Assembly: GCA_963770565.1 (NCBI GenBank)
Contig: CAVYQE010000002.1
Coordinates: 800,001-864,000, forward strand
Direction: 5' to 3'
Length of the DNA: 64,000 nucleotides
Origin: an uncultured Actinomycetota bacterium
GTDB lineage: Bacteria; Actinomycetota; Actinomycetes; JAFAQI01
Below, piece after piece: positions 1 to 64,000 of the stretch (position 1 is the first letter of the stretch; each line of letters begins with the position of its first letter). The notes below the pieces were generated by a model that did not search any database, was not told the DNA's origin, and saw only the letters and a list, made by a program, of their open reading frames with translations. Made by a program: the position numbers and the translations under genes.

Positions 1-585
<585 letters not shown>

Positions 586-652
586 GCCAGCCTCCTGGTA
601 GCCGCCCCGGGATCTCTACGACGTTAGTGGTCTGCCCACTCCTAACCCGGCG

Positions 653-764
653 TGACCCTGCGGTGATCCGGGCGCCGGATTCGCAAGGCGGAGGAGGAGC
701 GCGGTAGTAGACCTACCGCCGACGACGACAACGCCGCGAGCCGGTGTCCGGGCGCCGCAGGTCA
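653..764. repeat. Structured intergenic element (long imperfect hairpin with TCGCAAGG...AACGCCGCGAG core)
   Basis: Arms tgaccctgcggtgatccgggcgccggattcgc / gcgagccggtgtccgggcgccgcaggtca. Inner hairpin gcggtag-tagac-ctaccgc (701-719). Same core motifs and spacing recur at 33905-33964. Confidence 0.7.
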
Positions 765-1889
765 TGAAGCTAGACGGACCGGCATCAGCAGGTAACGGTG
801 GTCGGCCCCGCCGTCGGCGTCGGCCTTGCCGGTCAGCACCGCCGGCTTGGTCGGGCCGGTGAAGGCCAGCCGGGCCTCGTCGGAGTCGAGCGAGCCCAGC
901 CCGTCGAGCAGGTACGTCGCGTTGAACGCGATCGTGAGCGGCTCCCCCTCGAACGACCCGGGCAGCGACTCCTGCGCCTCGGCTTCGTCGACCCCGCCGG
1001 CTTCGAGGGTCACCCCGTCCGCCGAGAACGACAGCCGGATCGGCGAGGTCCGCGACGCCACTAGGGCAACTCGCCGGACCGCGTCGGTCAGAGCTGCCGA
1101 GTCGACGGTGGCGGTCGCCGAGGCGGTGTCCGGAAGCAGTGAGCGGTATTTCGGGAACTCGCCGTCGAGCAGCCGGCTCGTCGTCGAGCGGTGCGCGCCG
1201 GACAGGCCGATCAGGCCTTCACCGGGCCCGTTGCTCGCCAGCGACAGGGTGACCTCAGCGCCCGAGGTCAGCGACTTGGCAGCATCGGCCAGCGTGCGGG
1301 CCGGCACGAGCGCGGTCGCCTGCATGCCGACCTCGGTCGGCGCCCAGCGCAACGTTCGTACCGCGAGCCGATAGCGGTCGGTCGCGGCCAACGTCACCTG
1401 CTCGCCGTCGATCTCCACCCGGACTCCGGTCAGGACCGGCAGGGCGTCGTCGCGTCCGGCCGCGACCGCAACGGCCCCGACCGCCGCGGCAAAGGCATCG
1501 CTTCCGACCGTGCCCGCCACATTCGGCATCGACGGCAACGTCGGGTATTCATCCAGCGGCAGCGTCGGCAGGGTGAATCGGGACGACCCGCACGACACGG
1601 TCACTCGCGACCCATCCGTGGCCAAATCGATCGGCTGCGGCGGCAGACTACGGACGATGTCCGCGAGCAACCGCCCAGGGACCAGGATCGACCCGTCCTC
1701 GGTCACCGTGGCGTCGACCTGCGCCTGTGCGGAAACCTCGTAGTCGAACCCGGACAGCTCGACCCCGCCGTCCTTGCCGACGTCGATCCGCAGGCCGGCC
1801 AGCACCGGAAGTGCGGCCTTCTGGGGCAGGATGCGCGCTGCCCATGCGACGGCGTCGGCAAATCCATCCCGCTCGACCCGGATTTTCAT
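762..1889 (-). CDS. dnaN: DNA polymerase III beta sliding clamp
   Basis: MKIRVERD...ATDRYRLA...GEFPKYRSLLP...IAFNATYLLDGL...YLLMPVRL. Lies downstream of dnaA. Confidence 0.97.
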   Translation of the reverse strand: MKIRVERDGFADAVAWAARILPQKAALPVLAGLRIDVGKDGGVELSGFDYEVSAQAQVDATVTEDGSILVPGRLLADIVRSLPPQPIDLATDGSRVTVSCGSSRFTLPTLPLDEYPTLPSMPNVAGTVGSDAFAAAVGAVAVAAGRDDALPVLTGVRVEIDGEQVTLAATDRYRLAVRTLRWAPTEVGMQATALVPARTLADAAKSLTSGAEVTLSLASNGPGEGLIGLSGAHRSTTSRLLDGEFPKYRSLLPDTASATATVDSAALTDAVRRVALVASRTSPIRLSFSADGVTLEAGGVDEAEAQESLPGSFEGEPLTIAFNATYLLDGLGSLDSDEARLAFTGPTKPAVLTGKADADGGADHRYLLMPVRLAS

Positions 1890-2216
1890 CGGCACCGCCT
1901 TTCCGCTGCTGACGGCTCAATTTTCGCGGAGCCGTCGGATCCACAGTATTCGAATGAGGTCTGACAGAAATTCTTCATGACGCCGTCGTCGTATGGCCGG
2001 TGGACACTGTCGACAACCGGTAAACCCGCAGGTCAGAGGCCTGTCGGCGGCATGCGAAGGGTGTGGACAGCCGGCTGGAACTGGTGGACGGGCTGTGAAC
2101 GGCGTACGACGAGTGCGTGATTAGACGATCCGCGGGTGAAACGTCCACAGAGTTGTCCCCAGGCTGTGTACGGAAGGTCATCGGGGCAGGTCCGCCCGGT
2201 CGGGCGCCGATCCGCC
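1890..2216. other. oriC: Chromosomal replication origin oriC (dnaA-dnaN intergenic)
   Basis: Degenerate DnaA boxes: ggatccaca 1937-1945, ggtggacac 1999-2007, tgtcgacaa 2008-2016, tgtggacag 2062-2070, acgtccaca 2141-2149, ttgtcccca 2153-2161, tgtgtacgg 2165-2173. Relatively AT-rich patch at about 1946-1980. Canonical actinobacterial location. Confidence 0.85.
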
Positions 2217-3623
2217 TCACCCGCGGGCCTGGCTCTTGATCCGGTTGGTGAGCTCGCTGACCTGGTTGTAGACCGACCGGCGCTCGGCCATCAGCGAGCG
2301 GATCTTGCGGTCGGCGTGCATCACCGTGGTGTGGTCGCGACCGCCGAAGGCCTGGCCGATCTTCGGCAGCGACAGCTCGGTCAGCTCACGGCACAGGTAC
2401 ATCGCGACCTGGCGGGCCTGCACCAGCACCCGGCTGCGCGAGGACCCGCAGAGGTCTTCCATCGAGATCGAGAAGTACGCCGCGGTCTGGGCCATGATCG
2501 TCGGTGCGGTGATCTCCGGCCCGGCCGCGTCCGCGATCAGGTCCTTCAGGACGATCTCTGCCAGCGCGAGGTCGACGGTCTGGCGGTTGAGGCTCGCGAA
2601 CGCCGTCACCCGGATCAGCGCGCCTTCGAGCTCGCGGATGTTGGACGAGATCTTGCTGGCGATGAACTCCAGGACCTCGGCCGGCGCATCGAGTCGCTCG
2701 GCCGCGGCCTTTTTGCGAAGGATCGCGATCCGGGTCTCGAGCTCGGGTGGCTGGACGTCGGTGATCAGACCCCACTCGAACCGATTGCGCAGCCGATCCT
2801 CCAGCGTTACCAACTGTTTCGGCGTGCGGTCGCTGGAGATCACGATCTGGGAGTTCGCGTTGTGCAGGGTGTTGAAGGTGTGGAAGAACTCTTCCTGGGT
2901 CTGCTCTTTGTTCTCCAGGAACTGGATGTCGTCGACGAGCAGTACGTCGATGTTGCGGTAGCGCTTGCGGAACAGCTCGCCGCGGCCGTCGCGGATCGAG
3001 TTGATGAAGTCGTTGGTGAACTCCTCGGAGCTCACGTAGCGGACCCGGCAGCCCGGCACGAGCGCGCGGGTGTAGTGCCCGATCGCGTGCAACAGGTGCG
3101 TCTTGCCGAGGCCGGATTCGCCGTAAATGAACAGCGGGTTGTAGGCCTTGGCGGGCGCTTCGGCGACCGCGACCGCCGCCGCGTGCGCGAACCGGTTGCT
3201 CGAGCCGATCACGAAGGTGTCGAACTGGTACTTCGGGTTCAGCCGGTCCGGCTCGGTGCTCGGCCGGCGTACCGGTTGCACGGGCACGGGCTCGAGCTCG
3301 TCCATCGGGTAGGGCTCGTCGTCGGGGTCGGCAGCGGTCGAACCAGGCTGCGCGGTCCCGCTCTCAGGCTCGACGGTTACGGCCACCCGGACGTCGCGGG
3401 CGAGCTCGCGGGACAGCGCCTCGATCACCAACGGGCGCAGCCGGGTGTCGAGCACGTCACGCGCAAAGTCGTTCGGGGTCGCGAGGACGACGGTGTCCTG
3501 CACCAGCGCGAGCGGTTTGGTCAGGCGCAGCCACGCACGCTGTTGAGCGGAGACCAGATCTTCACCGAGCCCGGCAATTGCGCGTGTCCATACCGAGTCG
3601 AGGTCGAGGACCTGGTCTGACAC
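2217..3623 (-). CDS. dnaA: Chromosomal replication initiator DnaA
   Basis: [23 protein letters not shown], Walker [17 protein letters not shown], domain [22 protein letters not shown] favours the GTG at 3623. Confidence 0.98.
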
Positions 3624-3687
3624 GGGCACTCCCTGATTTCACTGATTTCGCAACGGCTTCGAACTCGGTGGAGCCGGACAAGACGCC

Positions 3688-3720
3688 TCGTCCACACCTC
3701 CATCCACAGACTGTGGATCA
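3688..3720. promoter_or_regulatory. DnaA boxes in the dnaA promoter region (autoregulation)
   Basis: tcgtccaca 3688-3696, ccatccaca 3700-3708 and inverted tgtggatca 3712-3720. Confidence 0.65.
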
Positions 3721-3926
3721 GGGCGTAAGCGTTGACGTTAGGCCAGACCCAACCGACAAAGCCACGGGGGGGCACCACTCTGCGCGCGGGTGGTCAGGGA
3801 AGGTCGGCGCGGGAACGCTAACAGCACTCGCACCGCCGCTACAACCACTCGCGCACATTGATCTGCCGGAGACCGGCGTGTCGGCTTGACGACGCTGCGG
3901 CGAGCAGGTCGAGCGCGGCGAATCGT

Positions 3927-3956
3927 TTGACCTGACTTCGCGTGCGACCGTACCGT
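3927..3956 (+). promoter_or_regulatory. Housekeeping-sigma promoter of the rpmH operon
   Basis: TTGACC-N18-TACCGT upstream of rpmH. Confidence 0.55.
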
Positions 3957-4033
3957 GGCAGCCGCGCCCCTCGAGGGTTGCCCGAGCACGCCAACGGCAC
4001 GCCCAGTGCCCGGCACCCGTGGTGGGAGTTGTA

Positions 4034-4171
4034 GTGAGCAAGCGCACGTTCCAGCCGAACAACCGTCGGCGCGCGAAGACGCATGGCTTCCGGCTGCGGA
4101 TGCGCACTCGCGCCGGCCGCTCGATCCTTTCTGCGCGCCGCCGCAAGGGACGCGCCGAGCTGTCGGCCTAG
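4034..4171 (+). CDS. rpmH: 50S ribosomal protein L34
   Basis: Manual translation [45 protein letters not shown] (45 aa, below the ORF-track cutoff). Confidence 0.97.
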
Positions 4172-4180
4172 GCTGCGACG

Positions 4181-4546
4181 GTGTTGCCGGCCGAGCGGCG
4201 GGTACGCCGGCGCGAGGACTTCAGCGCGACGGTTCGACAGGGACGACGCCTCAGCGGTCGTGGGCTGGTGATCTACCTCGGTGAGGAGGCCGCAGTGAAC
4301 CCCGCCCGAGCCGGGTTCATCGTCGGTCGGGCCGTGGGTCCGGCGGTTCGCCGCAACCGGGTTCGTCGCCAGCTTCGCCACCTAATCGGGCCGCACCTGG
4401 ACGCCTTCGCACCTGGCACCGTGGTGATCGTGCGGGCGACCGGCGCGGCCGGCGCGATGAGTGGCCGCGAGCTCGGCGCCACGCTCGGTAACCTGCTCGG
4501 CCGGCTTGCCGACCAGAGTGTGTCGCCGGCCACGGTGGCGCCGTGA
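4181..4546 (+). CDS. rnpA: Ribonuclease P protein component
   Basis: [14 protein letters not shown]...[24 protein letters not shown] (RNR motif); synteny. Confidence 0.95.
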
Positions 4547-4776
4547 GCCGGGTCCTGGTCCTGCTGCTGACCGGCTATCGGCGCTGGATCAGCCCGATGA
4601 TGGCGCCGCACTGCCGATTCGCGCCCAGCTGCAGCGCCTACGCGATCGAGGCGATCACGGTGCATGGCGCGCTGCACGGGAGCTGGCTGGCCGCCCGACG
4701 GCTGGTCAAATGTCAACCTTTCTTTACCGGTGGCTATGATCCGGTGCCGATCCGTGCCGAAGGAGCCCACCGGTGA
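4543..4776 (+). CDS. yidD: Membrane protein insertion efficiency factor YidD
   Basis: YRRWISP...[15 protein letters not shown]...[14 protein letters not shown]. Confidence 0.95.
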
Positions 4777-5810
4777 GTTTCCTCAACCCGCTGTACCAGG
4801 CGGTGGCGTGGCTGCTGGTGCACATCCATGACGGCATCGTGCACGTGGTCAGCAACAACGGCTGGTCGTGGGCGCTGTCGATCATCGTGCTGACGATGGC
4901 GATGCGGCTGGTGCTCTTCCCGGTCTTCGTCAAGCAGATCCGCAACCAGCGCGGGATGCAGGCCCTGCAGCCGAAGATGAAGGAGTTGCAGGCGAAGTAC
5001 AAGAACGACAAGGAAAAGCTCAACCAGGAAATGATGGCGATGTGGAAGGAGCACGGGGTCAACCCGCTCTCCGGCTGCTTCCCGCTGCTGCTGCAGATCC
5101 CGATCTTCATCTCGCTGTTCCACACCCTGCGCGAGATCAAGCCGATCTCCGGATGCACGGCCGGGCCCAACGCGCTGTCCTGCTACAAGGGCGTGCCGGG
5201 CTTCGACCGGGCCCACATCTTCAGCGCCGCACACGCCAAGATCTTCAGTGTCCCGATCCCGGCTTCGTTCACCTCGAATACGGCGTACCTGCACGCCCTC
5301 GGCGGCTCACACACCGCGACCCGGATCCTCTGCCTCGCCCTGACCGTCGTCATGGGTGCGACCACCTTCATCACCCAGCGGCAGTTGATGGCCCGAAGCG
5401 GTCCGGCCGCCAACTCCCAGATGGCGCAGCAGCAGAAGATCCTGCTCTATGTCTTCCCGCTGTTCTTCCTGCTCTACGGCTTTAAGTTCCCGATCGGCGT
5501 CCTGATCTACTGGCTGACCACGAACGTGTGGAGCATGGTGCAGCAGCGAATCGTGATCAACCGGATGGAGGCCGCGCCGGTCGGCGGTCCGGAGATCGCA
5601 CCCGCGGGGCCGCCACCCGGAGCGAAGCCGAAAACCCCGCCGCGCGCGTCGGCTCCGCCGCCCAAGCCGCCCAAGCCGCCCAAGCCGGCTCCCGCCGGCG
5701 CCGACCTGACCCTGCCCCCGGGTGGGGCGATCCCGCCACCGGCCCGGCCCGCCAACAATCCACGCCGCCCGGCCGGGCGGTCGAATAAGCGCAAACGAGG
5801 ACGACGATGA
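4773..5810 (+). CDS. yidC: Membrane protein insertase YidC
   Basis: [16 protein letters not shown]...[18 protein letters not shown]...[18 protein letters not shown]; basic Pro-rich tail. Confidence 0.96.
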
Positions 5811-6394
5811 CCACCGACCTGCCCAGCGCCGACGAGCAGGCTCCGCTTGCCGACCCGACCGACGAGGCGGGTGCGGAGGTTTCCGACCTCGCGGATGAGC
5901 AGCCGGATGCTGCCGCCGTGACCGGGTCCGACTTGGTCACGCTGCTCGAGCGCGAGGGCGACATTGCCGCCGACTACCTCGAGGTGTTGCTCGACATCGC
6001 CGATCTCGACGGCGACATCGACATCGACGTCGAGGCGGACCGCGCCGCCGTGTCAGTCGTCGGCCCTGGTCTTGAGCGGCTGGTCGGCCCCGGCGGCACG
6101 ACGCTCGAGGCATTACAGGAGCTCACCCGGCTCGCGGTGCATCGCGAGACCGGGGTCCGCAGTCGGCTGATGCTCGACGTCGGCGGGTACCGCGCCGCCC
6201 GCCGGGCCGAGCTGGCCAATCTCGGTGCGGAGGCCGCGGCCCGGGTGGCGGCCAGTGGCGAGGCCGAGCGGCTGGCGCCGATGACGCCATTCGAGCGCAA
6301 GATCGTGCACGACGCGGTCGCCGGGGTCGACGGTGTGGAGACCGAATCCGAGGGCGAGGAGCCAGCGCGCCTCGTCGTGATCCGGCCGGTGTGA
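5807..6394 (+). CDS. jag: Jag/EloR (KhpB) family KH + R3H RNA-binding protein
   Basis: EGDIAADYLEVLLDIADLDGDID...LEALQELTRLAV...MTPFERKIVHDAV. Confidence 0.92.
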   Translation: MTTDLPSADEQAPLADPTDEAGAEVSDLADEQPDAAAVTGSDLVTLLEREGDIAADYLEVLLDIADLDGDIDIDVEADRAAVSVVGPGLERLVGPGGTTLEALQELTRLAVHRETGVRSRLMLDVGGYRAARRAELANLGAEAAARVAASGEAERLAPMTPFERKIVHDAVAGVDGVETESEGEEPARLVVIRPV

Positions 6395-7089
6395 GCACCG
6401 CGGCGGCGACCAGCGCGCGCGACCGGGCGGAGCTGAGTTCGGCCGCCGCCGAGGTCTTCGGGGACCGGGTCGAGCTCGCTCGCCGATATGCCGAGCTGCT
6501 GACCACCGAGGGCATCCTTCGCGGCGTGCTCGGGCCGCGCGAGGCGGATCGGGTCTGGCCGCGGCACCTGTTCAACAGCGCAGCGCTCGCGCCACTCATC
6601 CCCGCCGCCGCCCGGGTGGTCGACCTCGGCTCGGGGGCCGGCCTGCCCGGCATCCCACTGGCCATCGCCCGCCCGGACCTGTCGATGGTCCTGCTCGAGC
6701 CGTTGGCCCGCCGGGCGGCGTTCCTTCGCGACTGCCTGGCCGCACTCGGGCTGACCGAGGTCGAGGTCGCGGTCGGGCGAGCCGAGACCGGCATCACCCC
6801 GCCGCCCCAGGTCGTCGTGGCCCGGGCCGTCGCTCCGCTCGATCGGCTGATTGCGCTGTCCGACTGCTTGCTGGTCGGCGGCGGCACGCTGCTTGCCCTG
6901 AAGGGCGTTTCCGCTCAGTCCGAGGTCGACGCGGTCCGTCGAGCGGGCCAGGTGGACGCGGAGGTGCTCACCGTCGCGGCCGGCGGCGAGCCCGCGACCG
7001 TGGTGCGGGTGGTGCGCCCGTCGAGCGCGTCTAGGCGGCCTCGCCCGGCGCGCTCGCGTCGGGCTCGACCCACCAGGGGTCCGCGGTGA
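6391..7089 (+). CDS. rsmG: 16S rRNA m7G527 methyltransferase
   Basis: GPREADRVWPRHLFNS, VDLGSGAGLPGIPLAI, VARAVAPL, LKG. Confidence 0.95.
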   Translation: MSTAAATSARDRAELSSAAAEVFGDRVELARRYAELLTTEGILRGVLGPREADRVWPRHLFNSAALAPLIPAAARVVDLGSGAGLPGIPLAIARPDLSMVLLEPLARRAAFLRDCLAALGLTEVEVAVGRAETGITPPPQVVVARAVAPLDRLIALSDCLLVGGGTLLALKGVSAQSEVDAVRRAGQVDAEVLTVAAGGEPATVVRVVRPSSASRRPRPARSRRARPTRGPR

Positions 7090-8078
7090 CCTCGGGGCTG
7101 GGGTGGCCGGCCACCACGGACGTGCCGAAGGGTCGGCTCGGCTGGCCGTCGGCGGATTCGGACGTCGAGCCCGCCACCGCGAACCCTGAGGTTTCACGTG
7201 AAACCACCGTCGAGGAACCCGTCAGCGTCGAGGCGGCCGAGCCGGTTTCACGTGAAACATCGGCGGTTGGCGAGGTGACTCCCCCGCCCACGTCCGCTTG
7301 GCCGCGGCCAACTCGGCGTCGGGTGCTGACCGTGGCGAACCAAAAGGGCGGGGTGGGCAAGACCACCAGCACAGTGAACCTCGCGGCGGCGCTGGCCCAG
7401 CACGGGGTGCGGGTCCTCGTCGTCGACCTCGATCCCCAGGGCAACGCGTCAACGGCATTCAGCGTCGCGCATCACGTCGGCCAGCCCTCGGTGTACGAGG
7501 CATTGATCGGCAGTTGCACGTTGGATGAGGTGATCGTTCCGGTCGACGGCTTCACCGACTTGTGGTGTGCACCCGCCACGATCGACCTGGCCGGCGCCGA
7601 GGTCGAACTGGTCTCGGTGGTCGCCCGCGAGTCCCGGCTTCGGCGAGCGTTGGACACGGTGACGCTCGAGGTCGACTACATCCTCATCGACTGTCCGCCA
7701 TCGCTGGGCCTGCTCACCCTCAACGCCATGGTGGCCGCCAGCGAGATCCTGATCCCGATCCAGTGCGAGTTCTACGCGCTCGAGGGCCTGACCCAATTGC
7801 TCAAGAACGTCCAGCTGGTCAAGAGCGAGCTCAACCAAGGGCTTTACGTCTCGACCATCCTTCTGACCATGTACGACGCACGCACCCGGCTGGCCGATCA
7901 GGTCGCCGATGACGTCCGCCAGCACTTCGGCGACCTGGTGCTCGAGCCGATCATTCCGCGCAGCGTCCGGATCTCCGAGGCGCCCGGCTTCGGCCAGACC
8001 GTGGTCACCTACGACCCGACCTCACGCGGCGCCCGGGCCTACCAGGCCGCGGCGTACGATCTGGCCAGTCGGGGATAG
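7086..8078 (+). CDS. parA: Chromosome partitioning ATPase ParA
   Basis: [11 protein letters not shown] deviant Walker [36 protein letters not shown] overlap with the rsmG stop; true start could be downstream. Confidence 0.95.
7191..7204. promoter_or_regulatory. parS: parS site 1
   Basis: Perfect GTTTCACGTGAAAC palindrome (actinobacterial parS consensus). Confidence 0.92.
7245..7258. promoter_or_regulatory. parS: parS site 2
   Basis: Second perfect GTTTCACGTGAAAC, 54 bp after the first. Confidence 0.92.
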
Positions 8079-8109
8079 CCCGGCACCGATCGGGTCGAAG
8101 GAGCAGCGG

Positions 8110-9012
8110 GTGAGCGTTCGGCGCGGCGGGCTCGGCCGAGGGCTCGGTGCCCTGATCCCGTCCGGCCCCGGGATCGACGACAGTACGGGCGCGAGGTTCG
8201 ACGAGCTGACGATCACCGCGATCGAGCCCAACCCGCGCCAGCCGCGCGAGGCCTTCGACGAGGACGCCCAGGCTGAGTTGGTGGCGAGCATTCGCGAGGT
8301 CGGCATCCTGCAGCCGGTCGTCGTGCGGGAGCTGTCGCCGGGGCATTTCCAGCTGGTCATGGGGGAGCGGCGGTGGCGGGCCGCTCGCGAGGCCGGCCTC
8401 GCGACCATCCCGGCGATCGTGCGCGAGACCGCCGACGACGCCCTGCTTCGCGACGCGCTGCTGGAGAACCTGCACCGCCAGCAGCTGAACCCGCTCGAGG
8501 AAGCGGCGGCCTATCAGCAGCTGCTGGCCGAGTTCGGCGCGACCCACGATCAACTGGCCGAACGGGTCGGCCGGTCGCGCTCGCACGTGACCAATACGAT
8601 CCGGCTGCTGGGACTGCCGCCGACCGTGCAGCGCCGGGTCGCCGCGGGGGTGCTCAGCGCCGGGCACGCCCGGGCTTTGCTCGCCCTGCCCGACGCCGAG
8701 GCGCAAGAACGGCTCGCCTCCCGGATCGTCGCCGAGGGCTTGTCGGTGCGGGCGACCGAGGAGCTGGTTTCGACCGGCGAGTCGCCCCGGGCCAGCCGGG
8801 CGCGGGCGAAGCAGGGGCCGAAGGCGCCGGCGTTGGCCCGGCTGGAGGCGTCGCTGTCGGACCTGCTCGAAACCAAGGTCAGCGTCGAGCTGGGCCGTCG
8901 GCACGGCAAGCTCACGGTGACGTTCGCCTCGTTGGACGATCTGCAGCGGGTGCTCGGCGTGCTCGCCCCGCAGGTGCTAGTCGAGCACTCGTTGGTCGAG
9001 GGCGAGGCCTGA
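8110..9012 (+). CDS. parB: Chromosome partitioning protein ParB
   Basis: Starts [17 protein letters not shown] after AAGGAG; [47 protein letters not shown]. Confidence 0.96.
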
Positions 9013-9117
9013 CCGCGGTCATTGCCGCTCCCTGACCGGGCGACTACAGTGAACTCCGGGCCGGCGTGGTCGTTCCGCCGCCCAACTCCGGTGGCAGCGT
9101 GCGGTGGCGAGGTGTGC

Positions 9118-9738
9118 ATGACCCGACGGCTTGCCAACGTGACCCTCGACAACCTCGATGATCTGCCGGTTCGTTGTCGGCGGTGCGTGTTCTGGGAGCT
9201 CGACCCGCTCGCCGGCACCCGGGCGATCGAGGCCGGGGATCCGGCCCTGGAGAAAGAGGCCTGGGTCTCCGCCGCGCTGCTCGAATGGGGGAGTTGCGGA
9301 AAGGTTCTGTACGTCGACGGCATTGCCGCCGGCTTTGTCCTGTATGCCCCACCTAGCTACGTTCCGCGTTCGGTGGCGTTCCCGACCTCACCGGTCAGCG
9401 CCGACGCAGTCGTCCTGATGACGGCCGCGGTCCTGCCGGAGTTCACCGGCGGCGGCCTGGGCCGGATGCTCGTCCAAGGGGTGGCCAAGGACCTGATCCG
9501 CCGCGGGGTCCGGGCGATCGAGGCGTTCGGCGACGCCCGCTGGTCCGAGGTAGGGCACTGTCTGCTGCCGGCCGACTACCTGTTGGCGGTGGGCTTCAAG
9601 ACGATCCGGCCGCACCCGCGAAATCCTCGACTTCGGCTCGAGCTCAAGACCGCGGCGTCGTGGCGGGAGGACGTCGAAGTGGCGCTGGAGCGCTTGCTCG
9701 GCTCGATGACCCCGGAAGGCGTCCTGCGCCCGATTTAG
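9118..9738 (+). CDS. GNAT-family acetyltransferase (Rv3916c-like conserved neighbour of cwlM)
   Basis: CRRCVFWELDP...EKEAWVS...EWGSCG...FPTSPVSADAV...GGGLGRMLV...PRLRLEL; synteny. Confidence 0.85.
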   Translation: MTRRLANVTLDNLDDLPVRCRRCVFWELDPLAGTRAIEAGDPALEKEAWVSAALLEWGSCGKVLYVDGIAAGFVLYAPPSYVPRSVAFPTSPVSADAVVLMTAAVLPEFTGGGLGRMLVQGVAKDLIRRGVRAIEAFGDARWSEVGHCLLPADYLLAVGFKTIRPHPRNPRLRLELKTAASWREDVEVALERLLGSMTPEGVLRPI

Positions 9739-9771
9739 GGGTTAAGCCGCGATATATCCGTTACGGCCGAG

Positions 9772-10896
9772 CTAGCGGCCGCTCACGGCAGCGATCTGGA
9801 ACTGCCCGGTCGGCACATCGAGATGCTCGGGGAGGTACAACCGCTGGACGGCGGCGGCGACCGCCTCGGCCACGGTGTCGCGGAACTCCGGCGTAGCCAA
9901 CCGGGCTGCGTCGCCCGGGTTCGTCAGGTAGCCGGCCTCGAGCCGGACCGCAGGCATCCGGGTCAGCCGGAGTAGCGCCCACGACTTGGGATGGGTGCGG
10001 CCGTCGACGAGGTCGGTTCGGCTGGTGACCTCGCGCGAGACCAGGTCGGCCAGTCGCTCACCGACTGCGGACCGGATCTCCCGGGTGGGGAGGCTGGCGC
10101 CGTAGAAGAAGCACGCGCTGCCGCAGGCGCGCTCGCTCGGCACCGCATCGAGGTGCAGCGAAACGAAGATCTCGGCCGCCAGGTCGTTGGCCAGCGCGGC
10201 CCGGTCACGGTCGTCGGGGCAGGCGTCGGCACTGCGGGTGAGGTACGTCGTCATCCCCAGCGCGCCGAGGCGACCCTCGATCCGAGTGGCGAGGTCGAGC
10301 ACGATCTCGGCCTCGACCAGCCCGTTCGCCGTACCGCCCGGATCCGGGCCACCATGGCCCGGGTCGAGCACGACCACCCGGCCGGCCAGCGCGCCGACGC
10401 CGCGGCGGAGCCGTTCTTCCTCGCGGCGCTCGGCCGCCTCGCCGCCGGTCACCGTCCGGCGCAGCTGCTCGAGCGCGCGCAGCGTGCCCGGGCCCAGCGT
10501 GCCGTCGGCGCGCAGGCCGACGTTGCGCTGGAACTCCTTCAGGGCGGCTTCGGTCGCTCGGCCGAAGATGCCGTCACAGCGACCCGGGTCGAAGCCCATG
10601 TCCAGCAGCCGCTGCTGCAGGGTCGCGACGTCGTCACCGACGAACGGGCGCGCCACCGAGTAGGACAGCAGCCGATCCCCGACCCGCCAGTGCGCCTCGT
10701 CAAGGGCTCGGTAGGTCTCGGGCCCGACCACGCCGTCGACCCGCAGCCCGCGTTCCTGCTGGAAGCCGCGGATCGCGAAGTCCATCGGTTCGTCGAATCC
10801 GGTGCATGAGGCCGCCGGGAGCAGGCCGAGACGCTCGAGCTTGGCTCGGATCTCGGCTACGGCGGGGCCGCTGTCGCCGCGGCGGAAGAACTGCAT
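9772..10896 (-). CDS. cwlM: CwlM-family N-acetylmuramoyl-L-alanine amidase with two PG-binding domains
   Basis: Two FQ.ERGL..DG.VGP.T repeats, Amidase_3 motifs DPGHGG / SLH / LEAGY, C-terminal PTG motif; next to trxA. Confidence 0.88.
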   Translation of the reverse strand: MQFFRRGDSGPAVAEIRAKLERLGLLPAASCTGFDEPMDFAIRGFQQERGLRVDGVVGPETYRALDEAHWRVGDRLLSYSVARPFVGDDVATLQQRLLDMGFDPGRCDGIFGRATEAALKEFQRNVGLRADGTLGPGTLRALEQLRRTVTGGEAAERREEERLRRGVGALAGRVVVLDPGHGGPDPGGTANGLVEAEIVLDLATRIEGRLGALGMTTYLTRSADACPDDRDRAALANDLAAEIFVSLHLDAVPSERACGSACFFYGASLPTREIRSAVGERLADLVSREVTSRTDLVDGRTHPKSWALLRLTRMPAVRLEAGYLTNPGDAARLATPEFRDTVAEAVAAAVQRLYLPEHLDVPTGQFQIAAVSGR

Positions 10897-10927
10897 GACC
10901 CATCGATGCTAACCGCCGGCCGGACCG

Positions 10928-10959
10928 GCGAAACCCCACCCAAAGGAGTGGGGTTTCGC
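10928..10959. terminator. Hairpin downstream of trxA (likely terminator)
   Basis: Perfect 12-bp stem gcgaaaccccac / gtggggtttcgc with an 8-nt loop. Confidence 0.6.
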
Positions 10960-10992
10960 GAATATCCGGGTTAGTGGCGGGCGGGTCGAGGC

Positions 10993-11319
10993 TTAGAGGT
11001 AGGCCTCGAGGTCGCGCAGCAGCGCAGCCTTGGGCTTGGCGCCCACAATGCTCTTCACAACCTCGCCGGAGCTGAAGACCGACATGGTCGGGATAGACAT
11101 GATCTGGTAGCGCCGGGCGATCTCGGGGTTCTCGTCGATGTTGACCTTCGCGACGGTCAGCCGGTCGGAGTGCTCAGCGGCGATCTCTTCGAGCACCGGA
11201 GCGACCATCTTGCACGGCCCACACCACTCGGCCCAGAAGTCCACCAGGACGGGAAGCTCGCTGCCGAGCACGTCGGCGTCGAAGCTGGCGTCGGTGACGG
11301 TCTTGGTGTTGGCGCCCAT
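10993..11319 (-). CDS. trxA: Thioredoxin
   Basis: VDFWAEWCGPCK. Confidence 0.97.
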   Translation of the reverse strand: MGANTKTVTDASFDADVLGSELPVLVDFWAEWCGPCKMVAPVLEEIAAEHSDRLTVAKVNIDENPEIARRYQIMSIPTMSVFSSGEVVKSIVGAKPKAALLRDLEAYL

Positions 11320-11356
11320 TCAGATCTCCTTGGTCACTTGCAGGTGGTGCCTGCAC

Positions 11357-11382
11357 AACACAACTGCGGTCGGCGTTGTTCC
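11357..11382 (-). promoter_or_regulatory. SigR/SigH-type ECF promoter for trxA
   Basis: GGAAC-N18-GTT on the minus strand between trxB and trxA. Confidence 0.7.
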
Positions 11383-11400
11383 CTCGCGGCGAGCTGCCGG

Positions 11401-12342
11401 CTAGCGCTGCTCGGCCGGCAGACCGTCGAGGTAGTGCTCCACATCCAGCGCTGCCGAACAGCCACTGCCGGCCGCGGTGATGGCCTGACGATACGTGTGG
11501 TCGACGAGGTCCCCGCAGGCGAACACGCCAGGGAGGTTGGTCCGGGTGTGCGGGGCGTCGACGACGACGTACCCCTCATCGTCGAGGTCCACCTGGCGGC
11601 GGATGAGCTCGTTGCGCGGGTCGTGGCCGATGGCCACGAAGACGCCACCGACATCGAGGGTCCTGGTCTCGCCGGACTCGACGTCCTTCAACACGATCCC
11701 CGAGACGCTGTCGTCGCCGACGATGTCCTCGACCGTGCTGTTCCAGGCGAAGGCGATCTTCGGGTTGGACGCCGCCCGCTCGGCCATGATCTTCGAGGCG
11801 CGCAGGGCGTCTCGCCGATGCACGAGGGTGACCGACTTGCCGAACCGGGTGAGGAAGGTCGCCTCCTCGACCGCCGAGTCGCCGCCGCCGACGACCGCGA
11901 TGTCCTGGTCGCGGAAGAAGAAACCGTCGCAGGTCGCGCACCACGAGACGCCATGGCCCGACAGCCGCTTTTCGTTGGCCAGGCCGAGCTCCCGGTACGC
12001 CGAGCCCATCGCCAGGATGACCGATCGCGCCAGGTGCTCTTCGCCGCCGACCACCACGCGCTTGATCGACCCGGTCAGGTCGACCTCGGTGGCGTCGTCG
12101 CTGATGATCTCGGCGCCGAACCGCTCGGCCTGCTTGCGCATCAGGTCCATCAGCTCGGGGCCCATGACGCCGTCGGGGAAGCCCGGGAAGTTTTCGACGT
12201 CGGTGGTGTTCATGAGCGCGCCGCCGTACTGCACGCCTTCGATCAGCAGCGGCTTCAAACTTGCCCGTGCGGTGTAGAGGGCCGCGGTGTAACCCGCCGG
12301 CCCTGACCCGATGATGATGACGTCACGGACCGCGCCGCTCAT
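11401..12342 (-). CDS. trxB: Thioredoxin-disulfide reductase
   Basis: [17 protein letters not shown] redox motif, [17 protein letters not shown]; ATG at 12342. Confidence 0.97.
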
Positions 12343-12379
12343 CGCTGCTCCAGACCTGGTTGTGATGCTCCGCCTGCAG

Positions 12380-12405
12380 AACAGGAGTCTAGGGAGCGGC
12401 ATTCC
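12380..12405 (-). promoter_or_regulatory. SigR/SigH-type ECF promoter for trxB
   Basis: GGAAT-N18-GTT upstream of trxB. Confidence 0.75.
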
Positions 12406-12411
12406 CGCCGG

Positions 12412-13293
12412 TCAGTTGAGCGGTACCTCGTCCCTGATTCGCACCACGAGGTTGCCGCTGCAGCTCGGGTTCGTGACCCAGACGTCGACCTTGTTGGGGT
12501 CCGGGTCGCGCATCACGAGGATCGCGGACGGCGCCTTCTTGTACTGCCCGTTGGTCCAGCGGCCGAAATCGACCGCGATGGGCACCGCGTTCGGAATCCC
12601 GGTCAATGCGGCCGCACAGTGCAGGATGCGCGCGCGCGAGTCGAACAGCGGGCGCAGCACGGCTGGCACGGGCTGATCCGACAGGTTCTGCGGGTGGGTC
12701 GTCGCCGCGGTGCCCGACGCCGCGGGCTCCGGCGGCACACTGGTGGACGTCTGAGGGCTGAACTGTGCACCCGCGACCAGCCCGGGGATCAGCGTCGCCA
12801 GGTTGCTCGGCGTGTAGGTCACGCCGCTCGACGTGCGGACGTAGTCCTTCGGCTGCGCCAGGGCGCTGCGCTCGCTGCTCGGGGTGGAAGCGGTGGTGCC
12901 GCCCGCCTCGCTTCCGCCGGATGAGGACCCGTTCCCCAGGTGGCCGATGATGATGGCGCCGAAAGCGAGCACGATCACGGCCGCGGCCGCGCTGCCGGCC
13001 ATGGTCGGCCGGCTGAACCGCCGCCGCCGGTGCTCAGCGAGGTTCGGTACGACGTCGGGTGAGCTCGTCGAGGCGCGGGTGAGGGCCCGGTCGAGCCGCG
13101 CCTGCACCGCCTCCGGCATCGGCTCGGTGGGAAGTGCGGCGAGCGCCTGCTTGGTCGAGGCGATGGCATCCACGCGCGACCGGCACTCGGCGCACCCGGC
13201 CAGATGCGCCTGCACTTGCGCAGCACGCTCGGGGGTGAGCAAACCCTCGTCGAGCTCGGCGAGCTCGTCGAAGTCGATGTGGTCGTCGGTCAC
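12412..13293 (-). CDS. Membrane-bound ZAS anti-sigma factor (RsmA-like partner of SigM)
   Basis: N-terminal H...HLAGCAEC (HxxxCxxC) zinc motif and a single TM helix; coupled to sigM. Confidence 0.85.
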   Translation of the reverse strand: MTDDHIDFDELAELDEGLLTPERAAQVQAHLAGCAECRSRVDAIASTKQALAALPTEPMPEAVQARLDRALTRASTSSPDVVPNLAEHRRRRFSRPTMAGSAAAAVIVLAFGAIIIGHLGNGSSSGGSEAGGTTASTPSSERSALAQPKDYVRTSSGVTYTPSNLATLIPGLVAGAQFSPQTSTSVPPEPAASGTAATTHPQNLSDQPVPAVLRPLFDSRARILHCAAALTGIPNAVPIAVDFGRWTNGQYKKAPSAILVMRDPDPNKVDVWVTNPSCSGNLVVRIRDEVPLN

Positions 13294-13937
13294 GCTGGCT
13301 CCTCGCCGTGGTTGTTCTCTGGTTGGACGCGCGGCGCGGCGAAGTCGTTCCCGGGCCCGGATTCGGCCCGGGGCTCGGGTGGTGCGGGTCGTCTCGGGTC
13401 GAGCTCGCTCAACTGCTCGGCGAGGCGGGCTCGGGCCCGGGCACAGCGGCTCTTCACTGTGCCGGTGGGGACGTCGAGCATGTCCGCCACCTCGTTGACG
13501 CTGTAGCCCTCGATGTCGACCAGTACGACGGCCGCCGCCTGCTCGGCCGGCAGGGCACGCAGCGCGGCCATCACGGCGAGCGAGGTCTCGCGCTCCGCGA
13601 CGGTGTCGCGGTCGGCCGGTTCGGAGGCGGGCTCGATCAGCAGCGGCTCGGTCGGACGCACCGATTGGCGGCGGGCCAGGTCGAGGCAGGCGTTGACGAC
13701 GATCCGGTGCAGCCAGGTGGTGACCGCCGAGCCGCCCCGGAAGCCGGCCGCCCCGCGGTGCGCGGACAGCAACGCGTTCTGCAACGCGTCGGCGGCGTCC
13801 TCTGGGTGTCCGAGGGTCCGAAGCGCCACTCCCCAGAGGCGATCCCGATGCCGGTTGAACAGTTCGGCAAAGGCATCGGGGTCGCCGTCGACGTGACGGG
13901 CGAGCAGCTCGTCGTCACCCGGCGGTGCGGCGCTCAT
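13290..13937 (-). CDS. sigM: ECF sigma factor SigM
   Basis: AFAELFNRHRDRLWGVALRT...DAADALQ...TWLHRIVVNACLD...GTVKSRCARAR; conserved sigM-rsmA-trxB synteny. Confidence 0.9.
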   Translation of the reverse strand: MSAAPPGDDELLARHVDGDPDAFAELFNRHRDRLWGVALRTLGHPEDAADALQNALLSAHRGAAGFRGGSAVTTWLHRIVVNACLDLARRQSVRPTEPLLIEPASEPADRDTVAERETSLAVMAALRALPAEQAAAVVLVDIEGYSVNEVADMLDVPTGTVKSRCARARARLAEQLSELDPRRPAPPEPRAESGPGNDFAAPRVQPENNHGEEPA

Positions 13938-14006
13938 TGCAGTGAGGGTAAAGGCTCGGGTCCGCTCGGCGGTCCTGACAGGCCGCGCGGGCGGGCATGA
14001 TCGCGG

Positions 14007-15401
14007 CTAGTGGAGCAGGGCGATTTCGGCCACCCCGAGCCGGTAGCCGCTGCCGGCCTTGGGCAGTGAGGTGATCCAGAGCAGCCAGTAGCGCGCGCGA
14101 ACCGCGGTCGCGAGGGTCAGCCGAACTGCGGCCGGACTGTCGGTGCGGGACGCGACAACCGGAAGGTCGCTGGCCTGCGTGGGCCGGACCGAGCCAGCCC
14201 TGATCTCGAAGCTCGCCCCGGGCGCCGAGAGCAACAGCTGGGCGACGGCAACGGTGGTCGGGTGGCGCAGGTCGAGCAGCAGGCCGACGCCGGGCTTGAG
14301 CCCGCCGAAGTTCGGCCGGCCGATGTAGGTGTCGGTGGTCCACTGTGTCGACGGGTCGTCGTCGACCGCCAGGCCGACCCCGCCCGGATCCTCCGACCCG
14401 TCGCCGTCCGGGTCGAAGCTGGTGATGTGCGGCGGGGTCGACCAGACCACCCGGGTGGTCACCGTCCCGGTCGTCTGGCGGGGCTGCGGGAAACTCGGGG
14501 CGACCGCCCGGGCCGGGCTCGGTACACGGCCGAGATCGCTGCCCAGCGTCCACGCGCCGAGCCCGACACCGGCGACGAGAAGCGGCGGGACCACCCGCCA
14601 CGCGACCCGCCGCCAGCGTCCGCGGCGTGGGTCGTCCGGATCCGGCGGCGGTGGGTTGAGGGGAGCCAGCGGAAGCCGGGCGAGGTCGTCGGCCATCGCC
14701 GCGGCGCTCGGATAGTCCCCGCCCAGCGCGCGGGCCGTGACCGCGTCCAGCTCCCGGCCGACCGCACGGCGATGGCGGCGCGGATGAAGCCCGTCCCCTC
14801 GCGTCGGAGCGGGCAAGCCGTCCCAACCGGGCAGGGGCCAGCGCCCGGTGACTGCGGCGTACAGCAGGCCACCGAGCCCGCGGGTGTCGTCGTACGACGG
14901 CTCTGGGCGCAGTGCAGTGCTCAGCTCGAGTCCGGTGATCCGCGGGTTGCCATCGCCGGACAGCACGACCTCGTCGGGGTGCAGCGCCCGGTGGTGGGCG
15001 CCGTGGTCGTTGGCTACTGCCACTGCCTGCGCGCACGACAGGACCAGTGCGGTGGCGACCGCGGGGCGCAGTGGTTCGTGGCGGATCGCGGTGGCCAGCG
15101 ACGGTCCGTCCACCCATTCGCTGATGATCCACACCGTCAGCGGCAACTCGTCCGAGCTGGTGCCGACATCGAGCACCCGCACCCAGCGGGCGTCGGGCAC
15201 GTTGCCGGCCCGGCCGGCGGCATCGAGCAACGCTCGGCCGGCCTCGGCGCTCTGGTCGACGACGATCCGAATCGCCACCTGGCGGCCGAGGACCTCATCG
15301 GCGGCCCGCCAGAGGGTTGCGTCGGGTCCACTGCGGTGGAGCAGCTCGTCGAGGCGATACCGGTCGGCCAGCCGGGCGCCTGCTTCGGCCCGCGGCTGCA
15401 C
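14007..15401 (-). CDS. Ser/Thr pseudokinase + TM + extracellular discoidin-like domain (counterpart of the C-terminal part of mycobacterial MviN)
   Basis: Kinase fold LADRYRL..LWRAADEVLGRQVAIR with degenerate catalytic motifs (VAIR, HRALHPDEV, ITG); C-terminal AVDDDPSTQW.T..Y...FGGLKPGVGL...RYWLLWITSLP. Confidence 0.85.
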   Translation of the reverse strand: MQPRAEAGARLADRYRLDELLHRSGPDATLWRAADEVLGRQVAIRIVVDQSAEAGRALLDAAGRAGNVPDARWVRVLDVGTSSDELPLTVWIISEWVDGPSLATAIRHEPLRPAVATALVLSCAQAVAVANDHGAHHRALHPDEVVLSGDGNPRITGLELSTALRPEPSYDDTRGLGGLLYAAVTGRWPLPGWDGLPAPTRGDGLHPRRHRRAVGRELDAVTARALGGDYPSAAAMADDLARLPLAPLNPPPPDPDDPRRGRWRRVAWRVVPPLLVAGVGLGAWTLGSDLGRVPSPARAVAPSFPQPRQTTGTVTTRVVWSTPPHITSFDPDGDGSEDPGGVGLAVDDDPSTQWTTDTYIGRPNFGGLKPGVGLLLDLRHPTTVAVAQLLLSAPGASFEIRAGSVRPTQASDLPVVASRTDSPAAVRLTLATAVRARYWLLWITSLPKAGSGYRLGVAEIALLH

Positions 15402-15431
15402 GCCTCGATGCTAGGGGCGAGTGAGCACGTT

Positions 15432-16535
15432 CTACGACAGCACGGTGCCGGGCTTCGCCCATGGCCGCATCGCGCCGATGAAGCCCTGCATGTAGACCGG
15501 TTGGATCTGGACGTTCTCGCCGGTGTGTGGAGCAGCGATCATGAGGCCCTGGCCGATGTACATCGTGACGTGGTGAATCGTCGCGGGGTCGGAGGTGTTG
15601 AGCGCGAAGAACAGCAGGTCGCCCGGCTCGAGGTTCGCGATCGAGGGGTGCGGTCCGGCGTTCCACTGCTCGGCGGCCGTGCGAGGCAGGTTGATGCCGG
15701 CGTGCGCATATGACCACTGGGTCAGGCCGCTGCAGTCGAAGGAATCGGGCCCGGTGGCGCCCCACACGTAGGGCATCCCGATCCGGCTCCGGGCGGCGGC
15801 GATCGCGGCCGCAGCAGTGGCGTTCGGCGGTGCGACCGGCGTCGCCGGGTTGATCGTGCCGCCGGCGGCCCGGACCGCGTCGATGAAGGAGGCCGCGCTG
15901 GCTTCGGCCGCGGCTGCCTCGTCTGCCTTCAGGATCTTGCGGACCATGCCGTTGGCGGCGTCGAGGGCGTTCTGTTCCTGGTTGAGCAGCCCCTGGACCT
16001 TGGTCGCGTCGGCCTGGCGGACGATCTGCAGCTGGGTGACCTCGCGGGCGAGCTTGGCGTCGCGCTGGTCGAGGGAGTGGGCCTGCGTGAGGGTCGCGAC
16101 CGCCCCCTGGGCGATCCGGCTCTCGTAGGAGATGACGTCGCCGGCCAACCGATACCGGTCAAGCGCCTGCGCCGGATCCTCGCCACTGAGCAAGGAGGCC
16201 ATCACCACCGGGTCGCCGCCGGTTTCGTACAACGCTCGAGCCCGGTTGACCACGGTTTGCTGGGCGGCGCTCGCGGTGGCCTGCATGGCGCTGAGCGCCT
16301 GGTCGGCCTGACCGCGTCGGGCCACCGCGATGTTGAGCTCGGCCTCGGTCGCGTCGTACTTCTCGGTGACCACCTCAGCCTGGGTGGTGAGCTGGTCGAC
16401 GGTCTTGCTCAGGGCGGCCGCGCGGGCGCGGGCGTCGCTGAGCGGATCAGCAGTGGCGCTGGTGGCGAGGACGGTGGTGAGCACGCTGGCACTGACGAGG
16501 ACCAGTACGCCGGCGGAGCGGCTGAGGCGGCGCAT
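15432..16535 (-). CDS. Secreted coiled-coil NlpC/P60 (C40) peptidoglycan endopeptidase
   Basis: Signal peptide, long coiled coil, GMPYVWGATGPDSFDCSGL, PGDLLFF, HHVTMYIG. Confidence 0.92.
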   Translation of the reverse strand: MRRLSRSAGVLVLVSASVLTTVLATSATADPLSDARARAAALSKTVDQLTTQAEVVTEKYDATEAELNIAVARRGQADQALSAMQATASAAQQTVVNRARALYETGGDPVVMASLLSGEDPAQALDRYRLAGDVISYESRIAQGAVATLTQAHSLDQRDAKLAREVTQLQIVRQADATKVQGLLNQEQNALDAANGMVRKILKADEAAAAEASAASFIDAVRAAGGTINPATPVAPPNATAAAAIAAARSRIGMPYVWGATGPDSFDCSGLTQWSYAHAGINLPRTAAEQWNAGPHPSIANLEPGDLLFFALNTSDPATIHHVTMYIGQGLMIAAPHTGENVQIQPVYMQGFIGAMRPWAKPGTVLS

Positions 16536-16930
16536 CAGCTGATCGAGTTGCCGTCGCCGTGCTCGACGGTGACCGTGTACTTGCGAAGGGCGCCGATCCG
16601 ATGAAACACCAGCGTGCTCACAGGGCGTCGCAGCGTCAGGTGGACAGTGCCGTCCGGGTCGACGGTGAAGTCGCGGGTGAGGACGGTCTCGTGCTTGCCG
16701 GCGACGGCAGCGACGGCGGCCTGGTAGGCCAAGTCGATGTTGGTGGGGTGGGAGTGCCAGGCGGAGCTCGCGGCGTAGGCGGCAGTCTGGGCGTCGTTCT
16801 CGGTGGAAACCCGGGAGGCCATCACGGACACGCCGTCGTAGGCGAATACGCCAACGATGGCGAGCACGACGACGAGGACCGTGATGGTCTGAAGTCGTGC
16901 GGCACCACGGTCTTTGCCGCTGGTCCGCAT
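16535..16930 (-). CDS. TadE/TadG-like pilin-type small membrane protein (putative)
   Basis: ATG 16930 after AAGGAGG; MRTSGKDRG|AARLQ followed by a hydrophobic helix and ...DAQTAAYAAS, resembling Tad pseudopilin N-termini. TGATG-coupled to the NlpC/P60 gene. Confidence 0.55.
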   Translation of the reverse strand: MRTSGKDRGAARLQTITVLVVVLAIVGVFAYDGVSVMASRVSTENDAQTAAYAASSAWHSHPTNIDLAYQAAVAAVAGKHETVLTRDFTVDPDGTVHLTLRRPVSTLVFHRIGALRKYTVTVEHGDGNSIS

Positions 16931-16949
16931 TGTCCCTCCTTCAGAAGGG

Positions 16950-16978
16950 ATGTCGGCCCGATCGAGCGGCGCCTTGAG
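16950..16978 (-). promoter_or_regulatory. Putative sigma28 (FliA/WhiG-type) promoter
   Basis: CTCAAG-N15-GCCGACAT just upstream of the RBS of the pilin-like gene. Confidence 0.55.
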
Positions 16979-17050
16979 GTAGCGGAGCGGCACAAACCCG
17001 GCGTCGGCGAGCGGGCGCAAGCGGCCGGCGGACCCGGATCGAGCTCGGGG

Positions 17051-18709
17051 TCAGAACCGGCCGGGCAGCAGCTCCAGGAGTTCGCCCACCTCGTGCACCC
17101 GCAGCCGGCGGGCAATCAGGATGAACACGACAATCCCGACAGCCGCTGTGGCGGCGATGTCGGCGAGCGCTCCGAGCGGCCGTGACTCCCTGCCGGACCC
17201 GATCAGGCGGGTGATCAGCTCGGCCGGGACGGCCGCGATCAGACCGGCGAAGAGCAGCCGCACATGGGTTCGGATCACGTGCGTCGGCTCGGTTGCGACG
17301 ATCCGGCGCCGCAGCATGATCGTGAAGACCGCAGCGCCGAGTACGTACGACGCCGAGTAGCCGAGCGCCAGCCCGAAGGCCTTGTCCCTCGTGGGCAGCG
17401 CGATATAGAGGATCACGTCGACGATCAGGTTGACCGCGGTCGCCGCGACGTTGACCAGCATCGGGGTACGCGAGTCCCGCACCGCGAGCCAGGCGCGCAA
17501 CTGCATCTGGAAGGCGCAGAACGGCAGCAGCCCGATCCCGAACGCGACCAGCACGACGCCGGTCTGGTGCGCGTTGTGCGGAGTGGTGTGGCCGTGGTCG
17601 AACACCGCGATCGCGATCGACGGGCCGAGCACGATCAGCAACACGGTGGCCGGCACCAGGACGACGGCCGAGACCGACAGCCCGCGGGCGAGGGAGTGTG
17701 CGACCGCGGACTCGTCGCCGGCCGCGGCGCTTCGGCTCATCCCGGGGAACAGTGCCGTGATGACCGACACCGCGACGACGGCGTACGGCAGCGAGAACAG
17801 GATGTAGGCGTTCGAGTAGATCGCGTAGACGCCCTGGCCCTTGCCGACCGACTCCGACAGGGCCACGACCACGAGGTAACCGACCTGGTTGGTGACGACG
17901 TAGCCGAGCATCCAGCCGGCGAACGGCCCGGCCTTCCGTAGCCCGGCGTGCCGCCAGTCCCAGCGGGCCTTGAGCCGGAAGCCGACCTGGCGGAGCGACG
18001 GCATCAGGGCAATCGTCTGCACGACGACGCCGGCGGTCGTGCCGATCGACAGCACGAGGGTCTGGGTATGGCTGAGGTAGCCCGGGTGCGGGGTCGTGTG
18101 GGTGATCACGTCGAAGGTGATGCCGGCAGCGATCACGACCACGTTGTTGAGCACCGGCGCCCACATCGGCGCCGCGAAGCTGCCGCGGACGTTCAGGATC
18201 GCGCCGAAGGTCGCGCCGATCCCGTAGAAGAGCAGCTGCGGCAGGAAGAACCGCGCGAAGGTGACCGCCAGCTCGCGCTGGGCCGGCCGCGCGTAGTGCG
18301 CGTACGCCGAGATGATCACCGGCGCGAGCAGTACGGCGAGGATCGCGACCGCGGTCAGCACGACCGTGACCACCGTCAGCAGCCGCTGGGCGTAGGCCTC
18401 ACCCTCGTCGCCGTCGTCGTGCGCGGCCTGCACGAGCAACGGCACGATGACCGCGCTGAGGATGCCGCCGAGCAGCAGGTCGTAGAGCGCGTTGGGCACC
18501 GTGTTGGCCACCCCGTAGGCGTTGCCGACGCCGGCCTCGCCGATCGCCGAGGCGATCACTGCGGTACGCAGGAAACCGGTGCCCCGGGAGGCGATCGTGC
18601 CGTAGGCCATCGCCCGGCTGCTCGAGGCCAGGCTGGGCGGAGCCGGCGGCGCCAGTGGTGTCGGTGGCGGCACCGGGTCCGGCTTGATCGGGATGATCGG
18701 GTAGCTCAT
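17051..18709 (-). CDS. murJ: Lipid II flippase MurJ (MviN)
   Basis: TIASRGTGFLR, ANTVPNALYDLLLGG, FFLPQLLFYG, APVLNNVV; many TM helices. Confidence 0.95.
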   Translation of the reverse strand: MSYPIIPIKPDPVPPPTPLAPPAPPSLASSSRAMAYGTIASRGTGFLRTAVIASAIGEAGVGNAYGVANTVPNALYDLLLGGILSAVIVPLLVQAAHDDGDEGEAYAQRLLTVVTVVLTAVAILAVLLAPVIISAYAHYARPAQRELAVTFARFFLPQLLFYGIGATFGAILNVRGSFAAPMWAPVLNNVVVIAAGITFDVITHTTPHPGYLSHTQTLVLSIGTTAGVVVQTIALMPSLRQVGFRLKARWDWRHAGLRKAGPFAGWMLGYVVTNQVGYLVVVALSESVGKGQGVYAIYSNAYILFSLPYAVVAVSVITALFPGMSRSAAAGDESAVAHSLARGLSVSAVVLVPATVLLIVLGPSIAIAVFDHGHTTPHNAHQTGVVLVAFGIGLLPFCAFQMQLRAWLAVRDSRTPMLVNVAATAVNLIVDVILYIALPTRDKAFGLALGYSASYVLGAAVFTIMLRRRIVATEPTHVIRTHVRLLFAGLIAAVPAELITRLIGSGRESRPLGALADIAATAAVGIVVFILIARRLRVHEVGELLELLPGRF

Positions 18710-20895
18710 GTGGCGGCGTCGGCCGTCGAGCGGCGGGCCGCCATGGCCCGACGGGTCAGCCGAATGGCGACCGCGACCATGAGGGCGGCGGTCGCGGCGC
18801 CGGTGATCACGAGAGTGATCGTGCCGTACACCGTGGAGCGAACATACAACCGAACCGGGCTGCCGAGCGCCCGTCCGCTCGGCGTGAGGAGCTGGACGAT
18901 GAGCGGGAACACGCCCGAGGTCTTCGCTGAGGCATGCAGATCGATGGCGACCTGCTGGTGGGCCGGGATCACCCGGACCAGTGTGTTGTCCCGCGGTGTC
19001 AGACGCGGGTTCTTCACAACGTGGACGATCACGCTGACCGGGACGTCGAGGTGGTTGGCGACGGTCACCGGCACCTTGCCGCCGTGGCTGGTCAGCGTGA
19101 CGTGGCTGTTGGGCGCCGAGGTGATCCGGACCTGGCCGATCTCGCCCGTCACGGTGTCTCTCAGTGCGGTCAGCTCGGCCTGGCCCAGTCGTGGCTTGTT
19201 CCGCCAGGCCGAGGAGAGCGCCTGCTCCAGGGCGGTGTTGTAGCCAGCGACCAGCGGCGTACCTTGCGGCAGGATCGCGGCGAAGTCGGCCACCTGCTTG
19301 CGGGCCGCGGTGACCTGCCCGAGATACACCGGCGACAGCTCGGCCCGGCGGGCCGGCCTCGGGTAGGTGAGCGGGTCGCGGTCGACCACGGTGATCGGGT
19401 TCTGCAGCACCGCGTCGAGGCTGATGGGCTCGATCCAGGGCACCTTGCCGGTGTCGGCGAGCAGCGACGCGGCGTAGGTCGGGCTCGGATTCCAGCGCCG
19501 CTCGGGGGCGACCACCAGAGCGCGCTGCTGGTTCGGTTGCTGGCGCTGGATCATCAAGGTCTCGGCCAGGAAGTTCTGCAGCGACAGTCGAGAGCCGTCG
19601 GGATTGTTGATGCCGCCGGTGACGTCGGCATCGATCCCCGAGTCGCTGAGCAGAGCCTGCACCGGGCCCTCGTCGGTCGTGACGATCGCGTGCGCCGAGG
19701 GCGTGGCAGCCGGTGGCCCACCGAGGATCGGGAGGTTGGTGTCCGACAGCACCATCGCGGTGTCACCGGTTGCGGTCATCAGGCTGATCCCGCGCTGGTT
19801 GGTAAGACCGTCGACGGGCCAGCCGTAGGAGAGCAGCGACAGCGAGCCGAGGTCCTTCTGCAGCAGCTGCTGACCGGTTGTCGTGGCCACCCCGATGGTC
19901 GTCGCGAAGTCACCCGTCCGGGCCGCCGCGACGAGGTCGGGGTCGGCGTAAGGAAGCGGGAGGACACTCGCGTCGGTGCGGGTGACGGCGGTCTTCAGGC
20001 TGGCCAGCCACTGCTTCGCGGCGCTCGTACCGGAGCCGGCCGAGGTGGAGTTGTTCGCGCCCTGGACCCGATATCCCGACGCCATCGACGCGACGTCTCC
20101 GACCAGCATCGGATCGATCGCCCAGGTCACCGGGACGTTGACGGTCCTCGGCTTGTGACCGAGCGGGCTCTGGTCCTCGGCGTTGGAGCCGGCCGTGAGT
20201 AGGCCGGCCAACCGCCCGCCCGCACTGATCTCCGGTGCGAGGGAGTCGTCGAACCAGGTCCCGCCGGCGCTGCGATGCGGGCGGTCGACCAGCGGCCATA
20301 CCCAGGCCACCGGGGTCGGCGAGCCCGGGCCGATCGCGTCGCGAGGGGCCCACGGCAGGAAGGTGCGGAGCTGACCGACCGTGCTGGTGCCTACCGAGGT
20401 GGTGCCGCTGACCGCGATCCCGAGCTTGTTGACCTGCCACTGGCCGAGCAGGCCGAGCCGGTCGCGGGTCGCGAGATCGAGGGTGAGACTGATGCTGAAG
20501 TGCTCGCTCGCGCCTGGAGCGAGCGTGGTCAGTTGCGCCGGCGCCGGACCGGTGGCGAGCTGCTCTCCAACCAGCGGGCCGTCGGGGGCGGCGGCGTACG
20601 AGTCGAAGTCACTCCGCGCGAGAACGGCCGGGCTGATCTCGAGTGAGAGCGCCAGGTCGGAGATCGGAGCGGAGGAGACGTTCGTCATGCCGCCGGTGAG
20701 CACGAGGGTGTCGCCGGGCTGCGGGGCGACCGGCTCGAGCGAGGTGAGGCGGAGCTGGATCGGCGCGCTCGAGCCGGCGGCGGCCGCAGCCGGAGTGCCG
20801 GGCAGCACCGCCGCGGCCAGCGGCCCGAGCGCGAAGACGGTGGCCGCGACCGGCGCGGCGAGCGCGACGACGGTACGACGCCGCGGTCGGGTCAT
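18706..20895 (-). CDS. DUF6049 family secreted/membrane-anchored protein (Rv3909-like)
   Basis: Signal peptide, [35 protein letters not shown]-terminal TM; between NUDIX and murJ; ATGA overlap. Confidence 0.85.
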
Positions 20896-21350
20896 GCAGT
20901 GTCCGCGAGTAGCGCCGGCACCTGCGCGATCAGTCGCCGTTCGTCGTCGTAGGCCAGCCGGTTGGCAAGCTGGTCGAGCGGGACCCACTCGACCTGCTCG
21001 ACCTCGATGTCGTCGTCGGAGAGTTCGCCGCTCGCGGCCAGCATCAGGAAGTGGTGCACGGTCTTATGGATCCGGCGGCCGTCGGCGACGAACCAGAAGT
21101 CGATCGTGCCCAGCGGCGCCACGACCCGCCCGGTGATCCCGGTCTCCTCGGCGACCTCCCGGATCGCGGCGTCCTCGTTGGTCTCGCCTTCCTCGACGTG
21201 TCCCTTGGGCAGCGACCAGCGCAGCCGGCCCCTGCGGTCGAGCCGCCCGATCAAGGCTGCGCGCGGATCGTTGGCTGCGGTGTCGACCACCAGCCCGCCC
21301 GCGGAGGTCTCCTCGACCCGCCGCAACCGATCACGCGAAGCGGGGGACAT
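20892..21350 (-). CDS. NUDIX hydrolase (MutT4/Rv3908-like)
   Basis: [36 protein letters not shown] Nudix box; probable leaderless ATG at 21350. Confidence 0.92.
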
Positions 21351-21439
21351 ACCCCGATCGTAGGGGCGAGCCGGGCCGTGATCGGCTCGCTCGCGGGTGT
21401 TGGCGTCGCCACGATCGGTTTCGCTCATAGTCTGCACGC

Positions 21440-22888
21440 GTGCCTTCCGACGCCCCGAGTGCCATTGCCGCGGCACGGCACGCGGTGCGCGAGCTGCTCC
21501 GGGTGAGCGGGATCACCGATCAGCTGGCGCGGCGGTTCGGCGTCGCCGGGCACCGGCTGTACCTGGTCGGCGGGCCGGTCCGCGACGCACTGCTCGGCCG
21601 AGAGACCGCCGATCTCGACTTCACCACGGACGCCCGGCCGGAGGAGGTGCTCGCGCTCGTCGGCCCGCTGGGGCCGACCTGGACGACCGGCATCACCTTC
21701 GGCACGGTCGGCGTACAGATCGATGACCGCAAGTGCGAGATCACCACCTTCCGGAGCGACTCCTACGACCCCGAGTCACGCAAGCCGGCGGTGGAGTTCG
21801 GATCGACCGTCGAGGGCGACCTCGGTCGCCGCGACTTCACCATCAACGCGATGGCGGTGGCCCTCCCGGTCGACGCGGCGCAGCCGATCGTCGACCCGTT
21901 CGGCGGCCTCGACGACCTGGTCGCCAAGGTGCTGCGGACCCCCGACAAGCCGGAGCGCTCGTTCGCCGACGATCCGCTGCGGATGCTGCGGGCTGCTCGC
22001 TTCTCCGCCCAGCTGGGGTTCACGGTTGCCCCGGATGCGGTCGCGGCCGTGCGCTCGATGGCGGCCCGGCTCGAGATCGTCAGCGCGGAGCGGATCCGGG
22101 ACGAGCTGGTCAAGCTGCTGTGCGCGGACGACCCGCGTCGCGGCCTCGAGCTGCTCGTCGACACCGGGCTGATCGAGTTCTGCCTGCCCGAGGTCGGCCG
22201 GCTGACCGAAACGGTGGACGAGCACCGTCGGCACAAGGACGTGTACGCCCACACGCTGACCGTGCTCGAGCAGGCGATCGCGCTCGAGTCGGACGGGCCG
22301 GACCTGGTGTTGCGGCTGGCCGCGCTGCTGCACGACATCGGCAAGCCCAAGACCCGCTCGATCGAGGCGGACGGCAAGGTGTCGTTCCATCACCACGAGG
22401 TGGTGGGCGCCGACATGACCCGCAAGCGGTTGGCCGAGTTGCGGTTCCCGGGCGAGATCGTCGACGACGTGTCGCGGCTGGTCGAACTGCATCTGCGGTT
22501 CCACGGCTACGCGGGCGGGACGTGGACCGACGCGGCGGTTCGTCGCTATGTCCGTGATGCCGGTCCGCTGCTCGACCGGCTGCATTCACTGACCCGGTCG
22601 GACTGTACGACCCGCAACGCGCGAAAGGCGCGGGCGCTCGCGGCGGCGTACGACTCGCTGGAGGCGCGGATCGGCGAACTGGCCGCGGAGGAGGACCTCA
22701 ACCGGATCCGGCCCGACCTCAACGGCAACGAGATCATGCGCGAGCTCTCGCTCGAGCCGGGTCCGCTGGTCGGCAAGGCGTATCAGTACCTGCTCGAGCA
22801 GCGGCTCGAACGCGGGCCGCTCGCGCACGACGAGGCGGTCGCGCTGCTCCGCGAATGGGCCGCCAACCAGGGCCTCGAGACCTCCTGA
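21440..22888 (+). CDS. cca: CCA tRNA nucleotidyltransferase (HD-domain type)
   Basis: [10 protein letters not shown]...[39 protein letters not shown]. Confidence 0.95.
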
Positions 22889-22905
22889 CCCGCGCCCAAC
22901 CCCCT

Positions 22906-22994
22906 CGCCAAGCAATGTCACATTGCCCAGGTCTTCGTGGGGGTGATGTGACATTGCCCCGGTGATTGTGGGGGTGATGTGACATTGCTTGGCG
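22906..22994. repeat. Triple-palindrome 31-bp-period mini-array, copy 1
   Basis: 15-bp cores at 22912, 22943 and 22974; terminal IR cgccaagcaatgtcacat / atgtgacattgcttggcg; between convergent cca and MFS genes. Confidence 0.9.
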
Positions 22995-22997
22995 GGG

Positions 22998-24281
22998 TCA
23001 GGCACCTCGGGTGACGTGCTCCGAGGCGCCGTACGCCGTCGCGGTCGCGAGGTAGCCGGCTGACAGCACGATCAACGTGATGAGCGACCGTCCGTTCGTC
23101 GGCAGCACGAAGGCGGCGAGGAACGCGGCGGCGACGAAGCTGATGTTGAAGATCGTGTCGTAGAGCGAGAACACCCGGCCGCGGTATTCGTCCTCGATCG
23201 TGGTCTGCACCAGGGTGTCGACGCAGACCTTGGTGGCCTGGGTGGCAAAGCCAAGGGCGAGTGCGGATACGAGCAGCAGTGCCATCGAGAACGGCGCGCC
23301 GAAGGCGAGTTGCGTCACGGCCGCACCGGCTGTGACGGCGACGATCCACCGCTGCTTGCCGATCCGGGTGGTGACCCACGGCGTGACTGCAGCCGCGAGG
23401 ACGAGGCCGACTCCGGCTGCGGTGACACCCTGACCGACCCCGACCAGGCCGGCCCGCAGTATGCCGTGACTGTGGAACGAGTTGCGATACAGCAGCAGCG
23501 CCATGATCGACCACAGCCCGAACATGAAGCGCTGCGCGAAGATCACCGCGAGCGCTCGCGCCGCCGTCGGTCGTTGCCATAGGTGGTGGGCTCCCGAGGC
23601 GAGGCCGCGCACGATCCCGGCCAGCTGCGCGCGGAGCGGATCGGTGTTCGGCGGGTGTGGCCCGAGCGCGTCGGCCGGAAGGCGGCTCGCGACGAGCGCG
23701 GCCATCATGTAGCCGGCCGCGGCTGCCAGCGCGGCCAACGCGTCACCGTGGTCGCCGCCGCCGCCGGCCGCACGCAGTCCGAGTCCGATCCCGGCACCGG
23801 CGATTGTGACGACCGTGCCCGACGTCGGGCTGATCGCGTTCGCGAGCAGCAACCGTTCGGCCGACACGACGCTGGGGAGCGCAGCCGACAACGCGGCGAG
23901 ATAGAAGCGGTTGACCGCGAGCGCGGCGAGTGCGGTCAGCGCGAAGACCGGCCCACTCGGGCCGTGTGCGACGAGCGCGACTGCGGTCGCCACCACCAGA
24001 ACGGAGCGAACCGCGGCGCCGTACACGAGGACCCGTTGCCGTCGCCAACGGTCGAGCAGCACGCCGGCGAACGGCCCGATCAGGCTGTAGGGGAGCAGCA
24101 GGATCACGAAGCCGGCCGCGACCTGTTCGGGTCCGGTGTGGTGCTCCGGGTTGAACAGCACCGCGCCGGCGAGGCTGGTCTGGAAGAGCCCGTCGGACGT
24201 CTGCGACGTCAGCCGCGTGGCGAGCAGCGTGACGAAGCGACGCTCGCCGAACAACCGTCGTAGCGCATCGGCCCGGCGCAC
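22998..24281 (-). CDS. MFS transporter (conserved between cca and ino1)
   Basis: GPFAGVLLDRWRRQRVL MFS motif A, about 12 TM helices, YRGRVFSLYD. Confidence 0.88.
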   Translation of the reverse strand: MRRADALRRLFGERRFVTLLATRLTSQTSDGLFQTSLAGAVLFNPEHHTGPEQVAAGFVILLLPYSLIGPFAGVLLDRWRRQRVLVYGAAVRSVLVVATAVALVAHGPSGPVFALTALAALAVNRFYLAALSAALPSVVSAERLLLANAISPTSGTVVTIAGAGIGLGLRAAGGGGDHGDALAALAAAAGYMMAALVASRLPADALGPHPPNTDPLRAQLAGIVRGLASGAHHLWQRPTAARALAVIFAQRFMFGLWSIMALLLYRNSFHSHGILRAGLVGVGQGVTAAGVGLVLAAAVTPWVTTRIGKQRWIVAVTAGAAVTQLAFGAPFSMALLLVSALALGFATQATKVCVDTLVQTTIEDEYRGRVFSLYDTIFNISFVAAAFLAAFVLPTNGRSLITLIVLSAGYLATATAYGASEHVTRGA

Positions 24282-24325
24282 CGGGTGGTCGTCGGGTCCG
24301 GTGACCGCGACCCGGGTGGGGCTTG

Positions 24326-25402
24326 CTACTCGGTCTCGCCCTTGATGAATGCCTCGACCGACTCGCGCGCCTCGTCGTCGCTGTACTGCACTGGCGGCGA
24401 CTTCATGAAGTACGACGACGCCGACAGCACCGGACCACCGATGCCGCGGTCCTTCGCGATCTTCGCGGCCCGGATCGCGTCGATGATGACGCCGGCCGAG
24501 TTGGGGGAGTCGTGCACCTCGAGCTTGTATTCGAGGTTGAGCGGAGTGTCACCGAACGAGCGGCCCTCGAGCCGGACGTAGGCCCACTTGCGGTCGTCGA
24601 GCCACGGCACGTGGTCGGACGGGCCGATGTGCACGTCGGCGCCGCGCATCTCGTGCGGGATCTGCGAGGTGACCGACTGGGTCTTGGAGATCTTCTTCGA
24701 CTGCAAACGCTTGCGCTCCAACATGTTCTTGAAGTCCATGTTGCCGCCGAAGTTCAGCTGGTAGGTCCGCAGCAGCTCCACGCCGCGGTCCTCGAAGAGC
24801 TTCGCGAGCACGCGGTGGGTGATCGTCGCGCCGACCTGGCTCTTGATGTCGTCGCCGATGATCGGGACACCGGCGTCGGCGAACTTCTTCGCCCAGGTCG
24901 GGTCGCTGGCGATGAAGACCGGCAGTGCGTTGACGAACGCCACGCCGGCGTCGATCGCGCACTGCGCGTAGAAGCGGTCCGCTTCCTCGCTGCCGACCGG
25001 CAGGTAGGACACCATCACGTCGACCTTCGCGTCGGTCAGGACTTGCACGACGTCGACCGGCTCGTCGTCGGACTCCTCGACCAGCTCGCGGTAGAAATCG
25101 CCGAGGCCGTCGTAGGTGTGGCCGCGCTGCACGATGACGTCGGTCGGCGGCACGTCGGCGATGTGAACGGTGTTGTTCTCACTCGCGACGATCGCCTCGG
25201 ACAGGTCCCGCCCGACCTTCTTGCCATCGACGTCGAAGGCGGCGACGAACTCCACGTCACGGACGTGGTAGCCGCCGAAGTCGACGTGCATCAAACCGGG
25301 CACGCGCGCATCCGGGTTGGCGTTCTTGTAGAACTCGACGCCTTGGACGAGGGACGAGGCGCAGTTGCCCACGCCCACGATGGCGACTCGAATGGAACCC
25401 AT
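24326..25402 (-). CDS. ino1: myo-inositol-1-phosphate synthase
   Basis: [49 protein letters not shown]. Confidence 0.97.
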
Positions 25403-26031
25403 CAGCGGTTGTCTCCTTCAGTTGCGGAACTCGGCCTTGCGGCGGTCGGCGTTTTCACGGCCGGTGACGCCCGGTGTGCCCGGACGGCCACCCCGTCTCG
25501 TTCGGTGGCGATCAATTCGTTGAGCCAGCGCACTTCGCGCTCGACCGATTCGAGGCCGTGGCGCTGGAGTTCGAGGGTGTAGCGGTCGAGCTTCTCGCGG
25601 GTGCTCAGCATCGAGCTGGCGTTCTCCTGCCGTTCCTCGAGCCGGCTGCGCCGGCCTTCGAGGATCCGCAGCCGGACGTCGGCGTCGATCTGGGAGAAGA
25701 ACGCGAACCTGACCCCGAACGCCTCGTCGTCCCAGGTCGAGGGACCGCCTTCGGCGAGCTGCTCCTGGAGCCGCTCCTTGCCTTCGGCGGTGAGCTTGTA
25801 GACGTGCTTCTTGCGGCGGCCGGGCCCGGACTCGCTGGCCGAGTCGTCGGTGGTGATGTAGCCAGCCGCCTGCAGCCCGCTCAGGCAGGGGTAGAGACTG
25901 CCGTAGGAGATCCGTGAACGGACCGGGCCGAGGACCGCGCGCAGCCGCTTGCTCAGCTCGTAGCCGTGCAGCGGCGATTCGTGCAACAGACCGAGTACGG
26001 CGAGGTCGAGCACGCCGGACTTTCGGCTCAC
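25402..26031 (-). CDS. PadR-family transcriptional regulator (Rv0047c-like), coupled to ino1
   Basis: [17 protein letters not shown]...SYGSLYPCL...YKLTAEG; GTG 26031 after GAGGAG. Confidence 0.92.
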
Positions 26032-26076
26032 GATCGCTCTCCTCGGCTGGGTCTGGGCGGTTCTGGTGGTGCTGTG

Positions 26077-26099
26077 CGATGTATCGAGTGGATACATCG
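26077..26099. promoter_or_regulatory. Palindromic operator upstream of padR-ino1
   Basis: CGATGTATC-N5-GATACATCG perfect inverted repeat. Confidence 0.65.
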
Positions 26100-26221
26100 T
26101 GGAAACTACCGTCCAGATGTCCAGAACGCAAACACCGGGTGTCCAGATCTGGTCGACCGGCCCGGAATTGAGCGCGAGATCTTCAGCATTTGTCCGGTAC
26201 GGGCGGCGTACGCTGACGCCC

Positions 26222-26665
26222 GTGTTGACCCAGCGCACCCTGGTGGACGGCGCGAATGCACGCTGCGTCGTCGACTACTCGCTGGCCAGGCGAGCCACCC
26301 TCGACGGGCTGCGCGCCGGTCGGATCCGGCCGGAGGACGCCTGCGACGCCCAGGTCTACCTGCGCCGGGCGGCGCGCTACCACGGTCAGCCGAGCACTCA
26401 GCCCTGCCCGGTCTGCCAGGCCGAGCCGCTGGTGCTGGTGAGCTACGCCTTCGGCGAGTGCTTTCCCAGCGGTGGCAACGGCCGGGCCCGGGCCCGCAAG
26501 GAGCTTCGCGAGCTCGAGCAGGTGCTGCCGGAGTTCTCGGTCTTCGTCGTGGAGGTCTGCCTCGGCTGCGGCTGGAACTACCTGCTGACCTCCTATGTCC
26601 TTGGCACCGGTGAGTCGGTGTCGCGCCGCCGGCGGTCCGGCTCGAGCTCGGGGTCGCGCGCGTGA
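26222..26665 (+). CDS. DUF5318 family zinc-binding protein (Rv0049-like)
   Basis: VVDYSLARRA...CDA..YL.RAA.YHG...CPVC...VVEVC..CGWN.L; leaderless-type GTG at 26222. Confidence 0.88.
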   Translation: MLTQRTLVDGANARCVVDYSLARRATLDGLRAGRIRPEDACDAQVYLRRAARYHGQPSTQPCPVCQAEPLVLVSYAFGECFPSGGNGRARARKELRELEQVLPEFSVFVVEVCLGCGWNYLLTSYVLGTGESVSRRRRSGSSSGSRA

Positions 26666-28806
26666 AGTTCGCGGATATCGCGCCACGTCCGAAGCAGGTG
26701 TTGTGGGGTCTCGGTGGTGCGGTGGTGGTGTTCGGCGTACTCGCCGCTCTTGCCTATTCCCGCACGACGATCCCGAACCCGAGCGCGATCGCGTCCGCGC
26801 AGATCACGACGATCTACTTCAGCGACGGGCACACCGTTCTCGCCCGGCTCGGCGCGACGAACCGGACCGATGTCCCACTCTCCGAGATCCCGATCGATGT
26901 CCAACACGCCGTGCTGGCCGCCGAGGACCGGCACTTCTACTCCGAGCCGGGAGTCTCGCCGACCGGGATCGTGCGCGCGCTGTCGGTCGATCTGCGCGGC
27001 GGTGACATCACCCAGGGCGGGTCGACGATCACCCAGCAGTACGTCAAGAACGCCTACCTGAGCCCGCACCGGTCGCTGACCCGCAAGCTCAAAGAGATCC
27101 TGATCGCGACCAAGCTCGGTCAGACCCGGTCCAAGGACACGATCCTTGACGACTACCTCAACACGATCTACTTCGGCCGCAACGCATACGGGATCCAGGC
27201 CGCGGCGGAGGCGTACTTCCCCGGCGTGCACAAGGTCTCGCAGCTGACGACGGCGCAGGGCGCGTTGCTCGCGGCGGTCGTCCGCGGCCCGAGCCTCTAC
27301 GACCCGCAGATCAACGCGACGACCCGGGCGAACGCGATCGCGCGCTGGCACTACGTGGTCAACGGGATGGTGAGCCAGGGCTGGCTCAGTGCCGCCGAGG
27401 CCGCGACGCTGAAGTTCCCGACGACCAGAAAGCTGGCGGACCTCGTGTCGGCGCAGTGCGCCGGGTCGAACTGCTACATCCGCGACGCGGTCGAGCACGA
27501 GCTCACGACTTCGGACGGGTTGACCCAGAGCCAGCTCGACCTGGGCGGCTACAAGATCGTGACCACGATCGACAAGACCGCTCAGCAGAGTCTGCGCAAG
27601 GCGGAGCGGGCGCTCCTGCCGGCCAACAATCACGGCACTCCGCAGAGCGGGGCCGCCTCGATCGTGCCCGGCACCGGCGCGATCGAGGCGTTGTACGGCG
27701 GCCACCGCTATTGCCACGACCCGACCCAGAACAAGGACGCGTGCATCGACTTGTCGGGCGCGACCGGGCAGTGGGCGCGACCACCTGGGTCGTCGTTCAA
27801 GGCGTTCACCTTGCTGGCCGCGCTGCAGAAGGGCATCTCGCTCAACCAGACGTTCAACGGCCCGCCGGTCGTCACCGTCGACGGCACCCAGATCCACAAC
27901 TCCTCACCGGGCGAGTCCTGTTTCGGATGCAGCCTGGTCAAGGCGTTCGCGGAGTCGATCAACACGATCTTCGTTCCGCTGGCCCAGCAGGTCGGTCCGC
28001 AGAACGTGGTGAACGCGGCGTACACGGCCGGTATCCCGAAGAGCCGCAACCTGGCCGCCGTCCCGGACATCTCACTCGGTCCGGACTCGGTGTCGCCGCT
28101 CGACCTTGCCGACGCGTACGCGACGATCGCCGCGGACGGGGTCTATGCCAAGCCCTACCTCGTGACGTCCGTGCGGACCAGCAGTGGCCAGCAGGTCTAC
28201 AAGGCCGATCCGCAACCGAAGCAGGTGCTGTCGAAGGCGGTCGTGTCGGATGAGATCTACGCGATGACCAAGGTGCTCGGACCCGGCGGGACCGCTTTCG
28301 GCCGGTCACTCACCGGCCGGCCGGCGGCCGGCAAGACCGGAACCACGGACAACAACACCAACGCGTGGTTCACCGGTTTCACCCCGCAGCTGTGCACATC
28401 GGTGTGGATCGGCAACGTCGACCCGACCCAAACCGTCGAAGGTGCCGGGATCGGCGAGGTCTTCGGCGGTACGCTCCCGGCCGAGATCTGGCAACAGATG
28501 ATGGATGGCGCACTGGTCGGTAAGGCGGTGCTCCAGTTCCCGAAGGCGGCCAACGTGGGCACGACGAAACCGACCTCGAGTCCGTCCAAGTCACCGTCCC
28601 CGACGGCGACCGCGACGGTGACAGTGACGCCGACGATCACCCCCACGATCACCCCGACGATCACGCCCACGACGCCGACCAGCACTCCGACGACGACACC
28701 GACCGGCACCCCGACCGCGAGCTCGACGGCGACGGCCGCGGCGACCGCCGAGGGACCCGCCGCCACCGCAGCCGACCGCGTTCGCCGACGGCATCGTCGG
28801 CACTGA
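26662..28806 (+). CDS. ponA: Bifunctional class A penicillin-binding protein (PonA1-like)
   Basis: GT51 motifs EDRHFY, QGGSTITQQYVKN, RKLKE, YLNTIYFG; transpeptidase motifs SSFK, SIN, KTG; Pro/Thr-rich tail. Confidence 0.93.
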   Translation: MKFADIAPRPKQVLWGLGGAVVVFGVLAALAYSRTTIPNPSAIASAQITTIYFSDGHTVLARLGATNRTDVPLSEIPIDVQHAVLAAEDRHFYSEPGVSPTGIVRALSVDLRGGDITQGGSTITQQYVKNAYLSPHRSLTRKLKEILIATKLGQTRSKDTILDDYLNTIYFGRNAYGIQAAAEAYFPGVHKVSQLTTAQGALLAAVVRGPSLYDPQINATTRANAIARWHYVVNGMVSQGWLSAAEAATLKFPTTRKLADLVSAQCAGSNCYIRDAVEHELTTSDGLTQSQLDLGGYKIVTTIDKTAQQSLRKAERALLPANNHGTPQSGAASIVPGTGAIEALYGGHRYCHDPTQNKDACIDLSGATGQWARPPGSSFKAFTLLAALQKGISLNQTFNGPPVVTVDGTQIHNSSPGESCFGCSLVKAFAESINTIFVPLAQQVGPQNVVNAAYTAGIPKSRNLAAVPDISLGPDSVSPLDLADAYATIAADGVYAKPYLVTSVRTSSGQQVYKADPQPKQVLSKAVVSDEIYAMTKVLGPGGTAFGRSLTGRPAAGKTGTTDNNTNAWFTGFTPQLCTSVWIGNVDPTQTVEGAGIGEVFGGTLPAEIWQQMMDGALVGKAVLQFPKAANVGTTKPTSSPSKSPSPTATATVTVTPTITPTITPTITPTTPTSTPTTTPTGTPTASSTATAAATAEGPAATAADRVRRRHRRH

Positions 28807-28821
28807 CTCGGCCAGCTCTCG

Positions 28822-30375
28822 ATGCCGCCGCCCGCGCGTGCCCGTCACCGTCGGATCGAACAGCTTGAACCGGTGCTCCCGCCGACGCACGACGACCCGG
28901 TGGTGGCCGGTGCCAGCCGGCTGATCGGTGGGCGACGGGGCCTGCACGCCGACGGCCCGACCTCATGGTGGTGGACACCGGTCCGGGTCGCGCTCGGTCT
29001 GACCATCCTGGTCTCCGTCTTCGGCTACCTGCAGAAGACTGACTGTTTCGGCGCCGGCGGCTACGCCAACGAGCACCAGTACAGCCGGCTGTGTTACGCC
29101 GATACCTACGCGTTGTACGTCGACGAAGGCCTCAACGCCCGGACGAACAGCGCCGGCGCCGTGACCGGCCGGGTCTCGGTGCCCTACCGCGACCACCCGG
29201 TCGAATACCCGCCGGTCATGGGCGGCCTGATGTGGGCCGCTGCGGAGCTCACGGCGTTCGTGCATCCGGGCGAGAACGCCGACATTGGGGGATCGCACGA
29301 CCAGACCTTCTTCAACCTGACCGCACTGGGCCTCGCGATCTGCGCGCTGATCTCGACCTGGACGGTCGCCCAGCTGGCCGGTCGGCGGCGGGCGTGGGAC
29401 GCGGTCATGGTGGCCGCCTCGCCGGCGCTGTTCATGTACGCGTTCACGAACTGGGACCTGGCCGCGGTGGCGTTGACCGGGCTCGGGCTGTGGGCCTGGA
29501 GTCGCGGCTCTCCGGTGTGGGCCGGGCTGTTGCTCGGCGTGGGGATCTCGACCAAGCTCTACCCGCTGTTCGTCCTGATCGCGCTGGTCATGCTGTGTGC
29601 GCGCGCCGGTCTGTGGCGGGCCGCGGCGAAGGCGGTGGGCGGCGCGGTCGCCGGCATCATCGTCTGTTACGTGCCGGCGATCCTGATCTCCAAGTCGTTC
29701 CTGTTCCCGAACTCGACCTGTCCGACCGCACACGAGCTGTCAGGCTGGCGATGGTTCCTCTCGCTGAGCCAGACCCGGGGGGCGGACTGGGGCAGCGTCT
29801 GGCTGGTCGCCCAGCACCTGTTCCGCGGCGATTTCATCGGCCATGCGCTCAACGCCCAGCCGGCCTGTGGGTCCTCGCCCACCACGCTGAACGTCGTGTC
29901 CTCGACCTGCGTCCTGCTCGTCATCGCCGGCGTCGGCGCTCTGGTGGCGATGGCGCCCCGCCGGCCGCGGGTCGGTCAGGTGGCGTTCCTGCTGGTGGCG
30001 GGATTCGTGATGCTCAACAAGGTTGACTCGCCGCAGTACGCGCTCTGGCTGGTGCCGCTTGCGGTGCTGGCCCGGCCGCGCTGGGCCTCGTTGCTGATCT
30101 GGCAGGCCACCGAGGTGCTGCTCGGGGCCGCGAACCTCTACACCCTGATCGCACTCGACCACTCCGACCAGGGACTGCCGATGGCGACGTACCTGATCAC
30201 GATCGTGATCCGGGACGTCGTCCTGACCGGCCTGCTGGCGCTGGTCGTGCGCGACATCCTCGTCCCGCGGGGTGACGTCGTACGCCGCGACGGGGTCGAT
30301 GATCCGGCCGGTGGGCTGCTCGACGGCGCCCCGGACGCCCGGCTCGACATGCTGATACCGGAGCACGTGGGCTGA
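28822..30375 (+). CDS. Glycosyltransferase family 87 (DUF2029) membrane mannosyltransferase-like
   Basis: QY..LCYAD, VEYPP, NWDL, KLYP, NKVDSPQY.LWL; conserved after ponA1; start uncertain. Confidence 0.88.
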   Translation: MPPPARARHRRIEQLEPVLPPTHDDPVVAGASRLIGGRRGLHADGPTSWWWTPVRVALGLTILVSVFGYLQKTDCFGAGGYANEHQYSRLCYADTYALYVDEGLNARTNSAGAVTGRVSVPYRDHPVEYPPVMGGLMWAAAELTAFVHPGENADIGGSHDQTFFNLTALGLAICALISTWTVAQLAGRRRAWDAVMVAASPALFMYAFTNWDLAAVALTGLGLWAWSRGSPVWAGLLLGVGISTKLYPLFVLIALVMLCARAGLWRAAAKAVGGAVAGIIVCYVPAILISKSFLFPNSTCPTAHELSGWRWFLSLSQTRGADWGSVWLVAQHLFRGDFIGHALNAQPACGSSPTTLNVVSSTCVLLVIAGVGALVAMAPRRPRVGQVAFLLVAGFVMLNKVDSPQYALWLVPLAVLARPRWASLLIWQATEVLLGAANLYTLIALDHSDQGLPMATYLITIVIRDVVLTGLLALVVRDILVPRGDVVRRDGVDDPAGGLLDGAPDARLDMLIPEHVG

Positions 30376-30472
30376 GCCGACCCGGCTGTGGACGACGACC
30401 GGGAGTGTCGTTCGTGGCCGTTACTGTCGTGCTGGACCACTGCTAGCCTGGGCGGCGCTCGACGCAGAGCAG

Positions 30473-30580
30473 CCTCCTGTCACGACGTGACGGCGCTGAA
30501 CCCGCTTCCCGCTCGTTCAGTGCATCTCGTCGTGGCCGCCTCGTCACCACCGCGGTGACGTGCACAGAGTCCAAAGGAGG
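30473..30580 (+). promoter_or_regulatory. S6:S18-type ribosomal protein leader of the rpsF-ssb-rpsR-rplI operon
   Basis: Anti-SD CCTCCT (30473-30478) can pair with SD AGGAGG (30575-30580); inner stem gtcacgacg / cgtcgtggc followed by CCG; -10 TAGCCT at 30444-30449. Confidence 0.6.
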
Positions 30581-30592
30581 TGGGTTGCCCGC

Positions 30593-30883
30593 ATGCGTCA
30601 TTACGAACTGATGGTCATCCTCGATCCAGACCTCGAGGAACGCACCGTCGCCCCGTCGCTCGACCAGTTCCTCGGCGTGGTCCGCCAAGGTGGCGGCACC
30701 GTCGAGAAGGTCGACGTGTGGGGTCGGCGCCGGCTGGCCTACGAGATCTCGCACAAGGTCGAGGGCATCTACGCGATCCTCGACGTCACCGCCGAGCCCG
30801 CGACCGTCAAGGAGCTCGATCGCCAGCTCAACCTCAACGAATCAGTGCTGCGCACCAAGGTGCTGCGGCCGGACACGAAGTAG
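30593..30883 (+). CDS. rpsF: 30S ribosomal protein S6
   Basis: [12 protein letters not shown]...[10 protein letters not shown]...[10 protein letters not shown]. Confidence 0.97.
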
Positions 30884-30892
30884 GACCGGGCC

Positions 30893-31381
30893 ATGGCAGC
30901 AGGCGACACGACCATCACGCTGATCGGCAACCTCGTCGACGACCCCGAGCTGCGGTTCACGCCGTCGGGTGCGGCGGTAGCGAAGTTCCGGATCGCATCG
31001 ACGCCTCGATTCCTGGACAAGACCACCAACGAGTGGAAGGACGGCGAGAGCCTGTTCCTGTCGTGCAACGTCTGGCGGCAGGCGGCCGAGAACGTCGCCG
31101 AGTCGCTGCAGCGCGGCATGCGGGTGATCGTCTCGGGCCGGCTCAAGCAGCGCTCGTACGAGACCAAAGAGGGCGAGAAGCGCACGGTCTACGAGGTCGA
31201 GGTCGACGAGGTCGGCCCGTCCTTGCGCAATGCGACCGCGAAGGTCGTGAAGGCCCAGCGCAGCGGCGGTGGGTCCTACTCCGGTTCCTCGGGCGGATCG
31301 GCCGGCGCGGCCCCGGCCGGGGACGACCCGTGGGCCACCCCGGCCTCCGGCGGCGGGCTCACCGACGAGCCGCCGTTCTGA
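30893..31381 (+). CDS. ssb: Single-stranded DNA-binding protein
   Basis: [15 protein letters not shown]...C-terminal DEPPF. Confidence 0.97.
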
Positions 31382-31457
31382 TCTGTCGCCGCTGAGGCGC
31401 GTTCCCCACCCGACCATCCCCTCGTGCTGAGGGGCTCGCACCGACTGGAGCACCACG

Positions 31458-31694
31458 ATGGCCAAGCCTGTCGTTCGAAAGCTGAAGAAGAAGGTCTGTC
31501 AGTTCTGCAAGGACAAGACCGCCTACATCGACTACAAGGACACCAACCTGCTGCGGAAGTTCATCTCCGACCGCGGCAAGATCCGGGCCCGCCGGGTGAC
31601 CGGCAACTGCTCGCAGCACCAGCGCGACATCGCGATCGCGGTCAAGAACAGCCGCGAGATGGCGCTGCTTCCCTACACCAGCACGGCGCGCTGA
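31458..31694 (+). CDS. rpsR: 30S ribosomal protein S18 (zinc-binding C+ form)
   Basis: CQFC...[17 protein letters not shown]...C.QHQR...ALLPY. Confidence 0.97.
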
Positions 31695-31705
31695 GGGGCA
31701 CTGAG

Positions 31706-32155
31706 ATGAAACTGATTCTCACTCAGCAGGTCACCGGCCTCGGTGAGCCGGGTGACGTGGTCGAGGTGAAGGACGGCTACGGCCGCAACTTCCTCGTCCC
31801 GCGCGGCCTCGCGATGCGCTGGACCAAGGGCGGCGAGAGCCAGGTCGCGGCGCTTCGCCGTGGCCGCGAGGTCCACGACATCCGCTCCTTGAGCGAGGCC
31901 CGCGAGCTTGCCGGCCAGCTTGCCGCGTTGCAGGTCACGCTGGCTTCGCGCGCCGGTGCCGGTGGCCGGCTGTTCGGCTCGGTGACCACCGCCGACGTCG
32001 TCGAGGCGGTCAGCGCCGCGGGCGGCCCCAAGCTCGATCGGCGCCGGCTCGAGCTGCCGAGCGCCCACATCAAGACCGTGGGCACCCACCCGGTCTCGGT
32101 GCGGCTGCACCCCGAGGTGACCGCCTCGGTGACGGTGGAGGTCGTCCCGGCCTGA
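31706..32155 (+). CDS. rplI: 50S ribosomal protein L9
   Basis: [32 protein letters not shown]...LFGSVT...LHPEV. Confidence 0.97.
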
Positions 32156-32251
32156 CCGCCGGCCCGGGCCGGGTGGCGTTTGCCGGTCGTTGGTCCGGTG
32201 TTCGCCGCCCCGAGGTGCGGCGTAGCGTCGACAATCCTTTGGGCACACACC

Positions 32252-32382
32252 TGTGAACCGGCGTCTTCGCAGGTCGCCACGCGTGTCGCCGGGTCGATCA
32301 ACAGCATCGTCCACACCTGTGCACAGATTCGTGCACAGCGCCACGACGGGGCGTGCACACCGCCTGCACACCGGCGTCCACA
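32252..32382. promoter_or_regulatory. Cluster of degenerate DnaA-box-like 9-mers upstream of dnaB
   Basis: cgatcaaca 32295, tcgtccaca 32307, ctgtgcaca 32317, tcgtgcaca 32329, gcgtgcaca 32351, gcctgcaca 32362, gcgtccaca 32374; inverted tgtgaaccg 32252. Confidence 0.6.
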
Positions 32383-32513
32383 CCACGGGCAAACTGCTCG
32401 GTTCCAAGCGGGTCGCAGCGTGCGCCACCGACCTAACGTCTCGAGGAGCCTGTCGTACCCGGGTGCTTGCGTAACGGGGGACAGTACGGCGAGTCGGGGA
32501 GGCAGGTTCAGCA

Positions 32514-33890
32514 GTGAGCATCGCCGACGTTGTATCGATGCCGAGTGGGCCGCGCATCGACATCGACCGCACTCCGCCACAGGACATCCTTGCCGAGCAG
32601 TGCGTGCTCGGCGGGATGCTGTTGAGCAAGGACGCGATCGCCGATGTCGTCGAGGTCCTGCGGCCGAGCGACTTCTACCGGCCGGTGCACCAGACGATCT
32701 ACGACTCGATCATCGACCTGTACGGCAAGGGCGAGCCGGCTGACCCGGTGACGGTTGCGGCCGAGCTGACCCGGCTCGGCACGCTCGAGCGGACCGGCGG
32801 CGGGCCCTACCTCCACACCCTGATCGAGTCGGTGCCGACCGCGGCCAACGCCGGCTATTACGCCCAGATCGTGCGCGAGCGGGCGATCCTGCGCCGGCTG
32901 GTCGATGCTGGCACGAAGGTCGTGCAGCTCGGGTACGGCGCGGCCGGCGGTGCGGGGGGCGACGTCGACGACGTGGTCGACCGAGCCCAGGCCGCGGTCT
33001 ACGAGGTGGTCGAGCGCCGGACCAGCGAGGACTACGTCGGGCTCGAGGACGCGATGATGTCCACGCTCGCCGAGCTCGAGGCGATCCAGACCCACCAGGG
33101 CGCGCTGTCCGGCGTACCGACCGGGTTCCGCGACCTCGACGAGCTGACCAACGGGCTGCACCCGGGTCAGCTCGTCGTGATCGCCGGCCGGCCCGGTCTC
33201 GGCAAGTCCACCCTCGGCATGGACATGATGCGGGCCGCATCGATCCGCACCCGGCTCGCCTCGGTGCTGTTCTCCCTCGAGATGGGCAAGAGCGAGATCA
33301 CCATGCGGATGCTCTCGGCCGAGGCTCGGGTGCAGCTGCAGCGGATGCGCACCGGCGGCATGTCCGACGACGACTGGACCCGGATGGCCCGGCGGATGAG
33401 CGAGGTCGCCGACGCGCCGATGTTCATCGACGACTCGCCCAACCTGACCATGATGGAGATCCGGGCGAAGTCCCGCCGGCTCAAGCAGCGGCACGACCTC
33501 AAGCTCATCGTCGTGGACTACCTCCAGCTGATGACGAGCCCGAGGCGGGTCGAGAGCCGCCAGCAGGAAGTCGCCGAGATGAGCCGGTCGCTGAAGTTGC
33601 TCGCCAAGGAGCTCGACGTTCCCGTGGTCGCGATCAGCCAGCTCAACCGTGGTGCCGAGCAGCGCGCGGACAAGAAGCCGCAGCTGTCCGACCTGCGGGA
33701 GTCCGGCGCGATCGAGCAGGACGCCGACATTGTGATCCTGCTGCACCGCGAGGATGCCTACGAGCGGGAGTCACCCCGCGCCGGCGAGGCAGACCTGATC
33801 GTGGCCAAGAACCGCAACGGCCCCACCAAGGAGATCGCGGTGTCGTCGAAGTTGCATTACTCATGCTTCGTCGACATGCAGAGATCCTGA
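32514..33890 (+). CDS. dnaB: Replicative DNA helicase DnaB (no intein)
   Basis: PPQD..AEQ.VLG, GRPGLGKS, FSLEM, VDYLQLM, SDLRESGAIEQDAD, AKNRNGPT; 458 aa. Confidence 0.97.
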   Translation: MSIADVVSMPSGPRIDIDRTPPQDILAEQCVLGGMLLSKDAIADVVEVLRPSDFYRPVHQTIYDSIIDLYGKGEPADPVTVAAELTRLGTLERTGGGPYLHTLIESVPTAANAGYYAQIVRERAILRRLVDAGTKVVQLGYGAAGGAGGDVDDVVDRAQAAVYEVVERRTSEDYVGLEDAMMSTLAELEAIQTHQGALSGVPTGFRDLDELTNGLHPGQLVVIAGRPGLGKSTLGMDMMRAASIRTRLASVLFSLEMGKSEITMRMLSAEARVQLQRMRTGGMSDDDWTRMARRMSEVADAPMFIDDSPNLTMMEIRAKSRRLKQRHDLKLIVVDYLQLMTSPRRVESRQQEVAEMSRSLKLLAKELDVPVVAISQLNRGAEQRADKKPQLSDLRESGAIEQDADIVILLHREDAYERESPRAGEADLIVAKNRNGPTKEIAVSSKLHYSCFVDMQRS

Positions 33891-33893
33891 CGC

Positions 33894-34067
33894 TCAGATC
33901 CTCGCTCGCGGCGTTTTCCCTCGCTTGCGTGCTTCAGCACGCGGCGCTCGGTGCGGCCTTGCGAGCAAGAATCTGACCGCCAGGCTCGGCCGTGCGGTTC
34001 GGTGTCTCTCGCTTGCGGCTTCGAAGCACGCGGCGCTCGGTGCGGCCTTGCGATCGACCACCTGAGC
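33894..34067. repeat. Two tandem copies (one intact, one degenerate) of the TCGCAAGG...AACGCCGCGAG structured element
   Basis: Copy A 33894-33976 has terminal arms tcagatcctcgctcgc / gcgagcaagaatctga. Identical 29-mer agcacgcggcgctcggtgcggccttgcga at 33936-33964 and 34025-34053. Confidence 0.75.
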
Positions 34068-34093
34068 ACCCGCCTAGCGCGCGACTGCGTTCC

Positions 34094-34174
34094 AAGCAAT
34101 GTCACATTGCCCCCACTTTGTGGGGGGCAATGCGACATCACCCCCGGGAAAGGCTGGGCAATGACACATTGCTT
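34094..34174. repeat. Triple-palindrome 31-bp-period mini-array, copy 2
   Basis: Cores gcaatgtcacattgc 34096, gcaatgcgacatcac 34127, gcaatgacacattgc 34158. Confidence 0.9.
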
Positions 34175-34271
34175 TCGGGGGGCACCGAATCCGGTTCGGA
34201 TCGTGATCGTTAGCATCGGGTGACCGAGCGCGCACTCCTGTCGCGCCAGCGTGGTGAGGTGCGACAGCGGC

Positions 34272-35597
34272 GTGGCCGACTCATTCCCCGACGACACCTC
34301 ACGTCCTGCTGCCTCGGTCTCACCCGAATCCCTGCGGATTGCGCTGCTGTCCTACCGCAGCAAGCCGCACTGCGGCGGTCAGGGTGTGTACGTCCGGCAC
34401 CTCTCGCGCGAGCTGGTCGAGCTCGGCCACCAGGTCGAGGTCATCAGCGGCCAGCCCTACCCGCGGCTCGACCCGGGTCCCGAGCTGCTGGAGCTGCCGA
34501 GCCTCGACCTCTATCGCGAGCCGGATCCCTTCCGTACGCCGAACTGGCGCGAGATCCGGGACTGGATCGACGTGGCCGAGGTCCTCTCGATGTGGACCGG
34601 CGGTTTCCCCGAGCCGCTGACCTTCTCGCTGCGAGCGGCCCGGCTGATGCGCTCGCGCGCCTCCGAGTTCGACGTGGTGCACGACAACCAGACCCTCGGC
34701 TACGGGATGCTCTCGCTCGGCAAGGCCGGGCTTCCGCTGATCGCGACCGTGCACCACCCGGTCAGCGTGGATCGAGTCGTCGAGATCGCGAACGCGCCCA
34801 ACCTGCGGCAGCGGCTCGGCAAGCACCGCTGGTACACGTTTACCCGCATGCAGGGCCGGGTGGCCCGCCGGATGACCTCGCTCGTTACGGTCTCGACCAA
34901 CTCCGCGGCCGACATCGTGCGCGACTTCCGGGTCAGCCCCGAGGTGATGCGGGTCGTCCCGATCGGGGTCGACACGCTCACCTTCCGGCCACCGAGCGTG
35001 CCGCGGGTGCCGGGCCGGATCGTCGCGGTGTCGAGCTCCGACAGCCCGATTAAGGGCGTCAAGGTGTTGCTCGAGGCGGTCGCGAAGCTGCGGACCGGGC
35101 ACGACGTCGAGCTCGTGGTGGTCGGCACGCCGCGCCCGGAGGGTCCGGTCGCAAGAGCGGTCGAGGACCTCGGCTTGGCCGATGTGGCCCGGTTCGTGGC
35201 CGGGCTCACCGACGACGGCATCGCCGCGCTGCTCGGCTCGGCCGAGATCGCGGTGGTCCCATCGCTCTACGAGGGGTTCTCGATCCCGGCGGTGGAGGCG
35301 ATGGCGTGCGGTACGCCGCTGATCGCGAGCCGGGCCGGCGCGCTCCCCGAGGTCGTCGGCGACGACGGGGTCTCGGCGGTGCTGTTCGAGCCGGGCGACG
35401 CCGCGGATCTGGCTGACAAGCTCGGTGCGCTCTTCGACGACGACGAGCGGCGGCTCGCCCTCGGTGCGGCCGGCCGCCGCCGGGTGGAGCAGTCCTACAG
35501 CTGGCGTCGGGTCGCGGAGTCGATGGTCGAGGTCTATCGCGACGCGATCGCCGCGAAGGCGGCGAGCATCGCTGCCGCGCGCGGGTCGAGGCGGTAG
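34272..35597 (+). CDS. manT: GT4 glycosyltransferase, ManT-like alpha-(1->4)-mannosyltransferase of methylmannose polysaccharide synthesis
   Basis: RIALLSYRSKPHCGGQGVYVRHLS, GGFPEPLTFSLR, HDNQ, PSLYEGFSIPAVEAMACG; cluster context; start uncertain. Confidence 0.75.
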   Translation: MADSFPDDTSRPAASVSPESLRIALLSYRSKPHCGGQGVYVRHLSRELVELGHQVEVISGQPYPRLDPGPELLELPSLDLYREPDPFRTPNWREIRDWIDVAEVLSMWTGGFPEPLTFSLRAARLMRSRASEFDVVHDNQTLGYGMLSLGKAGLPLIATVHHPVSVDRVVEIANAPNLRQRLGKHRWYTFTRMQGRVARRMTSLVTVSTNSAADIVRDFRVSPEVMRVVPIGVDTLTFRPPSVPRVPGRIVAVSSSDSPIKGVKVLLEAVAKLRTGHDVELVVVGTPRPEGPVARAVEDLGLADVARFVAGLTDDGIAALLGSAEIAVVPSLYEGFSIPAVEAMACGTPLIASRAGALPEVVGDDGVSAVLFEPGDAADLADKLGALFDDDERRLALGAAGRRRVEQSYSWRRVAESMVEVYRDAIAAKAASIAAARGSRR

Positions 35598-35605
35598 GTC
35601 GCGAC

Positions 35606-36340
35606 GTGCTGACAGTCGACTTCTCGCAGTTCCCGGTCTCGCCGGGTGATCGGGTGCTCGACCTCGGTTGTGGTGGCGGCCGGCACGCCTTCGAGCTGTA
35701 CCGCCGCGGGGCCAACGTGGTCGCGCTCGACCACGACGGGGATGAGTTGGCTGGCGTCGAGACGATGTTCGCGGCGATGCGCGCGGCCGGTGAGCCGCCG
35801 GCCGGCGCGACCGCGACGGTGGTGCAGGGCGACGTGCTCGCGCTGCCGTTCCCGAACGCCTCGTTCGACGCGGTGATCGCGGCCGAGGTGCTCGAGCACA
35901 TCCCCGACGACGTCCGCGCGATGGCGGAGATCGCCCGCATCGTCCGGCCCGGTGGTCACGTCGCCGTGACCGTCCCGCGCTGGTGGCCGGAGCAGATCTG
36001 CTGGGCGCTGTCGCGCGAATATCACGAGGTGCCGGGCGGACACATCCGGATCTATCGAGGCGACCAGGTGACGTCGCGGCTGGCCGCGACCGGCCTCGAG
36101 CCTCGGGCCACGCATCACGCCCATGCGCTGCACTCGCCGTACTGGTGGCTCAACTGCGCGCTCGGCCGGGAGAGCCTGCCCTCCAAGGCATGGCACCGGA
36201 TCCTGGTGTGGGACATCGTCAAGGCGCCGACCTTGACCCGCACCGCCGAGCGGTGGCTGAACCCGGTGATGGGCAAGAGCCTGGTCGTGTACGCGGACAA
36301 ACCGGTCAACGGCTCGGGGCGGGCACATGCCCACGCCTGA
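35606..36340 (+). CDS. Class I SAM methyltransferase (putative MMP 3-O-methyltransferase)
   Basis: MLTVDF...VLDLGCGGGRHAFE...AEVLEHIPDD...ICWALS.EYH...HHAHALHSPYWWL. Confidence 0.78.
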   Translation: MLTVDFSQFPVSPGDRVLDLGCGGGRHAFELYRRGANVVALDHDGDELAGVETMFAAMRAAGEPPAGATATVVQGDVLALPFPNASFDAVIAAEVLEHIPDDVRAMAEIARIVRPGGHVAVTVPRWWPEQICWALSREYHEVPGGHIRIYRGDQVTSRLAATGLEPRATHHAHALHSPYWWLNCALGRESLPSKAWHRILVWDIVKAPTLTRTAERWLNPVMGKSLVVYADKPVNGSGRAHAHA

Positions 36341-37400
36341 CCGGCTCGACCGGGCCGACGTTCGCAGCAGCGCGGCTTCGATCGCGCGGGTGCAGGAGCC
36401 GAGCGGGGCGGTGCCGTGGTTCCCGGGCGGCCACGTCGATCCGTGGGACCACATCGAGTGCGCGATGGCGCTGACGGTGGCCGGGATGCGCGACGAGGCG
36501 CGGGCCGCCTTTGAGTTCCTGCGCGAGACGCAGCGGCCGGACGGGTCGTGGCCGGCGAAGGTGATCGGCGGCGTGGTCGAGGACGCGTCGTTCGAGACCA
36601 ACCAGTGCGCCTACATCGCGGTCGGGGTCTGGCATCACCTGTTGGTGACCGGGGACGTGGACTTCGCGGCCCGGATGTGGCAGACCGTTCGCGACGCGCT
36701 CGACCTGGTGACCGGCTACGCCACCGACCGCGGCGAGATCTCGTGGTCGGTTGGCGCCGATGGCCGGCCCAGGCAGGAGGCGTTGCTGACCGGGTCGTCG
36801 TCGACGTACCACTCGCTTCGTTGTGGCTTGGCGCTGGCCGACCGGCTCGACATCCCGCAGCCGGAGTGGGAGATCGCGACCGGCCGGCTCGGCCACGTGA
36901 TCGTCGAGCACCCCGAGGCCTTCCTCGACAAGTCCCGGTTCTCGATGGACTGGTACTACCCGGTGCTCGGTGGCCCGGTGCGCGGCGCCGCCGGTCGGGA
37001 GCGACTGGCGAGTCGATGGGACGGCTTCGTGGTCCCCGGCCTCGGCATCCGCTGCGTCGACGACGAGCCATGGGTGACCGGCGCCGAGACGGCCGAGCTG
37101 GTCATCGCACTGGACGCGGTCGGCATGACCGATCGCGCTGCCGCGCTATTCGCCGACGTCCAGCACCTCCGCACCGACGACGGGTCGTACTGGACCGGTT
37201 GGCAATATGCGGCCGAGGTCAACTGGCCGGCTGAGCAGTCAACCTGGACGGCGGCCGCAGTGATCCTCGCGGCGGACGCGCTGCTCGGCATGACGCCGGG
37301 CAACGCGGTGTTCGTCGGAGCCGACCTTCCGTGGGGTGTCGGCCTCGGCACGATGTCGTGCGGGTGCGCGTCGTCAGACGCCGCGACCGCGCGACGCTAG
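36327..37400 (+). CDS. (alpha/alpha)6-barrel protein often annotated as prenyltransferase; MmpH-like MMP hydrolase
   Basis: GAVPWFPGGHVDPWDHIECAMAL, Q..DGSW, FSMDWYYPVLGG, PWVTGAETAEL, GSYWTG. Confidence 0.72.
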   Translation: MPTPDRLDRADVRSSAASIARVQEPSGAVPWFPGGHVDPWDHIECAMALTVAGMRDEARAAFEFLRETQRPDGSWPAKVIGGVVEDASFETNQCAYIAVGVWHHLLVTGDVDFAARMWQTVRDALDLVTGYATDRGEISWSVGADGRPRQEALLTGSSSTYHSLRCGLALADRLDIPQPEWEIATGRLGHVIVEHPEAFLDKSRFSMDWYYPVLGGPVRGAAGRERLASRWDGFVVPGLGIRCVDDEPWVTGAETAELVIALDAVGMTDRAAALFADVQHLRTDDGSYWTGWQYAAEVNWPAEQSTWTAAAVILAADALLGMTPGNAVFVGADLPWGVGLGTMSCGCASSDAATARR

Positions 37401-38044
37401 CTGCGGCGCAGGATCCGCAGGCTGCCGACCTGGCGCGCTCCGCTGAAACCGTCTTCGAGTGCGCGCAGATAGACGTGGTACGGCGCCTGACCGCCGTCCG
37501 CCGGGTGCTCGAAGACGTCGTGAATCGCCAGAACCCCTTGTGGGACAACGAATTCGGCCCACCCGGTGTAGTCGTTCTGCGCATGCTCCTCGGCGTGACC
37601 GCCGTCGATGAACAGCATTGCCAGCGGCGTCGACCACAGCGCTGCGACCGTCGTACTGCGTCCGATGATCGCGGTGACCACGTCCTCGAGGCCCGCGTCG
37701 TGCATGGTGCGGCGGAAGAACGGCAGGGTGTCCATCACCCCGGTGTCGGGGTCGACCAATGATGCGTCGTGATGCTCCCAACCGGCCTGATTCTCCTCGG
37801 AGCCGTGGTGGTGGTCGATCGTCACCACCCGGCCGCCGCGCGCCTGCGCGGCCGCGCCCAGCCAGGTCGCCGACTTGCCGCAATAGCTGCCGATCTCGAG
37901 GATGACGCCGACCGGCGCCATCGCCCACGCGGCATCCCAGAGCGCCTCGGCTTCAGCCTCGGGCATGAAGCCCCGAGCGTCGTCCGCGATCTGCTTGAGC
38001 CGCGAGTCGATCCGGACCGGCGCGACGGCCGCTGGGTCGTCCAT
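37397..38044 (-). CDS. Methyltransf_24 class I SAM methyltransferase (MeT1-like MMP 1-O-methyltransferase)
   Basis: GFMP..E, LEIGSYCGKS, DHHHGSEENQAGWEHHD, FIDGGH, HDVF..P.DGGQAP. Confidence 0.78.
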   Translation of the reverse strand: MDDPAAVAPVRIDSRLKQIADDARGFMPEAEAEALWDAAWAMAPVGVILEIGSYCGKSATWLGAAAQARGGRVVTIDHHHGSEENQAGWEHHDASLVDPDTGVMDTLPFFRRTMHDAGLEDVVTAIIGRSTTVAALWSTPLAMLFIDGGHAEEHAQNDYTGWAEFVVPQGVLAIHDVFEHPADGGQAPYHVYLRALEDGFSGARQVGSLRILRRS

Positions 38045-38104
38045 CCGTAGAACCCTACGGCGGTTACCCAGCGGCCATCGCGGCGTCGGTGCGTTCGCGA
38101 AAGG

Positions 38105-38809
38105 TCAGCCTTCGCCCTGCAGCGCGTTGCTCGTGACGTGCACGCCTTCGGCGAACGCGACGATCTGGTCCGCGGACCAGTGCAACGCGAGCGGCGCCTG
38201 GATGACCACGCCGAATCCGGACGGGTCGTTGTAGGTCAAGTTCTCGCCGTACTTGCCTTGGTCGCTCACTACGCCCGGCTGTCCGTCGACCGTCACCGGA
38301 GTGCCAGGGGGCAGGTGGTGGACGTCCTTCGACTGGGTGAGCACCGCGAGCTTGCCCTCGAAGGCATCCGGGTCGTTGTCGGTGCTGCCGTCGGGGTCTA
38401 TCAGCAACGCGTACTGCGTCGACGTCGAGAGGAACCAGCCGGCCGGGACCTTGTCGACGGTGAAGCCGTTGAGCTGCTTCCCGTCGTAGGAGACCAGCTT
38501 CACCGCGGCCTTACGGGTGTGCACCTGCGGCTTGGTCTTGTGGTGCGGGCTCGGGGCGACCGCTCCCGGCTGCTTCTGGGTCTGCCGCTTCGGTGCCGAC
38601 CCGTTGCCGGCCTGTGTCGCGACGACCGCGATGACGGCCGCGGCGGCGATTGTCGCCGTGGTTGCCATCGACCGGCGGATCGTCCGCCGGCGGTGGTCGC
38701 GGGCAAGAGCCCGGTGGCCGCGAACGAGATCGGCCTCGATGGTCCCGGCCGCGGCCTCGTCGTCGATGTGGGGCGCGACGCGCTTGAACAGTTCGGTGAT
38801 GTCACTCAT
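38105..38809 (-). CDS. Putative single-pass membrane anti-sigma factor
   Basis: Short cytoplasmic N-terminus, RRR + TM helix, extracellular domain; ATGA-coupled to the upstream ECF sigma. Confidence 0.7.
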   Translation of the reverse strand: MSDITELFKRVAPHIDDEAAAGTIEADLVRGHRALARDHRRRTIRRSMATTATIAAAAVIAVVATQAGNGSAPKRQTQKQPGAVAPSPHHKTKPQVHTRKAAVKLVSYDGKQLNGFTVDKVPAGWFLSTSTQYALLIDPDGSTDNDPDAFEGKLAVLTQSKDVHHLPPGTPVTVDGQPGVVSDQGKYGENLTYNDPSGFGVVIQAPLALHWSADQIVAFAEGVHVTSNALQGEG

Positions 38810-39393
38810 GTCGATCCTCGATAGGTAGTGCGGACGGTGTCGTCGACGTGCCGGGGATCAACCGAGAGATCGAGCTCGGTAGGCAGGTCGGAGGGTGCAA
38901 GCAGATCGGGGCTGAGGGCGACGCGCAGCTGGGCGAGGCCGCGCGCGGTCTGGCTCTTGACCGTGCCTTCGCTGCAGTTCAGCGCGTCGGCGGTCTCGGC
39001 GACGCTGAGCTCGGACAGATGGCGAAGGACTACCGCCGCCCGCATTCTCGGCGGCAGCTCGGCGAGCGCGGCGAAGACCGCCGTCTCGGCCGGGTCCGTG
39101 GCCGGCGCCTCGGTCGCGACCACTTCGGGCAGCTCGGCATGGGCGCGTTCATGCCGGGCGAACGCCCGCCGCCGGGAGTCGATCAGCGCGTTGAGCAGCG
39201 CCTTGCGGGTATACGCATCGATCGTCTCCGGCCGCACCCGCGGCCAGGCGACGTACAAGCGCATCAGGGCGGTCTGGACCAGGTCCTCGGCCGCGAACCG
39301 GTCGCCGGAGGCGAGGAAGGTCGCGATCCGGACCAGCTGGCCGCGGCTGGACGCGACGTACGCGCGGAACTGCTCGTCGCGGCTGCTGGTCAC
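38806..39393 (-). CDS. SigE-family ECF sigma factor
   Basis: FRAYV...L.RIA.FL..GD...AEDLVQTAL.RLYVAW...LPPRMRAAVVLR...SVAETA..L.CSEGTVKSQTARGL. True start is GTG 39393; the ORF-track extension runs through a repeat. Confidence 0.9.
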   Translation of the reverse strand: MTSSRDEQFRAYVASSRGQLVRIATFLASGDRFAAEDLVQTALMRLYVAWPRVRPETIDAYTRKALLNALIDSRRRAFARHERAHAELPEVVATEAPATDPAETAVFAALAELPPRMRAAVVLRHLSELSVAETADALNCSEGTVKSQTARGLAQLRVALSPDLLAPSDLPTELDLSVDPRHVDDTVRTTYRGST

Positions 39394-39413
39394 CTCGGCC
39401 CTTCCCGGTGGGC

Positions 39414-39500
39414 CCAAAGCAATGTCACATTGCCCCGCACTTCGTGGGGGCACTGTGACATCACCCCGCATTGTGCCGGGGCAATGTGACATTGCTTTGG
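39414..39500. repeat. Triple-palindrome 31-bp-period mini-array, copy 3
   Basis: Cores at 39419, 39450 and 39481; perfect 23-bp terminal IR ccaaagcaatgtcacattgcccc / ggggcaatgtgacattgctttgg. Confidence 0.92.
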
Positions 39501-39529
39501 CGGTTCGTGGTCGGCCCACACGTCGGATA

Positions 39530-39555
39530 TACGGCGTACGGCGCTCAAGGGTTGC
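39530..39555 (-). promoter_or_regulatory. ECF-type (probably autoregulatory) promoter of the SigE-family gene
   Basis: GCAAC-N17-CGTA on the minus strand. Confidence 0.6.
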
Positions 39556-39588
39556 ATCGCCGGCACAGCGGCCGGAACGGCCGCTCGG

Positions 39589-40374
39589 TCAGGACTCGGC
39601 GGTCAGCGCGAGCTGCCGCGCCTGGGCGACCAGCCGCCCGGTCGAGTCCCAGACCGCGGCCTCCTCGTCGAACCACCCGCCGGCCAGCTGATGCGCGCGG
39701 CTCTCGACCAGCAGCCAGCCGGGCGCTGGCAGGCCGCGGACGAGGGTGGTCAGCTCGACGGTCGGCGCCCAGCCGATCCGGTCCAGGTTGAACACCGTCG
39801 GCGGCCCGCTGTCGGCCGCGAGCAGCACGGTGCGCACGTCCGGGTCTGAGCCGTCGCGCAGCCGGAACCAGAACCGGATCACCGGCTCACCGGTCGCGAC
39901 CGGGAACGGTGCGGTCGCCGGGTCTACCCGCAGCTCGATGTGCTCGAAGAGTTCGACGTCGAAGTGCGGGTTGTAGCTCGCCACGCAGTCCTCGGGCGTC
40001 GGCATCGTGGGTGCGGGCGCAGAGTTCCACTCGATGGGCGCGTCGTGGACCAGCGCGCCGCTGGTCACGAGTGCCTCGATGCACGGCTTGCCGCCCTGCC
40101 AGATCGACGCCCGCGAGGTGCTGACCCGGCGGCCGTGGCGCAGCGCTTCGGCCCGCACCTCGACCGGCCCGGCCGAGGGCGCGCGCAGGTAGTGGGCCGA
40201 GACCGCCAGCGGGTCAGGCGTGTCCACGACGTCGCAGGCGGCCCGGGCCAGGATCGCGAGCAGGTAACCGCCGTTGGGCTTGCCGACGATGGCCCAGCCG
40301 GGGTGCAGGTCGGCGTCGTAGCTGCCGGAGTCGCCGCGCCGACGGATCGCGGTGACGTCGTCGAAGTCGCTCAC
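39589..40374 (-). CDS. Acyl-CoA thioesterase family (double hotdog) protein
   Basis: W.I.GKPNGGYLLA, SAHYL, G+R+ST, WAPTVELT, G.FDEEA.VWDS.GRLVAQARQLA; GTGA-coupled to the LLM gene. Confidence 0.88.
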   Translation of the reverse strand: MSDFDDVTAIRRRGDSGSYDADLHPGWAIVGKPNGGYLLAILARAACDVVDTPDPLAVSAHYLRAPSAGPVEVRAEALRHGRRVSTSRASIWQGGKPCIEALVTSGALVHDAPIEWNSAPAPTMPTPEDCVASYNPHFDVELFEHIELRVDPATAPFPVATGEPVIRFWFRLRDGSDPDVRTVLLAADSGPPTVFNLDRIGWAPTVELTTLVRGLPAPGWLLVESRAHQLAGGWFDEEAAVWDSTGRLVAQARQLALTAES

Positions 40375-41294
40375 AGTGCGAGCAACCCGGGGGCCAGCTC
40401 CGCCCATTCCCGTCGCGGCAGCCCTCGCCGGTCGTCGACCAGGACCTGTACGGCGACCTGATCCGCCCCGGCGTCGAGATGCGCCTGGACCCGCGCGGCG
40501 ATCGCCTCGACCCCGCCCCAGGCGCAGATCGTGTCGACCAACCGGTCGTTGCCGCCGTCGCTGAAGTCGTCGCTGTCGAAGCCGAACCGCTGCAAGTTGG
40601 CGGTGTAGTTCGCCAGCCTGAGGTACGACGTGGTGTGCCGGCGGGCGATCTCGCGGGCCTCGGCCGGGTCGCTTGACAAGACGCACGCCTGCTCCGGCAC
40701 GAGCAGCTTGCCCGGGCCGAGAATCTCCCGGGCGCGCGCGGTGTGCTCCGGCGGGACGAAGTAGGTGTGCGCGCCGTCCGCGCGAGTGCCGGCGAGCTCG
40801 AGCATCTTCGGGCCGAGCGCGGCGAGCAGCCGCGGTGGCCGGTTCGCCGGCGCGACCGCGCGGTAGACGTCGTACCCCTTGTCCATGCCGTCGAGGTAGT
40901 CGCGCATGAACCCGAGTGGCTGGCGGTAGTCCTCACCTCTGACGTCGAGCAGGGGCTTGTGCGAGACGCCGATGCCGAGCACGAACCGGTCCGGGTAGGC
41001 CTCGCCAAGCGCGAGCTGGCCGGCCGCGGTGGCGAGCGCGTCGCGGGCCCAGATGTTGGCGATGCCGGTGCCGACGATCAGCGAGTCGGTGGCGGCGAGC
41101 AGCAGCTGCGCCGCCGACAGGACCTCGCGGCCGACCGCTTCGCCGGTCCAGAGCGCGCCGTATCCGAGCGTTTCGACCTCGCGCGCCGCCTCGCGCACCA
41201 CGTCGGCAGGGGAGAAGTCGAGCTGGCCGGTCCACACCCCGACCCGGCCGAGCCGGGCGGCCCACTCCGGCGCCACCCCCGCCTGGTTCGTCAC
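40371..41294 (-). CDS. F420-dependent LLM-class oxidoreductase (TIGR03620-like)
   Basis: E.LGYGALW, GTGIANIWAR, RFVLGIGVSH, LAALGPKML, GAHTYFVPPEHT, HLDAGADQV. Confidence 0.88.
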   Translation of the reverse strand: MTNQAGVAPEWAARLGRVGVWTGQLDFSPADVVREAAREVETLGYGALWTGEAVGREVLSAAQLLLAATDSLIVGTGIANIWARDALATAAGQLALGEAYPDRFVLGIGVSHKPLLDVRGEDYRQPLGFMRDYLDGMDKGYDVYRAVAPANRPPRLLAALGPKMLELAGTRADGAHTYFVPPEHTARAREILGPGKLLVPEQACVLSSDPAEAREIARRHTTSYLRLANYTANLQRFGFDSDDFSDGGNDRLVDTICAWGGVEAIAARVQAHLDAGADQVAVQVLVDDRRGLPRREWAELAPGLLAL

Positions 41295-41305
41295 GACGCC
41301 CGACG

Positions 41306-42187
41306 CTACCCGGCGTCCTCGCCCTTCTTGAACCCGGACGCGATTGACTGCATCGCGGCGGTCAGCTCGCTCGGGATGACCCAGACGGTGGCCGCGTTCG
41401 ACTCGGCGATCTTCGGAAGCGCTTGCAGGTAGGTGTAGGCGAGCAGCTCGGAGTCGGGCCGACCCTCGTGGATCGCGGCGAACACGGTCCCGATCGCCTT
41501 AGCCTGGCCTTCGGCGCGCAGGATCTCCGCCTCTCGCGCGCCTTGCGCGGTGAGGATGGCCGACTGCTTCTCGCCCTCGGCGGTGAGGATCGCCGACTGC
41601 TTCACACCTTCGGCGGTGAGGATCGCGGCGCGCTTGTTACGGTCCGCGCGCATCTGCTGCTCCATCGACTCCTTGATGCTGGCCGGCGGGTCGATGGCCT
41701 TGATCTCGACCCGGTTGACCCGCACCCCCCACTTGCCGGTCGCCTCGTCGAGCACGCCGCGGAGCTGGCCGTTGATCTGGTCGCGGCTGGTCAGCGTCGC
41801 CTCGAGGTCCATGCCGCCGACGACGTTTCGCAGCGTCGTGACGGTGAGCTGCTCGATCGCCTGGATGTAGTTCGCGATCTCATACGTCGCCGACCGTGGC
41901 TCGGTGACCTGGAAATAGATGACCGTGTCGATGCTGACGACCAGGTTGTCCTCGGTGATCACCGGCTGCGGCGGGAAGCTGACCACCTGCTCGCGCAGGT
42001 CGATCAACGGCCGCATCCGGTCGATGAACGGGGTCAGGATGTTGAGCCCGGCGCTGCACGTCCGCTGATATCGGCCGAGTCGCTCGATCACACCGGCGCG
42101 GGCCTGCGGCACGATCCGCACCGAACGCACGACGACGAGGATCACCAGGACGAGGACCACCAGTACGACGATCAGGACTGCACTCAC
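41306..42187 (-). CDS. SPFH/stomatin-like (band 7) membrane protein
   Basis: N-terminal TM, ERLGRY, DLREQV, VITEDN, TTLRNVVG, QMRADR.KRA.IL.AEG. Confidence 0.93.
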   Translation of the reverse strand: MSAVLIVVLVVLVLVILVVVRSVRIVPQARAGVIERLGRYQRTCSAGLNILTPFIDRMRPLIDLREQVVSFPPQPVITEDNLVVSIDTVIYFQVTEPRSATYEIANYIQAIEQLTVTTLRNVVGGMDLEATLTSRDQINGQLRGVLDEATGKWGVRVNRVEIKAIDPPASIKESMEQQMRADRNKRAAILTAEGVKQSAILTAEGEKQSAILTAQGAREAEILRAEGQAKAIGTVFAAIHEGRPDSELLAYTYLQALPKIAESNAATVWVIPSELTAAMQSIASGFKKGEDAG

Positions 42188-42283
42188 AACAGCGCTCCGT
42201 TCATTCGCCCAAGCCGGGCCGATCAGTCACGTGCCGGGTTGCGGCTGTCTTGATCACGCGCCGGGTCCCGGCTCTGTTCACCA

Positions 42284-42733
42284 TCAAGTGGTCCCGGGCA
42301 ACGTGGTCGGATGGACCACCGCGGTCGCCCCGTCGATCGCCAGCACATCCACCCACTCGCCGGCCCGGATCTGCAGCCCCTCGTCGTACGGGCGAGCGCT
42401 CCAGGTCTCGCCGCCGATCCGGACCCGTCCGCCGTCCGCGGTGTTGATGTCGGACAACGCCATCGCCCGGGAGCCGATCAGCCGCGCAGTCCCGGTCCGG
42501 ATCGAGGCCGGCATGTGCCGGTGGCGGCGGGCCGCCGGCAGGACGAGGCCGAGCAGGAAGACGTCGCCGACCGCGAACACCACCACCTGCGCGACGACCG
42601 GTGCGCCGAGCGCGGCGGCGATTGCGGCCGCCGCGGCGCCCCCGGCAACCATGCCGAGTACGAAGGTCAGCGTGAGCACCTCGGCGATGGCCAGCACGAC
42701 CGCCACCACGAGCCACACCAACCACGGGTCCAC
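42284..42733 (-). CDS. NfeD-family (short) SPFH partner
   Basis: WLVWLVVAVVLAIAEVLT...GRVRIGGETWSAR...V.AIDGATAVV; GTG 42733. Confidence 0.88.
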   Translation of the reverse strand: MDPWLVWLVVAVVLAIAEVLTLTFVLGMVAGGAAAAAIAAALGAPVVAQVVVFAVGDVFLLGLVLPAARRHRHMPASIRTGTARLIGSRAMALSDINTADGGRVRIGGETWSARPYDEGLQIRAGEWVDVLAIDGATAVVHPTTLPGTT

Positions 42734-42930
42734 GGGCCGAAGCGTAATCCCCGCTCGGCCATGGCCGCTCGGGCCCGATCGCGTGACCGCCGGCGGCGGT
42801 GTCTGCGACCATGGGATCGAGCGTCGTACGGCGCTTGCACGATCGGCCGGACACACCCTGTACGGTCGCGGGTCAACACCGGCACAACTGGCGATCCCAG
42901 TCGCACCGGTGAGATGACGAGGAGCGATCC

Positions 42931-44058
42931 ATGCCGCCTATGGCGCCGCCCGAAACGGCTACGGCACTGCCCCCGCCGCAGCCATCCGAAGGGCGGGACT
43001 TCGTTCAGCTGCTGACGCCCGAGGGCGAGCGGGTCACGCATTCGAAGTACTCCCTCGACATCACCGACGAGGAGATCCGCGACCTCTACCGCGATCTCGT
43101 GCTGGTCCGCCGGATCGACTCCGAGGCGACCGCGTTGCAGCGCCAGGGCGAGCTGGGCCTGTGGGCCAACCTGCTCGGGCAGGAGGCCGCCCAGGTCGGG
43201 GCCGGCCGGGCGCTCACCGACCGTGACTTCGCGTTCCCGACCTATCGCGAGCACGGGGTCGCCTACTGCAAGGGCGTCGACCCGGTCACCCTGATGGGGT
43301 TGTTCCGCGGCACCAGCCAGGGCGGCTGGGACCCGCAGACCAACGGGTTCGGCCTCTACACGATCGTGATCGGCTCGCAGACCCTGCACGCGACCGGGTA
43401 TGCGATGGGCATGCAGCGCGACGGCGGCGACGGTGCCGCGATGGCCTTCTTCGGCGACGGCGCGTCCAGCCAGGGCGATGTCAACGAGGCGTTCGTCTGG
43501 GCCAGCGTGTTCAACGCGCCGGTTGTCTTCTTCTGCCAGAACAACCAGTGGGCGATCTCCGAGCCGCTCGAGCGGCAGACCCGGATCCCGCTCTACCAGC
43601 GGGCGCAGGGCTTCGGCTTTCCCGGCGTACGGGTCGATGGCAACGACGTGCTCGCCGTGCTCGCGGTCGCGCGGGCCGCGCTCGCCCGGGCGCGCGAAGG
43701 CAGCGGACCGACCCTGGTCGAGGCCTACACCTATCGGATGGGCGCGCACACCACCTCCGACGACCCGACCCGCTACCGGGTGGCGGCCGATCTCGAGATC
43801 TGGAAGCTCAAGGACCCGATCGAGCGGGTCAAGGCATACCTGTCCCGCACCGGCGCGGGCGACGCGGCCTTCTTTGCCGGCGTCGAGACTGCGGCCGATG
43901 AGCTCGCCGCGCACCTGCGGGCCGGCACCCTCGCCCTCGCCGACCCGGATCCGATCTCGATCTTCGACCACGTGTACGCCGGCGGTTCGACGTTGCTCGA
44001 CGAGGAACGCGCGCAGATGTCGGACTACCTGGCGTCGTTCGCGGATGCGAGGCACTGA
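42931..44058 (+). CDS. pdhA: 2-oxoacid (pyruvate/branched-chain) dehydrogenase E1 alpha
   Basis: LQRQGEL, GQEAAQVG, TPP motif FFGDGASSQGD...QNNQWAIS, YRMGAHTTSDDP. Confidence 0.93.
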   Translation: MPPMAPPETATALPPPQPSEGRDFVQLLTPEGERVTHSKYSLDITDEEIRDLYRDLVLVRRIDSEATALQRQGELGLWANLLGQEAAQVGAGRALTDRDFAFPTYREHGVAYCKGVDPVTLMGLFRGTSQGGWDPQTNGFGLYTIVIGSQTLHATGYAMGMQRDGGDGAAMAFFGDGASSQGDVNEAFVWASVFNAPVVFFCQNNQWAISEPLERQTRIPLYQRAQGFGFPGVRVDGNDVLAVLAVARAALARAREGSGPTLVEAYTYRMGAHTTSDDPTRYRVAADLEIWKLKDPIERVKAYLSRTGAGDAAFFAGVETAADELAAHLRAGTLALADPDPISIFDHVYAGGSTLLDEERAQMSDYLASFADARH

Positions 44059-44059
44059 G

Positions 44060-45034
44060 ATGGCGACGATCACCCTCGGCAAGGCGATCAACGAAGGCCT
44101 GCGCAAGGCGATGGAGGACGACCCCAAGGTCGTCATCATGGGCGAGGACGTCGGCCGGCTCGGCGGCGTGTTCCGGGTCACCGACGCTCTGCAGAAGGAC
44201 TTCGGCGAGGACCGGGTGATCGACACGCCGCTCGCCGAGTCCGGGATCATCGGGACCGCGATCGGCCTGGCAATCCGGGGCTTCCGGCCGGTGTGCGAGA
44301 TCCAGTTCGACGGGTTCGTCTTCCCGGCGTTCGACCAGATCGTCAGCCAGGTCGCGCACATGCACTACCGGTCGGCCGGCAACGTCAAGGTCCCGATCAC
44401 GATCCGGATCCCGTACGGCGGCGGGATCGGCGCGGTCGAGCATCACAGCGAATCGCCGGAGAGCTACTTCACCCACACCCCCGGGCTGAAGGTGGTCACC
44501 TGCTCCAACCCGGCGGACGCCTACTCGATGATCCGGCAGTCGATCGCGTGCGACGACCCGGTGGTGTTCTTCGAGCCGAAGCGGCGCTACTGGGACAAGG
44601 CCGAGGTCGACCTGAGCGCCGAGCTCAGCCCGTTGTGGAAGGCCCGGGTGACCCGCGAGGGCAGCCTCGCGACCGTGATCACCTACGGCCCGAGCGTGCG
44701 GACCTGCCTGGAGGCAGCCGCGGCCGCGGAGACCGAGGGGCAGGACCTCGAAGTGATCGACCTGCGGGCGCTCTCCCCGATCGATTGGGACACGGTGTTC
44801 GCGTCGGTGCGCAAGACCCGGCACGTCGTGGTCGTCGCCGAAGCGCCGGTGTTCGGCTCGCTCGCGGCTGAGATCGCGGCCCGGATCAGCGAGCGCTGCT
44901 TCTACTCGCTCGAGGCTCCAGTGCTGCGGGTCGGCGGATACTCCACGCCGTACCCGACCTCACGGGTCGAGGAGGACTACCTTCCTGACCTCGACCGCAT
45001 CCTGGACGCGGTCGACCGATCGCTCGCTTTCTAG
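44060..45034 (+). CDS. pdhB: 2-oxoacid dehydrogenase E1 beta
   Basis: MGEDVG.LGGVFRVT, DTPLAESGI, EIQFDGF, EHHSES, FFEPKR. Confidence 0.94.
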   Translation: MATITLGKAINEGLRKAMEDDPKVVIMGEDVGRLGGVFRVTDALQKDFGEDRVIDTPLAESGIIGTAIGLAIRGFRPVCEIQFDGFVFPAFDQIVSQVAHMHYRSAGNVKVPITIRIPYGGGIGAVEHHSESPESYFTHTPGLKVVTCSNPADAYSMIRQSIACDDPVVFFEPKRRYWDKAEVDLSAELSPLWKARVTREGSLATVITYGPSVRTCLEAAAAAETEGQDLEVIDLRALSPIDWDTVFASVRKTRHVVVVAEAPVFGSLAAEIAARISERCFYSLEAPVLRVGGYSTPYPTSRVEEDYLPDLDRILDAVDRSLAF

Positions 45035-45093
45035 TGAGGAGAGGCGAAAGTATGTTCACCGTTCGGCAAACGACTTCCACCTCTCCTCACTAG
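45031..45093. repeat. Miniature inverted-repeat element bounded by CTAG between pdhB and pdhC
   Basis: ctagtgaggagaggcgaaagt / acttccacctctcctcactag: 14 bp perfect, 21 bp with two mismatches. Confidence 0.75.
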
Positions 45094-45106
45094 GAGGCTT
45101 CCCGAC

Positions 45107-46531
45107 ATGCCGAGCTTCCGCGACTTCGCGCTCCCCGACCTGGGCGAGGGGCTGACCGAGGGCGAGATCCTCGCCTGGTTCGTCAAGCCGGGCGACGAGG
45201 TGACGCTGAACCAGCCGATCGTCGAGGTGGAGACCGCGAAGGCGGCCGTGGAAATCCCGTCGCCGCATGCCGGTGTGGTCAGCGCGCTGCACTGTGCAGT
45301 CGGCGACACCGTCGATGTCGGTACGGCGATCATCACCTTCGACGTCGACCCGGGCGGCGCGGCCGCTCCCGAGGTCGACCTCACCGTCATCGAGGCGTCG
45401 ATCCAAGGCGGCGACATGGTGCCCTCGGAGCCCGGCATCGCCGGATCGCCGGCGCCGAAAGCCGGGAGCGAGGAGAAGATCCAGATCCTGGTCGGCAGCG
45501 GGGTGAAGGCGTCGAAGCTGACCCGCCGGGCACGGGTGCCGGCCGGCGCGGCGCCGCCGGCCGAGGCGAACGGCGAGCAGGAGCGCCAGCCAGCCCGGGT
45601 GTCGGCGGCCGCGGTCGGCGCGCGGGCCCAGCAGCTCGCCGACGTCCACGTGCTGGCCAAGCCTCCGGTGCGCAAGCTGGCCCGCGACCTCGGGGTCGAC
45701 CTGCGGGTGATCGGCGGCACCGGGCCCGACGGCACCGTGACCCGGTCCGACGTCGAGGCCGCAGCGGCCGGCGGCACGAGCGGGGTCCGCCGGGTCGCGC
45801 CGGCACCGGAGTTCGACCCCGCCACGCGAGAGCAGCGGATCCCGATCAAGGGGGTGCGCAAGCTCACCGCGGAGGCGATGGTGGCGAGTGCGTTCACCGC
45901 ACCGCACGTCACCGACTTCATCACCGTCGACGTCACGGCCTCGATGGACCTCGTTGCTCGGCTGCGCGAGCACCCGGACTTTGCCGGCGTCAAGGTCTCA
46001 CCGCTGCTGCTGGTCGCCCGCGCACTGATCCTCGCGGTCGAGCGCTACCCGATGGTCAACTCGGCGTGGGACGAGGACGCCCAGGAGATCGTCGTCAAGG
46101 AATACATCAACCTCGGCATCGCGGCCGCCACCCCGCGCGGCCTGATCGTGCCGAACATCAAGGACGCGGCCCGGCTCTCGCTCCCCGAGCTCGCCCATGA
46201 GTTGCAGGCGCTGACCGACGTTGCGCGCGAGGGTCGTACTTCGCCGGCCGACATGGCCCGCGGGACGATCACGATCACCAACGTGGGTGTGTTCGGTGTC
46301 GATTCCGGCACTCCGATCCTCAACCCCGGCGAGACCGCGATCCTGTGCCTCGGCGTCGTCCGCGACACCCCCTGGGTGCACGAGGGCGAGATCGCGATCC
46401 GCAAGGTCACCCAGCTCGCGTTGTCCTTCGACCACCGGATCGTCGACGGCCAGCTCGGCAGTGAGTTCCTGGCCGACGTCGCCGGGATCCTCGCCGACCC
46501 CTGGCGCCTGGTGAGCTGGCACACACCGTGA
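45107..46531 (+). CDS. pdhC: Dihydrolipoamide acyltransferase E2
   Basis: Lipoyl domain EVETAKA, E3-binding PPVRKLARDLGVDL..GTGP.G, catalytic DHRIVDG. Confidence 0.94.
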   Translation: MPSFRDFALPDLGEGLTEGEILAWFVKPGDEVTLNQPIVEVETAKAAVEIPSPHAGVVSALHCAVGDTVDVGTAIITFDVDPGGAAAPEVDLTVIEASIQGGDMVPSEPGIAGSPAPKAGSEEKIQILVGSGVKASKLTRRARVPAGAAPPAEANGEQERQPARVSAAAVGARAQQLADVHVLAKPPVRKLARDLGVDLRVIGGTGPDGTVTRSDVEAAAAGGTSGVRRVAPAPEFDPATREQRIPIKGVRKLTAEAMVASAFTAPHVTDFITVDVTASMDLVARLREHPDFAGVKVSPLLLVARALILAVERYPMVNSAWDEDAQEIVVKEYINLGIAAATPRGLIVPNIKDAARLSLPELAHELQALTDVAREGRTSPADMARGTITITNVGVFGVDSGTPILNPGETAILCLGVVRDTPWVHEGEIAIRKVTQLALSFDHRIVDGQLGSEFLADVAGILADPWRLVSWHTP

Positions 46532-46538
46532 CGCGCGG

Positions 46539-47969
46539 GTGAAGGTCCGGGCGGTCGCGCCGCTCGCGGTCGCAGCCATGCTGCTGCTCCCGGCCGGAAA
46601 CGCAGCCTCCGCCGCCGCTGTCGGCCGGTACGCCGCGGCGATCTCGTCCCCGCGAGCCGATCCGTACTACCCGGCCGAGGGCACGACGAGTGTCGACGTA
46701 CTCCACTATGGCCTTGACCTGACGTGGGACGCCGCAACGAGACGGCTCAGCGGGACCGCGACGATCCGGTTCAGGGCCACCCGGGCCGAAACCCGGATCT
46801 CGCTCGACTTCGGCGACCAGCTGAGCTTCACCTCGATTCGCCTCGACGGGCGGGTGCCGCCCGGCAGTGGCTACGGCCCGAACACGCTGATCGTGGTCAC
46901 CGGCCCGCTGCAGCGCGACAGCCTGCATACCCTCGTGATCCGGTATCACGGCTCGCCGGGACCGGTCCGGGCGCCGAGCGAGCGCAGCGACCTCACCTAC
47001 GTCGGGTGGACCGTCCAGCCCGATGGCGAGGTGTGGTCGATCCAGGAGCCGTTCGGCGCCTTCACCTGGTACCCGGTCAACGACCAGCCCTCGGACAAGG
47101 CGTTCTACGACATCACCTGGCACACCAAGGCGGCCTGGCGCGGGGTGAGCAACGGCGACCTGCTCAGCGACACGGTCAGCCATGGCGAGCGGACGATGCA
47201 CTGGCACCTCGCCTCGCCGGCCGCCAGCTATCTCGTCACCGTGGCGATCGGCCCGTACCACGCGTATCACCAGCGTGGTCCGCACGGCCTGCCGATCACG
47301 TACTGGGTGCGCAACTCCGACCGGGATCTGCTGCCCGAGCTGCGGCACAGCCCGGCACTGATCCGCTGGCTGGAGGCCCGGCTCGGTCCCTTCCCGTTCG
47401 ACCGGATTGGCGCGGTGGTCGCGCCGACCACGTCGGCCGAGGAGACCCAGACGTTGGTGACGATCGGCAGATCGGTGCTGACCAGGCGCGGCGGTGGACT
47501 GTCCGACCTGCTGCATGAGTACTCCCACCAGTGGTACGGCGACGAGGTGACGCCGAACAACTGGAAGGACCTCTGGATGAACGAGAGCTTCGCGATGTAT
47601 TTCCAGATCCGCTGGGAGGCCTCGCACCGTGGCCTTAACATGGCGAGCTGGCGGCGGGTGCTCAACGCGGCGGATCAGGTTCTGCGCAACGTATTCGGCC
47701 CACCCGGTGAGTACATCCGCAACGACTTTGCGGAGCTCAACGTCTACTACTGCGGTGCCCGGATGCTTGACCGGCTGCACGCGATGCTGGGTTCGACGCT
47801 GTTCTGGTCGGTCGTTCGCGGCTGGCCGGCGTCGCGACGGTTCGGCAATGCCGACCGCGGCGACTGGATCCGCTACCTCGACCGCACCACCGGGCGCAAC
47901 CTGGCGCACTTCGTCCGGCACTGGCTCGACGCGAGGCGTTCTCCCGTCTCACCGATCAGCACTCTGTAG
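46539..47969 (+). CDS. Secreted M1-family metallo-aminopeptidase
   Basis: Signal peptide, W.P.NDQPSDKA, HEYSH-X18-E zinc motif, YY.GA.ML. Confidence 0.88.
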   Translation: MKVRAVAPLAVAAMLLLPAGNAASAAAVGRYAAAISSPRADPYYPAEGTTSVDVLHYGLDLTWDAATRRLSGTATIRFRATRAETRISLDFGDQLSFTSIRLDGRVPPGSGYGPNTLIVVTGPLQRDSLHTLVIRYHGSPGPVRAPSERSDLTYVGWTVQPDGEVWSIQEPFGAFTWYPVNDQPSDKAFYDITWHTKAAWRGVSNGDLLSDTVSHGERTMHWHLASPAASYLVTVAIGPYHAYHQRGPHGLPITYWVRNSDRDLLPELRHSPALIRWLEARLGPFPFDRIGAVVAPTTSAEETQTLVTIGRSVLTRRGGGLSDLLHEYSHQWYGDEVTPNNWKDLWMNESFAMYFQIRWEASHRGLNMASWRRVLNAADQVLRNVFGPPGEYIRNDFAELNVYYCGARMLDRLHAMLGSTLFWSVVRGWPASRRFGNADRGDWIRYLDRTTGRNLAHFVRHWLDARRSPVSPISTL

Positions 47970-47976
47970 CTTTCGG

Positions 47977-49815
47977 TTAGAAGGCGGACTCCGGCAGGTC
48001 CATGACCTCGAGCGTGGTCGTCTCGACGACGAGTCGCTCGGCGTGCAGGAGCGGGAGCCGGGTCTGGGCGAAGAACCTTGCCGCGGCCACCTTGCCCTCG
48101 TAGAAGTCCTTGTCGCCGGGCGTCGCTGGGCCTGCGGTGAGCGCGTTGAGCGCGACCTCGGCCTGGCGCAGCAGTAGCCAGCCGACCACGACGTCGCCGA
48201 GCGCGGCGAGCAGCCGCGAGGTGTTGAGCCCGACCTTGTACAGGCTGCGCAGGTCCTCGGTCGCGCCGGTGAGGTAGCCGACCATCGTCTCGACCATCGC
48301 CTGGGCGTCGCCGAGCGCGGCGCCGAGCAGCGCCCGCTCGGTCTTGAGCTGGCCGTTGCCGGCGTCGGAGTCGACGAACGCCTCGATCTGGCCGACCAGC
48401 TCGGTCAGCGCTGCGCCCTGGTCGCGGACGATCTTGCGGAAGAACAGGTCCTGACCCTGGATCGCCGTCGTGCCCTCGTAGAGCGTGTCGATCTTCGAGT
48501 CGCGGATGTATTGCTCGATCGGGTAGTCCTGCAGGAAGCCCGACCCGCCGAAAGTCTGCAGCGACTGCGACCCGAGCAGCTCGTAGGACTTCTCCGAACC
48601 GAAGCCCTTGACGATCGGCAGCAGCAGATCGTTCATCCGGACCGCGTCGTCGTCCTGCTCGCCGCGACCCGCCGCGATCATGACCGCGTCCTGGTAGGTC
48701 GCGGTGAACAGAACGAGCGCGCGCATCCCCTCGGCGTAGGCCTTCTGCAGCATCAGCGACCGACGGACGTCGGGGTGGTGGGTGATCGTGACGCGCGGCG
48801 CGGCCTTGTCGAGCATCTGGGTCAGGTCGGAGCCCTGCACGCGGGTCTTCGCGTACTCCAGCGCGTTGAGGTAGCCGGTCGACAGGGTCGCGATGGCCTT
48901 CGTGCCGACCATCATCCGGGCCATCTCGATGACCTCGAACATCTGCGCGATGCCGGCGTGGACGTCGCCGACCAGCCAGCCGACCGCCGGTACGCCGGAC
49001 TCGCCGAAGGTCAGCTCACACGTGGTCGAGACCTTCAGCCCCATCTTCTTCTCGAGGTTGGTGGCGAAGACGCCATTGCGCTCGCCGAGCTCGCCGGTGG
49101 CGAGGTCGACGTGGAACTTCGGTACGACGAACAGCGACAGGCCCTTGGTGCCGGGGCCGGCACCGACCGGCCGCGCCAGCACGAGGTGCACGATGTTGTC
49201 GGGAATGTCCCAGTCACCGCTGGTGATGAAGCGCTTCACGCCCTCGATGTGCCATGAGCCGTCCGGCTGCTCGGTGGCCTTGGTCCGCCCGGCACCGACG
49301 TCGGACCCGGCGTCGGGCTCGGTCAGGACCATCGTCGAGGCCCAGCGGTGCTCGATCGCGAGTTCGGCTAGCCGCTTCTGGTCGGCGTTGCCCAGCCGGT
49401 GCAGGATCGCGGCGAAGGCCGGCCCGGCGGCGTACATGTGGATCGCCGGGTTGGCGCCGAGCACCATCTCGTTGGCGGCCCAGATGATCGACGGCGGAAG
49501 TCCCGGGCCACCGAGCTCGGCGGTCAGCCCGAGCCGGTCCCAGCCGCCCTCGAGGAATGCGCGGTAGGACGCTTTGAACGACTCCGGGAGCGTGACCGAG
49601 TGGGTTTCGGGGTCGAACACCGGCGGGTTGCGGTCGGCGTCGGTGAACGACTCGGCGAGCGGCCCTTCGGCCAAGTGCCGGATCTCCTCGAGGATGCTGT
49701 GCGCGGTGTCGACGTCGACGTCGGCGAAGCCGCCCGAGCCCAGGATCGAGCCGCGGTCGAGAACCTCGAACAGGGTGAACTCAATGTCGCGCAGGTTCGA
49801 CTTGTAGTGAGCCAT
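47977..49815 (-). CDS. Acyl-CoA dehydrogenase (FadE5-like)
   Basis: [64 protein letters not shown]. Confidence 0.93.
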
Positions 49816-49890
49816 GTCCACTCCGTACGCCTGGACCGCGGCGCCGATCGCCGGGTTGGTGCCGTGCTACCGGTCGAGCGCTGTTGCCGT

Positions 49891-49930
49891 GCTACCCGCC
49901 GGTAACATCTCCATATTACCCACAAGTAAC
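49891..49930. promoter_or_regulatory. Tandem TACC-N4-(G/A)GTAAC operators upstream of the FadE5-like gene
   Basis: gctacccgccggtaac 49891-49906 and attacccacaagtaac 49915-49930. Confidence 0.55.
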
Positions 49931-49985
49931 CTTCGGTGCCCGGCACTTCGCCACTGATCCGCCATCCGGCCGCATGGTTCGGCCC

Positions 49986-50027
49986 GATGCCTAGGCATCT
50001 TGCGCTCACGGCTGCGAGCGTTAACCT
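49986..50027 (+). promoter_or_regulatory. cox operon promoter with an upstream perfect palindrome
   Basis: GATGCCTAGGCATC (49986-49999) directly abuts TTGCGC-N16-TAACCT. Confidence 0.5.
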
Positions 50028-50098
50028 CAGACCGAGCCGCAGCACTCCACCCCGTTCATCGCTGAGAAGTCGGCCGAGCCGACAGATTCGAGGCCGCA

Positions 50099-50614
50099 AT
50101 GGCGCGCGTGAGCATGAAGGTCGATGGGACCACGTACACCGACGAGGTCGAGCCCAGACGGCTGCTCGTGCACCATCTGCGCGACGGTCTCGGGCGGGTG
50201 GGCACGCCGATCGGATGCGATACCTCGAACTGCGGCGCATGCACGGTCCTGCTCAACGGCGAGAGCGTGAAGTCGTGCTCGATGCTCGCGGTGCAGGCCG
50301 ACGGCGCCGAGATCACCACGATCCAGGGCCTCGCGACCGACGGCGTCTGGCACCCGGTCCAGCAGGCGTTCAAGGACAACCACGGCCTTCAGTGCGGCTA
50401 CTGCACGCCGGGCATGATTCTGGCCGCCGTCGACCTGCTGTCCACCAACCCGAACCCGACCGAGGCCGAGGTCCGCGACGGCCTCGAGGGCAACTTGTGC
50501 CGGTGCACCGGCTACGTGAACATCGTCCGCTCGGTCCTGGCCGCGGCCGCCGTGATGCGCGGCGAAACCCCGGCCGCCTCTAGCCCTGCCGACGAGAAGG
50601 TGGGTGCGGTATGA
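50099..50614 (+). CDS. coxS: Molybdenum hydroxylase small 2Fe-2S subunit
   Basis: [12 protein letters not shown]...SC; QCGYCTPG...GNLCRCTGY. Confidence 0.92.
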
Positions 50615-50705
50615 GCGAGTACCGAAGCGAAGCGAAGGTGGCTCGCTCCAATGTGATTGGCGTCTCCGCATCGGGGCGCCCGGCAGGGGCGCACCGATGA
50701 GCGAG
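50611..50705 (+). repeat. MIRU-like insertion encoding a 29-aa coupled mini-ORF (50611-50700)
   Basis: ATGAGCGAG direct repeat at both ends; ATGA overlaps with the coxS stop and coxL start; two internal hairpins. Confidence 0.7.
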
Positions 50706-53066
50706 ACGACGATGGAGGTCGGCCGGCGTCGTACCCGCAAGGAGGACGCCAAGCTCGTCACCGGGCAGACCATGTGGACCGACAGCATCGCAATGCCCGG
50801 CCTGCTGCAGTTCGCGCTGCTGCGCAGCCCGATGGCGCACGCGAAGATCACCCGGATCGACGTCTCCCCTGCGCTCGAGATGCCCGGCGTGATCGCGGCG
50901 TTCTCGGGTGCCGATCTCGCCGAGCAGCTCGGCTCGCTGCCGTGCGCGTGGCCGGTCACGCCCGACATGGTGACCCCGGCGCACCCGCCGATCGCGGTCG
51001 AAGAAGTGCGGTACGTCGGTGACGCGGTCGCCGTCGTGGTGGCACGTGACCGCTACGCCGCGGCCGATGCGCTCGAGGCGATCGAGGTCGAGTACGAGCC
51101 GCTGCCGGCGGTCACGAACATGGAGGCGGCACTCGCCGACGGCGCGCCGCTCGTGCACAGCGACAAGGGCACGAACCGCTGTTTCGACTGGCCGTTCGCG
51201 GCCGGCGACTACGCCGCCGCGAAGGCGGCCGCGGACGTCGTGGTCTCGCGCCGATTCATCCAGCAGCGGCTGTTGCCGTCGGCGATGGAGCCGCGCGCGG
51301 TCGTCGTCGCGCCGATCGCAGCGGCCGACGAATACACGGTCTACTCCTCGACCCAGATCCCGCACGTCCTGCGGGTCATGTTGGCGTTGACTACCGGCAC
51401 GCCCGAGCACAAGCTGCGCGTCATCACTCCCGACGTCGGCGGCGGTTTCGGGTCGAAGCTCAACGTCTACGCCGAGGAAGTCATCGCGCTCGTGCTCGCC
51501 AAGAAGCTCGGCCGGCCGGTGCGCTGGACCGAGTCCCGCAGCGAGGGCTACCAGGCGACGATTCACGGCCGCGACCAGATCCAGGACATCGAGATCGCGG
51601 CCCGCGCCGACGGCAAGATCCTCGGCCTGAAGGTGCACCTGCTCGCCGACATGGGCGCCTACCTGCAGCTGGTGACTCCGGGCGTCCCGTTGCTCGGCGC
51701 CTTCATGTTCCCGGCGATCTACAAGATGGACGCCTACGACTTCCACTGCACGGGTGTCTTCACGACGAAGACCCCGACCGACGCTTACCGCGGTGCCGGG
51801 CGACCGGAAGCGACGTTCGCGATCGAACGGATCATGGATGAGCTCGCGGCCGAGCTCGGCCGCGACCCGATGGAGCTGCGCCAGCAGAACTGGATCACCC
51901 ATCCCGAGTTCCCGTTCGAGACGATTGCCGGCCTGACCTACGACTCCGGCAACTACGAAGCGGCGACCGACGAGGCGATGCGGCTGTTCGACTACGCCGG
52001 CCTACGCCGCGAGCAGGCCGAGCGGCGTGAGCGCAACGACTCGGTCCAGCTCGGCATCGGTATCTCGACCTTCACCGAGATGTGCGGCCTTGCGCCAAGC
52101 CGGGTGCTCGGATCGCTGTCGTACGGCGCCGGTGGCTGGGAGGCCGCGAGCATCCGGATGTTGCCGACCGGCAAGGTCGAGGTCGTGACCGGTTCGTCGC
52201 CGCACGGTCAGGGTCACGTCACGTCGTGGAGCCAGATCGCCGCGGACGCACTCGGCGTGCCCTTCGAGGACGTCGAGGTGATCTACGGCGACACGCAGTC
52301 CAGCCCCAAGGGCATGGACACCTACGGCTCGCGGTCGCTCGTGGTCGGCGGGGTAGCGATCCATCACGCGGCCGCGAAGGTGATCGAGAAGGCCAAGCGA
52401 ATCGCCGCGCACCTGCTGGAGGCAGCCGAGTCCGACGTCACGTTCGCCAACGGTGCGTTCTCGGTGGCCGGCTCGCCGGAGGCGTCGATGTCGATCCAGG
52501 AGATCGCGCTCGCGACCTTCGCCGCGCACAACCTGCCCGACGGCATGGAGCCGACGCTGGACTCGGACTACGTGTTCGACCCGGAGAACTTCTCCTTCCC
52601 GCACGGTACGCACCTGTGCGCGATGGAGGTCGACACCGAGACCGGCCGATCCACCATGCGCTCCTACGTCTGCGTCGACGACATCGGCAACGTGGTCAAC
52701 CCGCTGATCGTCGAAGGCCAGGTGCACGGCGGCTTGGCGCAGGGCATCGCGCAGGCGCTCTTCGAAGAAGCCGTGTACGACGAGGACGGCAACCTCACCA
52801 CCGGCACGATGGCCGACTATCTCGTGCCGAGTGCGGCCGACCTGCCGACCTTCGTGACCGGGCGAACCGAGACCCCCGCGACGTCGAACCCGCTCGGCGT
52901 CAAGGGAGTCGGCGAGGCGGGGACGATCGCTTCGACACCGGCGGTCATCAACGCGATCGTCGATGCTTTGCGGCCACAGGGAGTCACCGACGTGTTGATG
53001 CCGGCCACCCCGGAACGGGTATGGCGCGCATTACAGACCGCACGCAGCGAGGGAGGCAACCGATGA
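50697..53066 (+). CDS. coxL: Molybdenum hydroxylase large subunit, form II CoxL-like
   Basis: RKED.KLVTG, PDVGGGFGSK, AYRGAGRPEA, HGQGH, TYGSRS, GQVHGG.AQG, KGVGEAG. Confidence 0.92.
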   Translation: MSETTMEVGRRRTRKEDAKLVTGQTMWTDSIAMPGLLQFALLRSPMAHAKITRIDVSPALEMPGVIAAFSGADLAEQLGSLPCAWPVTPDMVTPAHPPIAVEEVRYVGDAVAVVVARDRYAAADALEAIEVEYEPLPAVTNMEAALADGAPLVHSDKGTNRCFDWPFAAGDYAAAKAAADVVVSRRFIQQRLLPSAMEPRAVVVAPIAAADEYTVYSSTQIPHVLRVMLALTTGTPEHKLRVITPDVGGGFGSKLNVYAEEVIALVLAKKLGRPVRWTESRSEGYQATIHGRDQIQDIEIAARADGKILGLKVHLLADMGAYLQLVTPGVPLLGAFMFPAIYKMDAYDFHCTGVFTTKTPTDAYRGAGRPEATFAIERIMDELAAELGRDPMELRQQNWITHPEFPFETIAGLTYDSGNYEAATDEAMRLFDYAGLRREQAERRERNDSVQLGIGISTFTEMCGLAPSRVLGSLSYGAGGWEAASIRMLPTGKVEVVTGSSPHGQGHVTSWSQIAADALGVPFEDVEVIYGDTQSSPKGMDTYGSRSLVVGGVAIHHAAAKVIEKAKRIAAHLLEAAESDVTFANGAFSVAGSPEASMSIQEIALATFAAHNLPDGMEPTLDSDYVFDPENFSFPHGTHLCAMEVDTETGRSTMRSYVCVDDIGNVVNPLIVEGQVHGGLAQGIAQALFEEAVYDEDGNLTTGTMADYLVPSAADLPTFVTGRTETPATSNPLGVKGVGEAGTIASTPAVINAIVDALRPQGVTDVLMPATPERVWRALQTARSEGGNR

Positions 53067-53920
53067 TCCCCGCGTCGCTCGAGTACGTCGCACCCACATC
53101 CATCGCGGACGCAGTGTCGGCGCTGACAAACGGCGGCGACGAGGCGAAGGTCATCGCCGGCGGTCAGAGCCTGATGCCGGTCCTGCGGCTTCGGCTGGCC
53201 TACCCGACCACGCTCGTCGACCTGCGCAACGTGGCCGACCTGCGCGGGGTCCGCGAGGACAACGGCGACCTCGTGATCGGCGCGATGACCCGGCACTGCG
53301 ACGTCATCACCGACGGCCTGATCGCGCAGCACGCACCACTGATCGCCGCGGCGACGAAGACGGTTGCCGACCCCGCGATCCGGCATCGCGGCACCTTCGG
53401 CGGCGCGCTGTCGCACGCCGATCCGGCCGGCGACCTTCCCGCGGTCACGCTCGCTCTGGACGCGACCTTCGTAGTTGAGGGCCCGAGCGGGCGTCGTACC
53501 GTGCCGGCCAGCGAGTTCTTCGTCGACTACCTGCAGTCGGCGCTGGCACCGGATGAGCTGCTGGTCGAGGTCAGGGTGCCGAAGCTGACCGGCTGGGGCG
53601 TGCACTACGAGAAGTTCCAGCGGGTCGCGCAGGCCTGGGCGATCGTCGGCGTCGCGGCCGCAGTGCGGATGGAGAACGGCACGATCGCGGAGGCGCGGGT
53701 CGGGCTCACCAACATGGGCCCGACACCGGTCCGGGCGTCGGCAGTCGAGGCGGCCCTGGCCGGCGCTGCAGCCGAGCCGGGTGCGGTCGGTGCGGCAACC
53801 GCCGCGACGGCTGAGGGCACCCGGCCGCCGTCGGACCTCGGCGGCGCGGCTGACTATCGGCAACATCTTGCGCAGGTGCTCGCCCGCCGCGCGGTGCTGG
53901 CTGCGGCCGGGAGCGAGTGA
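53063..53920 (+). CDS. coxM: Molybdenum hydroxylase FAD subunit
   Basis: MIPA...Y.AP, AGGQSLMP, IRHRGTFGG.L.HADPAGD. Confidence 0.92.
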   Translation: MIPASLEYVAPTSIADAVSALTNGGDEAKVIAGGQSLMPVLRLRLAYPTTLVDLRNVADLRGVREDNGDLVIGAMTRHCDVITDGLIAQHAPLIAAATKTVADPAIRHRGTFGGALSHADPAGDLPAVTLALDATFVVEGPSGRRTVPASEFFVDYLQSALAPDELLVEVRVPKLTGWGVHYEKFQRVAQAWAIVGVAAAVRMENGTIAEARVGLTNMGPTPVRASAVEAALAGAAAEPGAVGAATAATAEGTRPPSDLGGAADYRQHLAQVLARRAVLAAAGSE

Positions 53921-54855
53921 GCCCGCCGCCAGCTGACCGGCAGGGACTGCTGCCGGCGGACATCACGTCGCCGGCCGAGTTGCGCGTGCGTCTGGAGGCC
54001 TACGACTACCTCGCCGACGACGGCCTGGCGACTGCGGCGTACTTGTCGCTGGCGATGGGGCGGCCGCTGTTCCTCGAAGGCGAGGCGGGCGTCGGCAAGA
54101 CCGCGCTGGCCGATGCGCTCGGCGGGTTGCTGTCGGCCGAGGTCATCCGGCTGCAGTGCTACGAGGGGATCGATGCCTCGCAGGCGCTCTACGACTGGGA
54201 CTTCCCCCGCCAGCTGTTGCACCTGCGCGCGGTCGAGGCCGCCGGTGCGCCGACCGATGAGGCCGGCGTCGACCGGCTGGACCGCGAGGTCTACGACCGC
54301 CGGTTCCTGGTGGCCCGGCCGCTGCTCGCGGCGCTCGAGACGACGCCGTGCGTGCTGCTGATCGACGAGGTGGATCGGGCCGACGACGAGTTCGAGGCCT
54401 TCCTTCTGCAGCTGTTGTCGGACTACGCCGTGACGATTCCGGAGCTCGGCACGATCCGTGCCGAGGTGCCGCCGGTTGCGGTGCTGACCTCCAACCGCAC
54501 CCGCGAAGTGCACGACGCGTTGAAGCGTCGTTGCCTCTATCACTGGGTGGAGCACCCGTCGTTCGAGCGCGAGGTCGCGATCGTCCGGCGCCAGGTCCCG
54601 AAGGCGAGCGATGTGTTGGCGCGCCAGATCTCGGCCGCCGCGCAGCTGCTGCGGGAGGAGGGTCTGGCGAAGCCGCCCGGGGTCGCCGAGTCGATCGACT
54701 GGGCGCTGGCCCTCGTCGCGCTCGGCGCCGAGCGGCTCGACCCGGACACCGCGATCGCAACGCTCGGTGCGGTGCTGAAGTATCGCGAAGACCTGGATCG
54801 GGTCCGCCGGATGGATGTCGGCGCGCTGATCGCGGTGGCCGTCAGCGGTGGTTGA
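53917..54855 (+). CDS. coxD: MoxR-family AAA+ ATPase CoxD-like
   Basis: LEGEAGVGKT, RLQCYEG, LIDEVDRADDEFEAFLL, TSNRTREVHDALKRRC. Confidence 0.9.
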   Translation: MSPPPADRQGLLPADITSPAELRVRLEAYDYLADDGLATAAYLSLAMGRPLFLEGEAGVGKTALADALGGLLSAEVIRLQCYEGIDASQALYDWDFPRQLLHLRAVEAAGAPTDEAGVDRLDREVYDRRFLVARPLLAALETTPCVLLIDEVDRADDEFEAFLLQLLSDYAVTIPELGTIRAEVPPVAVLTSNRTREVHDALKRRCLYHWVEHPSFEREVAIVRRQVPKASDVLARQISAAAQLLREEGLAKPPGVAESIDWALALVALGAERLDPDTAIATLGAVLKYREDLDRVRRMDVGALIAVAVSGG

Positions 54856-56008
54856 GACGACCGACCGCTTCGACGGTGTCGACAGCGTGGTCGGGTTGGC
54901 GCGAGTGCTTCGAGCCGCCGGCGTTCCGGCCTCGCCGGACCGGGTCCACAACACGGTGGCCGCGCTCCGAGAGCTCGACCCGGCGCGCCGGGACGACGTC
55001 TACTGGGCCGGCCGGTTGACCCTGTGCGACAGCCCGATCGACATCCAGCGCTACGACCGGGTGTTTGCGGCGTACTTCGGGGATCGGCCGCTCTCGGTGG
55101 AGCGGCGGTCGCGGGTGGCCCGGTCACAGATCCAGCTGGTGGCAACGGACAGTGGGACGAGCGAGGAAGAGGACGAAGCCGGCGTCGAGCAATCCAGCGC
55201 GCGCGCCGCGGCGAGCACCGAAGAGGTGTTGCGGCACCGCGACATCGCCTCGCTGACCGGGACCGAACGCGAGCAGCTGCGGATCCTGATCGCCCGGCTG
55301 AGCCTGCCCGGCGAGCTGCGCACCAGCCGCCGGATGCGCCCGGCTCGCCGCGGGCCGATCGACGGCCGCCGGACGGTCCGGGCCTGGCTCGCCGCCGGCG
55401 GTGAGCCGGCCCGGCTGAAGCGGCACCGGCAGACCGAGCGGCCGCGCCGTGTCGTCCTGCTGGTCGACGTGAGCGGGTCGATGGCGTCGTACTCCGATGC
55501 GCTGCTGCGGTTCGCGCACGCGGCCGCGCGGCGCGGGCAGGCACCGTCGGAGGTGTTCACCTTCGGGACCCGGCTGTCCCGGGTGACCCGCGAGCTTCGG
55601 CATCCGGATCCGGACATCGCGATGGCCGCGGTGGCCGGTGCGACCCCGGACGCCGGCGGGGGCACCCGGCTCGGCGAGCTGCTGAAGGAGTTCCTCGACC
55701 GGTGGGGGCAACGCGGGATGGCGCGCGGCGCGGTGGTGGTCGTGTTGTCCGACGGGTGGGAGCGGGGTGACCCGACCCTGCTCGGCGAGCAGGCCGCACG
55801 GCTGCATCGGCTGGCCCACCGGGTGGTCTGGGCCAACCCACGCAAGGCCGGGGCCGGCTTTGCGCCGGTCGCCGGCGGGATGGCCGCGGCACTGCCCTGG
55901 GTTGACGACTTCGTCGAGGGGCACAGTCTCGACGCACTGATTACCCTCGCCGCAGTGGTGCGCGGTGCCCGCTGGTCGCCCACGACGCTGACCTTGGAGG
56001 ATCTGTGA
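54848..56008 (+). CDS. coxE: vWA domain protein CoxE-like
   Basis: MIDAS motif DVSGSM, EVFTFGTRL, GGTRLG, LSDGWERG, W.NP. Confidence 0.9.
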   Translation: MVETTDRFDGVDSVVGLARVLRAAGVPASPDRVHNTVAALRELDPARRDDVYWAGRLTLCDSPIDIQRYDRVFAAYFGDRPLSVERRSRVARSQIQLVATDSGTSEEEDEAGVEQSSARAAASTEEVLRHRDIASLTGTEREQLRILIARLSLPGELRTSRRMRPARRGPIDGRRTVRAWLAAGGEPARLKRHRQTERPRRVVLLVDVSGSMASYSDALLRFAHAAARRGQAPSEVFTFGTRLSRVTRELRHPDPDIAMAAVAGATPDAGGGTRLGELLKEFLDRWGQRGMARGAVVVVLSDGWERGDPTLLGEQAARLHRLAHRVVWANPRKAGAGFAPVAGGMAAALPWVDDFVEGHSLDALITLAAVVRGARWSPTTLTLEDL

Positions 56009-56715
56009 AGCTTGAGAACTCGTTCACCGTGCCGGTGACGGCTGACGTTGCCTGGCGGGTGCTGCTTGACGTCGAGCAGGTTGCGCCGTGCATGCCGGGC
56101 GCCACGTTGACCGGCCGCGACGGTGACAACTTCACCGGCACGGTCAAGGTGAAGGTCGGACCGGTGAGCCTGACGTACGGCGGCTCCGCGATCTTCGCGT
56201 CGCTCGACGAGGCGAGCCGGACCGCGGTGATCGAAGCATCCGGCAAGGAGACCCGCGGTTCCGGTACGGCGAAGGCGGTCATCACCACGACATTGACCGA
56301 GAGCAACGGCTCAACCCAGGTCGACGTCGAGACCGACCTGATGATCACCGGGAAGCCGGCCCAGTTCGGCCGCGGCGTGATGACCGAGATCAGCGGCCGG
56401 CTGATCGACCAGTTCGCGGAGTGTCTCGCCGCCAAGATCACCGCCGACGGGACCCCGCCGGCCGACGCTGCCACCGTGTCACCGTCCGACGAGGCGTCGC
56501 CGGAGCCGACCAGTGCCGGCCCAGGGGGCAGTTCCGCACCTCAAGCGGCGCCCGCCGCAACGTCTCGACCGGCGGCCGCGGCCGCCGCCGAGCGGCCCAC
56601 GCCCGAGGCGATCGACCTGATCGGCACAGCCGGGATGCCGGTGCTCAAGCGGCTCGCACCGCTCGCCCTGGCTGTGCTAATCCTCTTCCTCGTGTTCCGC
56701 CGCCGGTACCGCTGA
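56005..56715 (+). CDS. coxG: SRPBCC CoxG-like protein with C-terminal membrane anchor
   Basis: F.VP...AW..LLD...VAPCMPGA, VKVGPV, G+.AQFGRG; C-terminal TM followed by RRRYR. Confidence 0.88.
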   Translation: MKLENSFTVPVTADVAWRVLLDVEQVAPCMPGATLTGRDGDNFTGTVKVKVGPVSLTYGGSAIFASLDEASRTAVIEASGKETRGSGTAKAVITTTLTESNGSTQVDVETDLMITGKPAQFGRGVMTEISGRLIDQFAECLAAKITADGTPPADAATVSPSDEASPEPTSAGPGGSSAPQAAPAATSRPAAAAAAERPTPEAIDLIGTAGMPVLKRLAPLALAVLILFLVFRRRYR

Positions 56716-56797
56716 GCCCTCGACCGCCGCGCTCGCGGCCGCGCTGGATTCCCGCCGGAGCCATCGGTCGCGGCCGGAGTCGGGGCAGACTAGATCG

Positions 56798-59023
56798 ATG
56801 AGCCGGAGCAGCGAGATCGCGCGCGAGCAGGAACTCGTGACGCGGCTCTACCACCGGCTCGACGCGCTACGGGACCAGGCCCGCGACCGGTTGGCCGAGG
56901 TACGGCGGCGCGGTGCATCGGGCACGCCGCAGGCCCGGAGCGAACGCGATGCGTTCGCCACCCTGTACGAGGACCGGCTGGCCCAGCTCGAGGCGGTCGA
57001 GCCGAACCTGTGTTTCGGCCGGCTCGACTTCACCACCGGCGATCAGCTGCATGTCGGCCGGATCGGGCTGACCGACGATCACCTCGACACGTTGCTGGTC
57101 GACTGGCGGGCTCCGGCGGCCGAGCCGTTCTACCGCGCGACACCGGCCGAGCCGCACGGGGTGAGCCGGCGCCGGCACCTGCGCACCCGCGGCCGGGCCG
57201 TGCTCGACGTGGAGGACGACGTCTTCGACGTCGACGAGCTCACCGACGCCGACCGCGAGACGCTCGGCGGCGGCGGCGCCCTGCTGGCCGCGCTCAACGC
57301 CTCGCGTACCGGCCGGATGCGCGACATCGTGGCCACGATCCAGGCCGAGCAGGACCGGGTGATCCGCGCCGACCCGGCCGGCGTCCTGGTCGTGCAGGGC
57401 GGTCCGGGCACGGGCAAGACTGCGGTCGCGCTGCACCGCGCGGCGTACCTGCTCTACACCCACCGCGACCGGTTGGCCCGCACCGGCGTGCTCGTGGTCG
57501 GACCGGGGCCGGCGTTCGTGCGTTACATCGAGCGGGTGCTGCCCTCGCTCGGTGAGACCGGGGTGCTGCTCTCGACCGTCGACGGGCTGGTCTCCGACGT
57601 CAAGGTCACCGGCCGTGACTCCCCCGCAGTCGCTGCCCTAAAGGCGGACCTGCGGATGGCGGAGCTGGTCGAGGCCGCGGTGACCGCGCGGCAACGAGTG
57701 CCCGAAGAGCCGGTGGTGATCGGCTTCGAGGAGCACGAGCTCGTGCTGACGCCAAACGACATCGCAGCGGCTCGCGCGCGCGCCCGCCGCTCGCGCCGGC
57801 GGCACAACCGGGCTCGCTACGCCTTCGCCAAGCAGCTCCTCCGGCTCGTGGTCGGGCGGCTCAGCGAGGTCGATGCCGAGCTCGCGCGGGAGCGGTGGGT
57901 CGTGCGCACGCTGATGGCGGCCGACGACTTCCGTGCGGTGGTCGACGACTGCTGGCCGCGGCTGAGCCCCGCCGACCTGATCCGCGACCTGCTGACGACC
58001 GCGGGTCTGGCGACGGTGGCCGGGGACCTGCTCTCGCCCGAGGAGGCGCGGCTGCTGGCCAGAGAGCCGGACGCGCCGTGGACCTCGGGCGACGTACCAC
58101 TACTCGACGAGGCGTGGTCATACCTCGGTGACCCGGACGAGGTCTTGCGCGCCGCGGCCGAGCGTCGTCGGCTGCGGGCCGACCGGGAGTACGCGCAGCA
58201 GGTCGTTGCGGCCGGGGGCCTGCGCGGGCAGGTTGACGCGGACCTGCTCGCCGAGCGGTACGCCGGGCCGGGCGTCACGAGTCGCGCGGTCGTGGAGCGG
58301 GCGTCGACCGACCCGGACTGGGAGTACGGCCACGTCATCGTCGACGAGGCACAGGAACTATCGCCGATGGCGTGGCGGATGCTGATCCGCCGCTGCCCGT
58401 TGCGGTCGATGACCGTGGTCGGCGACATCGCGCAGACCTCCGCACCGTGGGGCGTGCGGTCCTGGGGTCAGGCGCTCGATCCGGTCGCCCCGCAGCGCTG
58501 GCGGGTCGCCGAGCTCACCGTGAACTACCGCACGCCGAGTGAGGTCATGGCGGTTGCCGCCGACGTACTGGCCGCGGTCGACCCCGCCGCCGAGTCACCG
58601 TCGTCGGTGCGCGAGGCCGGCCAGCAGCCGCTGTCGCATCGGGTCCCCCAGGGCGCGGACCTGCCCGGTTGCGTCGCCGACGTCGTCGCGCAGGCGCGGG
58701 CCGCGGTCGGCGACGGCAAGGTGGCGGTCATCACGCCGGAGCGGTGGTACGACGCGCTGGTCGGCGCGGTCGGCGACCGCTTCCCGGGCGAGGTCGGCAC
58801 CGGTGCGGCCGGCCTCGACGCGGCGATCGCCGTACTCGGGGTGACCGAGGCCAAGGGCCTGGAGTTCGACGCGGTCGTGCTGGCCGAGCCGGGCGACTGG
58901 ATCGCGACCGGTGACCGTGGCCTGCGCGACCTCTACGTCGCGCTGACCCGGGCGACGCAGCGCCTCGACGTGGTCCATTCCGGCGAGGTCCCTGCGGTGC
59001 TCAGTCGGTTGGTGCCGGCGTAG
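56798..59023 (+). CDS. helD: HelD-family SF1 helicase-like RNA polymerase recycling ATPase
   Basis: LCFGRLD, DWRAP.A.PFY.AT, MRDIVATIQ.EQD, QGGPGTGKT.VALHRAAYLLY, VDEAQ, GD.AQ, KGLEFD, LYVALTRATQ. Confidence 0.9.
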   Translation: MSRSSEIAREQELVTRLYHRLDALRDQARDRLAEVRRRGASGTPQARSERDAFATLYEDRLAQLEAVEPNLCFGRLDFTTGDQLHVGRIGLTDDHLDTLLVDWRAPAAEPFYRATPAEPHGVSRRRHLRTRGRAVLDVEDDVFDVDELTDADRETLGGGGALLAALNASRTGRMRDIVATIQAEQDRVIRADPAGVLVVQGGPGTGKTAVALHRAAYLLYTHRDRLARTGVLVVGPGPAFVRYIERVLPSLGETGVLLSTVDGLVSDVKVTGRDSPAVAALKADLRMAELVEAAVTARQRVPEEPVVIGFEEHELVLTPNDIAAARARARRSRRRHNRARYAFAKQLLRLVVGRLSEVDAELARERWVVRTLMAADDFRAVVDDCWPRLSPADLIRDLLTTAGLATVAGDLLSPEEARLLAREPDAPWTSGDVPLLDEAWSYLGDPDEVLRAAAERRRLRADREYAQQVVAAGGLRGQVDADLLAERYAGPGVTSRAVVERASTDPDWEYGHVIVDEAQELSPMAWRMLIRRCPLRSMTVVGDIAQTSAPWGVRSWGQALDPVAPQRWRVAELTVNYRTPSEVMAVAADVLAAVDPAAESPSSVREAGQQPLSHRVPQGADLPGCVADVVAQARAAVGDGKVAVITPERWYDALVGAVGDRFPGEVGTGAAGLDAAIAVLGVTEAKGLEFDAVVLAEPGDWIATGDRGLRDLYVALTRATQRLDVVHSGEVPAVLSRLVPA

Positions 59024-59276
59024 CGGTCGAGCTGGCCGGACGGGCGGCACCGACCTGATCGAGGTCCTCGCGGGCCAGTTGCTCGATGACGGCGATGACC
59101 GCCGGGATGCCCTCGGCCTTCGGGTCGAGCTTGCCGTCGGGCCCGGCGGTCGTGTCGACCGCTTCCCGGACGGCTCGGGTCACCGTGCGGAGCGGGATCG
59201 AGGCGTAGTCCTCGGCGAGCCGCTGGGTGAGCTCCAACACGAGCCGGTCCGGCGTCGCTCGGCGCAGGCCGGGCAC
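59001..59276 (-). CDS. Small hypothetical helical protein (three-helix-bundle-like)
   Basis: AAGGAGG RBS then GTG 59276; 91 aa, LTQRLAEDY..IP..TV..AVREA...IEQLAREDL; overlaps the helD 3' end by 23 nt. Confidence 0.6.
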   Translation of the reverse strand: MPGLRRATPDRLVLELTQRLAEDYASIPLRTVTRAVREAVDTTAGPDGKLDPKAEGIPAVIAVIEQLAREDLDQVGAARPASSTATPAPTD

Positions 59277-59404
59277 GGTGAGCCTCCTTGAAGGGGGTGG
59301 GCGGTGCAACCAGTACGTAGTCCTTCCCACCCGCGGGCGGGTCAACCCCGCCGGACCGCCATCGGGGTGTTGACCCGCTGGGCCGGGCTCGTAACCTGAC
59401 CGAC

Positions 59405-61480
59405 GTGACAGCACCGGCAGAGTCGTTCCCGCGGCAGCGTGCCCGCACCCAGCGGTTCACCCTCGGCGAGCCGCGCACGGTCTCGATCTGCGCGGACGGC
59501 CGCCGGATCCTGTTCTTGCGGGCGGCGGCCGGCGACGATGCCCGGACCGGCCTGTGGGTGCTCGACCTGCCGGACGGGGACGAGCGCGCGGTCGTGGATC
59601 CGGCTGCCGACGACAACCTGCCGGCGGCCGAGCGGATGCGTCGTGAGCGGGTCCGGGAGGGTGCCTCGGGCGTCGTGTCGTACGCCTGTGACGACGCCGG
59701 GCGGGTGGGGGCGTACGCCCTCGGCGGCCGATTGCACGTAGTCGACGTCGATACCGGCGAGGTGCGGGCGCTCGGCGACGCGCAGTCGTGCTTCGACCCG
59801 CGGCCGGACCCGACCGGGCGGCGGGTGGCGTACGTCGATGGCGGCGACCTTCGTCTGGTCGGCGTCGACGGCGCCGATGACCGGGTGCTCGTCGGCGAGC
59901 CGGCCGAGGCCGTGTCGTGGGGGCGGGCCGAGTTCGTCGCGGCCGAGGAGATGAACCGCTTCCGGGGGTTCTGGTGGTCCCCCGACGGCGACGCACTGCT
60001 CGTCGCCCGGGTGGACGAGGCTCCGGTTCAGCAGTGGTGGATCGCCGACCCGGCGCACCCGGACCGGCCGCCAACCCCGGTCCGCTATCCGGCGGCCGGG
60101 ACACCCAACGCCGACGTCACGCTCTGGCTGGTCGGCGTTGACGGAGCCCGTCGCGAGGTCGAGTGGGACCGCGAGCGCTTCCCCTACCTGTGCCAGGTCG
60201 GCTGGCGCGAGGCCGGCCCGCCGCTGGTGACCGTCGCGACCCGCGACCAGCACGCGATCGCGATGCTTCGCGTCGACCCGGCTGCGGCGACCACTGCGGT
60301 CTTGTGCGAAGACACCGACGAGTGCTGGGTCGATCTGCAATCCGGTGTGCCCATCTGGCTCGGCGATCAGCTGGTCCGGATCTCGGTCGCGGACGGTGGC
60401 TATCGGCTCTTTGTCGGCGACCGGGCGGTCACGGCGCCCGAGCTCTATGTCCGATCCGTGGTCGGCGTCACCGACGACGCGGTCGTGCTGACCGCGTCCG
60501 CCGGCGAACCGACCGAGGTCGGGGTCTATCGCTGGAGCGAAGCCGGCCTCGAATGCCTGACCCCGGAGCCCGGCGTCCATCGGGCCGTGGTCGGTGGCGG
60601 TACAACGGTGATCAGCTCGGCCACGATGGGCACCGACGGCAGTTGCGCGGTGGTGCACGCCGAGGGATCGACCCGGCGGCTTGCGTCGTACGCCGTGGTG
60701 TCGTCGTTGCAGCCGGCGGTGCGGATGCTGAAGCTCGGGGCGCGCGGGCTGTCCGCGGGTCTGCTGCTGCCACGCGACCACCGGCCGGGCACGCCGTTGC
60801 CGGTCGTGCTCGATCCGTATGGCGGCCCGCATGCGCAGCGAGTGCTGGCGGCCAAGAGCGCCTGGCTGGAGCCGCAGTGGCTCGCCGATCAGGGGTTCGC
60901 GGTGCTGGTCGTGGACGGCCGGGGCACGCCGGGACGGGACCCGGCATGGGAGCGGGAGATCCACCTCGATTTCGCCGGACCGGTGCTCGACGACCAGGTC
61001 GATGCGCTGCATGCCGCGGCCGAGATCGAGCCGGACCTCGACCTGCGGCGGGTCGGGATCCGCGGCTGGTCATTCGGCGGTTGGTTGACGGCGCTGGCGG
61101 TGCTGCGACGGCCCGACGTGTTCGCGGTCGGAGTCGCGGGCGCTCCGGTCACCGACTGGGCGCTCTACGACACCTTCTACACCGAGCGCTACCTCGGGCT
61201 GCCCGCGGAGCAACCGGAGGCGTACCGGCAGTGCTCGTTGCTCGACGATGCGCCGTCGCTGTCGCGGCCGCTGATGGTGATCCACGGACTGGCGGACGAC
61301 AACGTGGTCGCCGCGCACACCCTGCGCTTCTCGCAGCGGCTGACCGAGGCCGGCCGGCCGCACACCGTCCTGCCGCTGACCGGGGTCACCCACATGACGC
61401 CGCAGGAAGCGGTGGCGGAGAACCTGCTGCTGCTCCAGGTCGAGTTCCTGCGCCGGCACCTCGTCGACGTCGACACGTAG
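59405..61480 (+). CDS. S9 family dipeptidyl-peptidase IV-like serine peptidase
   Basis: AEFVAAEEM.R..G.WWSPDG, YGGP, GWSFGG nucleophile, YTERYLG, HG..DDNV, H; promoter TTGACC-N16-TAACCT, leaderless. Confidence 0.93.
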   Translation: MTAPAESFPRQRARTQRFTLGEPRTVSICADGRRILFLRAAAGDDARTGLWVLDLPDGDERAVVDPAADDNLPAAERMRRERVREGASGVVSYACDDAGRVGAYALGGRLHVVDVDTGEVRALGDAQSCFDPRPDPTGRRVAYVDGGDLRLVGVDGADDRVLVGEPAEAVSWGRAEFVAAEEMNRFRGFWWSPDGDALLVARVDEAPVQQWWIADPAHPDRPPTPVRYPAAGTPNADVTLWLVGVDGARREVEWDRERFPYLCQVGWREAGPPLVTVATRDQHAIAMLRVDPAAATTAVLCEDTDECWVDLQSGVPIWLGDQLVRISVADGGYRLFVGDRAVTAPELYVRSVVGVTDDAVVLTASAGEPTEVGVYRWSEAGLECLTPEPGVHRAVVGGGTTVISSATMGTDGSCAVVHAEGSTRRLASYAVVSSLQPAVRMLKLGARGLSAGLLLPRDHRPGTPLPVVLDPYGGPHAQRVLAAKSAWLEPQWLADQGFAVLVVDGRGTPGRDPAWEREIHLDFAGPVLDDQVDALHAAAEIEPDLDLRRVGIRGWSFGGWLTALAVLRRPDVFAVGVAGAPVTDWALYDTFYTERYLGLPAEQPEAYRQCSLLDDAPSLSRPLMVIHGLADDNVVAAHTLRFSQRLTEAGRPHTVLPLTGVTHMTPQEAVAENLLLLQVEFLRRHLVDVDT

Positions 61481-61615
61481 CCGCTGCTGCCGATCTTCGC
61501 CCTCGTCGCCGATTCTTGCTCTACGCCGTAGGACCGGTCGTAAGCGCGCAGGTCCAGGAGTGCTTCGTTCGTGAACAGGTCATGGGGGTCGAGTTGCTGT
61601 GAAATCATCCGTTCC

Positions 61616-63598
61616 ATGAGGCGGGGTGGGTTTCTGGCGGTGCTCGCACTTGGGGTCGCGTTGTTGATCGGGATGCCAACGGCGGTCGCGACGAGTAACG
61701 CGTTCACGCCGAAGGCGGCACCGTCGCTGAACGGCAATGGCAGCGGCTTGCAGCTGAACGCGGTCGACTGCTCCTCGCCCGGGAACTGCGTCGCCGTCGG
61801 GACCGATTCGGGCTCCGGTGCGATCGACGTGGAGTCTGACGGCAAGTGGACGGCGGTGCCCTTGAGCGCGCGTACCGGGGCCGAGTCGACCGACCTCATG
61901 TCGGTGTCTTGTCCCGCGGCCGGGGCGTGCGTGGCGGTGGGGACGTCGGGCAGTCAGGGAGTGATCGAGACCCAGAAGGGCCACACCTGGAGCGGAACCA
62001 TGGTGACCGGCCCCGAGGGATTCTTCGCGTCGTACGAGGGCTCCTTTGCGTCTGTGTCATGTCCGGCGGTGGGGTCGTGCGCAGCCGTGGGGCAAGCGAT
62101 CATCAACAACACGCACACCGGCTTGTTGGACACCGATGGCCTGATCGCGGACCTCATCCCCTCCGGCAAGGCGAGCGCCTGGTCGGCGCGGAAGGCCCCG
62201 GAGAACTACCGCGACGCGACCGAGGGCGCCACGCTGGCCGGCGTCTCGTGCTCGGCTCCGGGCGAGTGCCGAGCCGTCGGCTACGCGCTGGACGACACGT
62301 CGAACAAGACCAAGTACGCGCTGGTCGACGACGAGAAGCACTACGCCTGGGCTCATGGTGCCGCGGCCGTTCCGGCAGACGCGAGCGGCGGCCCGGCCGC
62401 TCTGGTGTCAATCTCCTGCATCGGAGACACGTTCATCTGCATGGCCGGCGGCAGCTACTCCGCGAAGAACCAGGGATCGGCGCCGATGATCCAGACCATC
62501 GACGCGGTCGACCACGCCCAGGTCACCGCTGGACTGGTGCCGATCGAGGACACCTCAGCCGAGCTGCTCGCGACCTCGTGCGCGACCGACGGGACCTGCG
62601 AGTCGGTGGGTGACGCTTACGACAGCCCGGGCGATCCGACCTACGGATACGGCTGGGATGGCTACATCGTCAGCCACACCTACGGGGCACCCGCCGGCAA
62701 GAGCGCGGGGGTCGTCGCGTCGAACACCCGCAGCCCGGGCGACGCCAACACCATCCAGCACAACGAGGTGCTGACCGCCGCGTCGTGCGTGGTGGGTGGA
62801 GTCTGCATCGCGGTCGGGCACTACGTGGACAACTACAACAACAACACTGGCCGCGAGGCGGGTGTCATCGACACCCGCACCTACGACAGCGACGGCAACA
62901 TCACCCACGAGACCGACGTCAGGGCCCCTGAGCCTGCGAACGACCCCTCGACCGATGACCAGGCGCCGCTGAACGGCGTGAGCTGCAACACCTCCACCCA
63001 CTGCGTGGCGGTGGGCAGTTACCTCAACGACTCGAATCCGCGCGGCGTGATCGAGTCGTTGGGCGGGGCGACCAAACCGCCGCCGACCATCACCCACATC
63101 AGCCCCGCCCACGGCCGCCCGGCGGGCGGCACGAAGGTGACGATCAGCGGCCTACAACTGACGCACGTCACCGCGGTGAAGTTCGGCAACAAGTCCGGCA
63201 CCGGACTCCATGTGGTCAGCTCCACCCAGCTCACGGTCAAAGCGCCCGCCCATGCGGCCGGCGTCGTCGACGTGCGGGTCCTGATCGGCGGTGGGGTCAG
63301 CAGTGCGATCACGCCCACTGATCACTACACCTATGTCGCGCCGCCGGTAGTCACGAACATCAGCCCAGCGAAAGGCACCCGGCACGGTGGCACCAAGGTG
63401 ACCATCACCGGCCACCACCTCTCCGGTGCCACCAAGGTGAAGTTCGGCGCTGTGGCCGGCACCCAGGTGAAGGTTCAGTCGGCCGGCACCATCGTCGTCA
63501 CCGCACCACCGCACTCCGCGGGCGAGGTGGACGTGCGCGTCGTCACCAAGGGGGGCACCAGCAGGACCAGTAAGAACGACACGTTCCGCTTCACCTGA
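61616..63598 (+). CDS. Secreted protein with eight Cys-pair repeats (beta-propeller-like) and two C-terminal IPT/TIG domains
   Basis: Signal peptide; eight L..VSC.....C.AVG repeats; two P.IT.ISP..G...GGT.VTI.G......V.FG domains. Confidence 0.85.
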   Translation: MRRGGFLAVLALGVALLIGMPTAVATSNAFTPKAAPSLNGNGSGLQLNAVDCSSPGNCVAVGTDSGSGAIDVESDGKWTAVPLSARTGAESTDLMSVSCPAAGACVAVGTSGSQGVIETQKGHTWSGTMVTGPEGFFASYEGSFASVSCPAVGSCAAVGQAIINNTHTGLLDTDGLIADLIPSGKASAWSARKAPENYRDATEGATLAGVSCSAPGECRAVGYALDDTSNKTKYALVDDEKHYAWAHGAAAVPADASGGPAALVSISCIGDTFICMAGGSYSAKNQGSAPMIQTIDAVDHAQVTAGLVPIEDTSAELLATSCATDGTCESVGDAYDSPGDPTYGYGWDGYIVSHTYGAPAGKSAGVVASNTRSPGDANTIQHNEVLTAASCVVGGVCIAVGHYVDNYNNNTGREAGVIDTRTYDSDGNITHETDVRAPEPANDPSTDDQAPLNGVSCNTSTHCVAVGSYLNDSNPRGVIESLGGATKPPPTITHISPAHGRPAGGTKVTISGLQLTHVTAVKFGNKSGTGLHVVSSTQLTVKAPAHAAGVVDVRVLIGGGVSSAITPTDHYTYVAPPVVTNISPAKGTRHGGTKVTITGHHLSGATKVKFGAVAGTQVKVQSAGTIVVTAPPHSAGEVDVRVVTKGGTSRTSKNDTFRFT

Positions 63599-63757
63599 TG
63601 CTCTGCCCACGCCGGCTCGGAAGCGATTAGCCCGGCGCCGTACCCGCCTGTCTTCGCCGCCCCTGCGGCCGCGCGCTCCCGCGCGAAGTCGAGCGACTCG
63701 GCCCAGGTCCCGCCGAGGTCTACGCCGACCACTTCCACTACACCTGACCCAGGTCGC

Positions 63758-64000
63758 TCAGATGATTCGGCGGGCGAGCACTGGGCGGCGCATCGGGGCG
63801 ACCCGGACATTGCTACCGCTGCCAGGCGATTCGATCATTCGGTCGGGTCCGATGTAGATCGCCACATGGGTGATCGCTCCGTTTGAGCCGAACAAGAGCA
63901 GGTCCGCTGGCCGAAGGTGTGACAGCGCGGCGGCTCTGCCCGCAGTTGCTTGGTCCTGGGAGTCCCGCGGGATCGTCACTCCGTGCAGTGCGTATGCGAG
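63758..64000 (-). CDS. NlpC/P60 (C40) family protein, C-terminal part (runs off the window)
   Basis: ...HGVTIPRDSQDQ...LRPADLLLFG....HVAIYIG..RMIESP. Confidence 0.8.
   Translation of the reverse strand, partial: LAYALHGVTIPRDSQDQATAGRAAALSHLRPADLLLFGSNGAITHVAIYIGPDRMIESPGSGSNVRVAPMRRPVLARRII

Follow-up and report, generated by a model that had tools for sequence, protein, structure and literature searches.

The closest described systems to the locus analysed here either pair dispersed repeats with an enzyme gene or supply folds for such an enzyme. REPIN/RAYT systems (REPtrons) are built from short extragenic palindromes, arranged as inverted units at a fixed distance and lying near stop codons (PMC3116915, PMC3733652), and the accessible part of a GTAG/CGTC survey of these systems does not list Actinobacteria. 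In the accessible account of SsnA, a small single-domain GIY-YIG single-strand nuclease is encoded between NTS/SRM repeats, each homologue has its own repeat, and the repeats occur genome-wide (PMC11893778). AbiEi antitoxin monomers are described as binding two 23-bp inverted repeats and bending the DNA (PMC7319586), and the active-site residues mutated in the dimeric nuclease I-Bth0305I were D196, H213 and D222 (PMC3239194). DUF559 has been grouped with Vsr and the homing endonuclease in a study whose accessible text draws no link to repeats (PMC3424549).

The family described here resembles REPIN/RAYT systems, as the available descriptions present them, in its element (extragenic, hairpin-forming palindromes at a fixed distance, numbering tens to hundreds and lying near stop codons) and in its organization, in that several families coexist in a genome, each around a gene of its own, and singlets occur as remnants. 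It differs in the bracketed gene, whose product models as AbiEi plus Vsr-like rather than as an HUH Y1 tyrosine transposase (PF01797 was found in none of five genomes of the genus), in consensus ends of CCAA/TTGG that carry no GTAG or CGTC tag, and in having three dyad cores, repeated every 31 bp, where REPINs have a REP doublet. With SsnA, as far as its description is accessible, it shares a repeat–gene–repeat layout, a non-transposase nuclease, one repeat type per homologue and genome-wide repeats; unlike SsnA, the enzyme is a predicted 327-amino-acid (aa) fusion of AbiEi-like and Vsr-like parts. The likeness to the antitoxins AbiEi and Rv2827c (6y8q, 1zel) lies in the predicted fold of residues 3–191 and, in the available text of PMC7319586, in inverted repeats upstream of their own gene, whereas here the putative nuclease domain is fused, the sites are dispersed rather than confined to a promoter, and the nuclease gene alone, with no toxin partner, lies between two copies. 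Similarly, the predicted catalytic fold and invariant E199, D232, E243 and H250 recall Vsr and the EDxHD nuclease I-Bth0305I (1cw0, 3r3p; accessible text of PMC3239194), but the gene lies outside any intron or intein with no methylase beside it, the last Asp is Met or shifted by one residue, and the DNA-binding part is different. By analogy, we regard this as a REPIN-like system with an unrelated enzyme. The repeat–gene–repeat layout is of a known type, described so far for enzymes unrelated to this one; a literature search of mainly openly available main texts found no description of such a palindrome–nuclease pairing.

The window, the whole 64,000-nucleotide stretch analysed, covers C2:800001–864000 of the source genome (G000; 4.43 Mb in 11 contigs, 95% complete) and includes dnaA. 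It holds nine cores, starting at 22912/22943/22974, 34096/34127/34158 and 39419/39450/39481, against 0.68 expected by chance, and none of 100 shuffled sequences reaches nine. The features of the window are:

3700–3708, plus strand: DnaA-box-like CCATCCACA upstream of dnaA, a comparator outside the element.
22908–22992, minus strand: copy 1, CCAA-core-16-core-16-core-TTGG, with cores at 22912–22926, 22943–22957 and 22974–22988.
34092–34176, plus strand: copy 2, with cores at 34096–34110, 34127–34141 and 34158–34172, between dnaB and a family-4 glycosyltransferase gene.
34111–34126, plus strand: spacer S1 of copy 2, semi-conserved, of the 3-nt-loop hairpin type.
34142–34157, plus strand: spacer S2 of copy 2, variable, in a C4...TGG frame, without a covarying stem.
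39415–39499, plus strand: copy 3, with cores at 39419–39433, 39450–39464 and 39481–39495, flanked by two minus-strand genes, one for a thioesterase and one for an ECF sigma factor.
39434–39449, plus strand: copy-3 spacer S1, with the sequence found most often in S1 (20 of 61 elements).
39458–39464, plus strand: degenerate right half of the copy-3 middle core, ACATCAC, which includes element position 43.

Copy 1 sits between the convergent stops of a CCA-adding enzyme gene (ending at 22888) and an MFS gene (ending at 22998), and its site carries the element in the sister species (G003) and lacks it in G001 and G004. The copy-2 site is a shared hot spot, where the repeat family differs between G000, G001 and G002 and is lacking in G003, which retains ATTGC only. 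Behind dnaB (33905–34070) there are also two copies of a second, unrelated repeat, a unit of about 90 bp with CAGCACGCGGCGCTCGGTGCGGCCTTGCG, which has more copies in G003 and is found in G001 too. Copy 3, common to G000 and G003, probably lies within the leader of the ECF sigma gene; at this site (39429–39441) the nearly core-free G002 and G004 retain an 11–13-bp match, TTGCCCCGCAC, to the core–S1 junction, either a remnant of an old copy or native leader sequence. One public contig covers copy 1 with three differences and may derive from the source sample, sequencing runs with at least half of the sampled words are soil metagenomes, with no RNA run listed for these words, and reads across the copies showed no informative joint.

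The sequence-only reading had given these nine core starts and their 31-bp steps, which hold, and the 16-bp length and sequence of all six spacers, which read exactly as it gave them; its expectation of many copies genome-wide and of a fixed period among them is likewise borne out. Allowing up to three mismatches per core, G000 contains 68 multi-core clusters (52 three-core, 15 two-core and one six-core), and 107 of the 124 core spacings are 31 bp, the others being 62 (12), 30 (2), 61 (2) and 32 bp (1). In the twelve 62-bp spacings, a middle core has degenerated too far to be scored. The core occurs 132 times at up to one mismatch, and the most frequent 16-mer of the genome is a word containing it; other abundant 16-mers, beginning GGCGGCGGATTG, CGGGAGTCGATT and CGGCTCGGGAGA, have 95, 67 and 47 copies. 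The six-core array (C1:1521928–1522097) consists of the 31-bp unit expanded in tandem, its spacers nearly identical, and overlaps the start of a PAP2-like gene. An IS1634 element (C11:863868–865704) interrupts the middle core of one copy, with about 110 bp duplicated, and two further identical transposase genes lie on C8. A 522-aa transposase gene (C11:85237–86805; IS1182-like by reading of its translation) stands at a duplicated CTAG just past a copy and is absent in G003; the extra DNA of about 1.8 kb at C11:85087, considered as cargo, is an ordinary IS. As for a MITE of a DDE transposase, the ends of the two IS compared, IS1634 and the one beside C11:85087, differ from the element.

The consensus of 61 oriented full-length copies of the 77-bp element is CCAA-GCAATGTCACATTGC-S1-GCAATGTGACAnCAC-S2-GCAATGTGACATTGC-TTGG, in which the outer cores and flanks form inverted ends of 21–23 bp, the interior measures 62 bp, and the middle core has a conserved half only on its S1 side. 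The two spacers differ in kind, because S1 is semi-conserved across the 61 elements, with 29 distinct sequences and 20 copies identical, and S2 is represented by 59 distinct sequences. A stem around a 3-nt loop in S1 has 48 of 87 positions paired against 30.5 in shuffles (0 of 2,000 reach this value; the rows are related), and an S2 hairpin has no covariation support (58 of 177 paired versus 52 shuffled). Of the initial proposal that length is selected and spacer sequence is free, the fixed length therefore stands and the free spacers do not, given the S1 consensus and its covarying stem. From end to end, flank positions 1–4 pair in 190 of 244 cases versus 184 in shuffles (75 of 2,000 reach this value); the complementarity taken as copy-specific is mostly the consensus CCAA/TTGG. 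Compensation is found for 5 of 36 left-flank deviations and, in core 3, for none of 12 core-1 deviations; by this comparison the cores are conserved singly and not as pairs. Non-templated tails were considered and dropped, the flanks being C-rich on the left (0.44) and G-rich on the right (0.47) in modest excess over the post-stop background of 0.35–0.39.

Copies lie mainly behind stop codons, most within about 20 bp. With gene ends taken from a simple purpose-made gene caller, convergent gene ends are favoured (31 of 61 copies versus 383 of 2,138 gene pairs) and divergent promoters avoided (1 of 61 versus 347 of 2,138), and orientation shows no preference relative to transcription (15 versus 11). 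On replichores assigned by GC skew in the draft assembly, the strand bias of the focal family is not significant (37 of 61, p = 0.12), and the 31-bp-period family of a paralogue at C11:330850 tracks the replichore at 35 of 42 loci (p = 1.5 × 10−5), a count in which gene direction is not separated out. The plot of copies against distance from oriC that the sequence-only reading proposed shows no gradient along contig C2; positions 1890–2200 and 3630–3720 of the window, with degenerate DnaA boxes on either side of dnaA, are a probable oriC. Its interpretation of the period as three helical turns is no more than suggestive. An automatic scan of close relatives, which yields many further values when seeds are non-dyad, gives spacings of 30–32 bp (87), 51–53 bp (17) and 62 bp (4); the first two classes fit three and five turns and are weak evidence of phasing, but there is no 41–42-bp class among these relatives, and universal helical phasing is not supported in 26 distant DUF559 loci, which show other spacings.

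The proposed search for a DUF559/AbiEi-type neighbour led to the partner gene. Among eight inspected regions (close pairs, singles and the long array), the copies at C1:1103545 and C1:1104682 bracket one 327-aa gene (G000:C1:1103707–1104690). The other neighbours suggested, RAYT and Nop-domain genes, were not found (PF01797 in none of five genomes, PF01798 not in G000). The partner protein has no match in Pfam or NCBIfam, and profile searches of the PDB give weak matches only (3hrl, E = 0.24; a stretch of IbpA, E = 0.07, dismissed as chance). We collected 159 relatives and obtained a structure model with a pLDDT of 94.8, in which residues 3–191 match AbiEi 6y8q (Z = 13.2, r.m.s.d. 5.1 Å, 182 aligned; Foldseek E = 5.9 × 10−5) and residues 194–301 match 3hrl (Z = 12.3), I-Bth0305I 3r3p (Z = 11.9) and Vsr 1cw0 (Z = 10.6), with r.m.s.d. 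2.3–2.4 Å. The protein is thus predicted to combine an AbiEi-antitoxin fold with a nuclease fold of the Vsr/I-Bth0305I kind. Its language-model neighbours are of AbiEi-like/DUF559 type at 0.97, an assignment that by sequence is only weak (AbiEi_4 in 6 and DUF559 in 2 of 103 homologues at E ≤ 0.1). S196, E199, D232, E243, N245 and H250 are invariant in all 103 homologues, and the D232/H250 spacing resembles that of I-Bth0305I D196/H213, as mapped by spacing and not by superposition. On the same mapping, four members of the catalytic set E, D, E, H, D are invariant and the last is Met259 or Asp/Glu258: 98 of 103 homologues have Met where I-Bth0305I has D222, and 73 of 103 have an acid one residue earlier, for which reason nuclease activity is not assured. 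No residue clearly tracks core sequence among the homologues.

Repeats and genes of this type occur together across homologues. A scan of genome contigs with the single protein returned two loci, one of them useful; the close homologue it gave comes from a Mycobacteriales bacterium record. Long matches define 103 homologue loci, of which 95 are distinct and 76 have both flanks; 67 of the 76 share at least three 13-mers between their flanks and 9 do not, compared with 43 of 300 pairs drawn across loci and 25 of 200 positions chosen at random, although these counts overstate independence because the loci are kin. In a careful tree of 84 proteins, a 19-row group (support 92/97) has most GCAATGT-type cores and variants, a 16-row group (99/97) has the ATGTCACAT and ATGTGCCAT types, a 35-row group (100/100) has other hairpins, and two more GCAATGT loci fall in a separate 3-row group; a 42-row clade of a quick tree was not recovered here and is not used. 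Repeat type goes with protein clade, and also with genome content. At up to one mismatch, the core has 93, 88, 59, 32, 32, 27, 26 and 11 copies in eight relatives, at most 6 in the other 27 genomes of the family and none in 24 genomes outside it (reversed control 0; one unpublished genome left out). Eight of the nine genomes with at least ten cores hold a homologue of 54–100% identity framed by this core. In G006 the gene is split into two pieces, and G025 has a gene so framed yet only 4 cores. A second core type is most abundant in G034 (24 matches) and G025 (15), the two genomes with its gene.

Within G000, three paralogues have other flanking repeats, abundant in two. The paralogue at C11:330850 is flanked by its own 31-bp-period family, and a DUF559 gene (C6:36669–37613) is framed on both sides by a 61-bp palindrome family, of which it is the candidate partner. 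Flanking repeats of the paralogue at C11:452261 and of a frameshifted C8 gene are not abundant, and none was seen at C1:1048206. At one chromosomal site, six genomes carry homologous nuclease genes with five different cores or periods, reflecting divergence in place or replacement.

The homologues also share a promoter word. TCCACA lies 10–130 bp upstream of 60 of 91 homologues versus 117 of 4,706 G000 open reading frames, and in 17 of 26 distant DUF559 loci (30 fetched, less two unpublished, one our own and one unparsed) versus 139 of 3,000. The DnaA-box consensus is TTRTCCACA, and at up to one mismatch this consensus occurs in 34 of 93 homologue promoters versus 36 of 3,000 random windows. 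The commonest promoter words, CCATCCACA and CTGTCCACA, both also occur around dnaA of G000, and the CCATCCACA nonamer stands upstream of the partner nuclease gene. DnaA may control the nuclease genes, and another factor could use the same word.

In the comparison with G003 (about 90% identical to G000; 92% complete, 550 contigs), we fetched 46 G003 elements, of which 35 are mappable; spread is slow, since 33 of these 35 occupy positions where G000 has a copy too and the other 2 have no counterpart in G000. At the partner locus G003 has the left flank, one core and the right flank, and the cassette is wholly absent in G001. A profile search of G003 found no cognate gene, its sole homologue belonging to another clade, and the gene may be unassembled given an assembly of this completeness and contig number. 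One core replaces three in G003 at C2:872870, C10:203807, C2:275624 (less clean), C1:838777 and C8:116701, with partial collapses at C2:304593 and C8:101723; counting the cassette, precise one-core collapse occurs at 6 sites in G003, with none in the reverse direction among the sites compared. Simple decay is argued against by losses or breakage in G000 itself at three sites (C2:742164, C1:551754 and C6:29820), by the frequency of single cores (7 of 47 in G003 versus 4 of 72 in G000, p = 0.11) and by similar core mismatch loads, G003 keeping 126 cores at up to two mismatches. The element is missing in G003 at C2:834096, C2:646102 and C1:857762. The REPIN-like part of the initial proposal of a MITE/REPIN-like mobile unit is upheld by dispersed fixed-length palindromes and a framed gene; as to mobility, presence or absence at several sites is unpolarised between G000 and G003, no empty site is polarisable as a gain (outgroups failed at C1:857762 and C2:646102), and one unpolarised site hints at a CTAG duplication.

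Identity between G000 and G003 is 96–98% in the outer cores, 92% in flanking genes and 77% in the middle of S2, and the interior is flipped at 3 of 21 sites, one of them ambiguous. The middle core ends in ACATCAC in 29 of 35 G003 copies versus 14 of 61 G000 copies (p = 1 × 10−8). Of the 25 shared sites, 18 differ at element position 43, in 16 cases with T in G003 and C, G or A in G000; 8 differ at position 42, and 0–1 at each of the other adjacent positions. In this one species pair, the position-43 pattern could mean that copies evade cutting, or mutate in connection with it, where the gene is retained, or that the palindrome is corrected where the gene has gone. Gene content differs beside or between copies at C2:504474, C6:28755, C8:101723 and C8:109603–116701, in a comparison of element sites with genes labelled by reading their translations: a HEAT-like gene has been lost or gained by crossover within the middle core, about 1 kb is inserted at a spacer loop, two copies are separated by 7 kb versus 1 kb, and a gene for a secreted protein adjoins a damaged copy.

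We favour, as somewhat more probable than not, the explanation that the arrays are copies of a dispersed palindromic element of 77 bp with three cores, which the bracketed predicted AbiEi-like/Vsr-like nuclease likely recognises, and that this enzyme likely maintains and occasionally spreads its copies as RAYTs are thought to do for REPINs. The AbiEi-like part would bind the conserved cores and the Vsr/EDxHD-like domain would nick or cut; repair from another copy through the 21–23-bp inverted ends would rebuild or flip the 62-bp interior and might rarely seed a new site or move the gene cassette. Where the gene is absent, slippage from one outer core to the other would reduce copies to a single core. 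With less confidence, the DnaA-box-like promoter motif may tie expression to replication. Collapse and flipping are possible in principle without an enzyme. A bolder version, which we consider unlikely, is a replication-coupled, homing-like system within one genome, in which a DnaA-controlled AbiEi–Vsr nuclease would cut collapsed or fully matching cores, repair templated by another copy would refill the 62-bp interior in either direction, the cassette would enter a single core by the same route, a broken middle-core half would confer resistance, and copies would be fixed points of gene gain and loss across Actinomycetota.

Also unlikely is an SsnA-like mode, with cutting confined to the element folded as a single-stranded hairpin, in incoming DNA or on the lagging strand; the enzyme would thereby direct recombination and gene exchange, and copies would spread by recombination and mark gene gain and loss without being copied. 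The layout equals NTS-ssnA-NTS in the accessible text of PMC11893778. Copies fold strongly as DNA (z = −4.3 to −8.9), the S1 stem covaries and the adjoining half of the middle core is the conserved one, and both the gene differences at copies and the replichore tracking of the paralogue's family agree with such a mode. The long terminal stem, however, lacks compensation, the focal family has no significant strand bias, the paralogue's bias is not separated from gene direction, the predicted N-terminal fold is of a double-strand-binding type, and the gene turnover on record covers element sites only. It is quite unlikely that the arrays only bind protein, with the nuclease domain dead or idle and an autoregulating AbiEi-type repressor or chromosome organiser acting at gene ends from cores phased at three or five turns. 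Such a role would be at odds with the invariance of five active-site-like residues in 103 of 103 homologues, the avoidance of divergent promoters and preference for convergent ends, the missing gene at the partner locus in G001 and G003 and the lack of phasing in distant families, and binding alone leaves the origin of the sites unexplained; in its favour are the 30–32-bp and 51–53-bp periods of close relatives, the single rather than paired conservation of cores, a copy just upstream of the promoter region of the nuclease gene and Met at the fifth catalytic position.

An RNA-level element (a terminator, an mRNA stabiliser or a processed small-RNA array), with the bracketed gene incidental, is very improbable. 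Copies fold well and, lying as most do about 20 bp or less from a stop codon, would be transcribed, but repeat type goes with gene clade, orientation to transcription shows no preference, and a terminator-like match is weak and limited to copy 3. TIGR-Tas arrays have a Nop-domain partner protein, and the Nop domain (PF01798) was not found in G000, which is 95% complete; nor does the element have an Rfam hit at gathering score, so the processed small-RNA array raised by the sequence-only reading is not borne out. CRISPR loci are long arrays with unique spacers and cas genes; compared on array structure, those here have three cores and 16-bp framed, partly shared spacers, with no Rfam hit.

If the favoured pairing of element and nuclease is correct, it would add a third enzyme class paired with its own dispersed palindromes, after RAYT and Ssn, and the many actinobacterial genes that carry no annotation beyond AbiEi-like, DUF559 or hypothetical would gain a function. 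For the question of how repeats of the REP type originate and persist, this family offers a short, defined site. It also offers many natural protein–site pairs of different sequence, and could supply small site-specific nucleases.
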